A DNA stretch of 64,000 nucleotides from assembly GCA_963770565.1 (NCBI GenBank), contig CAVYQE010000001.1:224001-288000 (forward strand), read 5' to 3'. Made by a program: the position numbers and the translations under genes. The notes below the pieces were generated by a model, which made no database searches, was not told the DNA's origin, and saw only the letters and a list, made by a program, of their open reading frames with translations. Origin of the DNA: an uncultured Actinomycetota bacterium. GTDB taxonomy: Bacteria; Actinomycetota; Actinomycetes; JAFAQI01. This document shows, in pieces, positions 1 through 64,000 of this stretch (position 1 is the stretch's first letter; every line of letters begins with the position of its first letter).

Positions 1-518
1 CCTCTGGCTGGCGACGCCATCGTCGTGCAAGTCACTCCCCACAAAGGGGAATGGGTCAAGCCGGGCGACACCGTGCTGCGGCTGGTCCGCATGGATCGTT
101 TGCGGGTCGAGGGCTTCTTGAATTCCGCCAAGTTCTCGCCGCAAGACGTCCGCGGCCGAAGAAGGTGACGATGACGGTTGACGTTGGCCCATCATGCCGA
201 ACCGGTCGAGTTCAAGGTCAGATCGTGTTCGTCAGCCCGTTGGACGAGGCGGGGAGCGAATATCGCGTCTGGGCCGAGGTGGAAAACCGGCACGATCCCC
301 GACGGCAAGAGGAATGGCTCCTCCGCCCCGGCGCGACGGCGACCATGACGATCGGCATACGAAGGGCGAGTGAGGGGCAGGGGTCGGGGGTCGGGGGTCG
401 GGGGTCAGGGCAGCGACGGGCCGGCGCAGTGCGCCGCACGTTCACGGATCCACCGCGCACTGACGCGCCGCCCGCTCCCTGCTCCCTGCTCCCTGCTCCC
501 GTGCTCGCCCGCTCCTGA
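1..518 (+). CDS. HlyD/RND periplasmic adaptor-like protein, 3' part (runs off window start, frameshifted)
   Basis: GEWVKPGDTVLRLVRMDRLRVEGF then GQIVFVSPLDEAGSEYRVWAEVEN..LLRPGATATMTI, typical of the membrane-fusion-protein beta-barrel. Confidence 0.7.
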   Translation, partial: SGWRRHRRASHSPQRGMGQAGRHRAAAGPHGSFAGRGLLEFRQVLAARRPRPKKVTMTVDVGPSCRTGRVQGQIVFVSPLDEAGSEYRVWAEVENRHDPRRQEEWLLRPGATATMTIGIRRASEGQGSGVGGRGSGQRRAGAVRRTFTDPPRTDAPPAPCSLLPAPVLARS

Positions 519-576
519 CCCCTCGCCCCCTACGACCCCTCGACCCCCGACCCCCGACCCCTGCTCCCCCCGGCCC

Positions 577-2843
577 GTGCCTACACTTGCCGACAGTCTG
601 CTCTCCAGTTCCGCCCGCCCGCTGGGATTGCGGATGCGGCCGGACCTGACGGCGCATCAGCAGCGCTATCAAGGGCGGCTCTATTGGGTGCTCAAGGATC
701 CGATCGGGCTGAACTATTTCCGCTTTCAGGAGGAAGAGTTCGCCCTGTTGAAAATGCTCGACGGCCAATCGAGCCTGGACGATCTCAAGCGGGGCTTCGA
801 GGAGCTGTTCGCCCCGCAGCAAATCAGCGTCGAGGAGTTGGGGCAGTTCGTCGGCATGTTGCACCGCAGCAATCTGGTGATTGCCGACATGCCCGGCCAG
901 GGTCGGCAACTGCTCAAGCGGCGCGGCGAGCGGAAGTGGCAGGAGTTTCTCGCGGCGATCTCGAATGTGCTGGCCGTTCGCTTCAAGGGGATCGATCCCG
1001 AGCGGATCTTGAATTGGCTCTATCCGCAAGCTGTGGTGGTTTTTCACGCGCACGGCGGTGGTGATCTGTTGCCTGTTGGCCCTGTCGGCGCTCTCGCTGG
1101 TGACGGTGCAGTTCGACCTGTTCTGGTCGAAGCTGCCGAGCTTCCACCAATTCTTCGCCGGGGAAACTGGCTCTGGCTGGCCGTGGCCGTGGCCGTGACC
1201 AAGATTTGCCATGAATTCGGGCACGGGCTGAGCTGCAAGCATTTCGGGGGCGAATGCCATGAATTGGGCTTCATGCTGCTCGTATTGACCCCTTGCTTGT
1301 ATTGCAACGTGTCGGACTCCTGGATGCTGCCGAACAAATGGCATCGGGCGGCGATCGGCGTGGCGGGGATGTATGTCGAGCTGGTGATTGCGTCGCTGGC
1401 CACCTTCGTCTGGTGGTTCAGCCAGCCGGGGTTCGAAAACGAAATGGCCCTGAACGTGATGTTCGTCTGCTCGGTGAGCACGGTGATCTTCAACGCCAAT
1501 CCGCTGTTGCGCTACGACGGCTATTACATCCTCGCCGACATCACCGAGATTCCCAATCTGCGGCAAAAGGCCACCACGATCCTGAGCCGCACGCTGGGCA
1601 CCTGGTGCCTGGGCATGGACGAGCCGGAAGACCCGTTCCTGCCGCAACGCAATCAGGTGTTCTTCGCGTTGTATTCGGTCGCCTCGGCCCTCTATACTTG
1701 GTTTATCACCTTCTCGATTCTGATCTTCCTGCAAAAAGTGTTCGAGCCGTATGGCTTGCAGGTCATCGGGCAGATCATCGGCATGGCGGCGATCGGCGGC
1801 CTCGTGATCCGGCCGCTCTGGCAGCTTGGCAATTACTTCTGGGTTCCCGGACGGTTGGAACAAGTGAAAAAAGAACGATTCCGAATCACGGTGGCGGTGG
1901 TCGGCGCGGCGATCCTGGCGTTTCTGTTTCTGCCGCTGCCCTATCACATCATTTGCACGCTCGACGTCGAAGCTCAGGACGCCAAAAAGGTGTTCGTCGA
2001 GGTGCCCGGCTCGTTGGTCGAGTTGTGCGTTCATGCCGGGCAACACGTCGAGCAGGGCCAAGTGCTGGCCCGGCTGCGGAATATGGACATCAAGCTCGCG
2101 GTGGCCGATCTCACCGCCCGCCGCGATCAATTGCAATCGCAATTGCAAAGCCTCGAAGCGCGAACGGCACGACGATCCGCAAACGGGGCTCGAGATTCCG
2201 CACGTGCTGGACTCGCTCTCCGCCGTGACCGATCAATTGGCCGACAAGCAGCGCGACTTGGCCGACCTCGAGCTGCGGGCCCCCATCGCCGGGTTCGTCA
2301 TTCCGCCCGAGCCCGTGCCCGCCCAGCCGCACAACCGCGGAAACGAGCGGCTGCCAACCTGGTCGGGCACGCCGCTGGAAACGAAAAACATCGGCGCCTA
2401 TTTGAAGCCCGGCGTCACCTTCTGCCAAATCGGCGATCCCAAGAAGATGCAAGCCAACTTGGTGATCGATCAATCCGACATCAACTTGGTCGTGGCCCGC
2501 AATGGAAAAAAGCCCGGCTCGGCCGTCGTCGTCAAGCTCGATGAACTCCCGAGCGACACTTTCAAGACGGAAATCGTCGCCATTTCGAATTACGAGCTGC
2601 AAGCCAGCCCGCGCGAGCTGAGCCACAAGACGGGCGGCGATCTGCAAACGAAAACCGACCCGACCTCGGGCGTCGAGCGCCCTCTGAATGCCTCCTATCA
2701 GGCGCATCGCTCCGCTCGACAACGATCAAGAACTGCTCGTCGTCGGCCTCCGCGGGCGAGCACGGGTCGCATCGCATCATTGGATCAGCCTCGGCAACCG
2801 CGTCTGGCGGTGGTTCGGCCAGACGTTCCATTTCCGAATCTGA
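577..2843 (+). CDS. Site-2 protease (M50)-HlyD fusion membrane protein (frameshifted)
   Basis: HEFGH zinc motif, FNANPLLRYDGYY motif, several TM segments, C-terminal lipoyl/HlyD-like part in the shifted frame; GTG 577, TGA 2841-2843. Confidence 0.8.
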
Positions 2844-2995
2844 GCCTGGCAGCTTACGCATTTCCCCCGCCTTTTCAGGATTGCGAACAATCTCGCGCGG
2901 ATTTTCCTGGCGCGGAAGATCGAATCAACTGGGCAGGTCCGGTTTGCCGATCAAGGGGACTGGATAAACTTTGAGGTCGCCCGGCACGGCCGACC

Positions 2996-3070
2996 GGCAT
3001 GGATGGCCGGCATCGCCGCCTGGCATGGATGGCCGCCCGGCATGGATGGCCGCCCGGCATGGATGGCCGC
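2996..3070. repeat. Short tandem repeat, unit about 17 bp GGCATGGATGGCCGCCC, about 4 copies
   Basis: Seen directly in the sequence. Confidence 0.8.
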
Positions 3071-3167
3071 GCGGTATGGCGGACGAAACGCCGTTTCGCG
3101 GCGGCCGGACTAGTCTCGGGCAGCGCCGCCGCGCCGCCTCGATTTGCGCTTTCGAAGGTCATCGCCG

Positions 3168-4625
3168 ATGCCCCGTCGCCATGACTCGCCCGCCAACCGG
3201 ACCGCTGCCAAAGGCAACGATCGGTCCGCTACCAACGGCGCAGACCGGCCGGCAGCCAGCGGCGCAGACCGGCCCGCTGCCAAACTCCAGACGCGGATCG
3301 ATCCGCCCCACCGATTGGCCGCGGTGCCCGAACCGATCGACGTTGTCCGCAACGAGCCGGTCGAGATCGTCGGCGCGAGCGAACCGACGCCAAATGCAGC
3401 GGCGCCGAGGGAAGCGCTGCCGCCCGAGACGGCGCTCGACAACCAGGCGGCCAATGAGTCGGCGGCCGGCGGCGCATCGGCCCCGCGGGCGGCCGAACAG
3501 CGTCAGCTTCAGGCGGAACAACTGGCGGCCTATTTGCAGGCCCAGCAGGAGCAACTCGATCGCCGCGAGGCCGATCTGCATGCCCAAACGGCCCAGCAGG
3601 AAAACGGCGCCCGCGGCGCGCGGCTCTGGTTTCGCGAGCGTCAACAAGAGCTTTCCGAGCGCGAAGCGGACCTCGTTCGCCGCGAGCGCGAGTTCGACGA
3701 AAGCGGCGGCAAGACCTCGCGCAAGGCGAGACCCGCCTGGCCGAGCGCGCGACGCGGCCCAAGCCGATGAGCGGCGGCAACAGGAAACCTCGCCGCCCGG
3801 CAGCGCGAGCTGGACGGGCGGCAAAAGGCCCTCGATGGGCAAGATGCGGAAAATGCCGCGATTGCCGCCGCGCTGGCCCGTTCGGCAGCCGAGCAAGAGC
3901 AATTCAACGACCGCCTCCGCGCACGCCAGCGGAATCTCGAAGAGGCGGAGATATTGCTCGCCGACGGCCAAGCGGAACTCGAAGAAAATCGCCGCCGCTT
4001 GGAGGCCGACCGGCTCGACGCCCAGCAGCGCACCGCCGCCGAGCGGCAAGCCGCGGCCGCAGCCCAAGCGCGAATCGAAGCCGACTGGGAAAAGCGATCG
4101 CATGTGATCAAAAGTCGGGCCGAGCATCTCGAACGCCGGGCGGCGGCCCTCGATCAACTCCGCGTCGAGGTGCTGCGCACTCAACGCGAGACGCTCGAAT
4201 TGCGGCTGGCCACCGATGAACTCTGGGCCCAGATGATCGGCGCCGCTCCCCCCGCCGCGCTGAGCCAATCGCTGGCCCGCATCCGCGGCCAGCTTGCCGA
4301 GCAATATCAGGCGGAGCGGGCCGAAATCGCCGGCCGGCAACAGGGCCTGGAAATGGCCGCCGCCCGCCTCGACGAACAACGCCAGCGGCTGGCCCAGCAG
4401 AAGCACGAGCTCGAGAAATGGGCCGCCGATCGGCAGGCCGACGTCGCGGGCCAAGCCGCGCGGCTGGCCGCCCGCGAACAGCAACTCGATCGGCAGCAAG
4501 CCGAATGGGAGCGGCTGCGCTGGCAGCACGCCACCGATCGGCGTGCCTACGAGCAGGAAATCCGCCGCTTGCTGGGCCAATTGCGCCGCGAAAGCGGCCC
4601 CGACTCGGCCCCCCGCGCCGCGTAG
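3168..4625 (+). CDS. Coiled-coil hypothetical protein (frameshifted, start uncertain)
   Basis: Long E/Q/R/A-rich heptad stretches across ORFs 3144..3770 and 3954..4625. Confidence 0.6.
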
Positions 4626-4724
4626 CAGGCGCCAAGCCCCGACGCGACGACTTCCTCGCTAGCGCGTCGGGCTAGTGTCCGAGGCACTCCGGTGTTCAGG
4701 CCTGCATTTTCATCAGTGCCGTCG

Positions 4725-5271
4725 TCAGCCGCGCGCCAGCTTCTTGATGGCCGCTTGCAGACCAGGATCCTTCAAACTCCCGTCCGGCTCGAAGGCTTCA
4801 TGAGCCTTCGCGATCGCCACCTGATCCGGCAGGATAAAGACGCCGATATTGCCCAAAATCGCCCGCACGTGAACCAGCCCGCGCAAGCCTCCCAAGCCGC
4901 TGGGCGAAGCGCTCATCAAGACCGCCAGCTTGTCCGTAAAGCAATTCAGCGGCGGCTGATCGGGAACCGGCCGCGACACCCAATCGATCAGATTTTTCAA
5001 CGCGGACGAGATCGAGCTGTTATGCTCGGGCGACGAAATCATCAAGCCCTGGTGGGCCAGAAAAATGTCTTTGAGCGTTCGGGCATTGGCGGGCAATCCC
5101 TCGGCCGCCTCCAGATCGCCGTCGTACAGAGGCAACGGATAATCGCGCAGGTTGACGATCGTCACTTCCGCACCCGCCTCGCGTGCCGGCGGCCGCGATC
5201 CGCACGAGTCTCTTGTTGAACGATTGCGTCCGCGCGCTGCCGGCGATAGCGAGGATTTTCGGCGTGGCCAT
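4725..5271 (-). CDS. NADPH-dependent FMN reductase
   Basis: KILAIAGSARTQSFNKRL, SPEHNSSISSALKNLIDWVSR, SASPSGLGGLRG motifs; one frameshift. Confidence 0.9.
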
Positions 5272-5466
5272 GAATGGTCTCGGGCTGGGTTAGCGATGTC
5301 AGCTTCGACGCCGTGTTTCAGTTTCACGGCTTTGCCGCCAAAATGCAATACGCTTGGCGGGACGGAGTCGCTCCGAAACGCGACGCGCCGTAGGGCGGCT
5401 CTCCCGAGCCGCCCGAGCCGTAGCATGGCTCTCCCGCATTGCATCGACCATGAAAGCGCACATGAG

Positions 5467-5599
5467 GAGCCTGTCCAAGAACCAACCGTGGCGAGGGGGA
5501 TGCTCGTCGTGAAAGGGGTCGGGAGTCGATTTCGCCGGCTGAACGACCTGGAGCGCGAACCGGCGTCATGGCCAAATCGACTCCCGACCCCTTTTGGCA
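5467..5599. mobile_element. Partial copy of MITE family A (GAGCCTGTCCAAGAACC end plus inner GGGGTCGGGAGTCGATTT palindrome)
   Basis: Homologous to copies at 9787-9921, 9926-10092, 30778-30950 and 49274-49443. Confidence 0.75.
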
Positions 5600-5702
5600 T
5601 GCGTCGAGTTTAACCGCATTTCCGGAGCTATTCCGCTCCAAGGTGCGCTGTCGCACTGCAAGACGGCTCGGGAGAGCCGTCCTACAATCGAGTGCCGCTG
5701 CG

Positions 5703-7217
5703 TCATGGCGATCGTGACGACGCGGTCACCGGCATCCGCCGATAAAGGCGATAGCGCGACATCGCGGTCGGCACCTCCACATATCCGGACGGAAACGTTC
5801 GCGCATCGGCCCGCCCGACGAGATAGAGCTGCGGCTGGGGGATGCTCTCCGCGCCGAGGAAATCCCAGCGGGCCAGATAGTTTTTCAGCGGATAGTCGGT
5901 CGCCAAATCCTCGGTGAGCGCGACGAATCCCGATTTCGGAAAGATCCGGCCCAAAACGAGCACGTCGTGATACACGTCCTTGTCGCGGCGCGGCCGGCCG
6001 GCGAACAGACACGATGCGAGGGCCAGCAAAGCCACTGCCGCCGCCGACCCGACGCGGAGCGATCGATGCCGCCGACCGATCGCGGGCTGCCCGTCGCGCG
6101 CCGCCAACAACTCGACAACCGCCGGGCGCACCAGGCCGCCAGCGCGAGCATATAGAAAGGATACGAGGGGAATGCGTAGTGCCCCGATTGCTTCGGACTG
6201 ACTATGATCGGCATCGAAGCGCAAAGCCCCATCGCCAGGCCGAACAAGATCAGGCCGCGATCCCCCCGCGGCGGCGCGGCCGATTCCGCCGGCGCCGTCG
6301 ATTCGCCGCGAACATCATTGCGGCGGCTCAACCACATCAAAGCGGCGGCCACCGCGGCGGGAAAGAGCAACTCCGTGGCGACCTTCCAAACGATTGCCAA
6401 GCGGCCCAGCAGCGAGCCGACCATCTCGCGCTGGCCGCGCAAGCTGGCGAGCAGTTGCACATGCAGATATCGATCGAAATACGCCCACGCCCCAGGTAGC
6501 CGGCAGATCGCGAATAGCGCCCCGGCGACCAGCGCCGCCAGCGCCGCGCATTGCGCAACCGCCCGGCCGACCGGCTGATTCCGCAATGCCCACCAAGCGA
6601 CCAGCGGAGTGACCAACGGATAGAGCCCGACCGGTCCCTTGCTGAGCACGGCCGCCGCCACGGCAGCCGCCGCGGCCATCACCCAAGCCGGCGCCGGCGC
6701 CCCCCCTCGCCGGCCCGCAGCAACGCATACACGGCCGCGACCGCAAACAGCCCCAGCGTGTTTTCCAACATGTTGTTGCCATACATCCAGCCCCAGCCGG
6801 GCAGGATCACCCACAAAGCGACCGGCAGCCAATCACACTCCGCCAGACCCTCTCGCCCGCGCACCAATCGCCGCCAGACCGCTGCAATCAGCCCGGCCGT
6901 TATCAGGCCGGTCGCCGCGGAGAACAGCTTTTCGACCCAAAAATGATCGCCGAAAATGCGGAAGAAAAACGATTCGAGCAGGAATCCCAGCGTCGGCTGC
7001 TCGTGATAGCCGGAGTAATCCGTCGCCAAGAAGACAGGATGCCAAACGTCGCCGATCCCCAGCGCCATGTTGGCGCGATCGTCGCATGGGTCACGCCGTC
7101 GAAAAACATGCCCGGCTGCACCAGCCCCGGCAACAGGCGAAACGCGATCAACGCGACCGTCAGCAGCCAACCGGTGACAACCAGCGGCGCGCGGCGAGAA
7201 CGTGAAAGAGCAGCCAT
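5703..7217 (-). CDS. ArnT/PMT-like (GT39/GT83) membrane glycosyltransferase (frameshifted)
   Basis: PGMFFDGVTHATI, YHEQPTLGFLLES, LSKGPVGLYP motifs; many TM helices. Confidence 0.75.
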
Positions 7218-7452
7218 CCCCGGAAATCCTTTTCCAACAGGCCCTGGCCGCTTTGTCTTCGGCGGCACGCGAGCCGGGATTATCGGGCCCAGCGGCAGAG
7301 CGGGTCAAGATGAATCGGAGGAATCCCCCCACCGGACGACTCGACAAATCGCCGGCTCGGGCTCGTCTTTCCGGAAACGGCGTTGGATGGCTATCATAAA
7401 GAGCACGAGTTCGAACCTCCCAACCATGGCTTCCCGAACACGCGGCCCGCGC

Positions 7453-7968
7453 ATGGCGTTGCTCATCGACGGATACAATCTGCTCAATGCGGTCAGCATT
7501 CTGGGACGCGGCCGCGGTCCGGGCGGACTGCAACGCGCGCGGGAAGCGATGCTCAATGTCTTGGCCGAGTCGATCCCACCCGACGAGGTGCCACGAACCA
7601 TCGTCGTGTTCGACGCTTCGGAATCGCCCTGGGGCTCGGCCAGGGCGCTGCTGCACAAAGGGCTCCGCGTCCAATTCGCCCCGCGACGCCGATGCCGATA
7701 CCCTGATCGAGGAATTGATCCTCGCCGATTCGGCCCCCAAGCGGCTGACGGTCGTTTCCAGCGACCACCGGTTGCAACGGGCCGCCCATCGCCGCAAAGC
7801 CACCGCGGTGGACAGCGACATCTGGTTCGCCCAACTCATGCGCGACCGCCACGCGCGCTCGATGCGCAACCCGAGACGAACGTCAAACCCGAAGGCCCCT
7901 TCTCCCCCGGCGAAGTCGAATTCTGGCTGAAACAATTCGGCGCAGGAGGAGGAGTAGCCGCAGCCTAG
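7453..7968 (+). CDS. NYN domain (YacP-like) protein
   Basis: LLIDGYNLL, TIVVFDA, DADTLIEELI, LTVVSSDHRLQRAA motifs. Confidence 0.85.
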   Translation: MALLIDGYNLLNAVSILGRGRGPGGLQRAREAMLNVLAESIPPDEVPRTIVVFDASESPWGSARALLHKGLRVQFAPRRRCRYPDRGIDPRRFGPQAADGRFQRPPVATGRPSPQSHRGGQRHLVRPTHARPPRALDAQPETNVKPEGPFSPGEVEFWLKQFGAGGGVAAA

Positions 7969-8052
7969 GCTGTGAAAAATGCTCGATTCGTTGCGCAGTG
8001 CTCGCACAATTCCGACTCCGAGGTGGCACGAAATTCATCCCGATAGGGATGG
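7966..8052. mobile_element. Partial copy of MITE family B
   Basis: TAGGCTGTGAAAAATG end and internal CAATTCCGACTCCGAGGTGGCACGAAATTCATCCCGATAGGGATGG shared (reverse complement) with 31679-31945. Confidence 0.7.
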
Positions 8053-8182
8053 CAGACATTAGCCGGCGGTTGAGGCCGCAGGCCGACACCGCCGGTATCG
8101 GAACGCGAAAACTTTTCTTCGACCCCGGTAGGGGTCGCAGAGCGCTACTACGCGATGTTGCCGGCAGGTTCTCGGATTGGCT

Positions 8183-9478
8183 CTAAACGAATTTCGCCAG
8201 CGCCTTGTCGGAAATATCCTTCCGGCACCAGGCGCCGTCCCAGCGGATTGGCTTGACGGCCGTGTAGGCGTGGAGCTTGGCGGCCGAGATCGTCGTGCCC
8301 AGCGCCGTCACGGCCAGCACGCGGCCGCCGTTGGTGACGACCTGGCCGTCGAGCCGTGCGCCGTGCCGGCGTGAAACACCTTGACGTCGGGCAGCCTTGG
8401 CCGCTTCGTCCAGCCCGCGAATCGGCTTGCCCGCGCTCGTATTTGCCGGGATAGCCCTCGCTGGCCATGACGACGCACACCGCCGGACGCGGATCCCATT
8501 CCGGCGGCGTCGATCGATCGAGCCGCCCGTCGACCGTCGCCTCCAGCACATCGAGCAGGTCGCTCTTCAACCGCATCAAGAGCGGCTGGCACTCGGGATC
8601 GCCGAAACGCACGTTGTATTCCAGCACCTTCGGCCCTTGATTGGTCATCATCAGCCCGGCATAGAGCACGCCGCGGAACGGCCGCCGCGACCGCTTCATC
8701 GCATGAACGGTCGGCACCAGCACGTGCTCTTCGATCCGGCGCAGCATCGGCGTCGTCGACCAGCGGCGTCGGGCAATAGGCGCCCATGCCGCCGGTGTTC
8801 GGACCGGTGTCGCCGTCGAAGGCCGTCTTGTGATCCTGGGCCGGCGGGCAGCGTGACGATCGTCTGGCCGTCGGTGATCGCCAGCACGCTGGCTTCCTGC
8901 GCCGTCGAGCCGCTCTTCGATCACGATCTGGTTGCCGGCGTCGCCGAACTCGCGGTCGCGGCCGATGCGCTCGACGGCCTCCAGCGCCTCGGCGCGGCCC
9001 GAGCAAACGATCACGCCCTTGCCGGCCGCCAGGCCGTCGGCCTTGACGACCACCGGCACGTCCTCGCGATCGTTGACGAAACGTGACGGCGCGGTCCGCG
9101 TCGCGAAACACGCTGATAGTCGGCCGTCGGCACGTCGGCATGCCGCAGCAGGTTCTTGCAAAAGACCTTGCTCCCTTCCAGTTCGGCGGCGGCCTTGCTC
9201 GGGCCGAAAACGCGCAGCTTCTCCGCGGCAAAGGCATCGACGATGCCCGCCGTCAGCGGCGCCTCGGGCCCGACGACGGTCAGGCCGACCTTGTTTTGCT
9301 TGGCGAACTTGATGAGCCGCGGAAAGTCGGTCGGCGGCAGATGTCGACATTCTCGGCGTCGGCTGCCGTGCCCGCGTTGCCCGGCGCGACGAAAACGCGC
9401 TCGACCCGCGGGCTTGGCCTTGAATTTCCAAGCCAGCGCATGCTCGCGCCCGCCGCTGCCGATCACAAGCACGTTCAT
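8183..9478 (-). CDS. purD: Phosphoribosylamine--glycine ligase (frameshifted)
   Basis: [59 protein letters not shown]. Confidence 0.95.
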
Positions 9479-9786
9479 GGTTGTTCGCCCCCAGGAGTCG
9501 AAAAACGAAACAGATCACGCCGGCCCCGGCAGCATTCGTGCCCGCCCCGACGCCGCCACGCGAAACGATGCCGAACGCGCGACCCTCGATCGACGCCACG
9601 CCGCGGGCCGATCGGCCGCAAACCGAACCCGCAAAACCCTCCTCATTCTTCCCGCGGCACGCCATTTTGGCAATGACAGCTTTGACGAGGGCGTGGCAAG
9701 TCTGCTTGGCGCGGGTCGTGCCACTGCTTGGCGGCTGCCATCGGCGGCCATGTTCCACCAGAAATCACGGCCGCCGCGCGGGGCTC

Positions 9787-10092
9787 CTCGCCGCGAAAGG
9801 GGTCGGGAGTCGATTTCGCCCGCTGAACGATCCATAGTGCGAACCGACATCATGGCGAAATCGACTCCCGATCCCCTTTGGGCAACGCCGCCGGAAGATA
9901 AGCCGGTTCTCGAACAGGCTCTTAGGAGCCTGTCCGAGAACCGGCCAAAATCTCCATACTAGCCCGACGCGCTAGCGAGGGCGTATCGGCGACGACTCCC
10001 TCGCTGGCGCATTGGGCTAGTATGCGCCGAAATCGACTCCCGACCCCCTTTAGGCAACGCCCCCGGAAGATAAGCCGGTTCTCGAACAGGCT
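9787..10092. mobile_element. Two abutting MITE family A copies; the second carries a different REP (TAGCCCGACGCGCTAGCGAGG..CCTCGCTGGCGCATTGGGCTAG)
   Basis: Ends GGTTCTCGAACAGGCTC-TTAG-GAGCCTGTCCGAGAACC; inner palindromes seen directly. Confidence 0.75.
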
Positions 10093-10151
10093 CCTGGGGC
10101 ATCGACAACCGCGGCCCTGCAAGCAATGGCACGAACTGCCGAGACTGCGAT

Positions 10152-11203
10152 TCACTGCATCGCATGGATCGCCGCCACGACTTCATCGCGCGCTTGGCCG
10201 AGCTTCGCCCCGTCGAACTCGCAACAGCGGCCCGCGCCATTGCTCGGCGATCAAGCCGCGCAATAGCTCCCCTCGGCGGCCGGCGGTCCCGGCAGCGGCG
10301 ATTCCGGCCTCATCGGCCGACGGCGGACGCTAGGCATCAACGACATGATCGACACCGGCGCGGTTCCCGGCGGGTCGATGACCACGAGCAATTTCGGCTC
10401 GGAAACCGACGTCGCCAATTCGCGGAACCGATCGACCCATTCTCGTATCCGCTCGACGCCGCCCATCAGCGGAATGCCCACTTCGCCAAACCAGTAATCG
10501 CTGATCACCATGAATGCGTCCGACGTCCAGCCCATCATGCCGATCGGGTGCGCCCGCCGCTCCAGCAGATCGACCGGATTCTGGCCGGATCGCCTGAAAT
10601 GCTCGGCGATCGAACCGAAATCCAAGTCGAACGGCTCGGGGGCGCAAATCGCCGCCCCGCCACCGCCGCGGCCACGGCGGTCGCCAAGGCGGTTCGCTCG
10701 GCGGCCCTCACGCCCGTAACCGCCGCGACATACGGCCCTCTCGTGCGGACTCGCCTGCACAGCTCGTCGATCGTCGCTCCGATCGTCGGATGCATCATGC
10801 CGGGGGCGATCTCCGCGGCCGGCTCGAGCACAAAGCGGCGGAACGACATCCGCGGGTGGGGCACGACGAGATTCGGTGTGTCGATCACTTCCTGTTCGTA
10901 GAGGAGCAAGTCGAGATCGAGCGTTCGCGGCCCCCACCGCTCGTCGCGGGTTCGCCCGGCGGCGGCCTCGATCTGCTCGAGCGCGGCGAACAGCGCCTCG
11001 GGCGCGAGCGACGTGTCGACGCGCACCGCGCCATTGAGAAACTCCCCTTGCCCCGCCGACCCGCCGACGGGCCGCGTGGCTCGCCAGGAACTTCGGCACA
11101 CGAAACGGCTCTCCGGCAGCAACCTCAACCGCGCGACGGCCTCGCCGAGCGTCCGCGCGCGGTCGCCGAGATTCGAGCCCAAAGCAATCAGCGCGGCGGC
11201 CAT
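10152..11203 (-). CDS. folK: HPPK with C-terminal extension (frameshifted)
   Basis: ALIALGSNLGDR, FLNGAV, ERWGPRTLDLDLLLY, VPHPRMSFRRFVLEP. Confidence 0.9.
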
Positions 11204-11284
11204 AACAAGCAATGGCGAGAGGTGAAACGAGCAAACCCAGCCGCTTGAGTCTACCGCGCACCCCCCGCCCCCCGCGACGCCCCA

Positions 11285-11515
11285 CCCCGCGCTCCGCTCT
11301 CTGCTCTCCGCTCTTCGCTCTTCGCTCTCGGCCGTGCCGCCCGCCAATGTAGCCGGCACGCTCCGCCGTGCCGCAGCCAATGTAGCAGCCACGCTTCGCC
11401 GTGCGCCCGCTAGCTCAATGTAGCAGCCACGCTCCGCCGTGCCGTAGCCAATGTAGCAGCCACACTCCGCCGTGCCGCCCGCCCCTCTCCGCTCTCCGCT
11501 CTCTGCTCTCCGCTC
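11285..11515. repeat. Heptamer (GCTCTCC-like) runs flanking about 4 copies of a 30-33 bp unit (GTAGCAGCCACGCTCCGCCGTGCCG)
   Basis: Seen directly in the sequence. Confidence 0.7.
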
Positions 11516-13998
11516 CTTCCTATCGATCGATCCATGCCGCCAAAGCTTCACACCTTCGCACCTTCGCACCTCATCCCGCCTCGGCAGGCCGGCGGAATCG
11601 AAGAAAGTCGTGACCGGCGATCCGCTCAAGAATCCCGTTTCAATCCGCCGCCGGTCTTTCGACCGGCGGAATCGGGCGACCATCTGGAACACGTAAACGC
11701 CCAGTTTCAATCCGCCGCCGGTCTTTCGACCGGCGGAATCGTCCGTGTAGAGGATGATGCTCGAGTAGACAAAGTGTTTCAATCCGCCGCCGGTCTTTCG
11801 ACCGGCGGAATCGCCGTAGTCGCGGGCGTCGGCCTCGGCTTGCAAACGGGTTTCAATCCGCCGCCGGTCTTTCGACCGGCGGAATCCACAAACGGCTGTA
11901 TCAATTCTTCGCCGACGGCTGTTTCAATCCGCCGCCGGTCTTTCGACCGGCGGAATCAGCCTTATGCCGTAAGGAGTTACGGAAATGGTTGCAAGTTTCA
12001 ATCCGCCGCCGGTCTTTCGACCGGCGGAATCGGTTCAGTTCCTCGGCGTCAATCGCAAGCCGCAAGGTTTCAATCCGCCGCCGGTCTTGCGACCGGCGGA
12101 ATCCCGGAGGAGGTTGACCGGGCCATGGCGAACGGTCGTTTCAATCCGCCGCCGGTCTTTCGACCGGCGGAATCCGTGCGTTGCAGAGTGTGACCGCCGG
12201 GCTTGCGTGTTTCAATCCGCCGCCGGTCTTTCGACCGGCGGAATCTATGCTCTACATCCTCGCCAATCGATCAAACTTTCGTTTCAATCCGCCGCCGGTC
12301 TTTCGACCGGCGGAATCGATAAATCCGACGCTGCCCGGCTCGAGAACGCCAGTTTCAATCCGCCGCCGGTCTTGCGACCGGCGGAATCCGTCACGCTGCG
12401 CATGGCTAGCGGCACGATCGACGTTTCAATCCGCCGCCGGTCACGCGACCGGCGGAATCCGTGGAACGGACGCAGCCGCGTCTCGCTTCACTTGTTTCAA
12501 TCCGCCGCCGGTCACGCGACCGGCGGAATCGCCTACGCCCCTTAACTCTCTGAGGTGATTTATGTTTCAATCCGCCGCCGGTCATTCGACCGGCGGAATC
12601 GTCGCGCCGATCAGTGCACCAATCACGGGCCGAATACACGTTTCAATCCGCCGCCGGTCATGCGACCGGCGGAATCGATGTTCGTTGGCAACGTCGCCGC
12701 GCGGCGGCCAAGCTGGTTTCAATCCGCCGCCGGTCACGCGACCGGCGGAATCGGACGGATAACACGTCGAGCATCTCGCAAGCGGTTTCAATCCGCCGCC
12801 GGTCACGCGACCGGCGGAATCTGACCGCTGAGGCTTTATGATCCTCAGCTCAAGATGTTTCAATCCGCCGCCGGTCTTTGACCGGCGGAATCAGTAGCAG
12901 CGATTTGGGCCGACGGGTGGCAGGGGGTTTCAATCCGCCGCCGGTCACGCGACCGGCGGAATCCTACTATATATAGTGACTAACCGATAAGGCTTGTGTG
13001 TTTCAATCCGCCGCCGGTCACGCGACCGGCGGAATCGCGGGCTGCGAATCGGCCTGCTCGACGATCTATGGTTTCTCCGCCGCCGTCGTCGACGCATCGC
13101 ATCACCCGCTGCATGCACTGGATAATGTGTTTCAATCCGCCGCCGGTCTTTCGACCGGCGGAATCGCCGCCGTTGTCCTGCTGCCGCGTGGTCGATACGA
13201 GCGTTTCAATCCGCCGCCGGTCATGCGACCGGCGGAATCGCGGCTGACGGCATGCGACTGTCAAAGAGCAAATCCTGTTTCAATCCGCCGCCGGTCACGC
13301 GACCGGCGGAATCTCAGCTACCAAACGGCCGCACTCTACCCGTTGGCGTTTCAATCCGCCGCCGGTCACTCGACCGGCGGAATCGATCGCAGTGCTGAGT
13401 CACAGCCGTTGATCCATCGGGTTTCAATCCGCCGCCGGTCTCTCGACCGGCGGAATCTCGTCGGGTCGCATACGGCTAGACGATCAGTGATCAGCGTTTC
13501 AATCCGCCGCCGGTCATGCGACCGGCGGAATCGCTGGCTGATTAGACGCCGCCCATAACGGACCGTCCATGTTTCAATCCGCCGCCGGTCTTTCGACCGG
13601 CGGAATCTTGCCACGAACTGAGGACCGTTGAACACGGATTGTTTCAATCCGCCGCCGGTCTTTCGACCGGCGGAATGAGTGCGAACTGATCGAGGACGAG
13701 TGCAATGATGGGTTTCAATCCGCCGCCGGTCTTTCGACCGGCGGAATCGCGAGCGTTTACGGTGGACGCGTCAATTCTCCGGTTTCAATCCGCCGCCGGT
13801 CTTTCGACCGGCGGAATCGGCCCGAGGCCGGTTAGACCGCCGCCTCCTGACCCGGCGAATGGCCTATGGACCGGCTGCATACTCGGGATTTGCTGATTTG
13901 TCCGGTGCAACATCTGGACGCCTGTTCGGCTTGCGGACGCGAAGGAAGCGTGGCAAGCTAGGAGTAGGTGATTTGTGTCCCCTCAACGGAGAATCGCT

Positions 13999-14214
13999 AT
14001 GCGACCACCCCAAAGCAACGTCGAGCAATTGGCAGGCATGTTGGTGAGTATGATCGTCGGAGCGTTCTGCATCGTCTTCATTTCCCCATTTCTTCTGGCT
14101 GTCGCCTTCACCTGGCCTAGAGTCTTTTTGATCGGCTTGGCGGCGCTGCTCTGCACGCTCGCCGGGATTGGGTTCCATCGCCTTTTCCGCCGACTATTCG
14201 TTCGGCGGAATTAG
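13999..14214 (+). CDS. Small two-TM membrane protein inside the CRISPR insert
   Basis: GGAG upstream of ATG; two hydrophobic stretches and a basic tail. Confidence 0.5.
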   Translation: MRPPQSNVEQLAGMLVSMIVGAFCIVFISPFLLAVAFTWPRVFLIGLAALLCTLAGIGFHRLFRRLFVRRN

Positions 14215-14529
14215 ACCGTTGATCCACTCTTCGAAGCTACTCTTAAAAAGCGGCGGATTGCCACCGTTATTGTACTGGATTGGCAGCCAGCTTCCGTCGC
14301 CAGAAATTGCGGTATTCCACGGATTTTCGCGGTAGTTGAAGAATAAATGCACGTCGTAGATATTGTTGCCCTGCCAATCTCCATAAGGGGCAATCACGAC
14401 GGAATCGAACAGCAATGTCAGCGCATCGGCACCAAAAATTGGATTTGCGTTGATCGTACCGCAGTATTTCTGCACTGAGCAGATTGCCGCGTTCGTCAAC
14501 ACCGTGGCCGTGGACGCGTCAATTCTCCG
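14194..14529 (-). CDS. 5'-truncated hypothetical (possibly phage) protein inside the CRISPR insert
   Basis: Open frame from the repeat junction (RRIDASTATVLTNAAIC..WINGLIPPNE); protein-like composition, lower GC. Confidence 0.45.
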   Translation of the reverse strand, partial: RRIDASTATVLTNAAICSVQKYCGTINANPIFGADALTLLFDSVVIAPYGDWQGNNIYDVHLFFNYRENPWNTAISGDGSWLPIQYNNGGNPPLFKSSFEEWINGLIPPNE

Positions 14530-17500
14530 GTTTCAATCCGCCGCCGGTCTTTCGACCGGCGGAATCTTCGGCGGGGCCAGTCATTCGCCGGCCCGTGACG
14601 TTTCAATCCGCCGCCGGTCTTTCGACCGGCGGAATCCGACAGTCGCGGTCGTCTTATTGCAGCAGGCATGGTTTCAATCCGCCGCCGGTCTTTTGACCGG
14701 CGGAATCGCACAGGGCCGGAACATCCGCCAGGGCGGCACGGTTTCAATCCGCCGCCGGTCTTTCGACCGGCGGAATCTCGCCGATCGGACGTCAGCGACT
14801 CGGAACGAAGCGTTTCAATCCGCCGCCGGTCTTTCGACCGGCGGAATCGGAAGTGCCGTCGATGCACGTCAGCCCGCTGTGTTTCAATCCGCCGCCGGTC
14901 TTTCGACCGGCGGAATCGCGGCGACCGATTCTATCGCCGCGAGCATCGTGGTTTCAATCCGCCGCCGGTCTTTTGACCGGCGGAATCCGGCTCCGCGTGA
15001 CTTTAGCCATTCAGCGGGTCATGTTTCAATCCGCCGCCGGTCTTTTGACCGGCGGAATCGCCGAACGAAATGCCCTGCCGGATCAACAGCAGTTTCAATC
15101 CGCCGCCGGTCTTTCGACCGGCGGAATCATCTGTGAGCCGCGTGATCCATTCCAGTCGATGTTTCAATCCGCCGCCGGTCTTTCGACCGGCGGAATCGCC
15201 GAACGCACACGGTGTCGCGAGGAGCCGCTCGTTTCAATCCGCCGCCGGTCTTTCGACCGGCGGAATCGGTGCATGATCTGCACTGCCAGGCCTTGCGGAT
15301 GGTTTCAATCCGCCGCCGGTCTTTCGACCGGCGGAATCGCTCGTCAACTCGTCGCGGCAATGCGAACGGCAATCGTTTCAATCCGCCGCCGGTCTTTTGA
15401 CCGGCGGAATCTCTCTTGCGGCGGGATGCACGGCATCGTGATCGGGTTTCAATCCGCCGCCGGTCTTTCGACCGGCGGAATCGGGGCCCGCGTCGAACGC
15501 TCCGCTCGCTCCAAATGTTTCAATCCGCCGCCGGTCTTTCGACCGGCGGAATCGCCGACTTCGTCGAGCGGGCGATGGTCGTGGATTGTTTCAATCCGCC
15601 GCCGGTCTTTTGACCGGCGGAATCCGAGGATGCGGCTATGCAGCTGCGACGAATCGAGACGTTTCAATCCGCCGCCGGTCTTTCGACCGGCGGAATCGCA
15701 TAGCCGCCAAGGGGACCGACGCGGGCTGTCGGTTTCAATCCGCCGCCGGTCTTTCGACCGGCGGAATCCGACACGTTAGCATCGTGCCGATGACGCCTCC
15801 GAGTTTCAATCCGCCGCCGGTCTTTCGACCGGCGGAATCCATCCGTCCGCCAAGGGGTGAACTGATCAGTAGTTTCAATCCGCCGCCGGTCTTCGACCGG
15901 CGGAATCCGGCCATAATCCCGCACGAAAGTTAAGGCCGTTAGTTTCAATCCGCCGCCGGTCTTTCGACCGGCGGAATCGGCTTCATATCCGAATGTCTCG
16001 AATTGGAAAAGTTTCAATCCGCCGCCGGTCTTTCGACCGGCGGAATCCGATGCTCGGCTGAGTTGTAGAGGATTCCGGTTTCAATCCGCCGCCGGTCTTT
16101 CGACCGGCGGAATCGGTGCGTCGAACGCGGGATCGCTGACGTCACGGTTTCAATCCGCCGCCGGTCTTTCGACCGGCGGAATCTGCTGGCGTTCGATCGG
16201 CACTTCGCCGCGCAGTAGGGTTTCAATCCGCCGCCGGTCTTGCGACCGGCGGAATCAAGGTGATACGCACGTGGAAGGACTGATTGCGGTTTCAATCCGC
16301 CGCCGGTCTTTCGACCGGCGGAATCGCTGAATCTAAACGCAGATAATCTGACCGGCGGTCGTTTCAATCCGCCGCCGGTCTTTCGACCGGCGGAATCTTG
16401 ACTCTCGACCGCGATGCAAGCGGAGCTATCAGTTTCAATCCGCCGCCGGTCATTCGACCGGCGGAATCGGAGACCCTTGACGCCGCCGCGCCGAGAAGTT
16501 TCAATCCGCCGCCGGTCTTTCGACCGGCGGAATCGAATGGTGTTCATCGCCGATAACATGCCACTCGATGTTTCAATCCGCCGCCGGTCTTTCGACCGGC
16601 GGAATCGGCGAGACGAACAGCGAAGACTTCAACCGACAGTTTCAATCCGCCGCCGGTCTTTCGACCGGCGGAATCCGCCGGTCATGTCGGCGATCCGGCG
16701 GAATCCCGGTCGAATTCGGCAATGTTTCAATCCGCCGCCGGTCTTTCGACCGGCGGAATCCGGCATCCGTAAGCAATTGCCTCGCCGGTTCATGTTTCAA
16801 TCCGCCGCCGGTCTTTTGACCGGCGGAATCCAAATTGCCACTCGCATGGTGAGTAGGTGTTTCAATCCGCCGCCGGTCTTTCGACCGGCGGAATCAACTG
16901 CGTGCCCGGAGACGATACGAAGTTTCAATCCGCCGCCGGTCTTTCGACCGGCGGAATCGGCAGCACCGTCGATCACCGCTCAAACAGGTTTCAATCCGCC
17001 GCCGGTCTTTCGACCGGCGGAATCGATGGCGGTTTACTTCGCCGTCCCGAGCGCCACGGTTTCAATCCGCCGCCGGTCTTTCGACCGGCGGAATCGGGTT
17101 GTCACCATCGCGAAACCTGGAAATCAATGTTTCAATCCGCCGCCGGTCTTTCGACCGGCGGAATCGAGTGCTGCGCAGTTCTCACGGGTAGACGCAGGTT
17201 GTTTCAATCCGCCGCCGGTCTTTCGACCGGCGGAATCGCGATCGGACTCACTCTGCCGTATAGAATCCGGCGTGTTTCAATCCGCCGCCGGTCTTTCGAC
17301 CGGCGGAATCAGTGCAGATCGCAGATCATCGTCGCAACGTCAGCGATGGTTTCAATCCGCCGCCGGTCTTTCGACCGGCGGAATCGCGACGCCACTCCGA
17401 GCTACGATTTGCACGATGTTTCAATCCGCCGCCGGTCTTTCGACCGGCGGAATCCGAGCTCGAATCACGGCGAAATTGCTCGATGGATGTTTCAATCCGC

Positions 17501-19083
17501 CGCCGGTCTTTCGACCGGCGGAATCAGCATTCGAGCACATCAAACGTCCTAGGCGTATCTGTTTCAATCCGCCGCCGGTCTTTCGACCGGCGGAATCGTG
17601 ACGTGCATGTGTCTTCCCGATTTCCGCAGCTGTTTCAATCCGCCGCCGGTCTTTCGACCGGCGGAATCTCGACCGCTCCGTGACTTTGCACAGCACTGAA
17701 CGTTTCAATCCGCCGCCGGTCTTTCGACCGGCGGAATCGCGTGCGCGGTTCGCAGTGGCAAGATAGTTTCTGTTTCAATCCGCCGCCGGTCTTTCGACCG
17801 GCGGAATCGTCTCCGCAACGGTCGTCATGCCGACGTCGATGTTTCAATCCGCCGCCGGTCTTTCGACCGGCGGAATCTCTGTCTCGCGGTCAGCCACGCC
17901 GATTTGTAAGTTTCAATCCGCCGCCGGTCTTTCGACCGGCGGAATCGCTCTGTGTTGGAATGCGCTGACAGATGATCCGTTTCAATCCGCCGCCGGTCTT
18001 TCGACCGGCGGAATCGTCGGCACCGATCTTTCGATGCATCATGTTCTTATGTTTCAATCCGCCGCCGGTCTTTCGACCGGCGGAATCGCGGCGTGGAGTT
18101 ATCAGGCCGACGTCGAGCTTGTTTCAATCCGCCGCCGGTCTTTCGACCGGCGGAATCCGGCGACTGTGCACGCCATGCCGACATGGCAACGAGGTTTCAA
18201 TCCGCCGCCGGTCTTTCGACCGGCGGAATCGGCCGGACAGATATCTGTTACGACTGTCGATCGAACTGTTTCAATCCGCCGCCGGTCTTTCGACCGGCGG
18301 AATCGGCGGCATTGAACGCCGAAGCCGTTGACTGCTGCTGTTTCAATCCGCCGCCGGTCTTTCGACCGGCGGAATCGGTCGCAGTCGCGGCATGAATCGC
18401 ACATCAGACGAAGTTTCAATCCGCCGCCGGTCTTTCGACCGGCGGAATGCGACACCGGAACGCGATCTGCGCGCGATGTAGATGTTTCAATCCGCCGCCG
18501 GTCTTTCGACCGGCGGAATCGGCGGCAAGTCGGGCAGACACGTCGGAGATACAGTTTCAATCCGCCGCCGGTCTTTCGACCGGCGGAATCATAGCTGACC
18601 GCAGCATCGACCGCAAGCGCCGTAGCATCGTTTCAATCCGCCGCCGGTCTTTCGACCGGCGGAATCGAGCTCGAGCGTCGAACATGTCGAGCTGTACACA
18701 TGTTTCAATCCGCCGCCGGTCTTTCGACCGGCGGAATCGCCGGTGCACTGCTGATCGGACGCCGTGTCAGATGTTTCAATCCGCCGCCGGTCTTTCGACC
18801 GGCGGAATCGCTGATTCGTCCACTGGCGGACGATCCACTACATTGTTTCAATCCGCCGCCGGTCTTTCGACCGGCGGAATCGCGTCGCTGCTCATTCTGC
18901 CGGCAGTTCTGCATGTTTCAATCCGCCGCCGGTCTTTCGACCGGCGGAATCGTCGTGCCATCGCGTGAACCATGTCGAAATGTTTCAATCCGCCGCCGGT
19001 CTTTCGACCGGCGGAATCTGAAGGTGATTCGGCTCGGCGGCACTTCGTTTCAATCCGCCGCCGGTCTTTCGACCGGCGGAATC

Positions 19084-19290
19084 CGCTGGCTTCCCAAGTC
19101 GAAGGCTGGCAATCGGTTGCGCTGGTCAATCGCGGACCTCCAGCAGCGCGGGGCAATCGCCGTTTTGTCGCAGCCATGTCGTCGCCCTAACTCGAGAAGA
19201 ATGCCCGACTTGCAGCTTCCGCGAACTCCCCGGCAAAATCGCCGGCGCTTGGGGTCCGCGAACGGCCGATCGGCCGGGCCAGCAGTGCCG
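19084..19290 (-). promoter_or_regulatory. CRISPR leader
   Basis: Non-coding gap between cas2 and the first repeat; inverted TCGCGGACC/GGTCCGCGA motifs at about 19130 and 19253. Confidence 0.7.
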
Positions 19291-19293
19291 CCA

Positions 19294-19575
19294 TCATATC
19301 ACGAGCGGGCCGTCCATGTCGGTCGGCTCGTGCGCCATGATGTTCGACACGCGTATCGCCGTCGAGGAAGTAGAAGCGGAGCGAGTCCTCGCGCGCCTCG
19401 ATCAATCCCACCAGCCGGGGCGCAATCGCACCCACTCCGTCGTCCCGACAAGGCACTCGAAAACCGACTTCTGTACTCGCTGCCCAAAGTCCTCGCAACA
19501 TTGGGCCACCTGCCGCAGCCGCTTGCAGCCCGCGGGAGTCGCCGTCGCCACGTCGTAAACGATGAGAACTTTCAT
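19294..19575 (-). CDS. cas2: CRISPR-associated Cas2 (frameshifted)
   Basis: MKVLIVYDV..KRLRQVAQCCEDFGQRVQKSVFEC..DSLRFYFL. Confidence 0.95.
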
Positions 19576-19681
19576 GGTTCGCCGTAGACCATCGCCGCCA
19601 TGAGGCAATACTTATGCGCCGCGTCGCAAACGATGGGGACGTTCATGGTTCGCCGGCCTCCGCGGCCCCCAGCCTTGCCGC

Positions 19682-20716
19682 TCAGTTCTTGGGGACGAAC
19701 GGAACGTAATCGGCCAAATCGCCGCGGATGTGCCGCGCCAGAATGCGGGCTTGCAAAAAGGGCATGCGGCCGAACGTCGTCTTCTGCGCGAGCAGCGGAT
19801 GCATCAACTCCTCGCGCTTTCGCCGGTGATACTCCGCGAGCACGATGCGCCGCGTCGCGTCGTTCATCTCGACGCTGCCGCCGTCGCGCGTCGTGAATCC
19901 CTCGGCCTTGACCTGCTGCCGATTGACCAGGGCCAGCGCCAGCCGATCGGCCGCCAGCGCGCGGAACTCCTCCATGAGATCGAGCGCCAAGCCGGGCCGG
20001 CCGGGTCGATCGACGTGCAGGAACCCGACATTTGGATCGAGTCCCGCCGCCGCCGCCGCCGACACGCAATCGTTCAACAACATGCCGTACAGAAACGACA
20101 ACAGCGCGTTCATCGGATCGAGCGGGGGTCGGCGCGACCGCCCCTTGGGCGCGAACGTCGCACGCTCGTTGCGGACGAGGGCGGGAAACGCGGCAAAATA
20201 GTTTCGGGCGGCATCCCCTTCATACCCGCGAACCGAATCGACGGACTCCGCGACCGGCAACCGGGGAATGGCGTCGGCCAGCCGCGCGGCGGCTTGTTGC
20301 AGGGCTTGCCGATCGCCCGCGTCGTCGGTCTCGCGGGCGCCGCGGAGGATCAGATTGCGGCAGTTGTGAATTTTGCCGGCCACGACCTGGGCCGTGATTT
20401 GCCGGATGCGATCCGGCAGGCTGGCCAAGCGAAATTGCTCGCGGCGGAGCAGAACGTTCCCCGAGCCGGGGGCGTCGACGCGGGCCCGCAGCCGGCCCGA
20501 CTCGGTGAGGAAATTGACGGCCACTCCGTTATCCGCGCAGAGGCCCATCGCGCCGGGCGTGACATGCACGCCGCCGAACGCAGCCACCGATTCCAATTGA
20601 TGCACGGGGACCGCGAGCTTCACCTTGCGCTCGACGACGACTTGCAGGGTGAGATGGTCGCGGCGGATCGACGATCCGCGCGTCACGACATAGAGCGTGT
20701 TGAGTTGGATTTCCAT
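19682..20716 (-). CDS. cas1: Type I-C Cas1
   Basis: LNTLYV, SGNVLLRREQF, RGYEGDAA, RSRRPPLDPMNALLSFLY, LALDLMEEFR. Confidence 0.98.
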   Translation of the reverse strand: MEIQLNTLYVVTRGSSIRRDHLTLQVVVERKVKLAVPVHQLESVAAFGGVHVTPGAMGLCADNGVAVNFLTESGRLRARVDAPGSGNVLLRREQFRLASLPDRIRQITAQVVAGKIHNCRNLILRGARETDDAGDRQALQQAAARLADAIPRLPVAESVDSVRGYEGDAARNYFAAFPALVRNERATFAPKGRSRRPPLDPMNALLSFLYGMLLNDCVSAAAAAGLDPNVGFLHVDRPGRPGLALDLMEEFRALAADRLALALVNRQQVKAEGFTTRDGGSVEMNDATRRIVLAEYHRRKREELMHPLLAQKTTFGRMPFLQARILARHIRGDLADYVPFVPKN

Positions 20717-20722
20717 GGCGGA

Positions 20723-21602
20723 TCACTTCGATGGGAGAACCTCGCCGGCCGCGTCGCCGACGGTGAACAATTCGGCTGCCGCTCGGCGATAGGCCGCCGG
20801 GGCGGAGACCAATTCCGGCAAGCAAAGTGCATACAGCGAGCATTGCCGGCATTTCGGGTGCAGGATCGGCGGGGGCGTGACGCCGCAGGCGAGCAGCTCA
20901 TGCAAGCGGGCGGCGGCGTCGCTCGTTTTGCGGCGCAGCGATGCATCGAAGGCGACGTCGCGCCGCCGCCGAGATTTGACGTGGAAAATCGCCCCCCGCG
21001 GCACGAACACGCCCAGCATTTCCTCGAGGCAGATCGCCTGGGCACAGAGCTGCACGTCGTCGTTGTCCCACTTCCGCCTCTTCCCGCGCTTGTACTCGAT
21101 GGGAAACGGCGTCTCGGCGGCGTCCTGGGGAAACAGCGGCGGCGGCGGGCCATGGAGCGGGGTTCGCCAAGATTCCAAGCCGGAGTCGCGCGGCTTGTTG
21201 CGCGGCGGGACAACTCCCTCACCCCCGTTCGACAAGCTCGCGGCAGGCAGGCCCTCTGTCGTCAAGGGAGAGGGAGCGGACAAGGGGGAACTCGAAATAT
21301 TCCCGGCCGGACCTTCGTTTGGCGGCGGATGAAACTCGACCAGATCGGCCACGCCGACCAGCCGCAGCCGATGACTCACCAGCCGCAGCCCGCGCCGTTC
21401 GAAACGGCACCTCCTCGGCATCCCGCGGCTCATGCGCCCGCCGATGATCGAGTGTCCCCGCCTGGGTGTGCATATTCTCGACCCAAATCCCCTCCAGCCG
21501 ATGCAGCGCGCACCGCCGCGGGCAGAACAACAGATCGTTCAACGCCGAAAGCGGCGGATAGTCGTCGGAAACGGCATTGGTCGTGGCGGGATCGCTCGAC
21601 AT
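20723..21602 (-). CDS. cas4: Cas4 exonuclease with internal low-complexity insertion
   Basis: LSALNDLLFCPRRCAL, GVADLVEF, PIEYKRGK, QLCAQAICLEEM, KCRQCSLYALCLP. Confidence 0.93.
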
Positions 21603-21651
21603 GGTCTCGCATCTCCACGGGGCTGAAACCGGTTTTGCACCGCCGCAACCT

Positions 21652-22586
21652 TCAGCCAACCATCCTGTGCAACCTAACGCCAGCGGGCAAGTCTTTCTCG
21701 TCGATTGCGATTTGCGGCCGATAATCGTCAAAGCCGCGAGGGGCCTTATCGGGGCCGAGAGCGGGGGTTCGGATACGGGCGAACAAGTCTGCGCCGGCGC
21801 GGCGCCGAGAGGCGAATCGTGCTCGAAGACATACAGCCCGCGAGTACACATCAAGCCGCGGCTGGCCGAACGATCGATTTCCCACATCACTCCTTTGAGC
21901 GCCGACCAAAGCAATTCCAGATCGGCGTCGGAGAAGCCGGTATCGCGAGCCAAATACGGGCTGACGAAGCCGTGGCAGCGATAGAGCGCGTAAGGGATCG
22001 TATTCTTGCGGCCCATGGTTCCCGTAATGCTGCCGTCCTTTTCGGATTGTTTTTTGGCCTCATCTTCGGTCGTAACGGACTTTCTTGTAATCGAAAACTC
22101 CAGCGGAACGATCACGTCGAGGGAGCGCGCGAATGTGATCTGGACGGGGCCGCGAACTTGGCCGCAGTTCACCCCGGTTGTCATCACAGCACCGAAAGCG
22201 CGGATGTCGTAGAAGTTCTCGCACATCCAATGGCGAGCCTTGCCGGTGTTTTCGGCTTTCTTTCTGGCGTCCTTTTCATCGGCGGCGCCGACGGCGGCAT
22301 GGGCTCGCTGGTGCTGGAGATTAAGAACCCGTTTCTCGTAGACCGCATCCTGCGTCTGAAAGTAGAGTTCGCAACCCGGGCGATTCTCGGCCAATACCGA
22401 GATGGCGTTGCGAATCTTCCGCTTCAAGCAACCATCCGTGACCAGACCTTGGAGCGATTGCGGATCGATGCGCGGCATGTTGCCGGAATCCGGATCGCCA
22501 TTGGGATTGCCGTCCAAAACGTCGAAAAGAAACGCGAAATCGTATCGCCGTGAAACGGGAAGGGCCGAAGTTGCTACTGTCGCCAT
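21652..22586 (-). CDS. cas7: Cas7c/Csd2 backbone subunit
   Basis: FDVLDGNPNGDPDSGNMPRID, FYDIRAFGAV, GQVRGPVQ, TMGRK. Confidence 0.97.
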
Positions 22587-22626
22587 AATGGAATTCTCCA
22601 AATGAGGATGGTCCGTGGTTGTTTAC

Positions 22627-24410
22627 TCACGCCGAAGCCGATTCGAGCGATTTCGCCTTCCGCTCGGCGATTTGCTCGAATTGTTCAGCGCGTTGGTGAT
22701 AGTATCCCAACGCAAAACGCCCTTGATCTTGCAACGAGAGTTGGCCTTTCGGGCCCGATGGCGGCAACAGCCTGGAGACCTCGGTCAAGAGCTTGTCGAG
22801 AGCCACAAAGGAGCCCGGCTTCTCCCCGCGCAGCTTTCGCAGATGATTCTCCGCATCGGCGTAGAGCCGAGAGAAAACGAGCGACGGCGCGGAGCTGAAC
22901 GTGCCGTAGAACTTGTCCACGACGTTCGCGTTGACATCGCCGAGCGCCGCGTACTGAATCTGCTCGAACACCGCCAACAGTCGGCCGTAAAGATACGCCG
23001 GCTGGCGCTCATCGGAATCCAATGTGTCAGTCACGGGAATGTCCCTTCGTAAAAGAATGAGCTTGATCAGAGCCATCCGGACCGCCCGGAAGCCAGAGCG
23101 GCCTTCGCGCGCAATCGCCGGAGGCATGCGACAAGCAACGATTCGCAAAGCGGAGTGCCGGCGATCGCGGATTCGAGCAACCGTGCCGGCGTGTCGGGGG
23201 CCACCTGATCGGAGTCGAAGGCGGTCGCGGCGGCAAGTTGCCAGAGCGGAAATGCGCGTGGTGGGCTTTCCGCCGCCGTGCTTGGAGACGTCGGCAATCC
23301 GCAATTGCCTGAACCAGCGGACGAGGTTTTCCATCGGCGCGGCATCGGCAGTTCGAGATAGTCGCGAACGACTGCCCGAGCGGCGTTTCCGCTCAGGACG
23401 AGCACATAGAATGCATTGACGTCGTCAACGGCATGGGACTCGACGCCCTTGAAGATCGATTCCAGCAGATGCTCGAATTGTTCCGCGGACGCTTCGAAGA
23501 TTCCCATGAACGAGGTGTCGGTCGGCTCGCGCGTCCAGAACAGAACGATGACGTCGCCCAATCGGATGCTGGTCCGCGGATTCCCGGGAACCTTATTTCG
23601 AATCAAGGCGTTCAGAGCGCGGCAATAACCGTCGACGGCGGCATATCCGAGACCGGCGTTCGCGGTCCCATCGAGGCCGTAGCTCTCGAATGCCGCCTTG
23701 TCATAGGAGACGATGCTCACTCCAGTCGAAAGACCTCCGGGAATTCCGCTCAACTTGATCGGATGCGTCGTCGGGATCGGGCCGAATTCGCGGGTCACCT
23801 GACATAGCCCGTGCGGGCCGCCCTGCTGTTTCGCAAGGCTCACTCGGGCAAACAATTCGGTGTACCACGCGCGGACTTTCGGTCGCTCGACGATCGTTTT
23901 TCCGTTGTCGGGATTCCAGGCAAAAGTGCAGCGGTCGCCGGCGCCGGGCTTGAGTTCGGCAAACTCCGCCCCGACTTTCGCGGCCAGCGATGCGTCGGCC
24001 TGAAGGGCATGCCCGAACTTCGCGACGGCGAGCAGCGCGGGATCGTCGGTCGCGGCGGCGGCTTCGTCGATTTGCCGCCAGAAGGTCGCTCGGCTCCGCT
24101 CGGCCTTTTCGCGGCTCTCGTCGTCGATGGCGACGGGCAACACGCGCGGGAGCGTGTCGGCAAAGTATTTGGCAAAGCCTTGATTGGCCGCGTTGCCGTG
24201 CGCCATCGGCACCGACAATGGATTTCCGCGATCGGGCTTCGGCTTTGCCGTTTTGCCTTTCGCCGGCAAAAACCCGCGCCGCTCGACGATGCCAAGATAG
24301 TTGCCGTCATCGCCGATCTGAATGATCCAGGGGACCGGCAATGTCTCGAAAGCCAAATCGTCGGTCAGGCCATCTCTTTTCGCCAATTCGTAAAGCCGAT
24401 TGAGGATCAT
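22627..24410 (-). CDS. cas8c: Cas8c/Csd1 large subunit (frameshifted)
   Basis: [67 protein letters not shown]. Confidence 0.95.
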
Positions 24411-25224
24411 GCCGCGGTCTCCTCTTTTTCCCAGCCGAGAATTTTGACGGGAGGCTCGCCGTTTGGTCCCGCGGCCTCGCGATCGCAATGCAACACGCCG
24501 CGAACGACATTGGCGTCGAAGTATCCCGGCTGATTCTTGCCGTTTTGGCCGTACTGAAGGTCATAGAGCATCAGGCCGAGGGATTGATTCCAGTCGGTCA
24601 ACGGCGCTTCCAATCCGTTGAACGGGAGCGAATTGGCAAGCAAACTCGCGGCAGCCCAAGTACGGCCGATGAAAGCACTGGCCCTTGGCCACGCGGCGGT
24701 TGAACATCGCGACATACTTGGCGACGTTGTCCGGCCCGCCGTCTTCATCGACATCGGGCGGTTTCATTCGCGGGCGATTGGCCTTGTCGGTCAGGAAGAT
24801 CGACGCATCGATGCGATAAGCGACGTGTTGCAAGCAAAGCGAATTCCGCTGCGTGCGATTCTGACCTTGCGCACTTTCGCGGCCCGCCGAATCGACGAGA
24901 TACGGCTGGAACGTCGAGGGATTCTTGATCCAACCTTCGACGGTCCGGGGAGCGATTTTCCCTTGAATCTCATTCCGGCGAATGCCGATCAGGCGATACG
25001 GCATCTCCGCCGCCGCGGGCGGGAAATCCGGTGGAAATGCCGGCCTGAGCGCCGTGATGCGGCGAACGTGCCATCGCATCTGCGGCTTGAAGAGAACCGC
25101 CTCCAGCGCCCCGCGCCGCGGAGGGGGTCATGAGCGGATAAGAAAGCCGCTCGACCTTCAACTCGGGGCGAGTAAACATCGCGAATTCGCCCCAGACCTT
25201 AATTGAGGCAACCGGCGTGGACAT
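24407..25224 (-). CDS. cas5: Cas5c/Cas5d crRNA-processing subunit (frameshifted)
   Basis: [51 protein letters not shown]. Confidence 0.95.
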
Positions 25225-25242
25225 AACGCTCTCCTTTGCTCG

Positions 25243-27499
25243 CTAGACTACAAGCGCGGTTTCGGCGGCCTCGCCGCTCACGCCAAGATACGCATCATAC
25301 GCTCCGTAATAGACGAGCAAACCCAGATTCTCGGTAAGCTGGGCAACCAAGCCGGTCATTTTCGCGATTTCGTGTCGCCGCAAGTTCACCTGAAACGGGA
25401 CCAACGCCCGGAAATTGGCGCGGGATTTGTCGGCGCGAAGATTGTCGAGCAAGATCTCTATCTCCGCTGTGCGCTCGCGCCACGTTGCCACGACAACCGG
25501 CACACTGTCGTCGTCGATGAGCGAGTAGAGCTTGGCCACTTCAGCGAAGTTGCCGGTCTTGCGATGGCCTTCGATGTTGTGGGCGTCGAGGTCTCCGGAA
25601 TGAAACAGCCTCGTGAAATAGGCGAGGATATCGGCTGGTTCGTCGATTCGCGGAGGATTGCCCGCGGCGAGAAAGTTCGCTTCAAGAATCTGGCGGCCGG
25701 CCTTGTACCATGGATCGCGCGGCATCGAATCCTCGGCCGCGCGGAACACCACGACTTCGCCGCCCGGTCAACCGTCGGGGCCGTTGAGCAGCCCTTCGCG
25801 ATTGCACCGACCCGCGGCTTGAATCACCGATTCGAGCGGCCCGATTTCGCGCATAACGAGCGGAAAATCCACATCGACGCCGGCCTCGATCAACTGCGTC
25901 GAGGCCAAGTGGCAGGGTTCGCCGCGCCGGAGCCGCTCGCGCACCGCGTCAAGGACGGCGAGGCGATGGGCCGGACACATCGCCGTCGAGAGATGAAACG
26001 CCGCATCGCCGACGCGCTGTTGAAGCTCCAAGAAGACGTTTCGGGCAGCGGCCCGCGTGTTGACGACGCACAGCGCAGCCCGACCGCCGCCGATAGCCCG
26101 GCCGTCGGTCATCCGCTCGGCAACCTGCGCCCAGGTGAGCGGCTCGTCGCCGCGCAGTGGCCAAACCACTTCGACTCGCTTCAGCCGACGGAACAGCTCC
26201 AGCCCGTCGGGGATGATTTCTGCGGCCCGGAGCCTTTCGTCCTCCGCAAGCTGCTCGTGGTCGAAAGCCGGTTGAGTCGCGGTGCAAAGAATAATCGACG
26301 CGCCGAGCGAATCGGCGACTTGCCGCAGCATGGCGCATGTCGGAGCAGCCAAACCCGGCGGCACGGATTGACATTCATCGAGGATGATGACGCTACGGGC
26401 GATGTTGTGCAGCTTTCGGCATCGCGACGGCCGATTGGAAAACAGGCTCTCGAAGAACTGCACGTTGGTCGTGACGATCAGCGGCGCGTCCCAATTCTCG
26501 GCGCGGCGAACGGCGTGCTGCGCGCCGTCTCGTCGCCATCGTCGCCGCCATAGGGCTCGGCCAAGCTGTGATGCTCGAAGAGATCGAGATCGGAACGGCC
26601 GATCCCGAGCCCTCGCGAATGACGGCGGCGTTTTGCTCCAGGATGGTCAAATACGGAGCGACATAGATTATTCGCCGCAGGCCGTTGAGCGCGGCATGCC
26701 GCAGTGCGAAGGCGAGGCCCGAGAGTGTTTTTCCGCCGCCGGTTGGAACCGTCAGCGAGAACAGGCCGGTTGCTTTTTCTGCGGCACTGAGGCAAGCCTG
26801 TAAGACTTCATCGCGGATTGTCGCGATCGCTCGCTGACACGACTTCGCGCGAATTTGGATGTGCTGAAGCAAGACCGCGAGCCGATCGGCCGGATTCAAT
26901 CGAGGCGGCGCGGGTTCGAGCGGCAACATGTTGACCGACCGCTCGTGAATCGAGCTATCGGTCCAATCGGCGTCGATCAAGCAACTGAAGATGATGCGCG
27001 TGAGGAACTCGGCTCCCAATGCGTCAACCGACCCGGCGAGACCCAAAGAAAGCGCGGCGATAGGCGGGCAGTCGGAGGCGACTGCCGCCGAGATCGCCGC
27101 CGCGTCGGAGGTCGCGAGCGGTGATTTGATCAGGCTGGCCAATGCGGCGCGGTCGGGGATCCCGCCGTGATGCCCGGCGATGGCGAAGGCAACGGGAACA
27201 TTTCCAGCCCGCGCCGTTCGCGCGGCGCCGGCCTGCTTGTGAAACGTCTGCTCGCGCGGAACGGTAAGCGGCCGCCTGTCGAATCGGCAGTCGAGCAGCG
27301 TTTGAAATCCCGTCCGGTACTTTCCCAGGTCGTGCAGCCAACCGGCAATCTTGGCGGTGGAAATAAAGGCGTCGTCGGCCGGGCATGCCGCGCGGGCGAA
27401 ATCCTCCGCAAGCCGGGCGACGTTGGCCAAGTGCTCGCGGAGCAACTGCCAATCGGCGCGATCGGCGCGGTGGCCGGAATGGGCGTAGTAAATGGACAT
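25243..27499 (-). CDS. cas3: Cas3 HD nuclease-helicase (frameshifted)
   Basis: YYAHS, WLHDLGKY, IAGHHGG, PTGGGKT, ILDECQ, STQLIEAGVDVDF, QAAGRCNREG. Confidence 0.96.
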
Positions 27500-27715
27500 G
27501 CGTGCGCAACCCTCGGGAGGGTAGCATAAGCCGCTGCGGGGTGCGCGCACAAGCAGTTTTGCCGTCGCGAGGGAAGAAAAAGCGAAGCGGCGGGCGGCAC
27601 GCGCGGGGCGCGCGGCTACGGTTGCGCGGCTGTCGAGACGCCGGCGTGCTGGTCGCGGAGCCTCATCGAGAATTCGGACGCGCCAAGCTGGATTGGGGCG
27701 ATGATGATTGCACAA

Positions 27716-27814
27716 ACTTTCGCGGGAGCGAAAGGCGACTGCGGATTGCGCAACCTCTCGCGGGAGCGAAAGGCGACAGCGGATCCGCAGCTTTCGCGGG
27801 AGCGAAAGGCGACT
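27716..27814. repeat. Three direct copies of REP-like CTTTCGCGGGAGCGAAAGGCGAC
   Basis: Seen directly; each copy is a short hairpin. Confidence 0.8.
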
Positions 27815-27844
27815 GGGGTTGCGCGCCTCGCCGCGTCGGCCGCG

Positions 27845-28567
27845 CTAGACCGGCAGGTCGATGTTGTGATAGATCTCCTGCACGTCTTCGCAATCGTTCA
27901 ACAAGCTGAGGAACTTTTCGAACTGGGCCAGGTCTTCCGGGCTCAGCGTCTTGCTGGTCTGCGCGACGAAGGTGATCTCTTGAGTTTCCAACTCGACTTT
28001 CGGAAAGGCTTTCAACAACGCCGTTTTGGCTTTGAAGAATTCGGCCGGCGGCGCGACGATCGTGATCCGCCCGCCTTGGCCTTCGACCTCGGTGACATTG
28101 ACGTCGGCGTCCAACATCGCTTCGAGCACCTGCTCTTCATTGTCGCCCGCAAACGACAACACCGCCAAGTGATCGAACGACAGGGCGACCGAACCGGCGG
28201 CGGCCAATTTCGAGCCCGTCTTCGTGAAGCAACTGCGGACCTCCGAGATCGTGCGTTGATAGTTGTCGGTCAAGCAATCGACGATCACCAACGAACCGCC
28301 GGGGCCGAATCCTTCGTAGCGGGCGGAGACGAAGTCCTCGCCGCCGACGCCGCGCGCTTTCTGAACCGCCTTTTCGATTACATGGGCCGGCACTTGATCT
28401 TTCTTGGCTTTCTCGATCAAGCTCCGCAATGCCGGATTGCCTTCGGGGTCCGGAACGCCGTTCTTGGCGGCAACGTAGAGCAGCGTGCCATATTTGGAAT
28501 ACAGCTTCGACTTCTGAGCCGCCGTCTTGAAGATCGAGTTCTTGCGATTTTCGAAATTTCTTCCCAT
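27845..28567 (-). CDS. YebC/PmpR family protein
   Basis: MGRNFENRK, DPEGNPALR, RYEGFGPGG, CLTDNYQRT, DVQEIYHN. Confidence 0.95.
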   Translation of the reverse strand: MGRNFENRKNSIFKTAAQKSKLYSKYGTLLYVAAKNGVPDPEGNPALRSLIEKAKKDQVPAHVIEKAVQKARGVGGEDFVSARYEGFGPGGSLVIVDCLTDNYQRTISEVRSCFTKTGSKLAAAGSVALSFDHLAVLSFAGDNEEQVLEAMLDADVNVTEVEGQGGRITIVAPPAEFFKAKTALLKAFPKVELETQEITFVAQTSKTLSPEDLAQFEKFLSLLNDCEDVQEIYHNIDLPV

Positions 28568-28956
28568 ATCGATTCTCGGGTTCGTTTTCGTGGCAAAAGG
28601 CCCGCAGGCTTCGGCACGGTCGGGCATCTCGCGGCCGTATTGCGGGGGGCAGCGACGCGGCCTCCGCGCGAGGTCGCCGGCTGGTCGCACCGACACTATT
28701 CTACCGTATTGCGGATTTTTTTCGCGGGGGCCACGGCGAGGCAGCCAAAGCCGATGGGGAACAGGCCGGAAGCCCGCGCGAGGCCGCGAAAAGCGGTGCG
28801 GCCCCGCTCCCAGGTCAGTCCGAGCCGGGCGTCGCCGCGGGGGGGCGGCTTGCCGGCCTGGCGTCGGTCGTTTTTATGCCCTGGGGCGGGGCCTGGAACC
28901 GCTCACGTGACAGCCCAAAGCCCGTGTTTTTCGGCGTTGCGGCAGCAAAACGGAGG

Positions 28957-30567
28957 CTAAATCAGGCGTCCTTGGGAAACCCGCCCGCCGAGTCCGAACA
29001 GCGCGTTGACCAGCGCATCGGCCGCGTCCGACGCACGGGGGGTCGCCGCGCGGGCATCGTGCGCAATCGTCGAGGCGAATGGCGAATCGACTATGCCGGC
29101 GATGCGGGCTGCGCTGGCGACGCGGGCGGCGCCGGCGACGCGGGCGGCGCCGGATGTCGAAGTGGGGTTCGTGGTGACTGTCGCGACGAGCGCGTTGTTC
29201 GTCGCCGTCGTGACGATCCCGCCGAAGCTGCCCAAGCCGATCGGGAATTTCGGCGGCGGAGGCAGATACTCGCTGTGGATCAGGTCGTTGACCAGCAGAT
29301 TGGCGACGGGGGTGCCGCGGCCGGTGGTTTGATCGAATCCGACTGTGGCCTTGTAGAAACCGGTGCTGCCGGTGGTGATGTCGTGGAAATCGGTTGCCGG
29401 CAGGCTATAGATGTCGGCCACCGTGTTGGCCAGGGTGTCTCCGCCCAATTGAGCGCGGCCTTGGTTGGCCAATGCGATCAGACCTGCCCATTGCGGAGCG
29501 CCGGCGCTGGTGCCGTTGACGGTTTCCCAGCCGCCGTCGACCGAGTTGAACACCCAAAAATCTGTGGCCCCGTAAGCCACGTCCGGCACGGAGCGCATCG
29601 AGTTCGAATTGAAACCGTTTTGATAGGCCGGCCGCGATTCCACGCCGCTGAACCCGCCGCCGCCATAGCTCCAGGCGGATTCCGTGTCGTACGACATCAA
29701 TTGGGGGTTCGCTGGGCCGGTGGTCACTGCGGGCCTCGCGATAACGCTGCCTGACGTCGAGTTAGCGACGGTCACGAGGCTTACGGAGGCCGTGATCACC
29801 GTGCCGCCAACGGCCAACACATTGGGCGACGTCGAGGGGTATTCCACCAGCGATCCGACGTCCCCCGCCGAGGCCACGAACGAGACCGGGCGGTGGCCTT
29901 GGGGCGTCGTAAACACATTGCTGTCGTAGTCGGTCTGGTTTTCGTCGAACCAGGAACTGGGGTTCCAGGTCCGCTCGAACTCCCGGCTGCCGAAGCTCAT
30001 CGAGACGACGCTGACGCCGGGCGAATTCCGGGCATAATCGGCCATGTACAACAGGTTGTCGTTGTTGCTGTCGGTGGCCTGGCAAAGGAGGATTTTCGCA
30101 CCCGGGGCGATGGCATGCGCCCATTCGACATCCAACGCCGTTTCGGTCGACCAGCCGGCGTCGGCCCGCGGCGGATTGCCGTTGCCGTCGATTTCCTTGG
30201 CAATCGACACGCTTGGATCGGGGAGTCCGAATTCCTGGTCGAACACATGCAGGTCTTGAACCAGCGTCGGATCGTCGTAGGCATCGATAATGGCGATCGT
30301 CGTGCCGGCGCCGTTGAGCGACAGCTTGTTGAAGCCATAGATCGAGCGGATTTGGGTGGGGGTGAACGGTCCGGTGCTGGTCGTCGTGAGCGCGACCGGC
30401 GGCGAGACCGTGAGTGCCGGCATCTCGGTGGGGCCGGCCGGTACTGCGAGCGGCCCCTGGACCTTGATGATCGTGCTGGCGCTGAGCATTTGCCGCGGTT
30501 CGAGGGCTTCGAAAGTGAACGATCGGCGCTGTTTGCGGGCGGACGGGCGCAAGATTTTGCGGTGCAT
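28957..30567 (-). CDS. S53 (sedolisin/kumamolisin-like) peptidase with planctomycete LEPRxLL-type N-terminus
   Basis: ETALDVEWAHAIAP, ASAGD, GTSAGAPQWAG, FEALEPRQML. Confidence 0.9.
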   Translation of the reverse strand: MHRKILRPSARKQRRSFTFEALEPRQMLSASTIIKVQGPLAVPAGPTEMPALTVSPPVALTTTSTGPFTPTQIRSIYGFNKLSLNGAGTTIAIIDAYDDPTLVQDLHVFDQEFGLPDPSVSIAKEIDGNGNPPRADAGWSTETALDVEWAHAIAPGAKILLCQATDSNNDNLLYMADYARNSPGVSVVSMSFGSREFERTWNPSSWFDENQTDYDSNVFTTPQGHRPVSFVASAGDVGSLVEYPSTSPNVLAVGGTVITASVSLVTVANSTSGSVIARPAVTTGPANPQLMSYDTESAWSYGGGGFSGVESRPAYQNGFNSNSMRSVPDVAYGATDFWVFNSVDGGWETVNGTSAGAPQWAGLIALANQGRAQLGGDTLANTVADIYSLPATDFHDITTGSTGFYKATVGFDQTTGRGTPVANLLVNDLIHSEYLPPPPKFPIGLGSFGGIVTTATNNALVATVTTNPTSTSGAARVAGAARVASAARIAGIVDSPFASTIAHDARAATPRASDAADALVNALFGLGGRVSQGRLI

Positions 30568-30777
30568 GACATTGGCTCCCGGAAAGAGATCGTGGCGGAG
30601 AAACGACTCGGCTGCCGGACGGCCGAGCGACGCACCGGCTCTCAGGTGCGCAGCGCCGCAGGATCCGCCGTTTTGCCGATTCTCTTGTAGAGCGCAAATG
30701 ACACAGCTTTGTTACACGACGGGCACGGCGACACGGGCACTGCGGCCGACGGAATTACCGAAAATCGGGCGTTCCAG

Positions 30778-30950
30778 GAGACTGTCCGAGAACCGGCATT
30801 AGCTTCCGGCGGGCGTTGCCAAAAGGGGGTCGGGAGTCGATTTCGCCCGCTGAACGACCCGTAGTGCCAACCTCGATCATGGCGAAATCGACTCCCGACC
30901 CCTTTCGCGGCGAGCATCCCCTTCGCCGCGGCCGGTTCTTGGACAGGCTC
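30778..30950. mobile_element. MITE family A, full copy with inverted core
   Basis: TIRs GAGACTGTCCGAGAACCGG / CCGGTTCTTGGACAGGCTC; flanks CCAG and CTAG. Confidence 0.8.
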
Positions 30951-31028
30951 CTAGGCGCAGGATTCCGGCTCCAATAAAATACTTTCGCAGGCGGCCAGGC
31001 TCCCAGGGGGCACGTTGTGAATCGGACA

Positions 31029-31660
31029 TTGCCCACTCCCTGGAAACCCACCAAGGCCCAGCTCCTCGCCGCGCACGACAAGCTCGTGCCCGGATCTCGT
31101 CGCCAAAAACCTCATCGTCCTCTTCGCCGGCATCAACCCCGGCCTCTACACCGCCGCGATCGGCCGCCATTTCGGCCGCCCCGGCAACCGCTTCTGGCCC
31201 GCCCTCTACGGCGGCGGCTTCACCCCGCGGCTCTTCTCCCCCTTTGAAGAATCGCTCCTTCTCGACCTCAAATTCGGCATCACCAACATCGTCGAACGCG
31301 CCACCGCCCGCGCCGATGAACTCACCGACGACGAACTTCGCGCCGGCGGCCGAGCGCCTCGAAGCCAAAGTCAAACGCTGGCGCCCCACCGTCGTCGCCT
31401 TCGTCGGCATCGGCCCCTACCGCATCGTCTCCGGCATCAAAGACGCCCGCGTCGGCCTCCAAAAGGCCCCCTTCGGCGGCAGCCACGCCTGGGTCCTCCC
31501 CAACCCCAGCGGCCTCAACGCCCACTACCAGCCCGCCGCCCTCGCACAACTCTTCGGAGACCTCCGCCTTTGGGCGGTCGCTCGGCACAAGCGCGGCGAA
31601 AATCGGCGCCGCGGAAATAGGCGCCGCGGAAATAGGCACGCGATTTCCCAATTGTTATAG
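31029..31660 (+). CDS. mug: G/U mismatch-specific DNA glycosylase (frameshifted)
   Basis: VLFAGINPGL, HFGRPGNRFWPAL, GITNIVERAT, WVLPNPSGLNAHY. Confidence 0.92.
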
Positions 31661-31678
31661 GAACAGGAGGGCCTATGG

Positions 31679-31945
31679 TAGGCTGTGAAAAATGAGACTG
31701 TCAACGGCATCCGATTTTATGCCGTTTTTGTTCCATCGAGCGCGCCGCGCAACGATCGTTAGCCGGTTCGCTTGCGAAAGGACGGCAGGAGATCGAGGAA
31801 CCCGGTAGGGTTCCCGGACCATCCCTATCGGGATGAATTTCATGCCACCTTGGAGTCGGAATTGCGCGAGTACGTGGTCGGAACAAAAACCAACCGAAAC
31901 ACAAACTCGAATTCCACCTCGAAACCGCACAGATTGCACAGCCTA
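31679..31945. mobile_element. MITE family B, full copy, 9-bp target duplication GGCCTATGG
   Basis: TIR TAGGCTGTG..CACAGCCTA; GGCCTATGG at 31670-31678 and 31946-31954. Confidence 0.85.
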
Positions 31946-32131
31946 GGCCTATGGCGTTGCAATAGATGCTGGATACGTTTCGTCAGTGCCGTCGCGGGCC
32001 TGCCGTTCCGCTCGCCAGTGGAATCGAAAGGCATCTGGAACCGAGTCGCATTTTGCAAGTGCGGGAAATCAGCGAACAGATCAAGTCGCGGATCAGATTC
32101 AATGCCGTCGTCGAGACCGGCGTTCCGGGGT

Positions 32132-32669
32132 TTATACCCAGAGGCAAGTGATGGCGAGACGCGTCGAAACTGCTACTTTGTGACTTTCGCTGCTGGCGGC
32201 GAGGCTCAAGGGGGTCGCTTTTTTCAAGAACCTGCCAAGCGGGATTTCGTAGCAAGCCCAGCCTGGCTGCTCCGGTTGGCCAGCGACCCGTTTGGCGAGG
32301 ATCCGAATCCGGGCGCGGTCGGCAAACTCCTTGCGGATTTGCAATTGCCCCGCGCCGGCCGTCTCGGGTTGGTTTCAACACGAACGGCGCCTTGACGTCA
32401 TAAGAATGGCCGCCTTGGCTATCGGTCTCCTTGCTGAACGCAATCAGTTCGATTGTAGCGATGGGCTTCAATCGTCCTTCGTCGGCGAGCGTCAACTTGA
32501 CGCTCAGCGTGCCGCCACCCGCGTCGCCGACCTGCACGTCGTACTTCAATCCCCACTCGTCTTTCGAGGGTCCAAGCAGATTATAGACCGCCCAACAGCG
32601 GCCGGCGTCAGTAAAGCTGACTGCGACCATCAAGATCGTCGTCGCGAGGCGTGGTAATCGAATGTTCAT
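32132..32669 (-). CDS. Secreted hypothetical protein (frameshifted)
   Basis: Signal-peptide-like MNIRLPRLATTILMVAVS; continues in ORF 32132..32344. Confidence 0.6.
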
Positions 32670-33080
32670 TGCGCGTTCACCTTTCGAAAATGCGCCGCAG
32701 CGCTGTCGCCGATCAGGCGTCGGGGCCTCGGCTGGTAACCTGTCCGGCCGACTATTCAAGCCGCGCGCGACGGCTGGGGCAATACCAATTTGAGATCGGT
32801 CGTAGAGATTCCACTTGACACGGTGCGAGAGCGACTCTTGGCGGTAGCTGAATTCGCAAGGATTCAGATCGCCGAATTGCTCGGAATTCCTGCGAATTCC
32901 GCTGCGCCTGGGCGTTGCCAAAAAATCTTGCCACAACCCCCTTGACACGATTATTTGTTCATCATGTACAGTATGTCTTCGGCGCTGTCATTCGACCTAA
33001 ACGGCCGTCGTTTGGCCGCGGAACCCCGCTTTTTGCCCTCGGTGATTGGGCAAAGCCACGTCTCGCAGTGGGGGGACGTC

Positions 33081-33335
33081 ATGGTCGCGAAATCGTGTCA
33101 AGTTGCGTTCACCAATCGGCAGTGGGAAGCGTATCAATTCGTGCTGAATTTTCACCGGCAGCGGCGCCGTGCGCCGACCGCCGCCGAACTCAGCCCGGCC
33201 CTTGGCATCACCCTCGTCGAGTCGGCCAAGCTGATCGGCGCCCTCACGGCAAAAGGCGTTCTCGAGCGTCGTGTCTACCACGTCCTGGCGATCGTGCCGC
33301 CGAGTTACCCGAGCGAAGAATTGGCGGAGGTTTGA
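33081..33335 (+). CDS. Stand-alone LexA-type winged-HTH protein
   Basis: FTNRQWEAYQFV..RAPTAAELSPALGI..LTAKGVLER resembles the LexA DNA-binding domain; no peptidase domain. Confidence 0.6.
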   Translation: MVAKSCQVAFTNRQWEAYQFVLNFHRQRRRAPTAAELSPALGITLVESAKLIGALTAKGVLERRVYHVLAIVPPSYPSEELAEV

Positions 33336-33533
33336 GCCGTGGTCTGCGCCTCAATCCCCTGCGCCGGCAAGCCGATTCTTGCGAACTGGGCGGCGATATG
33401 GGAAGATGCAGCGGACGCTGCCTGGCCGGAAACGTCGGCCATACGGGGCGTGAAGGTTTCGTGCCAAGCAAAACCATGCCTTTCGGGGCATGTCGCTGGA
33501 TCCACCCCTCAAGCCGCACTATCGCGTCGATCG

Positions 33534-33914
33534 TCAAAGGAGAAAGCCAACGTACAGCGCCATCGCTAGGAGCGAGCTTCATTGTTTTCAATTCATTTGG
33601 CGTCGCCCAACGGAGTTCAATATGCTCACGACACGTGGCTGTCCATCGATAAAACGGGCATAAAAACCAGCAGAAACTGCGAACCGTCGTCGCGGATGAT
33701 AAACTCGGGCCGCCCGACTTCCAATGTTTGAACGCCCAATTCCTCGCGCAACTCTTCGTGTAAGGGCCGCTGCCAATGACTCCCCCTCGCGGCATTTCCC
33801 TCCGGGAAACTCCCAAAGGCCGCCGTGCCGCTTGTTGTACGGCCTTTGACAGATTAGCAATTCGTCTCCCCTCGAAACGACTGCCGCAACTACGCGTACA
33901 AGCAGCTTTCCCAT
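33534..33914 (-). CDS. NUDIX (MutT/NudG-like) dNTP pyrophosphohydrolase (frameshifted)
   Basis: VVAAV..LICQRP..GGLWEFPGGKCREGESLAAAL.RE..EELGV Nudix box; EHIELRW. Confidence 0.85.
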
Positions 33915-34125
33915 AGACAGAACCCAGTGGAATTGACTGCCGACTTTCTTCAAAACCACGCAGCAGGGTAGCAACTTCACGCGGAACTTTGCTATTATAG
34001 GAGTCGCGGAGCCCTCCGCAACAACACCCCTCGATCGGGTCGCCGTACTGCCCGGACATGCGCATCGCATTTTTCAGATCATTTCTACGACGTCTCCAGG
34101 TTAAACGTTTCAAAAAGGCTCTAGG

Positions 34126-34433
34126 TTGGAACTCGCGTTTGATTCCAGAATCCTTCGAACGATCTGCCAGCGCGGGCCGAAGGAGCGACCGGCTCGGCCG
34201 AGACGTCGCGACGAAGTTGCGAAATCGGCTCGCGGATCTTGTGGCAGCGTCATCTGTCAACGATCTTGTGGCAGGCCGCCCTCGGCCGGTAGAGAATCAA
34301 CCCGAGCAAATGCAGGCTGGAACTTGGCAATGGCACTTCGCTCTTCTTTAAGGCAAACCACCAAAAGAACCCGGTCAACCAAGACGAACGATCGACTGGT
34401 GTCGGTTCGTCGATTAAAGATTATGAGGATTGA
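34126..34433 (+). CDS. HigB/RelE-like toxin (frameshifted, end approximate)
   Basis: MELAFDSRILRTIC..LGRDVATKLRNRLADLVAASSVNDL; lies directly upstream of the XRE-ImmA gene. Confidence 0.65.
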
Positions 34434-35533
34434 ATCGGCGCCCCCCGACCCAGCGGCTTTTGTCCTGACTGGAAGTCGTCACCTGGCGACACAATTGTGC
34501 ACGCGATGGAAGAGAAAGGTTTGTCCGAAGCCGACCTGCGAGTCAGCTTGGTCGAACGCACTGGCAAACGCGCCCTTTTTAAAGGAAGGGCAGCGGTAGG
34601 CATTAAGATCGCCAGGGTGTCCAGCGCATGCTTGGTGGATCCGTGGAGTTTTGGATGTCGCGTGATTTTCAGTACCGGAACGAGGCCAACAAAGGCTCCG
34701 TGAACGAACGTGAGCTGATTCGCAAGCTACCATTGAGCGACATGATTAAATTCGGTTTGATAGAGCTCAAACTCCACGTCCGACGGAAGAACTCGCAGCT
34801 TGCTGCGTTTTTTTGACGTTCCGGATAAAGACGCGTTGGTCGCAATGTGTTCGTCAATTCAGCACATGGTGGCATTTCGATCATCCCCGTCGTTCGAATC
34901 GTGGCCAGCGGCGACAGCGGCATGGCTTCGCCAGGGCGAGATCGAGGCCGATAGGATTTCTTGTCGTCAATGGAATCCAAGTCGCGTTTGAGGAGCACCT
35001 TACTTCAATAAGGAACCTCACCCGCGAAGATGATCCTCGACGATTCCTGCCATCCTTCGGGAAGGCTCTCGCGGAGTGTGGTGTGGCTGTTGTTGTTGTA
35101 AGATGCCCAACGGGGTGCCGGTCAGCGGCGCGGCACGGTTTGTCAACCCGACGAAGGCCGTGCTGCAGCTTAGTTTCAGATTCCTAACCGACGACCATTT
35201 GTGGTTCACGTTTTTTCACGAAGCGGGTCATCTGCTGTTGCATCTTCAAGGCCAGCTGTTTTAGGGAGCGAGTTTACCTCGAGGGTAATGAAACAGCTCC
35301 GTCGAAGATGAGGTCGAAGCGGATTCGTTTGGCAGAGGATACTAATACCTGACGAATATCAAGATGCGGTGCGTAGCCTTCCTCGCGACGCACGCTCGAT
35401 CATGAGATTTGCAAGGAGAATTGGAGTATCGCGAGGTATTGTCGTCGGTCAGTTGCAACACGCAGGCAAGATTCGTCTGAATCATATGAACTCCCTAAAG
35501 GTGCGATATAATTGGGATGACATGACGTCCTAA
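34430..35533 (+). CDS. HigA-like XRE HTH fused to ImmA/IrrE metallopeptidase (several frameshifts, start approximate)
   Basis: PDWKSSPGDTI, LGGSVEFWMSRD, AAWLRQGE, SGAARF, DHLWFTFFHEAGHLLLH (HExxH). Confidence 0.8.
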
Positions 35534-36465
35534 CCACGAAACCGGACAAACGTAGTCGGACTCTTTTGCCAATTACAGAGCGAATCTTCCAGTACCTGCA
35601 TGCCGACCTCAAGGACGTCGTTCAATTCGACAAGAAAACCATCAGCATCTCTCGCCCGGATGATGGTTCGTCCGCCAAAAAGCAAGCGCGCACCTCTCAG
35701 CGGACCTGTCGAACCCGCTAGATACGCGGACCCCGGTTCAATCGCGGCAAGTCCAAGCTTCGAAACCATACATAAATAGTCGAACCTAGCCATTGGACCG
35801 ATCGGCGACACTTTTCATTGATCCGTAGAGTCGGTCGAACGCTTGTGTCGCGCCGCCACCTGAGTCGCGGATTGCCTGCTCGAACATCTCTTCATGTGTA
35901 CGTGGCGCGCACCTACCCACCTACGTAGGTGTCCACGGCCTGCCCGGTGCCGTTCGTGCCCAGAGCGTCGAGACTTTCGTATTTTCGATGATTTCCAAAT
36001 CCGCCCGGCACGCCAAGCCGTTTCAATTGAGCTTGTTTTCGATACAGCCAATTTCGAAAGCCGGTTGGATCCCGGCTCGTGGAAGCCCAGTCCCAGAAAG
36101 CGCCATCGCCGAGACGTCCGTACACCTCGCCGATGTAGCGCACAACCGCCGCGCAAATTTCGACCAAAATGAACGAATAAAAACACCATCCAGAATGCGT
36201 CTTCGAGACAGCCGTCTCGATGGAACAACATTGCCGCCTTGAGCGGGTCGAACAGGTCGCTAGTCGGATCCCGACGGGCCTCGCATATCTCACGTTCGCG
36301 AATTGTCGCAATATATCTGACCCTATGAACGCTCTCCATAATTTGTTCAAGCAGACAACTTCGGGCGGCGGCATCTTGGATTCCGGGCAGTGGATGCCTC
36401 TCGATATGAAAAGCCAGTATCGCGTCTTCCAGCTGCCGAGCACGTTGTCGATCGCGCGGTCTCAC
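35530..36465 (-). CDS. Alpha-glutamyl/putrescinyl thymine pyrophosphorylase clade 3-like protein (frameshifted)
   Basis: FDPLKAA, AFWMVFLFVHFG, FGNHRKYESL, ARFDYLCMVSKLGL, STGPLRGARLLFGG, EDSLCNWQKSP..F.G; family recognised from memory, not by search. Confidence 0.7.
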
Positions 36466-37259
36466 GCAAGCACCTCTTCCGACGAGGACGCAAGCCACTT
36501 CGAATTGCTTCGATTGCCCGAGAAGTTACTCCGTAGCTGCTTTGAAGATTGAGGTTGAAGCCGAGGATTAGAATACGTCGTCCAAGATCCATGCCTGACA
36601 TTGCGTCAGCGGTCGCCGTATAGGCGATCCCGTTGATATCGGCACTTGATCGTCGATTGAGGGACCAGCCGCTTGCATGTTGGGACCGAAGAGAGATGCC
36701 GGTGAGTGATTGGAAATGTAAGGCGACCGAACGCCCGTTGAGAATAAGGACATCCACCGGCGAGTCCATAGAGCACGCACAAACAGATCCCTCGAAACTG
36801 AGAAAAGCGAGCTGCGTTCGCGCGACGAAAGTTCAGTCCACTTTTGAGTTGTAGCATAGGGAACGAGGTCTAAATGGCAGGCTGATGGGGCGTCTCCATA
36901 AAATGTGGCTCGCATGGCCGACACCAAGTGCTCAAGTCGCTTGAACCATATGTTGTACGGATTGCGTTGGAAGTATTGCGTACATGAGTCGGTGATTTGT
37001 TCGATGTGGCGGCAGTCTGCTCCGGCCCAGGTGGATAGCCCAAGCGAATTCAGCGTATGAAATCGCCGCGATCTCCCCGCAAGCTCGTTGCCGCGTTCGT
37101 CAACAAACTCCGATTGCTCGGATTGATTCCTACCGTCGCAATCCTCGCACTGGCCGGATCTCCACAAATCGGGACAGGGCATCCCCATTTGATGACACCA
37201 GTTCCCGCAATCGTTCGACTGTCGAGTCTATTTAATAGTGCCGAAATTGTTGAGTACAT
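36462..37259 (-). CDS. Uracil-DNA-glycosylase-superfamily-like protein (frameshifted)
   Basis: PVP..GD...ARIATVGINPSNREF, HLDLVPYAT..W, VLILNG; GTGA overlap with the downstream gene. Confidence 0.6.
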
Positions 37260-37324
37260 GCAGCAACCACTTGTTTGAAATGAGCGGCTGGGATTCAGTT
37301 GATCCCTCTTACTACCGGTTCGGG

Positions 37325-38088
37325 TTACGTTAGGGCTTGTAACTTAGCGTCGATAATACATTGTAGACTTGTGACGCCATTTCGGAGCGAATTCGCGCAA
37401 CGCCGTCAACATTGTTATCCTTCGCGAGCCGAAAGATCTGCAGCAGGCGAACTAAGTCAGCCCAGAGGGGACCCAATCGCTCAAACCTTGAAGTTCAGGA
37501 GTTTTATGCGTGCGAAGGCGGTCTTCCGCCTCAAGAAGAGGGCGCACAATCGACGGGCGAGGATCGCCGCGCGGCATCTCCGGCATCGTGATAGAAGACT
37601 GCCAGCCTTCATTAAGAAACCGCTTTGTGGCCACGAAGTGTTTTTCGTAGATATGTAGGCTTCCCGTCACATGACAGTAGAAACCAAGATTGGTCGATAG
37701 GATTCTGGCAATCATCTCTTGGAGCATAGTGAAGCAAAATACGTCGTGCGGCAGTCCGATGTAAGCATCGTTTGACCTCATATTTGTGACCATATCCAAT
37801 GCATTACCGCGTATCATAAACTGAAACGTGCATGTGCATGGAACGTCTTTGTGATGGACAGAAATATCGACAGCATCAAACAGTTGGATGACGGCACGTC
37901 GAGATTCCGGTTTTTCATTCAGCAAATTGACGATGTTGGCAATCTGATTTTGGTCTTCCAGTGGGTCAGGCGAGGGCCGTATCCACCGTAGATCAAACCA
38001 TCTTCCGCCATCTTCGTAATCGGGTAGGTAGTACGAGATGAATCCGGCATCATTTCGCCCCGACAAGTACCAACAGAACTCACCTAGG
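37325..38088 (-). pseudogene. Thymidylate-synthase-fold enzyme, 3' fragment (IS-disrupted)
   Basis: LGEFCWYLSG, PESRRAVIQLFD, KDVPCTCTFQF, MRSNDAYIGLPHD, YCHVTGSLHIY. Confidence 0.85.
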
Positions 38089-38182
38089 CCTTAGCCAAGC
38101 GTACCCCGTCGCGGAATTTTCATTGGCGGCATGAAAAAACTCGGAAACTCTCGGCGGGCAGCGGTGTTTAAGGGGTAATCGC

Positions 38183-39701
38183 CAGGGCTTTGTACTAGCA
38201 TTGTTAATGTTATATCCTGTTTCAACTTGCGTTCAGAAGTCGGGCGGTGGCGATGTGGTTTCGTTTGCGTTTGTTCATCTTCGGCGGCGGTTTCTTGGGA
38301 CCGCGTTTGTGCTTGCGATAACACACGGGAACCGCTTGGCGAGCAATGCGGAGGAGTTCACTCGCCATGTCCCGTGGCGTAGATTGCGATAGCGCTTGGT
38401 CCAATAGGCGTCGCCCACCGCGATTTCCAATCCGCCATAGCAGTGCGCGACCTCCGCCGCCAAATAGTAAATCGAAATCCCATGTTTGTCTGCCACCTCG
38501 GGATGCACGGTCGCGATGCACCGTTGAATCACGCTCAGCGAGTTGTAAGCAACCAGCGCGACAGAATCCGAACAACGCCGCCCGCGGATAACCGAGCGTC
38601 TCGATTTCGCCTTCCAGGTTTTGAGCCACTTCGTTGAATGCATTTTCGATGGTCCATCGCTGGCGATAGAGGGCGGCAACCTTCATGCCGAAATCTTGCG
38701 CGGGAGGTTTGTCAAGATATGGATCTCGGTGTCCCCGTCTCGGGTTGGTTCATCCAACACGATCGTGATGCGGCGAATCTTGGCGACCGTCCCGTCGGCA
38801 TCGGTGATCCGCATCCACTGCTCGTAGACATGGCCCGTTTCATACTCGTCCCACATAGCTGCGGCGGCCGACGAGTTCAACGGTAATTGCCGTGCTGGCG
38901 CGTCACGAAAAACGCCTTGCGGGCACGGGTTCCGAACAGGAACGCCAGCGTGCAAAAATTGCGATCGTTGACCCACACGTCGTTCGGCTTCACCGTCTCC
39001 AACACCTGCGGCAGCAGCGATCGTTCTTGGGCGTGCGCATCCTCACAGGGAAAAAACATCCACCACCAGCTTCCACTGCGGATCCAAAACCACCAGCGAA
39101 TGACCGGGCAACGGGGCGGCGTTTACGGTGTGCAGTACCTCCAGCCGCCGCTGGGTTCGTCGCATATGGTTGCCGTCCAAAATCCGCACGTTGTAGCCGG
39201 GCAACGGATCGGCCCGCGGATCGCCCATTTTCTTGAGAAACGTTTTTCGTTCTCGCGGCCGTTTGTCGCAGCAGGGCTTGCGAGACGCCGCCGCGGATTC
39301 GCTGAAGCTTGTCGTAGACGGCCTTGACCGTAACGGCGATCTCGGCGGAGGCGACCTTCGTCTGATATACTGCATGAACCGACGGGCGAACCTGCGTCGC
39401 CACCAGCCCCATGATTTCGACGAGCGTGGAAAACAACAGCACGCCATCCAGCTGCTTGTGGTCATATTGGCTATAAATCGCGTCCAATCGCTCCGGCGAA
39501 AGAACATTTTCCAGCAATGCCCTGGCCATTACGCAAACCGGAGCCTTTTGCTCGAACCGATCGACCATGTTCTGCATAATCATTGTGTCACCTCAGGCGG
39601 TTTGTGGACGTAACACGCAACCTGATGACACTTTACCGAAAAACAGCCCGTCTTGGCAAATCCACGCTAGCACGGCATATCCGTGCTAGTACATAGCCCT
39701 G
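38183..39701 (-). mobile_element. IS4-family element nested in the IS1380 left end (transposase 38222-39583)
   Basis: 18-bp IR CAGGGCT(T/A)TGTACTAGCA; flanks GGGTAATCGC / GGGTATTAGC; ILDGNH, VNDRNFCT, LYRQRWTIENAF DDE motifs. Confidence 0.88.
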
Positions 39702-39746
39702 GGGTATTAGCCAATCCCATTCACCGCGCACAAGGAGGGTTTTCGA

Positions 39747-41261
39747 GTGAACACTACCATACGACAACGATTAGCGCGATGCAAGCGGCGGATCGAGCGA
39801 CGACTGGACAAGGACGACCTGCGTGGTTTGCGAGCGGCCGATGTTCACCGCCAGCAACATTCATTACGAGATGGCCGAGCGCACACGGGCCGTTTCCCAC
39901 GGCGGCATCGGCGCGATGCACTGTTCGTCAAAGCGCTCGGTCTGGCCGAGGCCATCGACCGGTCCGTCGTTGTTCAAGTTCCACTTGCCGTATCACGAGT
40001 CCGATCACGTCCTCAACATCGCCTACAACGTTTTGTGCGAAGGCACCTGCTTGGAACATATCGAACTGCGCCGCAACGACGAGGCCTACCTCGACGCCCT
40101 GGGCGCCCGGCGCATTCCCGACCCGACCACGGCCGGCGACTTCTGCCGCCGCTTCCGCGAGGGCGACATATTCCTTGCAGCAGGTATTCCACGACGTGCG
40201 CCTGAAGGTCTGGGCCAGCAGCCTGCCGCCTTCTTCGACGGGCGATCCTCGACATGGACGGCACAATGGTCGACACCACGGCGATGCAAGCAAGGGATGG
40301 ACATCACCTACAAGGGGAATGGGGATACCATCCGCTGTTGGTGTCGCTGGCCAACACCGGCGAAGTGCTGTGCCTGGTCAATCGCCCCGGCAATCGGCCC
40401 AGCCACGAGGGCGCGGCCGCGGAGATCGATCTGGCTGGCGCTTGTGCCGTCAGGCCGGCTTCCGGCGCATCTGTTGCGTGGCGACACCGATTTCTCGCAG
40501 ACCGAGCGGCTCGACGGCTGGGACGAGCCGGGTGACAGTTCATCTTCGGCATCGACGCGATGCAGAACTCAACGAATTGGCGGAAAAACTGCCGGAAAAC
40601 GCCTGGAAGCTCTTGCAGCGGCCGCAGCCGAAGGCCCGCGGCAAGCCGCGCAAAGACCGGAGAACGTCAAGGAGCAGATCGTCGAAGAACGGAGTTATAA
40701 AAACATCCGGCTCAAGACGGAGGACGTGGCCGAGTTCGACTACCGGCCGGCCGAGTGCAAGAAGACGTATCGCATGGTGGTCGTCTGGAAAGAACTTGAG
40801 GAATCGGACGGGCAAGGCCACCTGTTCGACAAGAGTCGCTGCTTCTTCTACATCACCAACGATCGGAAGCTTCGCCCGAACAAGTCGTGTTCTGCGCCAA
40901 CGACCGCTGCAACCAGGAGAACCTGATCGCCCAACTCAAGAACGGCGTGCGGGCCTTCACGGCGCCGGTCGACAATCTAGTGAGCAACTGGGCCTACATG
41001 GTGATGGCGTCATTGGCGTGGAACCTGAAGGCGTGGTTGGCATTGATGCTGCCGGAGACGGGCCGCTGGGAGAAACACGCTGCGAAGAAAAGCAGACGCT
41101 GCTGCGTATGGACTTCGCCACTTTCCGTAACGCGATGATCAACATCCCGGCCCAAATCATTCGCAGCGGTCGGCGAATCATCTATCGGCTGTTGGCCTGG
41201 AATCTTGGCAGCCCGTGTTCTTCCGTCTGCTCGATCAGCTTGCGCTGCCGTTGCGCTGCTG
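39747..41261 (+). CDS. IS1380-family transposase (frameshifted)
   Basis: HLPYHESDHVLNIAYN, IPDPTTAGDFCRRF, LRGDTDFSQ, ANDRCNQENLIAQLKNG, NWAYMVMASLAWNLKAW. Confidence 0.9.
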
Positions 41262-41446
41262 ACCTCGATCATTTGAAGCCGGAGTCTGGATGCTCCGGTA
41301 TCCGCCGCGGCCCCGAACCAAGAAACGATCCTACCCCGATGAAGCACCGAAAACTTACACGACCCTCAGGCAGTCAGTCGCTGTCCCGCTGGCGAACGCG
41401 CCGCCCGCAACGGCCAAATTCCGGCGTAGGGTTCGCTTGATTTGGG

Positions 41447-41648
41447 CCTAGGCAACTGAATATCTTGCCTCTCCCCTCCGTCCGACTAAGTTGTGCAAGT
41501 GGATTGCTCAGGCGAAATTGAGCCCCAATCAACTCTCGATTCGGTCCCTTTTCGTTGGGTTGTTTGGCAATCCATGCGCGTCAATCGCCTGGTAGACGGC
41601 CCGCAAGACGTCGTCGAGTGAGTCGGCCGAGAAGAAGGGCAACTCCAC
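41447..41648 (-). pseudogene. Thymidylate-synthase-fold enzyme, 5' fragment
   Basis: FSADSLDDVLRAVY..ELIGAQFRLSNPLAQLSRTEGRGKIFSCLG joins in frame to EFCWYLSG once the IS and one TSD copy are removed. Confidence 0.85.
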
Positions 41649-41919
41649 AAGTTCCCTCTGGCAGGGTGCAGGGTGGTGTCTCTGCGTGCCATTAGGACAG
41701 GTGAGCTGGCTTTCGTCAAGGCGTCCCGATGCCAACGATGCATCAGGTGTCCTCGGTATTGCACCCGACGTAGGGGGTCTCGGGGTCTGAGAACGAACGA
41801 TTCCAACTTTGCCTCGCTCCGGCCAGCTCGCGCGGATTGCTGGCTCGAGCACGTTCGCGCGTGGCGTTGCGTATTCCCGGTTCAAGTCGCCGATGGCTTG
41901 AACGCTTGTTGATCCTCTC

Positions 41920-42190
41920 GCACGTCCGAATTCCGCACTTCCCGCATGTGCTTCATTGCTGAAGTCGCGGCGAGGGTCGCCTTTGTCGCTCATGCGCATG
42001 CCGAAGAGGTCATCGACGGCGTTGGACACGATGACTCGGAGCAGCGTGCGGTTAACCGGGTCGAGGGTGGCGTCGCTGCAGCTCTTCGGCGTTCATTTCA
42101 CCGCGACCCTTGAAGCAGGTGATCGTCGGAGCCTTTTCGCCGGCCGAGCGGATGGCCGCGAAAAAACCTCGGAGGCGGGAGAGGCCGACA
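41920..42190 (-). pseudogene. Diverged copy of the gyrB 3' end
   Basis: Aligns by eye to 42683-42960 (AAIRSAGEK, FKG.GEMNAEEL, DDLF, PRRDF). Confidence 0.85.
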
Positions 42191-42682
42191 AGAAGTACGT
42201 TGTTACTGCTCGGCGGCCGGCTCTCCGTCGGCGTGATGGTGAATAAAAGCTGGAACTGGATCCGTTCCTTAACGGGCAACTTGTCGATCTTGGCGATCGC
42301 CTTTTAGATGCTTTCAGCGGCGCCTCGTTGACGTCTTTGGACTGGTACTTGATTTTCACAGTGCGCCCCGCAGGAGTGTTGGTGAATTCGACGATGATGA
42401 GCTTGCATGAGGATTCGACTCTGACGACCGGCGCGATGTCATAACGACGTCGCCGGTCATCAAGATAGATTGCGCCGCGATTCGACGCTCGCGATTGAGC
42501 GCCTCCGGGGCTTTTCTTTGGTCCAGCCCCGGGCACCGGGCTCGGCGCAGAGGGCACCCCGCTGCCCGTAGCACACGGCGACGGCACCTTCCCCCCGGCC
42601 CTCTCCCAAAGGGAGAGGGAGTTGATGCGAGGCTGCTCGCGGATCATTGCCGCCCGCTCGTCACTCGCGGCACGTCGCCCTT

Positions 42683-45357
<2,675 letters not shown>

Positions 45358-45562
45358 TTATGTTGATCGGTTTTCGGTTTTTAGTGTGAGAGTCGGACGA
45401 AATTCGCGTTAGCCGGTTCGCTTGCGAAGCGACGGAAGCCGATCCACGTCGATGGGCACTCCGGTTCGCCCTGCGGTCCGAGTCTCGGGGTCGAAGACAA
45501 GCGAACCGGCCAAAGGGCGTCTGGCGGATCGCGACGACTTTCCGTCAAGCGACGATTCTCGA

Positions 45563-45874
45563 TCATGCGGAATCGAACGAGGCCAACGCGGAAGCGGAGG
45601 TTCGCAAGCTTCTCGTCGGGGAGGAGTTGCCGGAGTTTCTCTAAAAGCTCGATTTTTGGAACGTCAGTTCTTGCATCAAGGTGGAATTGGCGACGAACAC
45701 TTCCAGCGCCCCGCGGCGGATTGCCCCGGCCCGCGTGAAGCGGGCGATGGCCTCGCCGACGGCCGAGCGCCAGGCGTCGTCGTAAGCGGCAGCCGATTGC
45801 TCGCGGGCATAACCGCGGCGCGCCATGAGCTGGGCCATGATGTCGGCGATCGGTTTGGGGCGGCCGTTGGCCAT
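45563..45874 (-). CDS. DUF721/DciA family protein
   Basis: PKPIADIM..WRSAVG..GALEVFVANSTLMQEL; position between dnaN and gyrB. Confidence 0.8.
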
Positions 45875-45894
45875 GGTGCTCTCGGCTGAAGATC

Positions 45895-46256
45895 GTAGGA
45901 CGGCTCTCCCGAGCCGTCCGGCCTGTGACGGCTCGGGAGAGCCGTCCTACGAAACTTGCTCCTATCGTCGCGAGCCACGGATACGATGACGTAGCCGTTC
46001 GTCGGTGTGGCCGTCATGCTCTGGACGGCTCGGGAGAGCCGCCTGATTGTAGGACGGCTCTCCGAGCCGTCCGGCCTGTGACGGCTCGGGAGAGCCGTCC
46101 TACGAAACTTGCTCCTATCGTCGCGGGCCACGGGTACGCTGACGTAGCCGTCGTCGGTGTGCCCGTCATGCTCTGGACGGCTCGGGAGAGCCGCCTGATT
46201 GTAGGACGGCTCTCCCGAGCCGTCCGGCCTGTGACGGCTCGGGAGAGCCGTCCTAC
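45895..46256. repeat. GTAG-type REP cluster (GTAGGACGGCTCTCCCGAGCCGTC and its inverse) with dnaN 3'-end copies
   Basis: Seen directly; the same REP occurs at about 5390-5435 and 5662-5684. Confidence 0.9.
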
Positions 46257-46267
46257 AGGGCTCGCTC

Positions 46268-47383
46268 CTATCGGTCGCGGGCCAGCGGCATGATGACGTA
46301 GCCATAGCCGTCGTCGGTGTGGCAGACGGCGGCACTGGCGGCGTCTTTCAACTCCATCGTGAATGTTTTCTCTTGATCGAGCACCTTGAGGAAATCGCCG
46401 AGATACCGCGGATCGAGCGTGATCACGACGCTCGGGCCTTCGTAGCTGATCGGCAACTCGACGTGCGACTCGCCCAATTCGGCCGCCCGGCCGTGAGCAC
46501 GCATTCTCCATCGGCAAACGTGAAATCGACGCCGCGGCTCTCTTCGCTGGTGACGATCTGCCGCCTGCCGCACGGCGGCGTAAAACGGTCCGACCGGCAA
46601 TTCGATCTTCTGCACGTCGTGCCGCTGCGGAAACACATCGCGCCATTTGGGGAATCGCCCTTCGACCAGTCGCGAATAGATCGTCACCCGCGGGCTGCGC
46701 ACGAGCACGTCGTTGGCTTTGGCCGCGATCTGGACCTGCTCGTCGGCGTCGGTGAAGGCGCGCTCCATGAATCGCATGGCGTTGGCGGGAACGATCGTCA
46801 TCATGTCGGCATTGGAATGGCCGCCGACGCTTTGGGCGGGGCCCTCCATTTTGGCGAGTCGGCGGCCATCGGTGCCGACGGCGGTGATCTTCTTTTCGGT
46901 CATTTCGAGCAGCACGCCCCCCAGCGCGTAGCGGCTGCTCTCGTTGTCGGTGGCGAAGATCGTGCGGCGAATCAACTCGCGGAACAGCCGGGCCGGCACT
47001 TCGTGATACTTGGTGTCGCTGAACTCGGCGACGCCGGGGAATTCGTCCGGATTCTCGCCGGGCAGGCGGAACTCGCTCCGCTCCCCTTTGATGACCGTGC
47101 CTGTCTGATCGGTCTCGATCAGCAGCCGGCTATCGCCGCTTTCGCGGAGGATCGGGTTGACGCGGCCGATCGGCAAGAGGGCGATTCCCGGATCGTCGAC
47201 TTCGATTCCCAAGACCTTGATTCGGATGCCGACTTCCTGGTCGGTCGCGAGCAGCATGACGCCGTCTTTGGTGGCCTCGATCTTGACGTTCTGGAGGATC
47301 GGCTTGGGGCTACGGACGGGAGCGACAGCCGCGGCCGTTTGAAAGGCCGAGAGGAGCTGATCGCGATCGCACATGAGTTTCAT
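46268..47383 (-). CDS. dnaN: DNA polymerase III beta clamp
   Basis: PKPILQNV, LATDQEVGIR, RYALGGV, VGTDGRRLA, SRLVEGRFP, YVIMPL. Confidence 0.97.
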   Translation of the reverse strand: MKLMCDRDQLLSAFQTAAAVAPVRSPKPILQNVKIEATKDGVMLLATDQEVGIRIKVLGIEVDDPGIALLPIGRVNPILRESGDSRLLIETDQTGTVIKGERSEFRLPGENPDEFPGVAEFSDTKYHEVPARLFRELIRRTIFATDNESSRYALGGVLLEMTEKKITAVGTDGRRLAKMEGPAQSVGGHSNADMMTIVPANAMRFMERAFTDADEQVQIAAKANDVLVRSPRVTIYSRLVEGRFPKWRDVFPQRHDVQKIELPVGPFYAAVRQAADRHQRREPRRRFHVCRWRMRAHGRAAELGESHVELPISYEGPSVVITLDPRYLGDFLKVLDQEKTFTMELKDAASAAVCHTDDGYGYVIMPLARDR

Positions 47384-47728
47384 CGGGGAAACCGCCTTTC
47401 TGGGCTTGCTTTCTCTTTTCGGTAATTTCTTTTTTACAGCAGTATTAGAAGAGGCGCGGCGGCGATTGTCGATGACCGCCGCGGCGAATTTCGAAAATCG
47501 TCGTTTTTCGGCCCCCGAACGGCGGCAACTTGCCCAATTTCCGCTCTGGAAAATCTGTCGGCAAAGCGTCGGCGGAATGACGGCGGGGTGGCGATGGGCA
47601 AAGGCAGATCCGGGATGCGGCGCGGCGGATGTCGGCCGCTGTTGGCCGGCGCGAATCGACCGACACTCCGGCGACACGTTTTCCACCGCCGGGCGAATCT
47701 CGAAGTTCACGATTTGCGAAGTGGCTGT
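47384..47728. other. Possible oriC region
   Basis: dnaA-dnaN intergenic gap with an AT-rich patch at about 47410-47451 and only weak DnaA-box-like words (TTTTCCACC near 47680). Confidence 0.35.
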
Positions 47729-48956
47729 TCACGCTTGGGCAATCAGCTTGCGGACGTCGGCCACCGCCCGGCGAATCGTCGGGTCGCTGCGCAGCCGCGC
47801 TTCGATCGAACGAAAACTATGCAACACGGTCGTATGATCGCGGCCGCCGAAATAGCCGCCGATCTGGCCCAGGCTCTTGTCGGTGAGTTGGCGGGCCAAA
47901 TACACGGCGACGGCCCGGGCTTGCACGATGCCGCGGCGCCGCGACGGGCTGGTGAGATCGCTCATTCGCAGGCAGAAGTATTTGGCCGAGAGCGCGGCGA
48001 TCGTGCGCAAGCTGGGACGCAGACGAAGCTGACGCGCGGCGAGAAACCGCCGCACGCGGCTCAGGTCGATCGCGACGCCGTCGACCTCGGCTTGCATCTG
48101 CAATTCGGCCAAAGCCCCCGACAACTCGGGCGCCGTGACGCTCAACCCATCGGCCAACGCGCGGGCTGCGGCCGCGGGAATCGCGATCTGCCGCATCGCT
48201 GCAAATCGCTCGACCAGCGCCAGCCGCGCCGCCGCGGCCGGCAGCGCCAGCGAAACGGCCAGCCCGCCGGAAAGCCGACTCCGCAGCGGGGCCGAGAGCG
48301 TGGCGATGCGGTCGGGCGCGGTGCGCGAGGTGACGACGGCTTGCCCGCCGGAGTCGATCACCGCATCGAGCGTGTGGACCAACTCTTGCTGGGCGACGCG
48401 CTTCGTGGCCAGTTGCGTCAGATCGTCGAGAATCAACAGCGCGGCGCCGCGAAATCGCTCGCGAAAGGCGGGCGTCGCATCCCCTTCGATCGCTTCGAAC
48501 AACAACCGCCCGAAATCGGCGCCGCTCGCGAACACCACGCGATTCATCGCGGCGCGGCCCGCAAGCTCCGATCGACGCCGAGCCGCCAGCCCACGGGCGA
48601 GGTGCGATTTGCCCGTTCCGGGCGCACCGCAAATCACGAGCGGATTATAGCGCGGCAGCGGCTCTTCGAGCAGCGCGGCGACGGCCACGCCGATCAAACG
48701 ATTCTCCGGGCCGGCGAGAAACTCGCAGCCGGGCGACGGCGGGGTGCCCCGCCGTTAGTCGAACTGCCGTTAGTTGAACTGCCGCCTGCTTGGCAATCGC
48801 GAGATTTGCTGTGGCAGGCCGCGACGATGGCGATGCCGCTCGCGGGGCGGTGCGGGGCCGCCGCTGGCTGCCCGTTGCGGGCGCAGACGGCTCACCCTCC
48901 GGTTCGGCGACCGGCAAATTTCCGACCAAAGGAATCGAAAAGACGCTCTCGACCAC
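47729..48956 (-). CDS. dnaA: DnaA-family initiator with short N-terminus (frameshifted)
   Basis: EFLAGPENRL, YNPLVICGAPGTGKSHL, LLILDDL, LRSRLSGGL, IGGYFGGRDHTTVLHS. Confidence 0.88.
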
Positions 48957-49273
48957 TGCGGTTCCGTCCACGAAAAGCGAGTTTCTGCCCGAGACGGCAG
49001 AGGGATTCGAACGAAACCAAGATTATAGCCGTTTTCAAGCCCTGCCGCGAGGATCTGCGGCGAATTTTTCCAGCAATTTTCGGCGACGTAAGTCATTGCC
49101 GCGTAGGAAGATACGGATAGACATTTTCGTGCCTTGCCGATTCGGCAACCCGGCGTTCGCGGCAGGAGGGTTTACCGGTCTTTTTCGGCGCGAATCCACG
49201 GCTCGGAAGGACTCGCACGACGGGCATACCAACCCAGCGGCAGGTCCGCGAGTTCCAGGACTGAGTTGTCTAG

Positions 49274-49443
49274 GAGCCTCTCCGATAACCGCCTTATCTT
49301 CCGCGGGCGTTGCCAAAAGGGGGTCGGGAGTCGATTTCGCCATGATGCCGGTTGGCACTGCGGGTCGTACAGCGGGCGAAATCGACTCCCGACCCCTTTC
49401 GCGGCGAGCATCCCCTCGCCGTGGCCGGTTCTTGGACAAGCTC
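49274..49443. mobile_element. MITE family A, full 170-bp copy flanked by CTAG on both sides
   Basis: CTAG at 49270-49273 and 49444-49447; TIRs and inner 25-bp palindrome seen directly. Confidence 0.85.
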
Positions 49444-49444
49444 C

Positions 49445-49815
49445 TAGTTGCACGATTTCTTTCAGACTGAGAACCACGGCGTTGTCCTCGCGGACGGCGC
49501 TGCCGTCGAGAAACTGCCAACAACCATCTTCATCGTCGTGTGAAACAAAGACGATCGGTTGCCCGTCGCGGCGACCTCAGGAAAGCCTGCCCGTTGGCGT
49601 GCCTTCTTCGTTTCGGTCACGATGACGTTGCAAGTTCGTTTGAGTCGAGTTCGATCGCTCGTATCGAGAAATGGAATCAATTGCCAGTCGTCCGAGGCGG
49701 CGGCAACATCGCCTCCGTTGTTCTTCGACATGCGAACGACGAAAGAGGCCGGGAACTTGATTCCAAGATTCGCCTCGGCGGCACTGACAAACTTCACGTC
49801 AACGCGAAAGGCCAT
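49445..49815 (-). pseudogene. SMI1/KNR4-like immunity protein fragment joined to a second immunity-like fragment
   Basis: AAEANLGIKFPASF..NNGG, then VSHDDEDGCWQFLDG..LSLKEIV in another frame; cut by the MITE. Confidence 0.55.
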
Positions 49816-50074
49816 CGGAATTCGCCTTGTAAGCACGTTCGCGCAGCCGCGCCAATCGTCGTGCGTCATGGGCCGCGAATGGCCGCCCGCCGACGATTCC
49901 AGCGCTTGCTCGACAAGCGCCATGTGCTCGTCGGGAACCAGCGGAATCTCGTCGTTCTTCTCTTCGAAGCGCGGCAAGAGCCGCTTCGATTGCCGGCTCC
50001 ATCGACGTTGTCCGACCGCTGGCAACGATCGTTTCCAGGTTCGCCTCGGCTTCGGCGATGAATGCGTTTTGCAA

Positions 50075-50856
50075 CCTTTCACTTCGTCGCGGCGGACTTG
50101 ATCGACGGCCTCGTTCATCTTCTTCATGATATGGAACCGATCGAGCACGTGGATCGCCTGGCCGATCTGCTCGCGGATCACGTTGAGGTACGGCTTCCAC
50201 ATGTCGCTGCACACGAAGCGGATGCCGGCCCGCGTGTCGTCGCTCAAGGTTTGGAAGAATCCCCGCAGGCTTTCCTCGGTTCGCTCGCCGCCGATCCACA
50301 GCAGCCGCTTGAGGCCGTCTTCGATCTGGTAGACCAAGGTCACGTACTTGTGGCCGCGGCTCCATTGGATCTCATCGATTCCCAGGGCTTCCAGGCCGCT
50401 CAAGTCGCGGTGGGCCAAACCCCAGGAAACCGCGTGCTTTACCGCCCGAAACACGTTGTCCCAAGGGGTGTGAAACACGCGGGCCACTTCCTGCCACGAC
50501 AGCCGCTTCGCCCAGCGGGCCAGAAACCAGCGGTAGCTGGTGGTCAGACGGCATTTGCCGTCGGCCCAGGGAACTTGTTCCACCGTGACGCCGCAGGTCG
50601 GGCAATCGACCCGCCGCATCGCGTACAGCAAGAACACCGGCATGGCCCACAGCGGCACATACTCGAAGCGGCGGACCGGCAAACGGTCGTAGCCCGGCCG
50701 CGCCCGCCCGCAGCCGGAGCAGATCGGCCGGCCGTTGGCTCGCGGCCGGAGCGTGACTTCGATCGACAGTTGGTTTTGCTTGTCGATCATTTGGGCTTGG
50801 GCGTACACAAACGACTTGAAATGTTCGATCCGATTGAGGATAGTCTTGAGTTGCAT
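50075..50856 (-). mobile_element. Truncated ISL3-family transposase
   Basis: CSGC..RRVDCPTCGV zinc finger, LGIDE, VCSDMWKPY, LDRFHI; ends abruptly after VRRDEVK. Confidence 0.9.
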
Positions 50857-51436
50857 CCTGGGGCGCCTCCGGAGTGATGGGTTCTCGCAAACACATCTAT
50901 ACCGGTTGCCGCCGCAGGATGCACTTGTTTTTGCCCTCGGCTCGGCCCTGCTACACTGACGGGCGCCTGGTGAAACGGAGTCGGGCTCTGCTGGGAAGCA
51001 ACCCGACAAGGGATAACCGGGTCAGGGCGGGTGAATGCTCCTGCTCAGCCCTGGCGGCTCTAACCGCCGGGGGCGCTTTTCTTCTTCACCCCCATGCGTT
51101 TTTTGACGCGCCGGGCCGACTCGAGATTGGCGGCGATGGACGGATAGGCCGGATTATCGCTGGCGGCGTTTTCGAGAAGCAAGACCTCGCGACTTGCTTC
51201 CTCGATCTGCTTTCGCAGTTCATGGAGAGTGCTCATTTCATCAAACCTTTGATTCCGTCTCGACGAACCGATCTCGAAAACCGAGTTACGCACAACTCGC
51301 GCAACTCGGCGAGCGAAAGTTTATGAAAACCCTCCGGCAAGAGCGGCAGAAACTCATTTTTGGCATCAGACTCCCCCATGCGTGGTATAATAGTTCGATT
51401 ACCGCGATGCGTCAATTCGCGGCGACGGCACCAGAA

Positions 51437-52633
51437 TCAGGACCGATATTCGCCGCGCGATTCGCGAATTGACATGGGAATCCGCGAGTTGCCGAGCACT
51501 TTCACGATTCGATTCACAGCCTCGTCGATTTCTTTCTCGGTCGTCGTCGCGGCCAAGCTGAAGCGGATGCTGCTGCCCACAAGTTCGTCGGGCAGTCCCA
51601 TTGCCAAAAGTGTCGGCGAGGGGTCGCTCGAGCCGCTCGCGCAGGCGCTGCCCGTCGAGCAGCAGACGCCGGCAAGGTCCAGCGCCATGACCAGCGCTTG
51701 ACGATCGAGGCCGGGCAAGGCGATGCAGGTGGTGTTTGGCAGGCGCGGGGCGGTGCGGCCATGGACGACGGCCGAGGGATAGGCGGCTATGAGCGCATCT
51801 TCCAGGCGGTCGCGAAGCTGCGTCATGCGGTCGATGCGGGCCGATTGATCGCGGGCGAAGATTTGCAATGCCACATGCATGCCGACGGCCAGCGCGACCG
51901 GCTCGGTGCCGGGGCGCAGGCCCTGCTGCTGGAAGCCGCCGAACAATTGGGGGTCGAGCGGCACGCCGCCGCGGACGATCAAGGCGCCGATGCCGCGCGG
52001 GCCGTGGAATTTGTGCGCGGCGATCGTCATCGCCGCGACGCCCAATTCGCGAAAGTTCACCCTCAGCTTGCCGGCCGCTTGCACGGCGTCGGTGTGAAGC
52101 AGCACGCCGGCGGCTGCGGCGCGGGTCGCCAACTCGCCCAGCGGCTGAATCACACCGGTTTCGTTGTTGGCGAGCATGACGCTGATTAGCCGGGGAGGAT
52201 TCGCCATTTCCACAGAAAGGCGCTCGGTATCGATGATGCCATCCGACGAGACGGGCCAGCGATCGACGTGCCAGCCGCGCCGTGCCAGAGCCGCCGTCGG
52301 CTGGGCAACGCTCGGATGCTCGATCGCGGAAATGAGCAGTTGCGACGGGTGCGGATGCGCCATCGCGCCGACCAGGCCGAACAGCGCCAGATTGTTCGCC
52401 TCGGTGCCGCCGCTGGTGAAGATCATGCGATCCGCCGAGCGGCCGCCGAGATCGACGCCGAGAATCTCGGCGATTCCCTCGCGGGCCTCCTCGAGCGCGC
52501 GGCGGGCACGGCGGCCGAGCTGATGCTGGCTTTCGGGATTGGCGAAACCGAAGGCTTGGCACTGGGCCATCGCCGCGGCCGCCTCGGGCGCGAGTGGCGT
52601 CGTGGCATTATGGTCGAGATAAATCGGTTGCAT
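51437..52633 (-). CDS. Cysteine desulfurase (IscS/NifS family)
   Basis: IYLDHNATTP, FTSGGTEANN, HTDAVQA, AHKFHGPRG, STGSACASG. Confidence 0.95.
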   Translation of the reverse strand: MQPIYLDHNATTPLAPEAAAAMAQCQAFGFANPESQHQLGRRARRALEEAREGIAEILGVDLGGRSADRMIFTSGGTEANNLALFGLVGAMAHPHPSQLLISAIEHPSVAQPTAALARRGWHVDRWPVSSDGIIDTERLSVEMANPPRLISVMLANNETGVIQPLGELATRAAAAGVLLHTDAVQAAGKLRVNFRELGVAAMTIAAHKFHGPRGIGALIVRGGVPLDPQLFGGFQQQGLRPGTEPVALAVGMHVALQIFARDQSARIDRMTQLRDRLEDALIAAYPSAVVHGRTAPRLPNTTCIALPGLDRQALVMALDLAGVCCSTGSACASGSSDPSPTLLAMGLPDELVGSSIRFSLAATTTEKEIDEAVNRIVKVLGNSRIPMSIRESRGEYRS

Positions 52634-52670
52634 CAGGGCATTATAGTGTGGAGCGGTCGATAGTGGGCCA

Positions 52671-52978
52671 GTGTACTCCTCACGCTTCGGCGCGGGGAAC
52701 GTCATCACGGCGGAGCGTGATGAGTACACTCCGTCGTGAGGAAGGTCATCACGGCGGAGCGTGATGAGTACACTCCATCGTGAGGAACGTCATCACGGCG
52801 GAGCGTGATGACTACACTTTCGCGTGATGAGCACGCTCCGTCGCGGGGAATGTCATCACGGCGGAGCGTGATGACTACATTTCCGCGTGATGACTACATT
52901 TCCGCGTGATGACTACATTTCCGCGTGATGACTACACTTCCGCGTGATGACTACATTTCTGCGTGATGAGCACACTTT
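52671..52978. repeat. REP cluster GTCATCACGGCGGAGCGTGATGA(G/C)TACAC x4 plus about 5 tandem 19-bp half-units
   Basis: Seen directly in the sequence. Confidence 0.9.
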
Positions 52979-52985
52979 CGCTGGC

Positions 52986-53402
52986 TCACAGTTTCAGTTT
53001 CCGATCGTCGAACAGCGCGAATCCCGCCTGGCGAGCGATCGGGGCAAGCGCCGGGCTGAGCGTGAATAGCGGCGCTTGGCTGTCGATCGCGTGGGCGGCG
53101 ATGAGGGCGTTGGTGGCCGAGCAGGGGATTCGCTTGGCCAGGCAGTCCCGCGCGATGCGGGCGGCCTCGAGATGATGGCGCTCGGTCGCCAGCAGGATCG
53201 GAAAGGCCGCGAGATGGGCCTGCATTTGCCGAACCGCCCCGTCGCTCCGCACTCCGGCGAGCAATTCTTGCCAGACGATGCCGGGGATCGCCAGCGCCAC
53301 ATTCTCGCGAATCATGAGGCGCAGCGCCGCGACGGGCGCGGATCGGGGCCGGCGCAGCTTCTGGTAGGCCAGCGCCAGGAGCGATGTTTCGAGCAGGATC
53401 AT
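52986..53402 (-). CDS. PIN-domain (VapC-like) protein
   Basis: MILLETS, IVWQELLAG, ALIAAHAI..LFT pattern; downstream of the antitoxin gene. Confidence 0.8.
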   Translation of the reverse strand: MILLETSLLALAYQKLRRPRSAPVAALRLMIRENVALAIPGIVWQELLAGVRSDGAVRQMQAHLAAFPILLATERHHLEAARIARDCLAKRIPCSATNALIAAHAIDSQAPLFTLSPALAPIARQAGFALFDDRKLKL

Positions 53403-53427
53403 GCGTGAACTCTCCGCGGCCGGCGCT

Positions 53428-53628
53428 TCAGCGCTTGGCCTTCTTGGCCGGCTTGCCGGCGGGAGCGCGATACTCGACCGTCCCGAAGAGCTTGAGCCCC
53501 GCGACGCGCTTGCGATGGTCGATGTATTCCCGGAGGGCCTCGTTGACCGTGGCCTTCTTGGTCTTCTGCCCGCCGATATGCAGGGCCTCGACGAGCAGCT
53601 TTTCATCGATGCCGAGATTCGTCGCCAT
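53428..53628 (-). CDS. VapB-family antitoxin
   Basis: MATNLGIDEKLLVEAL..KTKKATVNEALREYI. Confidence 0.9.
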   Translation of the reverse strand: MATNLGIDEKLLVEALHIGGQKTKKATVNEALREYIDHRKRVAGLKLFGTVEYRAPAGKPAKKAKR

Positions 53629-53675
53629 GTCGATTCACCTCGCGGTTGCCGTCGCCATTAGGTCCACACACATTA

Positions 53676-54143
53676 TTACACAAATCGGGCCGGCTGGCAA
53701 GCAAGCCGCAGCGGTTGCCAGCCGGACGCCGGCGCGACGCTCAGCACCCCTGAACCGGAATGAGAAAGAGCGCGACGAACGTTGCGACCGTCGATGCCAG
53801 GCGCGCAACAGAAGATCAACCGCAACGAACGGCCGATCGAAAGATCGCGGCGAATCCAGCTCGGAATTCCGAGGGTCGCCAGGGCCGCAACGGTAATTCC
53901 CGAATTGACGATCGGCCCGCCCGCCAGCGCTATCCCCATTGTCACCCAACTATGATCGCGGATCTGCTCGACCAGGGCGATCACGGTCCAGCCGGCAATC
54001 AAAATGAGGAAAAATGCCGTGGTGAGAAACACGAAATATGAATAACGGGGCAGTTCGCACCATTGTCGCCGGGGGCCGCTGCCGGCGCTCGATAGGGATT
54101 CGGATCGCTGGAAGTGCTCATGGTTGCATTGCGCCGATCTCAA
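53676..54143 (-). CDS. Hypothetical membrane protein (ends uncertain)
   Basis: Two to three hydrophobic segments. Confidence 0.4.
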   Translation of the reverse strand: MRSAQCNHEHFQRSESLSSAGSGPRRQWCELPRYSYFVFLTTAFFLILIAGWTVIALVEQIRDHSWVTMGIALAGGPIVNSGITVAALATLGIPSWIRRDLSIGRSLRLIFCCAPGIDGRNVRRALSHSGSGVLSVAPASGWQPLRLACQPARFV

Positions 54144-54193
54144 CAGGATTGTCGTCGAACGAGTCCACGGCGCGAGCGATTCGCGGCCGAGAG

Positions 54194-54760
54194 CTATTTA
54201 TGCGGCGCGATTCCCTTGGTGACGACGTCTTTTCCGGCGAGGTAGGATTTGGCGGTGAACGAATCGCCGAGCAGGGTCACGACGATGAGGGTCTGGCCGG
54301 AGCGCATCATGCCGGTGCCGACGACTGCGAATTGTCGCGGCTGCGGTTTCTTCCCCACGAGGCTGGCGTCGGTGAACTCGGCGAACAGACAGGTTCCGCT
54401 TTTGGTGTCGAGCGACTTGATCGTCGTCTTCTTCTCCACCGAGCCTTCGGCGTATTGCCCGGCCGCGATCTTGAACGCCGCTTCGAGTTTGGCTTTCGAG
54501 TCGTCGGCCCCCTTCTTTATGGCAAAGAACCAGATCAGCAGGATCATATCCTTGTTGAGCGTGGTGAGCGACGTGGCGGCGGGAAGAGCGGGAAGATTTG
54601 GATTGGTTTTGAACGTCTCGACGGCCCAACCGCTGGGCACGGCAATGTCGAACTTCGCGCCGTTGGCCGTTGTCACGGTCGTCGGCTTCGTCTTGTCGGC
54701 GTCGGCGGCCAACGCGGTGACGGCGAAACTCAGAAACAGCAGCGGCAGCAGCTTTTTCAT
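54194..54760 (-). CDS. Secreted hypothetical protein
   Basis: Signal peptide MKKLLPLLFLSFAVTALA; intact frame. Confidence 0.7.
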   Translation of the reverse strand: MKKLLPLLFLSFAVTALAADADKTKPTTVTTANGAKFDIAVPSGWAVETFKTNPNLPALPAATSLTTLNKDMILLIWFFAIKKGADDSKAKLEAAFKIAAGQYAEGSVEKKTTIKSLDTKSGTCLFAEFTDASLVGKKPQPRQFAVVGTGMMRSGQTLIVVTLLGDSFTAKSYLAGKDVVTKGIAPHK

Positions 54761-54826
54761 CTCAGGCCTCGAAATGAGAAACTCGCGCGCGGGCTCCGGC
54801 GATTCTCGCATGGAGGATTCGGCAAG

Positions 54827-55897
54827 TCAAACTGCCGCGATCCGCTCGCGCGTGACCGGCTCGATCAGGCCCCGCTCGCAGATGATCGCCCGGATCAAGC
54901 CGGGCCGGAGTGACGTCGAAAGCCGGGTTGTAGACGTGGATTCCCTCGGGGGCGGTGCGGCGGCCGAAGCCGTGGGTGATCTCCTCCGGGCGGCGCTGCT
55001 CGATCGGGATTTGTTCGCCCGATGGCGATCGACAGATCGAACGTGCTCAGCGGCGCGGCGACGTAGAAGGGGATGTTGTGGGCGGCGGCCAACAGCGCCA
55101 CGCCGTAGGTGCCGATCTTGTTGGCCGTGTCGCCGTTGGCGGCGATCCGATCGGCGCCGGTGACGACGGCCTGCACGCGCCCTTCGCGCATGACCTGCGC
55201 GGCCATCGAATCGCAGATCAGCGTGACGTCGATCCCGCGCTGCTGGAGTTCCCAAGCAGTGAGCCGAGCGCCCTGCAACAGCGGCCGCGTTTCGTCGGCA
55301 TACACGTGCAGCCGCTTGCCCGACTTCCTGCGCGGAGAAGAACACGGCCAGCGCCGTGCCGTAATCGGCGGTGGCCAGCCCGCCGGCGTTGCAATGCGTG
55401 AGCACGCCTTGGCCGTCGTGCAACAGCGCCGCCCCGTGCCGGCCGATCGCGCGGCAGATTCGCCGGTCTTCTTCGAGGATGGCATGCGCCTCGGCGAGCA
55501 GTGCGGCGAGAATCTCGCGCGGCGGCTGCGCCGCGCGCCGCTCGGCCAGCTTTCGCAATCGCTCGAGCGCCCAGAAGAGATTCACGGCCGTCGGCCGGCT
55601 CGACGGCCAGATAGCGGCTCACTTCGTCGAGCCGGGCGAAGAAGCCGGCTTCATCCGCTGGCGGCCGCCGGTTGCAATCCGAGCACAGGCCATACGCCGC
55701 GGCAATGCCGATGGCCGGCGCCCCGCGCACCCGCAGCGAGCGGATCGCCTCCCAGACCGTCTCGACGTCGCGGCAGTCGATCTCGACCAATTCCTCCGGG
55801 AGCAGCGTCTGATCGATCAACCGCAGATTCCCATCGACGCCGCCGAGCCAATGAAGCGTGACGAATCGGGAGGCGAGGGGGGTGAAGGTGCGGTCAT
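54827..55897 (-). CDS. mtnA: S-methyl-5-thioribose-1-phosphate isomerase (frameshifted)
   Basis: [56 protein letters not shown]. Confidence 0.95.
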
Positions 55898-55920
55898 CGG
55901 GGAGGGAGTGGCGAGGCTGT

Positions 55921-56012
55921 TGAAATCTGAAATCTGAAATCGGAGATTCGAAATCTGAAATTTGAGACTCGCGATTTGAAATCTGAAATCTGAAATCTGA
56001 AATCTGAAATTT
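55921..56012. repeat. Heptamer tandem repeat (TGAAATC)n
   Basis: Seen directly; other heptamer runs at about 380-410, 470-560 and 59990-60050. Confidence 0.85.
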
Positions 56013-56023
56013 CGCGATTCGCG

Positions 56024-57131
56024 CTATGCTCCGAACCGCGGATTATACGTCAAGCCGAACGTCTCGGCCACGGCGCGATTGGTCACTTCTGCCGTCATGA
56101 TGTTGACGGCCCGGGCGATCGGCGGCAGCGTTTCCGCGGCGCGGAGCAGGCCGCGGTTGGCGATGTGCAAGGCCCAGGGGAGCGTCACGTTGCACAGGGC
56201 ATAGGTGCTGGTGCGCCCCACGGCGCCGGGCATGTTCGTGACGCAATAGTGCAGCACCTCGTCGACAGATGAACTCGGCTCGCTGTGCGTCGTCGGCCGG
56301 CTCGTCGCCACGCAGCCTCCTTGATCGATGGCCACGTCGATGATCACGCTGCCCGGCTTCATCAGCTTCAGGTCTTCGCGCTCGATGAGCCGCGGCGCCT
56401 TCGCGCCGGGAATCAGCACGGCGCCGATCACCAGGTCGGCCCGAGCCAATTGCTCGCGGATCGTGTGCCGATCGCTGAACAGCACATCGACGTTGGCGGG
56501 CATGATGTCGTCGAGATAGCGGAGCCGGTCCATGTTGATGTCGAGCAGGCCGATGTCGGCGCCGAAGCCGGCGGCCACCTTGGCGGCGTTGGCCCCGACG
56601 ACGCCGCCGCCGAGGATCGTGATATGGGCCGGAGCGACGCCGGGCACGCCGCCCAGCAGGATGCCGCGCCCCATTTGCGGGCGTTCGAGATACTTGGCCC
56701 CTTCCTGAATGCTCATCCGCCCGGCGACTTCGCTCATCGGCGTCAGCAGCGGCAGCCGGCCTTGATCGTCGCGCAGCGTTTCGTAGGCGACGGCCGTCGC
56801 GCCGGTGGCCAGCACCGCCTCGGTCAGCTTCCGATCGGCGGCGAAATGGAAATAGGTGAAACGACTTGCCCCGGCGAATCAGCGGCCACTCGGGCGCGAG
56901 CGGCTCCTTGACCTTGACGATCATCTCGGCCTCGGCGAACACCTCCTCGGCCGTATCGACCAGCTTCGCCCCCTGCTCCTCGTAAAGCTGGTCGGGCAAG
57001 CCCGAGCCGAGCCCCGCCCCGCGCTCGACCAGCACCCGATGCTTGGCCCGCGTCAATTCCTCGACGCCGACGGGCAAAATGGCGACGCGATATTCATCGC
57101 GCTTGATTTCTTTGGGAATGCCGACGATCAC
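56024..57131 (-). CDS. ald: Alanine dehydrogenase (frameshifted)
   Basis: IVGIPKEIKRDEYRV, LLTPMSEVAGR, GAVLIPGAKAP, DVAIDQGGC, NMPGAV. Confidence 0.96.
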
Positions 57132-57159
57132 GCGTTGTCTCCTTTCAAGCGGTAGCGAG

Positions 57160-58535
57160 TGTGCCACTGGCGAGCGCAGGATGGTGTGCCACTGGCAAGC
57201 GTAGTCTGCCAGTGCCGGCGGGCGAGCGGACGTTGAATTGCTCTCCAAGTTTCCATATTGGCGAATCGAGAAATCTGTGCAGTGCAATCGAGTTTGCCGA
57301 AGCGAAAGTTCAACCTTCACCCACTGGCCGGCACTGGCAAGCGCAGATGGTGTGCCACTGGCAAGCGAAGTCTGCCAGTGCGCGCGGGCGAGCGGACGAT
57401 GAATTGCCCTCAAAGTTTTCATGTTGGCGAATCGAGCAATCTGTGCAGTGCAATCGAGTTCTGCCGAAGCGAAAGTTCAACCTTCACCCACTGGCCGGCA
57501 CTGGCAAGCGCAGATGGTGTGCCACTGGCAAGCGAAGTCTGCCAGTGCCCGCGGGCGAGCGGATGATGAATTGCTCTCAAAGTTTCCATATTGGCGAATC
57601 GAGAAATCTGTGCAGTGCAATCGAGTTCTGCCGAAGCGAAAGTTCAACCTTCACCCACTGGCCGGCACTGGCAAGCGCAGATGGTGTGCCACTGGCAAGC
57701 GAAGTCTGCCAGTGCCCGCGGGCGAGCGGACGACGAATTGCTCTCCAAGTTTCCATATTGGCGAATCGAGAAATCTGTGCAGTGCAATCGAGATCTGCCG
57801 AAGCGAAAGTTCAACCTTCACCCACTGGCCGGCACTGGCAAGCGCAGATGGTGTGCCACTGGCAAGCGAAGTCTGCCAGTGCCCGCGGGCGAGCGGACGA
57901 CGAATTGCTCTCAAAGTTTCCATGTTGGCGAATCGAGAAATCTGTGCAGTGCAATCGAGTTCTGCCGAAGCGAAAGTTCAACCTTCACCCACTGGGCGGC
58001 ACTGGCAAGCGCAGATGGTGTGCCACTGGCAAGCGAAGTCTGCCAGTGCCCGCGGGCGAGCGGACGACGAATTGCTCTCAAAGTTTCCATGTTGGCGAAT
58101 CGAGAAATCTGTGCAGTGCAATCGAGTTCTGCCGAAGCGAAAGTTCAACCTTCACCCACTGGGCGGCACTGGCAAGCGCAGATGGTGTGCCACTGGCAAG
58201 CGAAGTCTGCCAGTGCCCGCGGGCGAGCGGACGTCGAATTGCTCTCAAAGTTTCCATATTGGCGAATCGAGCAATCTGTGCAGTGCAATCGAGTTTGCCG
58301 AAGCGAAAGTTCAACCTTCACCCACTGGCCGGCTGCGCTTGCCAGTGCCACACGACGCTCGCTTGCCAGTGCCCGCGGGCGAGCGGACGACGAATTGCTC
58401 TCAAAGGTTTCATATTGGCGAATCGAAATCTGCGAAGTGCAATCGAGTTTTGCCGAAGCGAAAGTTCAATCTTCACCCACTGGCCGGCACTGGCAGACTG
58501 CGCTTGCCAGTGCCACACGACGCTCGCTTGCCAGG
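57160..58535. repeat. Tandem array of a 167-bp unit, about 8 copies, containing CACTGGCAAGC..GCCAGTG palindromes
   Basis: GCGCAGATGG recurs at 57341, 57508, 57675, 57842, 58009 and 58176. Confidence 0.95.
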
Positions 58536-58563
58536 GCCATACGACTGCTGGAGCATCGCTTCG

Positions 58564-59959
58564 TCACTCCTCGATCGTCGTCTCCGGCTGCTCCCCTTCC
58601 CGCACCGCGGCCCCCGAGCCTTGGCCGCGGTTCGCGTCTTCGCGCCGCCGCAGGTAGAGCTTGATCGGGACTTCCGAAAAGCGGATGCGGTCGCGGAACA
58701 CGCCCAGCAGGTAGCGGCGATAGGGCTGCGAGAAATAGGCCGGATCGTTGCAAAACAGCACGATCGTCGGCGGCTCGACTCCCACCTGCGTGCCATAAAA
58801 AATCTTCGCCGGCCGATGCTGGTGCAGCGGCGGCGGATTGGCCGTCAACGCCTCGTCGAGAATGCGGTTCAAATCGCGACGTCGCCACGCGATAGCGCGG
58901 CCTGCTTGAACAGCATCTGCGCATGGTTCAACAGCGCCTTGACGTTCTTGCCCGTCTGCCCGGTGATGAAGGCGATCGGCACGTGATGCATCGTGCGGAA
59001 CGTGTCGCGGAGGTAGCCGACCCACCGCTCGGTGGGCATCGACTCGACCAGCAGATCCCACTTGTTGACGACGAAGATGCAGGGCTTGTATTGCCCGGCG
59101 ATATAGTCGCAAAGCTGCTTATCGACCTTGCTGATCGTTTGCGAGGGATCGAAGAAGAGCAGCACCACGTCGGCCCGGCGGATGCTCCGCTGAGCCCGAT
59201 GGGTGCTGTAAAAATCGATGTCGGTCGTGATGCTCTTCGTTCGCCGCAGGCCGGGCGTGTCGATCGCGACGAACTTCTTGCCGTCCAGCTCGAACCGCAC
59301 GTCGACGCTGTCGCGCGTGGTGCCCGGCACCTCGCTGACGATCATCCGCTCGGCTTGGGCCAGCGTGTTCACGAAGGTGCTTTTGCCCGTGTTGCGGCGG
59401 CCGACGATGGCCACCTTCATTTCGGGCTCGGCCGTCTCCGCCGGCTTCCGATTCATTTTGGACCGGCAGCCGCTCGACGATCATGTCGAGCAACTGGTCG
59501 CGGTTGCGGTTTTGCAGCGTGCTGGTGCAGACGAGCTTGCCGCGGCCGAGGCGATAAAACTCGTTGGCCTGGGCATCGAGCGCCGGATCGTCGGCCTTGT
59601 TGGCGACGCAAATCGTCGGCACGTCGACATACCGCAGCCGCTGGGCCACCTCCTTGTCGAGCGGCACCACGCCGTCGCGGGTGTCGACCACAAATAGGAT
59701 CACCGCCGCCGATTCGATGGCCGTGTTGATCTGATCCTCGACGTGCTGCGTGAGATTATCGACGTCCTCGTTTCCCATGCCGCCGGTATCGACCAGCTCG
59801 AAATACCGGTCGTTGTGGCACATCAGATACGTTGAGCCGATCGCGCGTGACGCCGGCCGTGCGATCGACAATGGCCAAACGCTTCCCCACCAGCCAATTG
59901 AACAGGCTGGATTTGCCCACATTCGGGCGGCCGACGATGACGACTTGAGGTACGCCCAT
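58564..59959 (-). CDS. der: Ribosome biogenesis GTPase Der (frameshifted)
   Basis: GRPNVGKS and GRRNTGKS tandem G-domains, DTGG/DTPG, NKWD, C-terminal KH-like domain. Confidence 0.96.
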
Positions 59960-60200
59960 GGAACCGAGGTGGGGAGAGCGGGAAGCGGGGAGGGGACGGC
60001 AGGGAGCAGGGAGCGGGAGCAGGGAGCGGGGAGCGGGGAGCGGGGATTCGGGGAGCTGGCTGGCGTGCAGGAGCGAGGCCGGGATTGCGACGCCGATCTT
60101 GATTCGCTTGCCATCCATGATAATTGACTTTGCCCGGCGGCGACAGGTGCGAAGAATTCAACCTACCTGCTGCACGAGCGGTCGGGTAAACTGGGCCGGC

Positions 60201-60386
60201 ATGAGCATCAAGTCCGACTCGACCTTGTTGACATTCGCCATCGTTGGCGGAATCGGCTTCCTGGTGGCCGCCGTGGTCAGCTACATCAACGGCGACAAGT
60301 CGGAGGCGATCGACCGCGGGATTGGGGCCGCGGGACTTTTCGCCGCCGTTCTATACCTTTCGGCAAAGAAGCCGAAGACCCTTTGA
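60201..60386 (+). CDS. Small two-TM membrane protein
   Basis: MSIKSDSTLLTFAIVGGIGFLVAAVV..GLFAAVLYL. Confidence 0.55.
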   Translation: MSIKSDSTLLTFAIVGGIGFLVAAVVSYINGDKSEAIDRGIGAAGLFAAVLYLSAKKPKTL

Positions 60387-60728
60387 ATTCGCGCACTTCC
60401 GATAAGAGTGCCTGCCACCGATCAAGCGCTCGGCCCGATCGCGGGGCTGGCGCGGCGCTCTGCCGTCGATTGTCCGGCCTTGCACCGGCTTGGATGCATC
60501 CGCGCTGGTAGCAAGCGAGTCACGCATCCGCGCCGTTTTCGAACGCTCCGATCGGACCGACCGGCATGCGGAAAACTTTTCATGGCCCCGTCTTTCCGGC
60601 TTAAGCGGCTGCGGTAGTGCCCGCGGGAACTCGGCTGCGGTTGTCGCCTGTCTCATGATCTTGCTTCGGCGCGCCAGTTGCATTGCCGGACCGAGGGAAA
60701 CTTGCCGATCGAACGGAGGAGACAAACC

Positions 60729-61031
60729 ATGCCCTCGAAAACCAGCAATTCGTCCAAGAGAACGACCGACCACCAAACAATTCGCGAGTGGGCCGAAGAC
60801 CGCGGAGGCCAGCCGGCCACGGTCACTGCCACAGAACGCGATGATCGCCCCGGCGTGCTCCGGATCGATTTTCCCGGCCGCTCGGGCGAAGGGACACTCG
60901 AACACATCTCATGGGAGGACTTTTTCCAAAAGTTCGACTGCGCCAATTTGGCCCTGGTCTACCAAGATCGGACAGCCGACGGCGAACAAAGTCGATTCTG
61001 CAAATTCGTCAATCGCGAGAGCGATGAATAG
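60729..61031 (+). CDS. Conserved hypothetical protein (TTDHxxIRxWAEERGG family)
   Basis: GGAGGA RBS; TTDHQTIREWAEDRGGQPATV, GVLRIDFPG, ISWEDFFQKFD. Confidence 0.8.
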   Translation: MPSKTSNSSKRTTDHQTIREWAEDRGGQPATVTATERDDRPGVLRIDFPGRSGEGTLEHISWEDFFQKFDCANLALVYQDRTADGEQSRFCKFVNRESDE

Positions 61032-61331
61032 CAGGAGCGAGAATCGCCGGCAGTTCACTTTGGCTTCTCTGAGTGTCTGTGGTCGGTTGCGTGAGCGCGG
61101 CGCGACTGCATCCTCGATGCGGCGGCACGCCTGCTGCTCCGGCAGGAACACTTGGCGCGACGCGCAGTGCCAAGTTGCGCCGCGCCCTCGGCGCCGGTTT
61201 CCGACGCTCCCGCTGGCGACATCGACTCGCCCGTCTCTCGATTCGCGGACGCTTGTAATTGCCGATTGCGGCAGCTATGATGAAAAATCCGGCTCATCCG
61301 ATCGGCAGCTTTGATGAAGGAGATTCTCGTC

Positions 61332-62299
61332 ATGACGCGTCGTCCGTCGTTTATCGTCGCGGCCATTGCGGTGCTGCTCGCCGCATTCGCGGTCTGTCTG
61401 TCGGCGGGAAGGAAAGAACGCATTTTTGCCGCGGACAGCCCGTCCAGAGCCATCAACCCCGATGCAGCGAAGAGTTCGACTGCCGACGAAACGGCAATCC
61501 GCGACACGGCCGATGGATTCACCAAGGCGTTCAATGCGGGGGATGCCAAGGCGATCGGCGCCGAGTGGACGACCGACGCCGAGTATACGGACGAAACCGG
61601 AAAGGTGTATTCCGGCGCGAAGCCATCCAGAACGCATACGCCGAACTCTTCGAAGAGCATCCCGGTGCGATCGTTCGCCTGACGATCGAGTCGATCCGCT
61701 TTCCCGCCCCCGACGTGGCGATCGAAAAGGGAATTGCCCGAGTCGAAACGCCCCCCGACCACAGTCGATCGGCGTCGCGCTACATGGTCGTTCATGTCCG
61801 GCGCGACGGGCATTGGCAGATGACCATGGGGCGCGATGATCCCTACGTGCCGACTTCGAACGAGGATTTCCTGCAAGACATCGGATGGATGGTCGGCGAG
61901 TGGTCGCCGAAGAACGCGGCGCATGGCCCGAAGCTCAAAGTGGAATGGATGGCGCAAAAGAACTTCATCCGCAACTCGATCACGAAAATCAAGGACCAGA
62001 AGACCACGCTGTCGAGTGTTCAGGTCATCGGCTGGAATCCCAAGCTCGGCGCCATCGTCTCTTGGCATTTCGACGCCAACGGCGGATTCGGCAACGACCG
62101 CTGGACTCAGGATGGATCGAAATGGTTGATCGAGGCGACGGGCCTTTCTCGCAATGGCGACGAGAGTTCCGCCCTGAACGTCATCACCCCGATCAACGCC
62201 AACAGCTTCCGTTGGCAGTCGTTCCGGCGCACGCTCAATGGCAAGCCGCTGCCCGATGCGGCGCCCGTCGTCATGGTGCGCGTCGCGGCCGGCAAGTGA
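61332..62299 (+). CDS. SgcJ/EcaC (NTF2-like, DUF4440) secreted protein (frameshifted)
   Basis: AFNAGDAKAI..WTTDAEY, SIRFPAPDVAIEKG, IGWMVGEW, SWHFDANGGFG. Confidence 0.75.
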
Positions 62300-62360
62300 A
62301 GCTTTTTCCTCCCAACAATTGCATCAGGAGCCGCACCGGTAATTCCGGAACGGATTGATC

Positions 62361-63260
62361 ATGTACAAGCCCTTGCGAATTCTGGTGATTTGCGCCGGTT
62401 TGATCGGACTTGGCACTCAGGCGGGTTATGCGCGCGGATTCGGCGGGACACACAGCAGCGGCTCGCGCAGCCACGAAAGCAGTTATAGCGGTTCTCATTA
62501 TTCCGGCAGCAGCGAGGGGAGTTACAGCCGAGGCAGCGGCTATAGCGGTAGCCACGAAGGGAGTTCCAGCGGTTCTCATTATTCCGGCAGCAACGAGGGG
62601 AGCTACAACCGAGGCAGCGGCTATAGCGGTAGCCACGAAGGGAGTTCCAGCGGTTCTCATTATTCCGGCAGCAACGAGGGGAGCTACAACCGAGGCAGCG
62701 GCTATAGCGGTAGCCATGAAGGGAGTTCCAGCGGCGATCGGTACTCCGGCAGCCATGAAGGGAGCACGACGGACGGAAGCTATAGCGGTTCGCGTCAGGG
62801 AACCTATAACGGCGCAGAGTATCAAGGCGACCATCAGGCCAGCTACAACGCCAGCCGCGAAGGAGCCGGCGCCTACGGCGCACGCGTCAAGGAAGCTATA
62901 ACGGTGCCGCTTATGGGGCCAATCGCGAGACCGCTTATGGCGCCAATCGCGAAACCGCTTACGGCGGCAATCGCGAAGTCAACGCTGCCTACAGCGGCTC
63001 GCGCCAAGTGGATTATAACGTCCAAGCGCCGCTTCCCCCCCCTCGAGTCGGCGCCCTATGTCGTGCCCGTTGCTCCCGCCGCGCCGGTGGGCTACGGCGC
63101 CGCGGCCTATGGCCAGGGTTACGCGGCGGCCGCCGACCAAAACGCGGCGGCCCAGCAGCAGTATGTCGCCGGCGAGCAAGCCGCTTTGCCCACCGACGCC
63201 GGATTTGCCCAGCCGGGACCGGTCGGACGCGCATTATTGATTCGCGGCGGATTCCGGTGA
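62361..63260 (+). CDS. Secreted Ser/Gly-rich protein with 27-aa (81-bp) tandem repeats
   Basis: Signal peptide; SGSHYSGSNEGSYNRGSGYSGSHEGSS units at 62490, 62571 and 62652; LPTDAGF tail. Confidence 0.65.
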   Translation: MYKPLRILVICAGLIGLGTQAGYARGFGGTHSSGSRSHESSYSGSHYSGSSEGSYSRGSGYSGSHEGSSSGSHYSGSNEGSYNRGSGYSGSHEGSSSGSHYSGSNEGSYNRGSGYSGSHEGSSSGDRYSGSHEGSTTDGSYSGSRQGTYNGAEYQGDHQASYNASREGAGAYGARVKEAITVPLMGPIARPLMAPIAKPLTAAIAKSTLPTAARAKWIITSKRRFPPLESAPYVVPVAPAAPVGYGAAAYGQGYAAAADQNAAAQQQYVAGEQAALPTDAGFAQPGPVGRALLIRGGFR

Positions 63261-63439
63261 ACCGGCACGTACCGCTTCCGTTCGGCGCTTTCCGATCGGT
63301 TCGGAGCATCAAGCGCGCCCGATTCCGTAGATGACGACCGGCCAGACATCCTTGACGGGGATCGGCGGCGGCAGGTGCGACTTGTCGGTCGTTGCGTCGT
63401 CAACTTGTGCCTCATCGGCGCAGCCGAATTGGCCACCGA

Positions 63440-64000
63440 TCAAGCGCTCGGCCCGATCGCGGGGCTGGCGCGGCGCGTTGCCGTGGTTCGCCCTGCCGCG
63501 CGGCGCGATCCGGCGATCCAGCGTTTCATCCGCAGAGCCTGGGCCTTCATGGCCAGCGGGGCATAATAGGGATAATGATAGCTGGTTTGGACGCGCGTCG
63601 CCCAATGACGCTTGACATCCGGCGAGCCGGCGCCGAGGTCGATGAGCCGGTCGCCCCGCTGGAAGCTATCTTCGATCATCCGCCGCAAGAGCACGCTGCC
63701 GCTCCCTTCGCCGCTCACCTCGCGGTCGAATCCCATCCGCAGGCCATAGACCGAGCCGCGGTAATGATTGTTGTAGGCGAAGGCCGCCGGCCGGCCGCCG
63801 ATAAGGAGCAGATTGAGGTCCAGCCCGCCCGCCGCCGCCGCCGTGGCATGGGCGTCGCGGAGATATTCGCGGACGCAATCATGGCTGAGCGTCGTGCCAT
63901 CGTCGGCCGCGCCCTGCCAGCTTCGCCGGGCAATCGCTTCGCAAGCGTCGTACAGATCCCAGCGCGGGTCGCCATCGCCATAGCGGCTTCCCTCGGGGCG
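63440..64000 (-). CDS. GNAT acetyltransferase (CelD/BcsL-like), 3' part
   Basis: YGLRMGFD, GSGSVLLRRMIEDSFQRGDRLIDLG..KRHWAT. Confidence 0.8.
   Translation of the reverse strand, partial: RPEGSRYGDGDPRWDLYDACEAIARRSWQGAADDGTTLSHDCVREYLRDAHATAAAAGGLDLNLLLIGGRPAAFAYNNHYRGSVYGLRMGFDREVSGEGSGSVLLRRMIEDSFQRGDRLIDLGAGSPDVKRHWATRVQTSYHYPYYAPLAMKAQALRMKRWIAGSRRAAGRTTATRRASPAIGPSA

Follow-up and report, generated by a model that had tools for sequence, protein, structure and literature searches.

The window analysed here, a stretch of DNA of 64,000 nucleotides, carries a type I-C CRISPR array that is the only array in the whole 4.43-Mb assembly, together with the cas operon belonging to that type. 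The main features of the locus are as follows.

11637 to 19083, minus strand: type I-C CRISPR array of about 95 units, with its leader adjoining cas2
19084 to 19290, minus strand: presumed leader, of estimated extent, between cas2 and the first repeat
19190 to 19608, minus strand: cas2, frameshifted, with its N-terminal part (Pfam Cas2 positions 1-47 of 74) and its C-terminal part in different frames
19682 to 20716, minus strand: cas1, an open frame
20723 to 21433, minus strand: cas4, an open frame
21219 to 27715, minus strand: remainder of the type I-C operon (cas7, cas8c/csd1, cas5 and cas3)

The minus strand is the reading direction of the array, the reverse complement of the repeat ending ...GGATTGAAAC. 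In that orientation the repeat is ...CCGCCGGTC GAAA GACCGGCGG CGGATTGAAAC, a stem-loop followed by an 11-nt handle, as in what we take to be the type I-C repeat consensus of a stem-loop and then an 11-nt handle ending ATTGAAAC. Rfam CRISPR-DR9 matches the array on the same strand with 31.3 bits, which is below its gathering score of 45, and the genes adjoining the array give Pfam matches to Cas3_HD, the Cas3 C-terminal domain, Cas5d, Csd1, Cas7, Cas4, Cas1 and Cas2, the type I-C gene set. Ninety-three repeats have the full 37 nt and two (at 12857 and 15872) have a one-base deletion; one further repeat, near 13070, is decayed, and the terminal one, at about 11583-11599, is partial. The 88 ordinary spacers, leaving aside the insert considered below, are 26-48 nt long (median 34) with a mean GC of 0.594. 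A second malformed unit is present at 16676-16723. From this unit and the spread of spacer lengths, 26-39 nt, adaptation at the array was already loose. Units 12-25, which form the older part of the array, have different loop variants in their repeats, on which evidence the array is of composite history. Three of the cas genes are broken today: in addition to cas2, cas8c/csd1 is divided between two frames that overlap (22627-23334 and 23067-24488), and cas3 is in pieces, with its HD part at 26393-27715, its helicase C part at 25768-26463 and a TGA inside the core match. The array is long and decaying, and its insert-bearing unit is probably without function at present.

That unit lies between repeats R29 (13782-13818) and R30 (14530-14566), both of which match the 37-nt consensus with 0 mismatches. 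The flanking repeats are as intact as those of a canonical spacer, whereas the 711 bp (or 691 bp, discounting shared sequence) between them are far outside the length range of the 88 spacers. The initial annotation had described it as a giant spacer between perfect repeats, lower in GC than its surroundings, sharing 20 nt with the neighbouring spacer and so generating a 57-bp direct repeat, and all of this is borne out. The components are:

13749 to 13781, minus strand: older neighbouring spacer, S_old, 33 nt, with the shared 20-mer as the 20 nt nearest the leader (13762-13781)
13762 to 13818, no strand: left copy of the 57-bp direct repeat, on the trailer side, formed by 20 nt of S_old and R29
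13819 to 14509, no strand: foreign fragment of 691 bp, unique in the genome, GC 0.548, with GGCC at both ends
13975 to 14214, plus strand: 79-aa hydrophobic ORF, starting with GTG 9 nt downstream of AGGAG or else with ATG at 13999
14194 to 14509, minus strand: 3' third of a tailed-phage family gene (residues ~229-331 of ~330), 5' end cut off, convergent with the 79-aa ORF
14510 to 14566, no strand: right copy of the 57-bp direct repeat, on the leader side, formed by the 20-mer and R30

On the minus strand the order is thus leader ... R30 - first 20 nt of S_old - 691 bp - R29 - S_old (33 nt) - R28. The two 57-bp copies are identical at 57/57 nt and the identity ends abruptly at both sides, the left junction of the insert falling exactly at the repeat end (13818/13819). 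Allowing up to 3 mismatches, the 20-mer occurs at 2 sites only in the 4.43-Mb assembly. Units 26-31, which span both sides of the insert, share the same TTTC-loop repeat variant, and the insert contains no copy of the leader, the best local alignment between the two extending over 13-19 nt with a score of 21. With this being the sole array of the genome, the earlier view that the insert sits within one continuous array, an ordinary gap being disfavoured, is upheld.

The GC content of the insert is 0.55 against 0.68 for the genome (contigs 0.67-0.70) and varies within it, from 0.615 in the left 156 nt to 0.56 in the small ORF and 0.50 in the truncated one. The 79-aa ORF has two hydrophobic stretches, as judged by eye, and GC1/2/3 values of 0.56/0.45/0.68; no relatives of it were found. 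Its convergent partner forms a 5'-open frame of 111 aa that continues through the 20-mer to 14529, the upstream stop being inside R30. A search of 1.84 billion proteins yielded 17 matching its product at E<=1e-3, of which the best full-length homologue (332 aa) is 56% identical over its residues 229-331. An AF2 model of the product (pLDDT 76) has 12 BFVD matches at E<=1e-3, all to uncharacterised proteins of uncultured Caudovirales phages, the top match having an E of 1.5e-11 and a TM of 0.60. Among 401 genomes of the phylum, this one included, an HMM of the family matches the insert fragment only. Judged by its GC, protein homology and predicted fold, the 691 bp is foreign, phage-related DNA, as had been proposed. 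Blastn of the insert against phage and plasmid collections gave no match, the insert was not found in 40 relatives, and searches for a sister array or a source phage found none. Nor do the two ORFs have transposase, Pfam or PHROG matches, and no integrase was found in the insert. The only inverted repeats there are the CRISPR repeats' own palindromes and short pairs at chance level, none of them terminal, so that the initial statement that transposase and terminal inverted repeats are lacking stands.

How might a piece of phage DNA of this length have come to lie between two repeats? An exact 57-bp duplication around 691 bp, with abrupt ends to the identity, is the footprint expected of a single staggered insertion. 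The reading we prefer, with a probability of roughly 0.4, is of one staggered-cut insertion by Cas1-Cas2, exact where the repeat faces the leader but displaced by 20 nt on the spacer side; the likeliest enzyme is the adaptation complex of the array itself, Cas1-Cas2 (with Cas4), working on a fragment that had not been trimmed. On this scheme a fragment of ~0.69 kb of tailed-phage DNA would have entered the continuous type I-C array in a single step. One of its ends, presumably the first to be joined, would have gone exactly to the border that the target repeat turns towards the leader, where integration normally starts, and the other to a point 20 nt into the spacer downstream, the second-site ruler having failed and the repeat-spacer border having been missed; gap filling would then have duplicated the repeat plus 20 nt (57 bp) rather than the repeat alone (37 bp). 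Foreign phage DNA between perfect repeats, one junction at a repeat border and a target duplicated by a staggered cut are all features of canonical or ectopic Cas1-Cas2 acquisition, from which the present case differs in having an insert of 691-711 bp rather than one of 26-39 nt and a duplicated target of 57 rather than 37 bp.

Aberrant Cas1-Cas2 integration fits best because one junction is exactly at a repeat border, a coincidence for which we estimate a chance of about 3% with a random breakpoint, given two borders per ~71-nt unit, and because homology to the phage family starts right after the 20-mer. It is favoured too by the joint absence of transposase, integrase, terminal inverted repeat and leader copy, and by the looseness of adaptation evident in the spacer lengths and the malformed unit. 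Integration at interior repeats is documented for other systems (PMC8047081). Against it count that this is a single instance, known from one assembly alone, and that a literature search with narrow phrases found no published in vivo Cas1-Cas2 insertion of hundreds of bp. Since cas2 is now frameshifted, such an insertion must predate the decay of that gene. To see in the locus a natural fossil of Cas1-Cas2(-Cas4) acting like a transposase, with an untrimmed 0.69-kb phage fragment, a second cut that slipped 20 nt and a 57-bp duplication, is a slightly more tentative proposition still.

Is the 20-mer at the right junction duplicated target, or was it in the phage already? With HMMER, both a 15-sequence HMM and one of 8 close homologues have local homology begin with residue 8 of the 111-aa frame, whose codon is the first complete one past the 20-mer, and we therefore read the 20-mer as duplicated target rather than phage; hmmalign leaves residues 1-7 unaligned. 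MAFFT shows H-R-x-P in 8/8 close homologues where the 20-mer encodes R-R-I-D, and the fragment matches 1/3 of the strictly conserved columns at the 20-mer against 14/15 in residues 8-111. The seven residues from the 20-mer, RRIDAST, nevertheless score +2.78 bits against the family's 'hrvpasa' columns, a score equalled or exceeded by 3/91 other spacer ends in the same frame and 59/2472 spacer 7-mers (and by 16/91 spacer ends when 5 registers are allowed). Controls so rarely equal this score that the 20-mer could be native phage sequence, and its derivation from the target, for which sequence comparison argues, is tentative, the +2.8 bits speaking otherwise.

Were it native, the PAM-proximal 20 nt of a protospacer would match S_old, acquired earlier from a relative, and the 711-bp piece would have entered beside S_old through that match, either by homologous or microhomology recombination between spacer and protospacer at the right junction or by primed capture from the same PAM, with the other end joined at the repeat border. 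We consider this unlikely, though the arguments for it are several. About 97% of control peptides fit the family's HR[LIVM]PAS motif less well than RRIDAST does, MAFFT places RRIDAST at that motif (an ungapped register of residue 1 to G24 is possible), and the family is indel-prone just downstream. The residue preceding the motif is hydrophobic in the homologues, making conceivable a Phe codon TTC, which we take to be the PAM of the system. Recombination between spacers and phage targets was reportedly observed in staphylococci by Varble et al. in 2019, and here as there phage sequence is joined to an array at a stretch identical to a spacer; the present locus differs in that 20/33 nt are shared and that there is a complete extra repeat and an intact spacer copy. 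It tells against a native 20-mer that the HMMER alignment stops short of it, that the strictly conserved H and P of the motif are replaced, and that the likeness of S_old and insert breaks abruptly past 20 nt (3/13 bases, ungapped and counted by eye) with no gradual divergence. A single crossover within 20 nt cannot alone yield both an intact S_old and a complete extra repeat, so that even then a second event at the repeat border is required.

An improbable alternative sees in the insert what is left of a larger mobile element, for instance a prophage residing in a CRISPR repeat as PhiAP1.1 does. A spacer-repeat unit would have been duplicated when the element excised or integrated aberrantly, and most of the element would have been lost in a later deletion; the remnant would be the end of the element, with the 3' end of a tail-module gene, a convergent small membrane 'moron' and an att site. 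A late gene followed by a small membrane ORF on the opposite strand at a junction does seem to resemble a prophage end. PhiAP1.1 of Streptococcus pyogenes, which likewise places phage DNA between array repeats, enters any repeat of a type II-A array, and spacer duplication accompanied its integration in 2/100 lysogens according to a preprint (bioRxiv 10.1101/2020.10.09.333658). Such a prophage has an integrase and a prophage genome between attL and attR, whereas here 691 bp with two small ORFs were found in a type I-C array, with no integrase or other phage gene there or elsewhere, with the phage gene cut mid-ORF at the junction and with the insert, unique, as the one match to the family HMM in the genome. 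A relic also requires three events or more, among them a deletion with its end point within a duplicated spacer. The faint repeat-like stretch beside R29 (13837-13860) to which the initial annotation had pointed is at chance level, its score of 11 being within the null from shuffled inserts (mean 9.5, 95th percentile 12). Another such stretch, at 14187-14211, scores 14, marginally above the 13 that was the highest value among 300 shuffles, and Rfam calls no repeat there. Of the three mechanisms initially offered without a preference, each of them tentative, aberrant Cas1-Cas2 integration fits best, spacer-guided recombination is possible given the weak fit of the 20-mer to the family profile, and an att-site element lacks positive support; the earlier interpretation is supported in part.

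Improbable too, and a little more so, is an assembly artefact, in which array reads were joined chimerically with a phage or with a phage-array recombinant molecule. The 11 contigs, 95% completeness and 4% contamination suggest a metagenome-assembled genome, and CRISPR arrays are strain-variable and hard to assemble. Random chimeras, however, do not give an exact 57-bp duplication with a junction at a repeat border; the uninterrupted frames of rpoB (1148 codons) and rpoC (1435 codons) show that the assembly is not riddled with errors; and the 7.4-kb array could be assembled in a contig of 1.6 Mb, which implies long reads. That an ordinary chromosomal gap parts two distinct arrays, for which the loop variants of units 12-25 might be cited, is close to refuted by the repeat variant common to units 26-31, the want of a leader copy in the gap, its GC far under that of the genome, the 5'-truncated phage-family gene running into a repeat and the 57-bp duplication bracketing it all.

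Other candidates fit poorly. An IS element or transposon would have a transposase, terminal inverted repeats and a short duplication rather than one of 57 bp, and a second array with its own leader is contradicted by the leader comparison above. For a Tn7-like array-targeting transposon the insert lacks tnsA/B/C and tniQ as well as transposon ends, and the target duplication of Tn7 is 5 bp. Casposons, Cas1-solo transposons with duplications of about 14-15 bp, offer a conceptual parallel in that a Cas1-family integrase inserts kilobase DNA with target duplication, unlike which the insert has no terminal inverted repeats, casposase or PolB. What the Tn7-like elements do have in common with the locus (PMC11837452) is insertion into a spacer at a fixed distance from the intact repeat beside it.

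If insertion by Cas1-Cas2 is the true explanation, the locus would be field evidence for an adaptation complex integrating hundreds of base pairs, and for the adaptation integrase keeping a casposase-like capacity for long DNA in vivo. The second-site ruler would then depend on prespacer length, with register being lost when a substrate is too long to measure, and there would be implications both for the origin of CRISPR adaptation from casposons and for the use of Cas1-Cas2 in DNA writing. If homology was responsible instead, it would be a type I example of recombination between phage DNA and a spacer. Under either, arrays can capture and retain coding-length pieces of phage genomes, and array-parsing software would split a locus such as this one into two arrays.

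In the genome's sole CRISPR array, a fragment of a phage gene stands in a spacer's place and is bounded by a 57-bp duplication; the anatomy is real and unusual, and it is a single instance. Two perfect repeats, R29 (13782-13818) and R30 (14530-14566), lie 711 bp apart, as the initial annotation had it in describing a 'giant spacer'. The 20 nt that the stretch before R30 has in common with the older neighbouring spacer (S_old, 13749-13781, 33 nt) combine with the repeat in a 57-bp direct repeat, 13762-13818 being identical to 14510-14566 with identity ending abruptly on both sides. The shared 20-mer has no other occurrence in the genome with up to 3 mismatches allowed, and the 691 bp between the duplication copies (13819-14509) occur once. 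The low GC content noticed earlier is borne out (0.548, against 0.594 for the other spacers and ~0.68 for the genome), as is the lack of a transposase or terminal inverted repeats, neither ORF of the insert being a transposase or integrase. A faint repeat-like stretch (13837-13860), also remarked on at that stage, proved no better than chance; a second one, at 14187-14211, stands out only marginally (score 14, with a maximum of 13 among 300 shuffles). Within the insert no Rfam family matched, promoter-like sites number 0 and terminator-like sites 2 (2.0 +/- 1.7 in shuffles). The 691 bp start and finish with GGCC (13819-13822, 14506-14509); this may be coincidence (~1 in 100-250) or a mark left when the fragment was cut.

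The assembly (4.43 Mb, 11 contigs, 67-70% GC, completeness 95%, contamination 4%) carries the array on contig C1, within the window, which covers 224001-288000 of that contig, with these parts:

11637-19083, minus strand: CRISPR array, a 37-nt repeat present 93 times with 8 substitutions or fewer per copy, all on C1
12857 and 15872: two further repeat copies with one-base deletions, in the loop
near 13070: decayed, heavily mutated repeat inside the 92-nt interval 13037-13128
~11583-11599: partial terminal repeat at the left end of the array
~19084-19290, minus strand: leader, beside the first repeat, the oldest units being at the left end
right of the array, minus strand: type I-C cas operon with Pfam matches to Cas3 (HD and C-terminal parts), Cas5d, Csd1/Cas8c, Cas7, Cas4, Cas1 and Cas2

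That the array is read from the minus strand with its leader on the right follows from the reverse complement of the repeat, a stem-loop and then CGGATTGAAAC (an ending that fits the type I-C repeat consensus), from the strand matched by Rfam CRISPR-DR9 (31.3 bits, under the gathering score of 45), from cas2 at the right end and from the decayed repeat at the left. Some 30 units are older than the insert.

Ordinary spacers, 88 in number with the insert set aside, run from 26 to 48 nt with a median of 34. The 48-nt 'spacer' (16676-16723) is a malformed unit, a 5'-truncated repeat (CGCCGGTC...CCGGCGGAATC, with altered loop) followed by 18 nt only. On the plus strand, G directly follows the repeat in 51 of the 88 and T directly precedes it in 37, and the insert's first base (13819) is likewise G; the bias could mean that the repeat is really 38 nt long or that the integrase prefers certain ends. 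Units 12-25 (12423-13532) have loop variants ACGC, ATGC, ATTC, ACTC and TCTC, with TTTC, occasionally TTTT or TTGC, on either side of them, in units 1-11 (older) and 26-93 (younger), a mosaic that suggests recombination or block transfer inside the array. Just past the trailer end (11251-11525) are C/T-rich CGCTCT-type runs and four tandem units of ~33-38 nt (CAATGTAGCAGCCACGCTCCGCCGTGCC...), and farther out a 71-nt direct repeat (9856-9926 and 10028-10098, 93% identity, copies 172 nt apart).

What was the insert before it came to rest here? The convergent truncated ORF recognized at the outset does exist: on the minus strand it opens in the interior of R30, where there is an upstream stop, crosses the 20-mer and terminates at 14194-14196. 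When 1.84 billion representative proteins were scanned in full with HMMER, 17 matched at E<=1e-3, one of them the genome's own prediction (P0001), the others mostly of ~270-330 aa with a few shorter or longer (59-493 aa). Since most of these homologues align through their C-terminal third, the ORF is the 3' third of a 5'-cut gene; the best, P0002 (332 aa), is 56% identical, query residues 10-111 aligning with its residues 229-331. Neither Pfam nor PHROG has a model for the family. The structure of P0002 predicted by AlphaFold2 from 15 aligned sequences (pLDDT 76, pTM 0.74) has 12 matches in BFVD at E<=1e-3 (top E 1.5e-11, TM 0.60), all uncharacterised proteins of 256-400 aa from 'uncultured Caudovirales phage'; as BFVD holds viral proteins only, relatives are present in phages with no implication that they are exclusive to them. 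The same predicted structure has nothing in the PDB at E<=1e-3. Its weak tail-tip and baseplate matches there (TM 0.1-0.2) say nothing of function, and because the PDB matches are insignificant the family is labelled only 'tailed-phage protein'. A stretch of 17 nt that resembles the repeat in inverted orientation (14250-14266) was set aside, being at chance level and due to the family's conserved GGNPP coding motif. As to the small membrane ORF, there is a reading frame of 79 aa that has two hydrophobic stretches and a plausible ribosome-binding site, is convergent with the truncated ORF and overlaps its stop; it has no Pfam or PHROG match, no homologue at E<=0.01, and Atlas feature scores of at most 0.87, beneath the useful range.

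Among 401 genomes of the phylum, this one included, the family HMM matches this fragment only. Pattern searches gave 20 matches in IMG/VR, 101 in GTDB genome contigs and 306 in JGI metagenome contigs, none confirmed by tblastn, and no relative was confirmed in GTDB species genomes; the GTDB and HMM results are consistent with a viral origin. The Caudovirales matches in BFVD, the low GC and the family's confinement to this fragment among those 401 genomes uphold the view that the DNA is foreign and phage-related. The source itself was sought by comparing the insert with phage and plasmid collections (blastn), the best homologue with the phage collection (tblastn) and the 20-mer with IMG/VR, in each case with no match. 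Nor did the repeat pattern match in GTDB contigs, JGI metagenome contigs or IMG/VR, and neither repeat nor insert was found in 40 relatives, the lone match (G009, 35 nt, 86%, E 8e-4, within the small-ORF region) being treated as chance. The other spacers do not match the insert (best 11 nt) and have no convincing target elsewhere in the genome (best 16-21 nt at E 0.001-0.009).

In transcribed-strand order the locus reads leader ... R30 - S_old(1-20) - 691 bp - R29 - S_old(1-33) - R28, exactly the order that staggered integration would yield. One fragment end would have been joined to the leader-facing border of the target repeat and the other to the opposite strand at a distance of 57 nt; the stretch in between would then have been duplicated as the gaps were filled. 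Cas1-Cas2 normally joins first at the leader-facing repeat border. The second join would be the normal second site shifted by 20 nt, perhaps because a substrate too long to span both active sites lost the second-site ruler. A junction exactly on the repeat border is the product expected of a repeat-border-specific integrase; by our own estimate random breakpoints would give it in ~3% of cases. Adaptation elsewhere in the array has also been loose, as spacers of 26-39 nt and the malformed unit at 16676-16723 show. Had the event taken place at the then-first repeat, ~64 units would have been added later; were it ectopic, integration at interior repeats has precedent, as described in an excerpt of PMC8047081. 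A search with a few narrow phrases found no publications on long or giant spacers.

Much turns on whose the 20-mer is. If it came from the target, S_old, 691 bp were inserted and 57 bp of target duplicated; if it came from the phage gene, a 711-bp piece was placed like a spacer, its first 20 nt in common with the adjacent spacer. For the target, the HMMER local alignment enters the 111-aa frame only at its residue 8, the first codon to lie wholly past the 20-mer, with both the 15-sequence HMM and one of the 8 closest homologues, and hmmalign leaves residues 1-7 unaligned. Where MAFFT places the fragment's R-R-I-D, 8/8 close homologues have H-R-x-P, and the fragment matches 1/3 strictly conserved columns there against 14/15 over residues 8-111. 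For the phage, the 20-mer peptide RRIDAST scores +2.78 bits against the family's 'hrvpasa' columns, a score reached by 3/91 other spacer ends in the same frame (16/91 with five registers allowed), 59/2472 spacer 7-mers and 1.85% of random genomic 21-mers. We judge that the two sides about cancel, and favour target origin on parsimony, one event accounting for all; we would put it at about 55%, with phage origin a serious though less probable contender.

A 20-mer native to the phage would fit homology-assisted or primed capture, which still leaves the join at the repeat border to a further event and must explain the sudden loss of similarity past 20 nt; recombination involving CRISPR loci was reportedly described by Varble in 2019. 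Of the mechanisms initially offered we tentatively favour aberrant, off-register Cas1-Cas2 integration over such capture. The third, an element using repeat and spacer as its attachment site, would make the insert the relic of something larger. Precedents for array insertion are PhiAP1.1, which integrates in CRISPR repeats and occasionally duplicates spacers (bioRxiv 10.1101/2020.10.09.333658, in excerpt), and Tn7-like elements, which also target arrays (PMC11837452, in excerpt), but the insert carries neither an integrase nor a transposase nor any element end, and such an origin would take three or more steps. A chimera of assembly is opposed by the exactness of the 57-bp duplication and by intact rpoB and rpoC frames, neither of which speaks of sloppy assembly. 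Two arrays separated by an ordinary gap are nearly excluded, since the foreign insert has no leader copy and units 26-31, spanning both its sides, share one repeat loop variant, so that insertion was into one continuous array. The idea that S_old arose from the giant unit by internal deletion was discarded, its last 13 nt being, by eye, unlike the insert's far end.

Off-register integration, if such it was, belongs to the past of this locus. Pseudogenisation seems to have reached the type I-C cas operon: a frameshift puts the N- and C-terminal parts of cas2 (19190-19608) in different frames, cas8c/csd1 (22627-24488) is divided between two frames that overlap, and cas3 (25243-27715) is broken into two or more pieces, its helicase-core match containing a TGA. 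With rpoB and rpoC, 7.7 kb combined on the same contig, uninterrupted, the CRISPR locus seems to be in decay and its insert is today probably a neutral fossil. Elsewhere in the assembly, contigs C3, C4 and C5 (30.4-30.8 kb each), which no spacer matches at E<=0.01, have blocks in common at 75-99% identity and may represent either strain-level redundancy or versions of a single ~30-kb element. Between cas1 and cas2 a 39-nt direct repeat (19546-19584 and 19617-19655, 87% identical), copying the cas2 start with its ATG and some 9 opening codons, resembles the scar of a small duplication.
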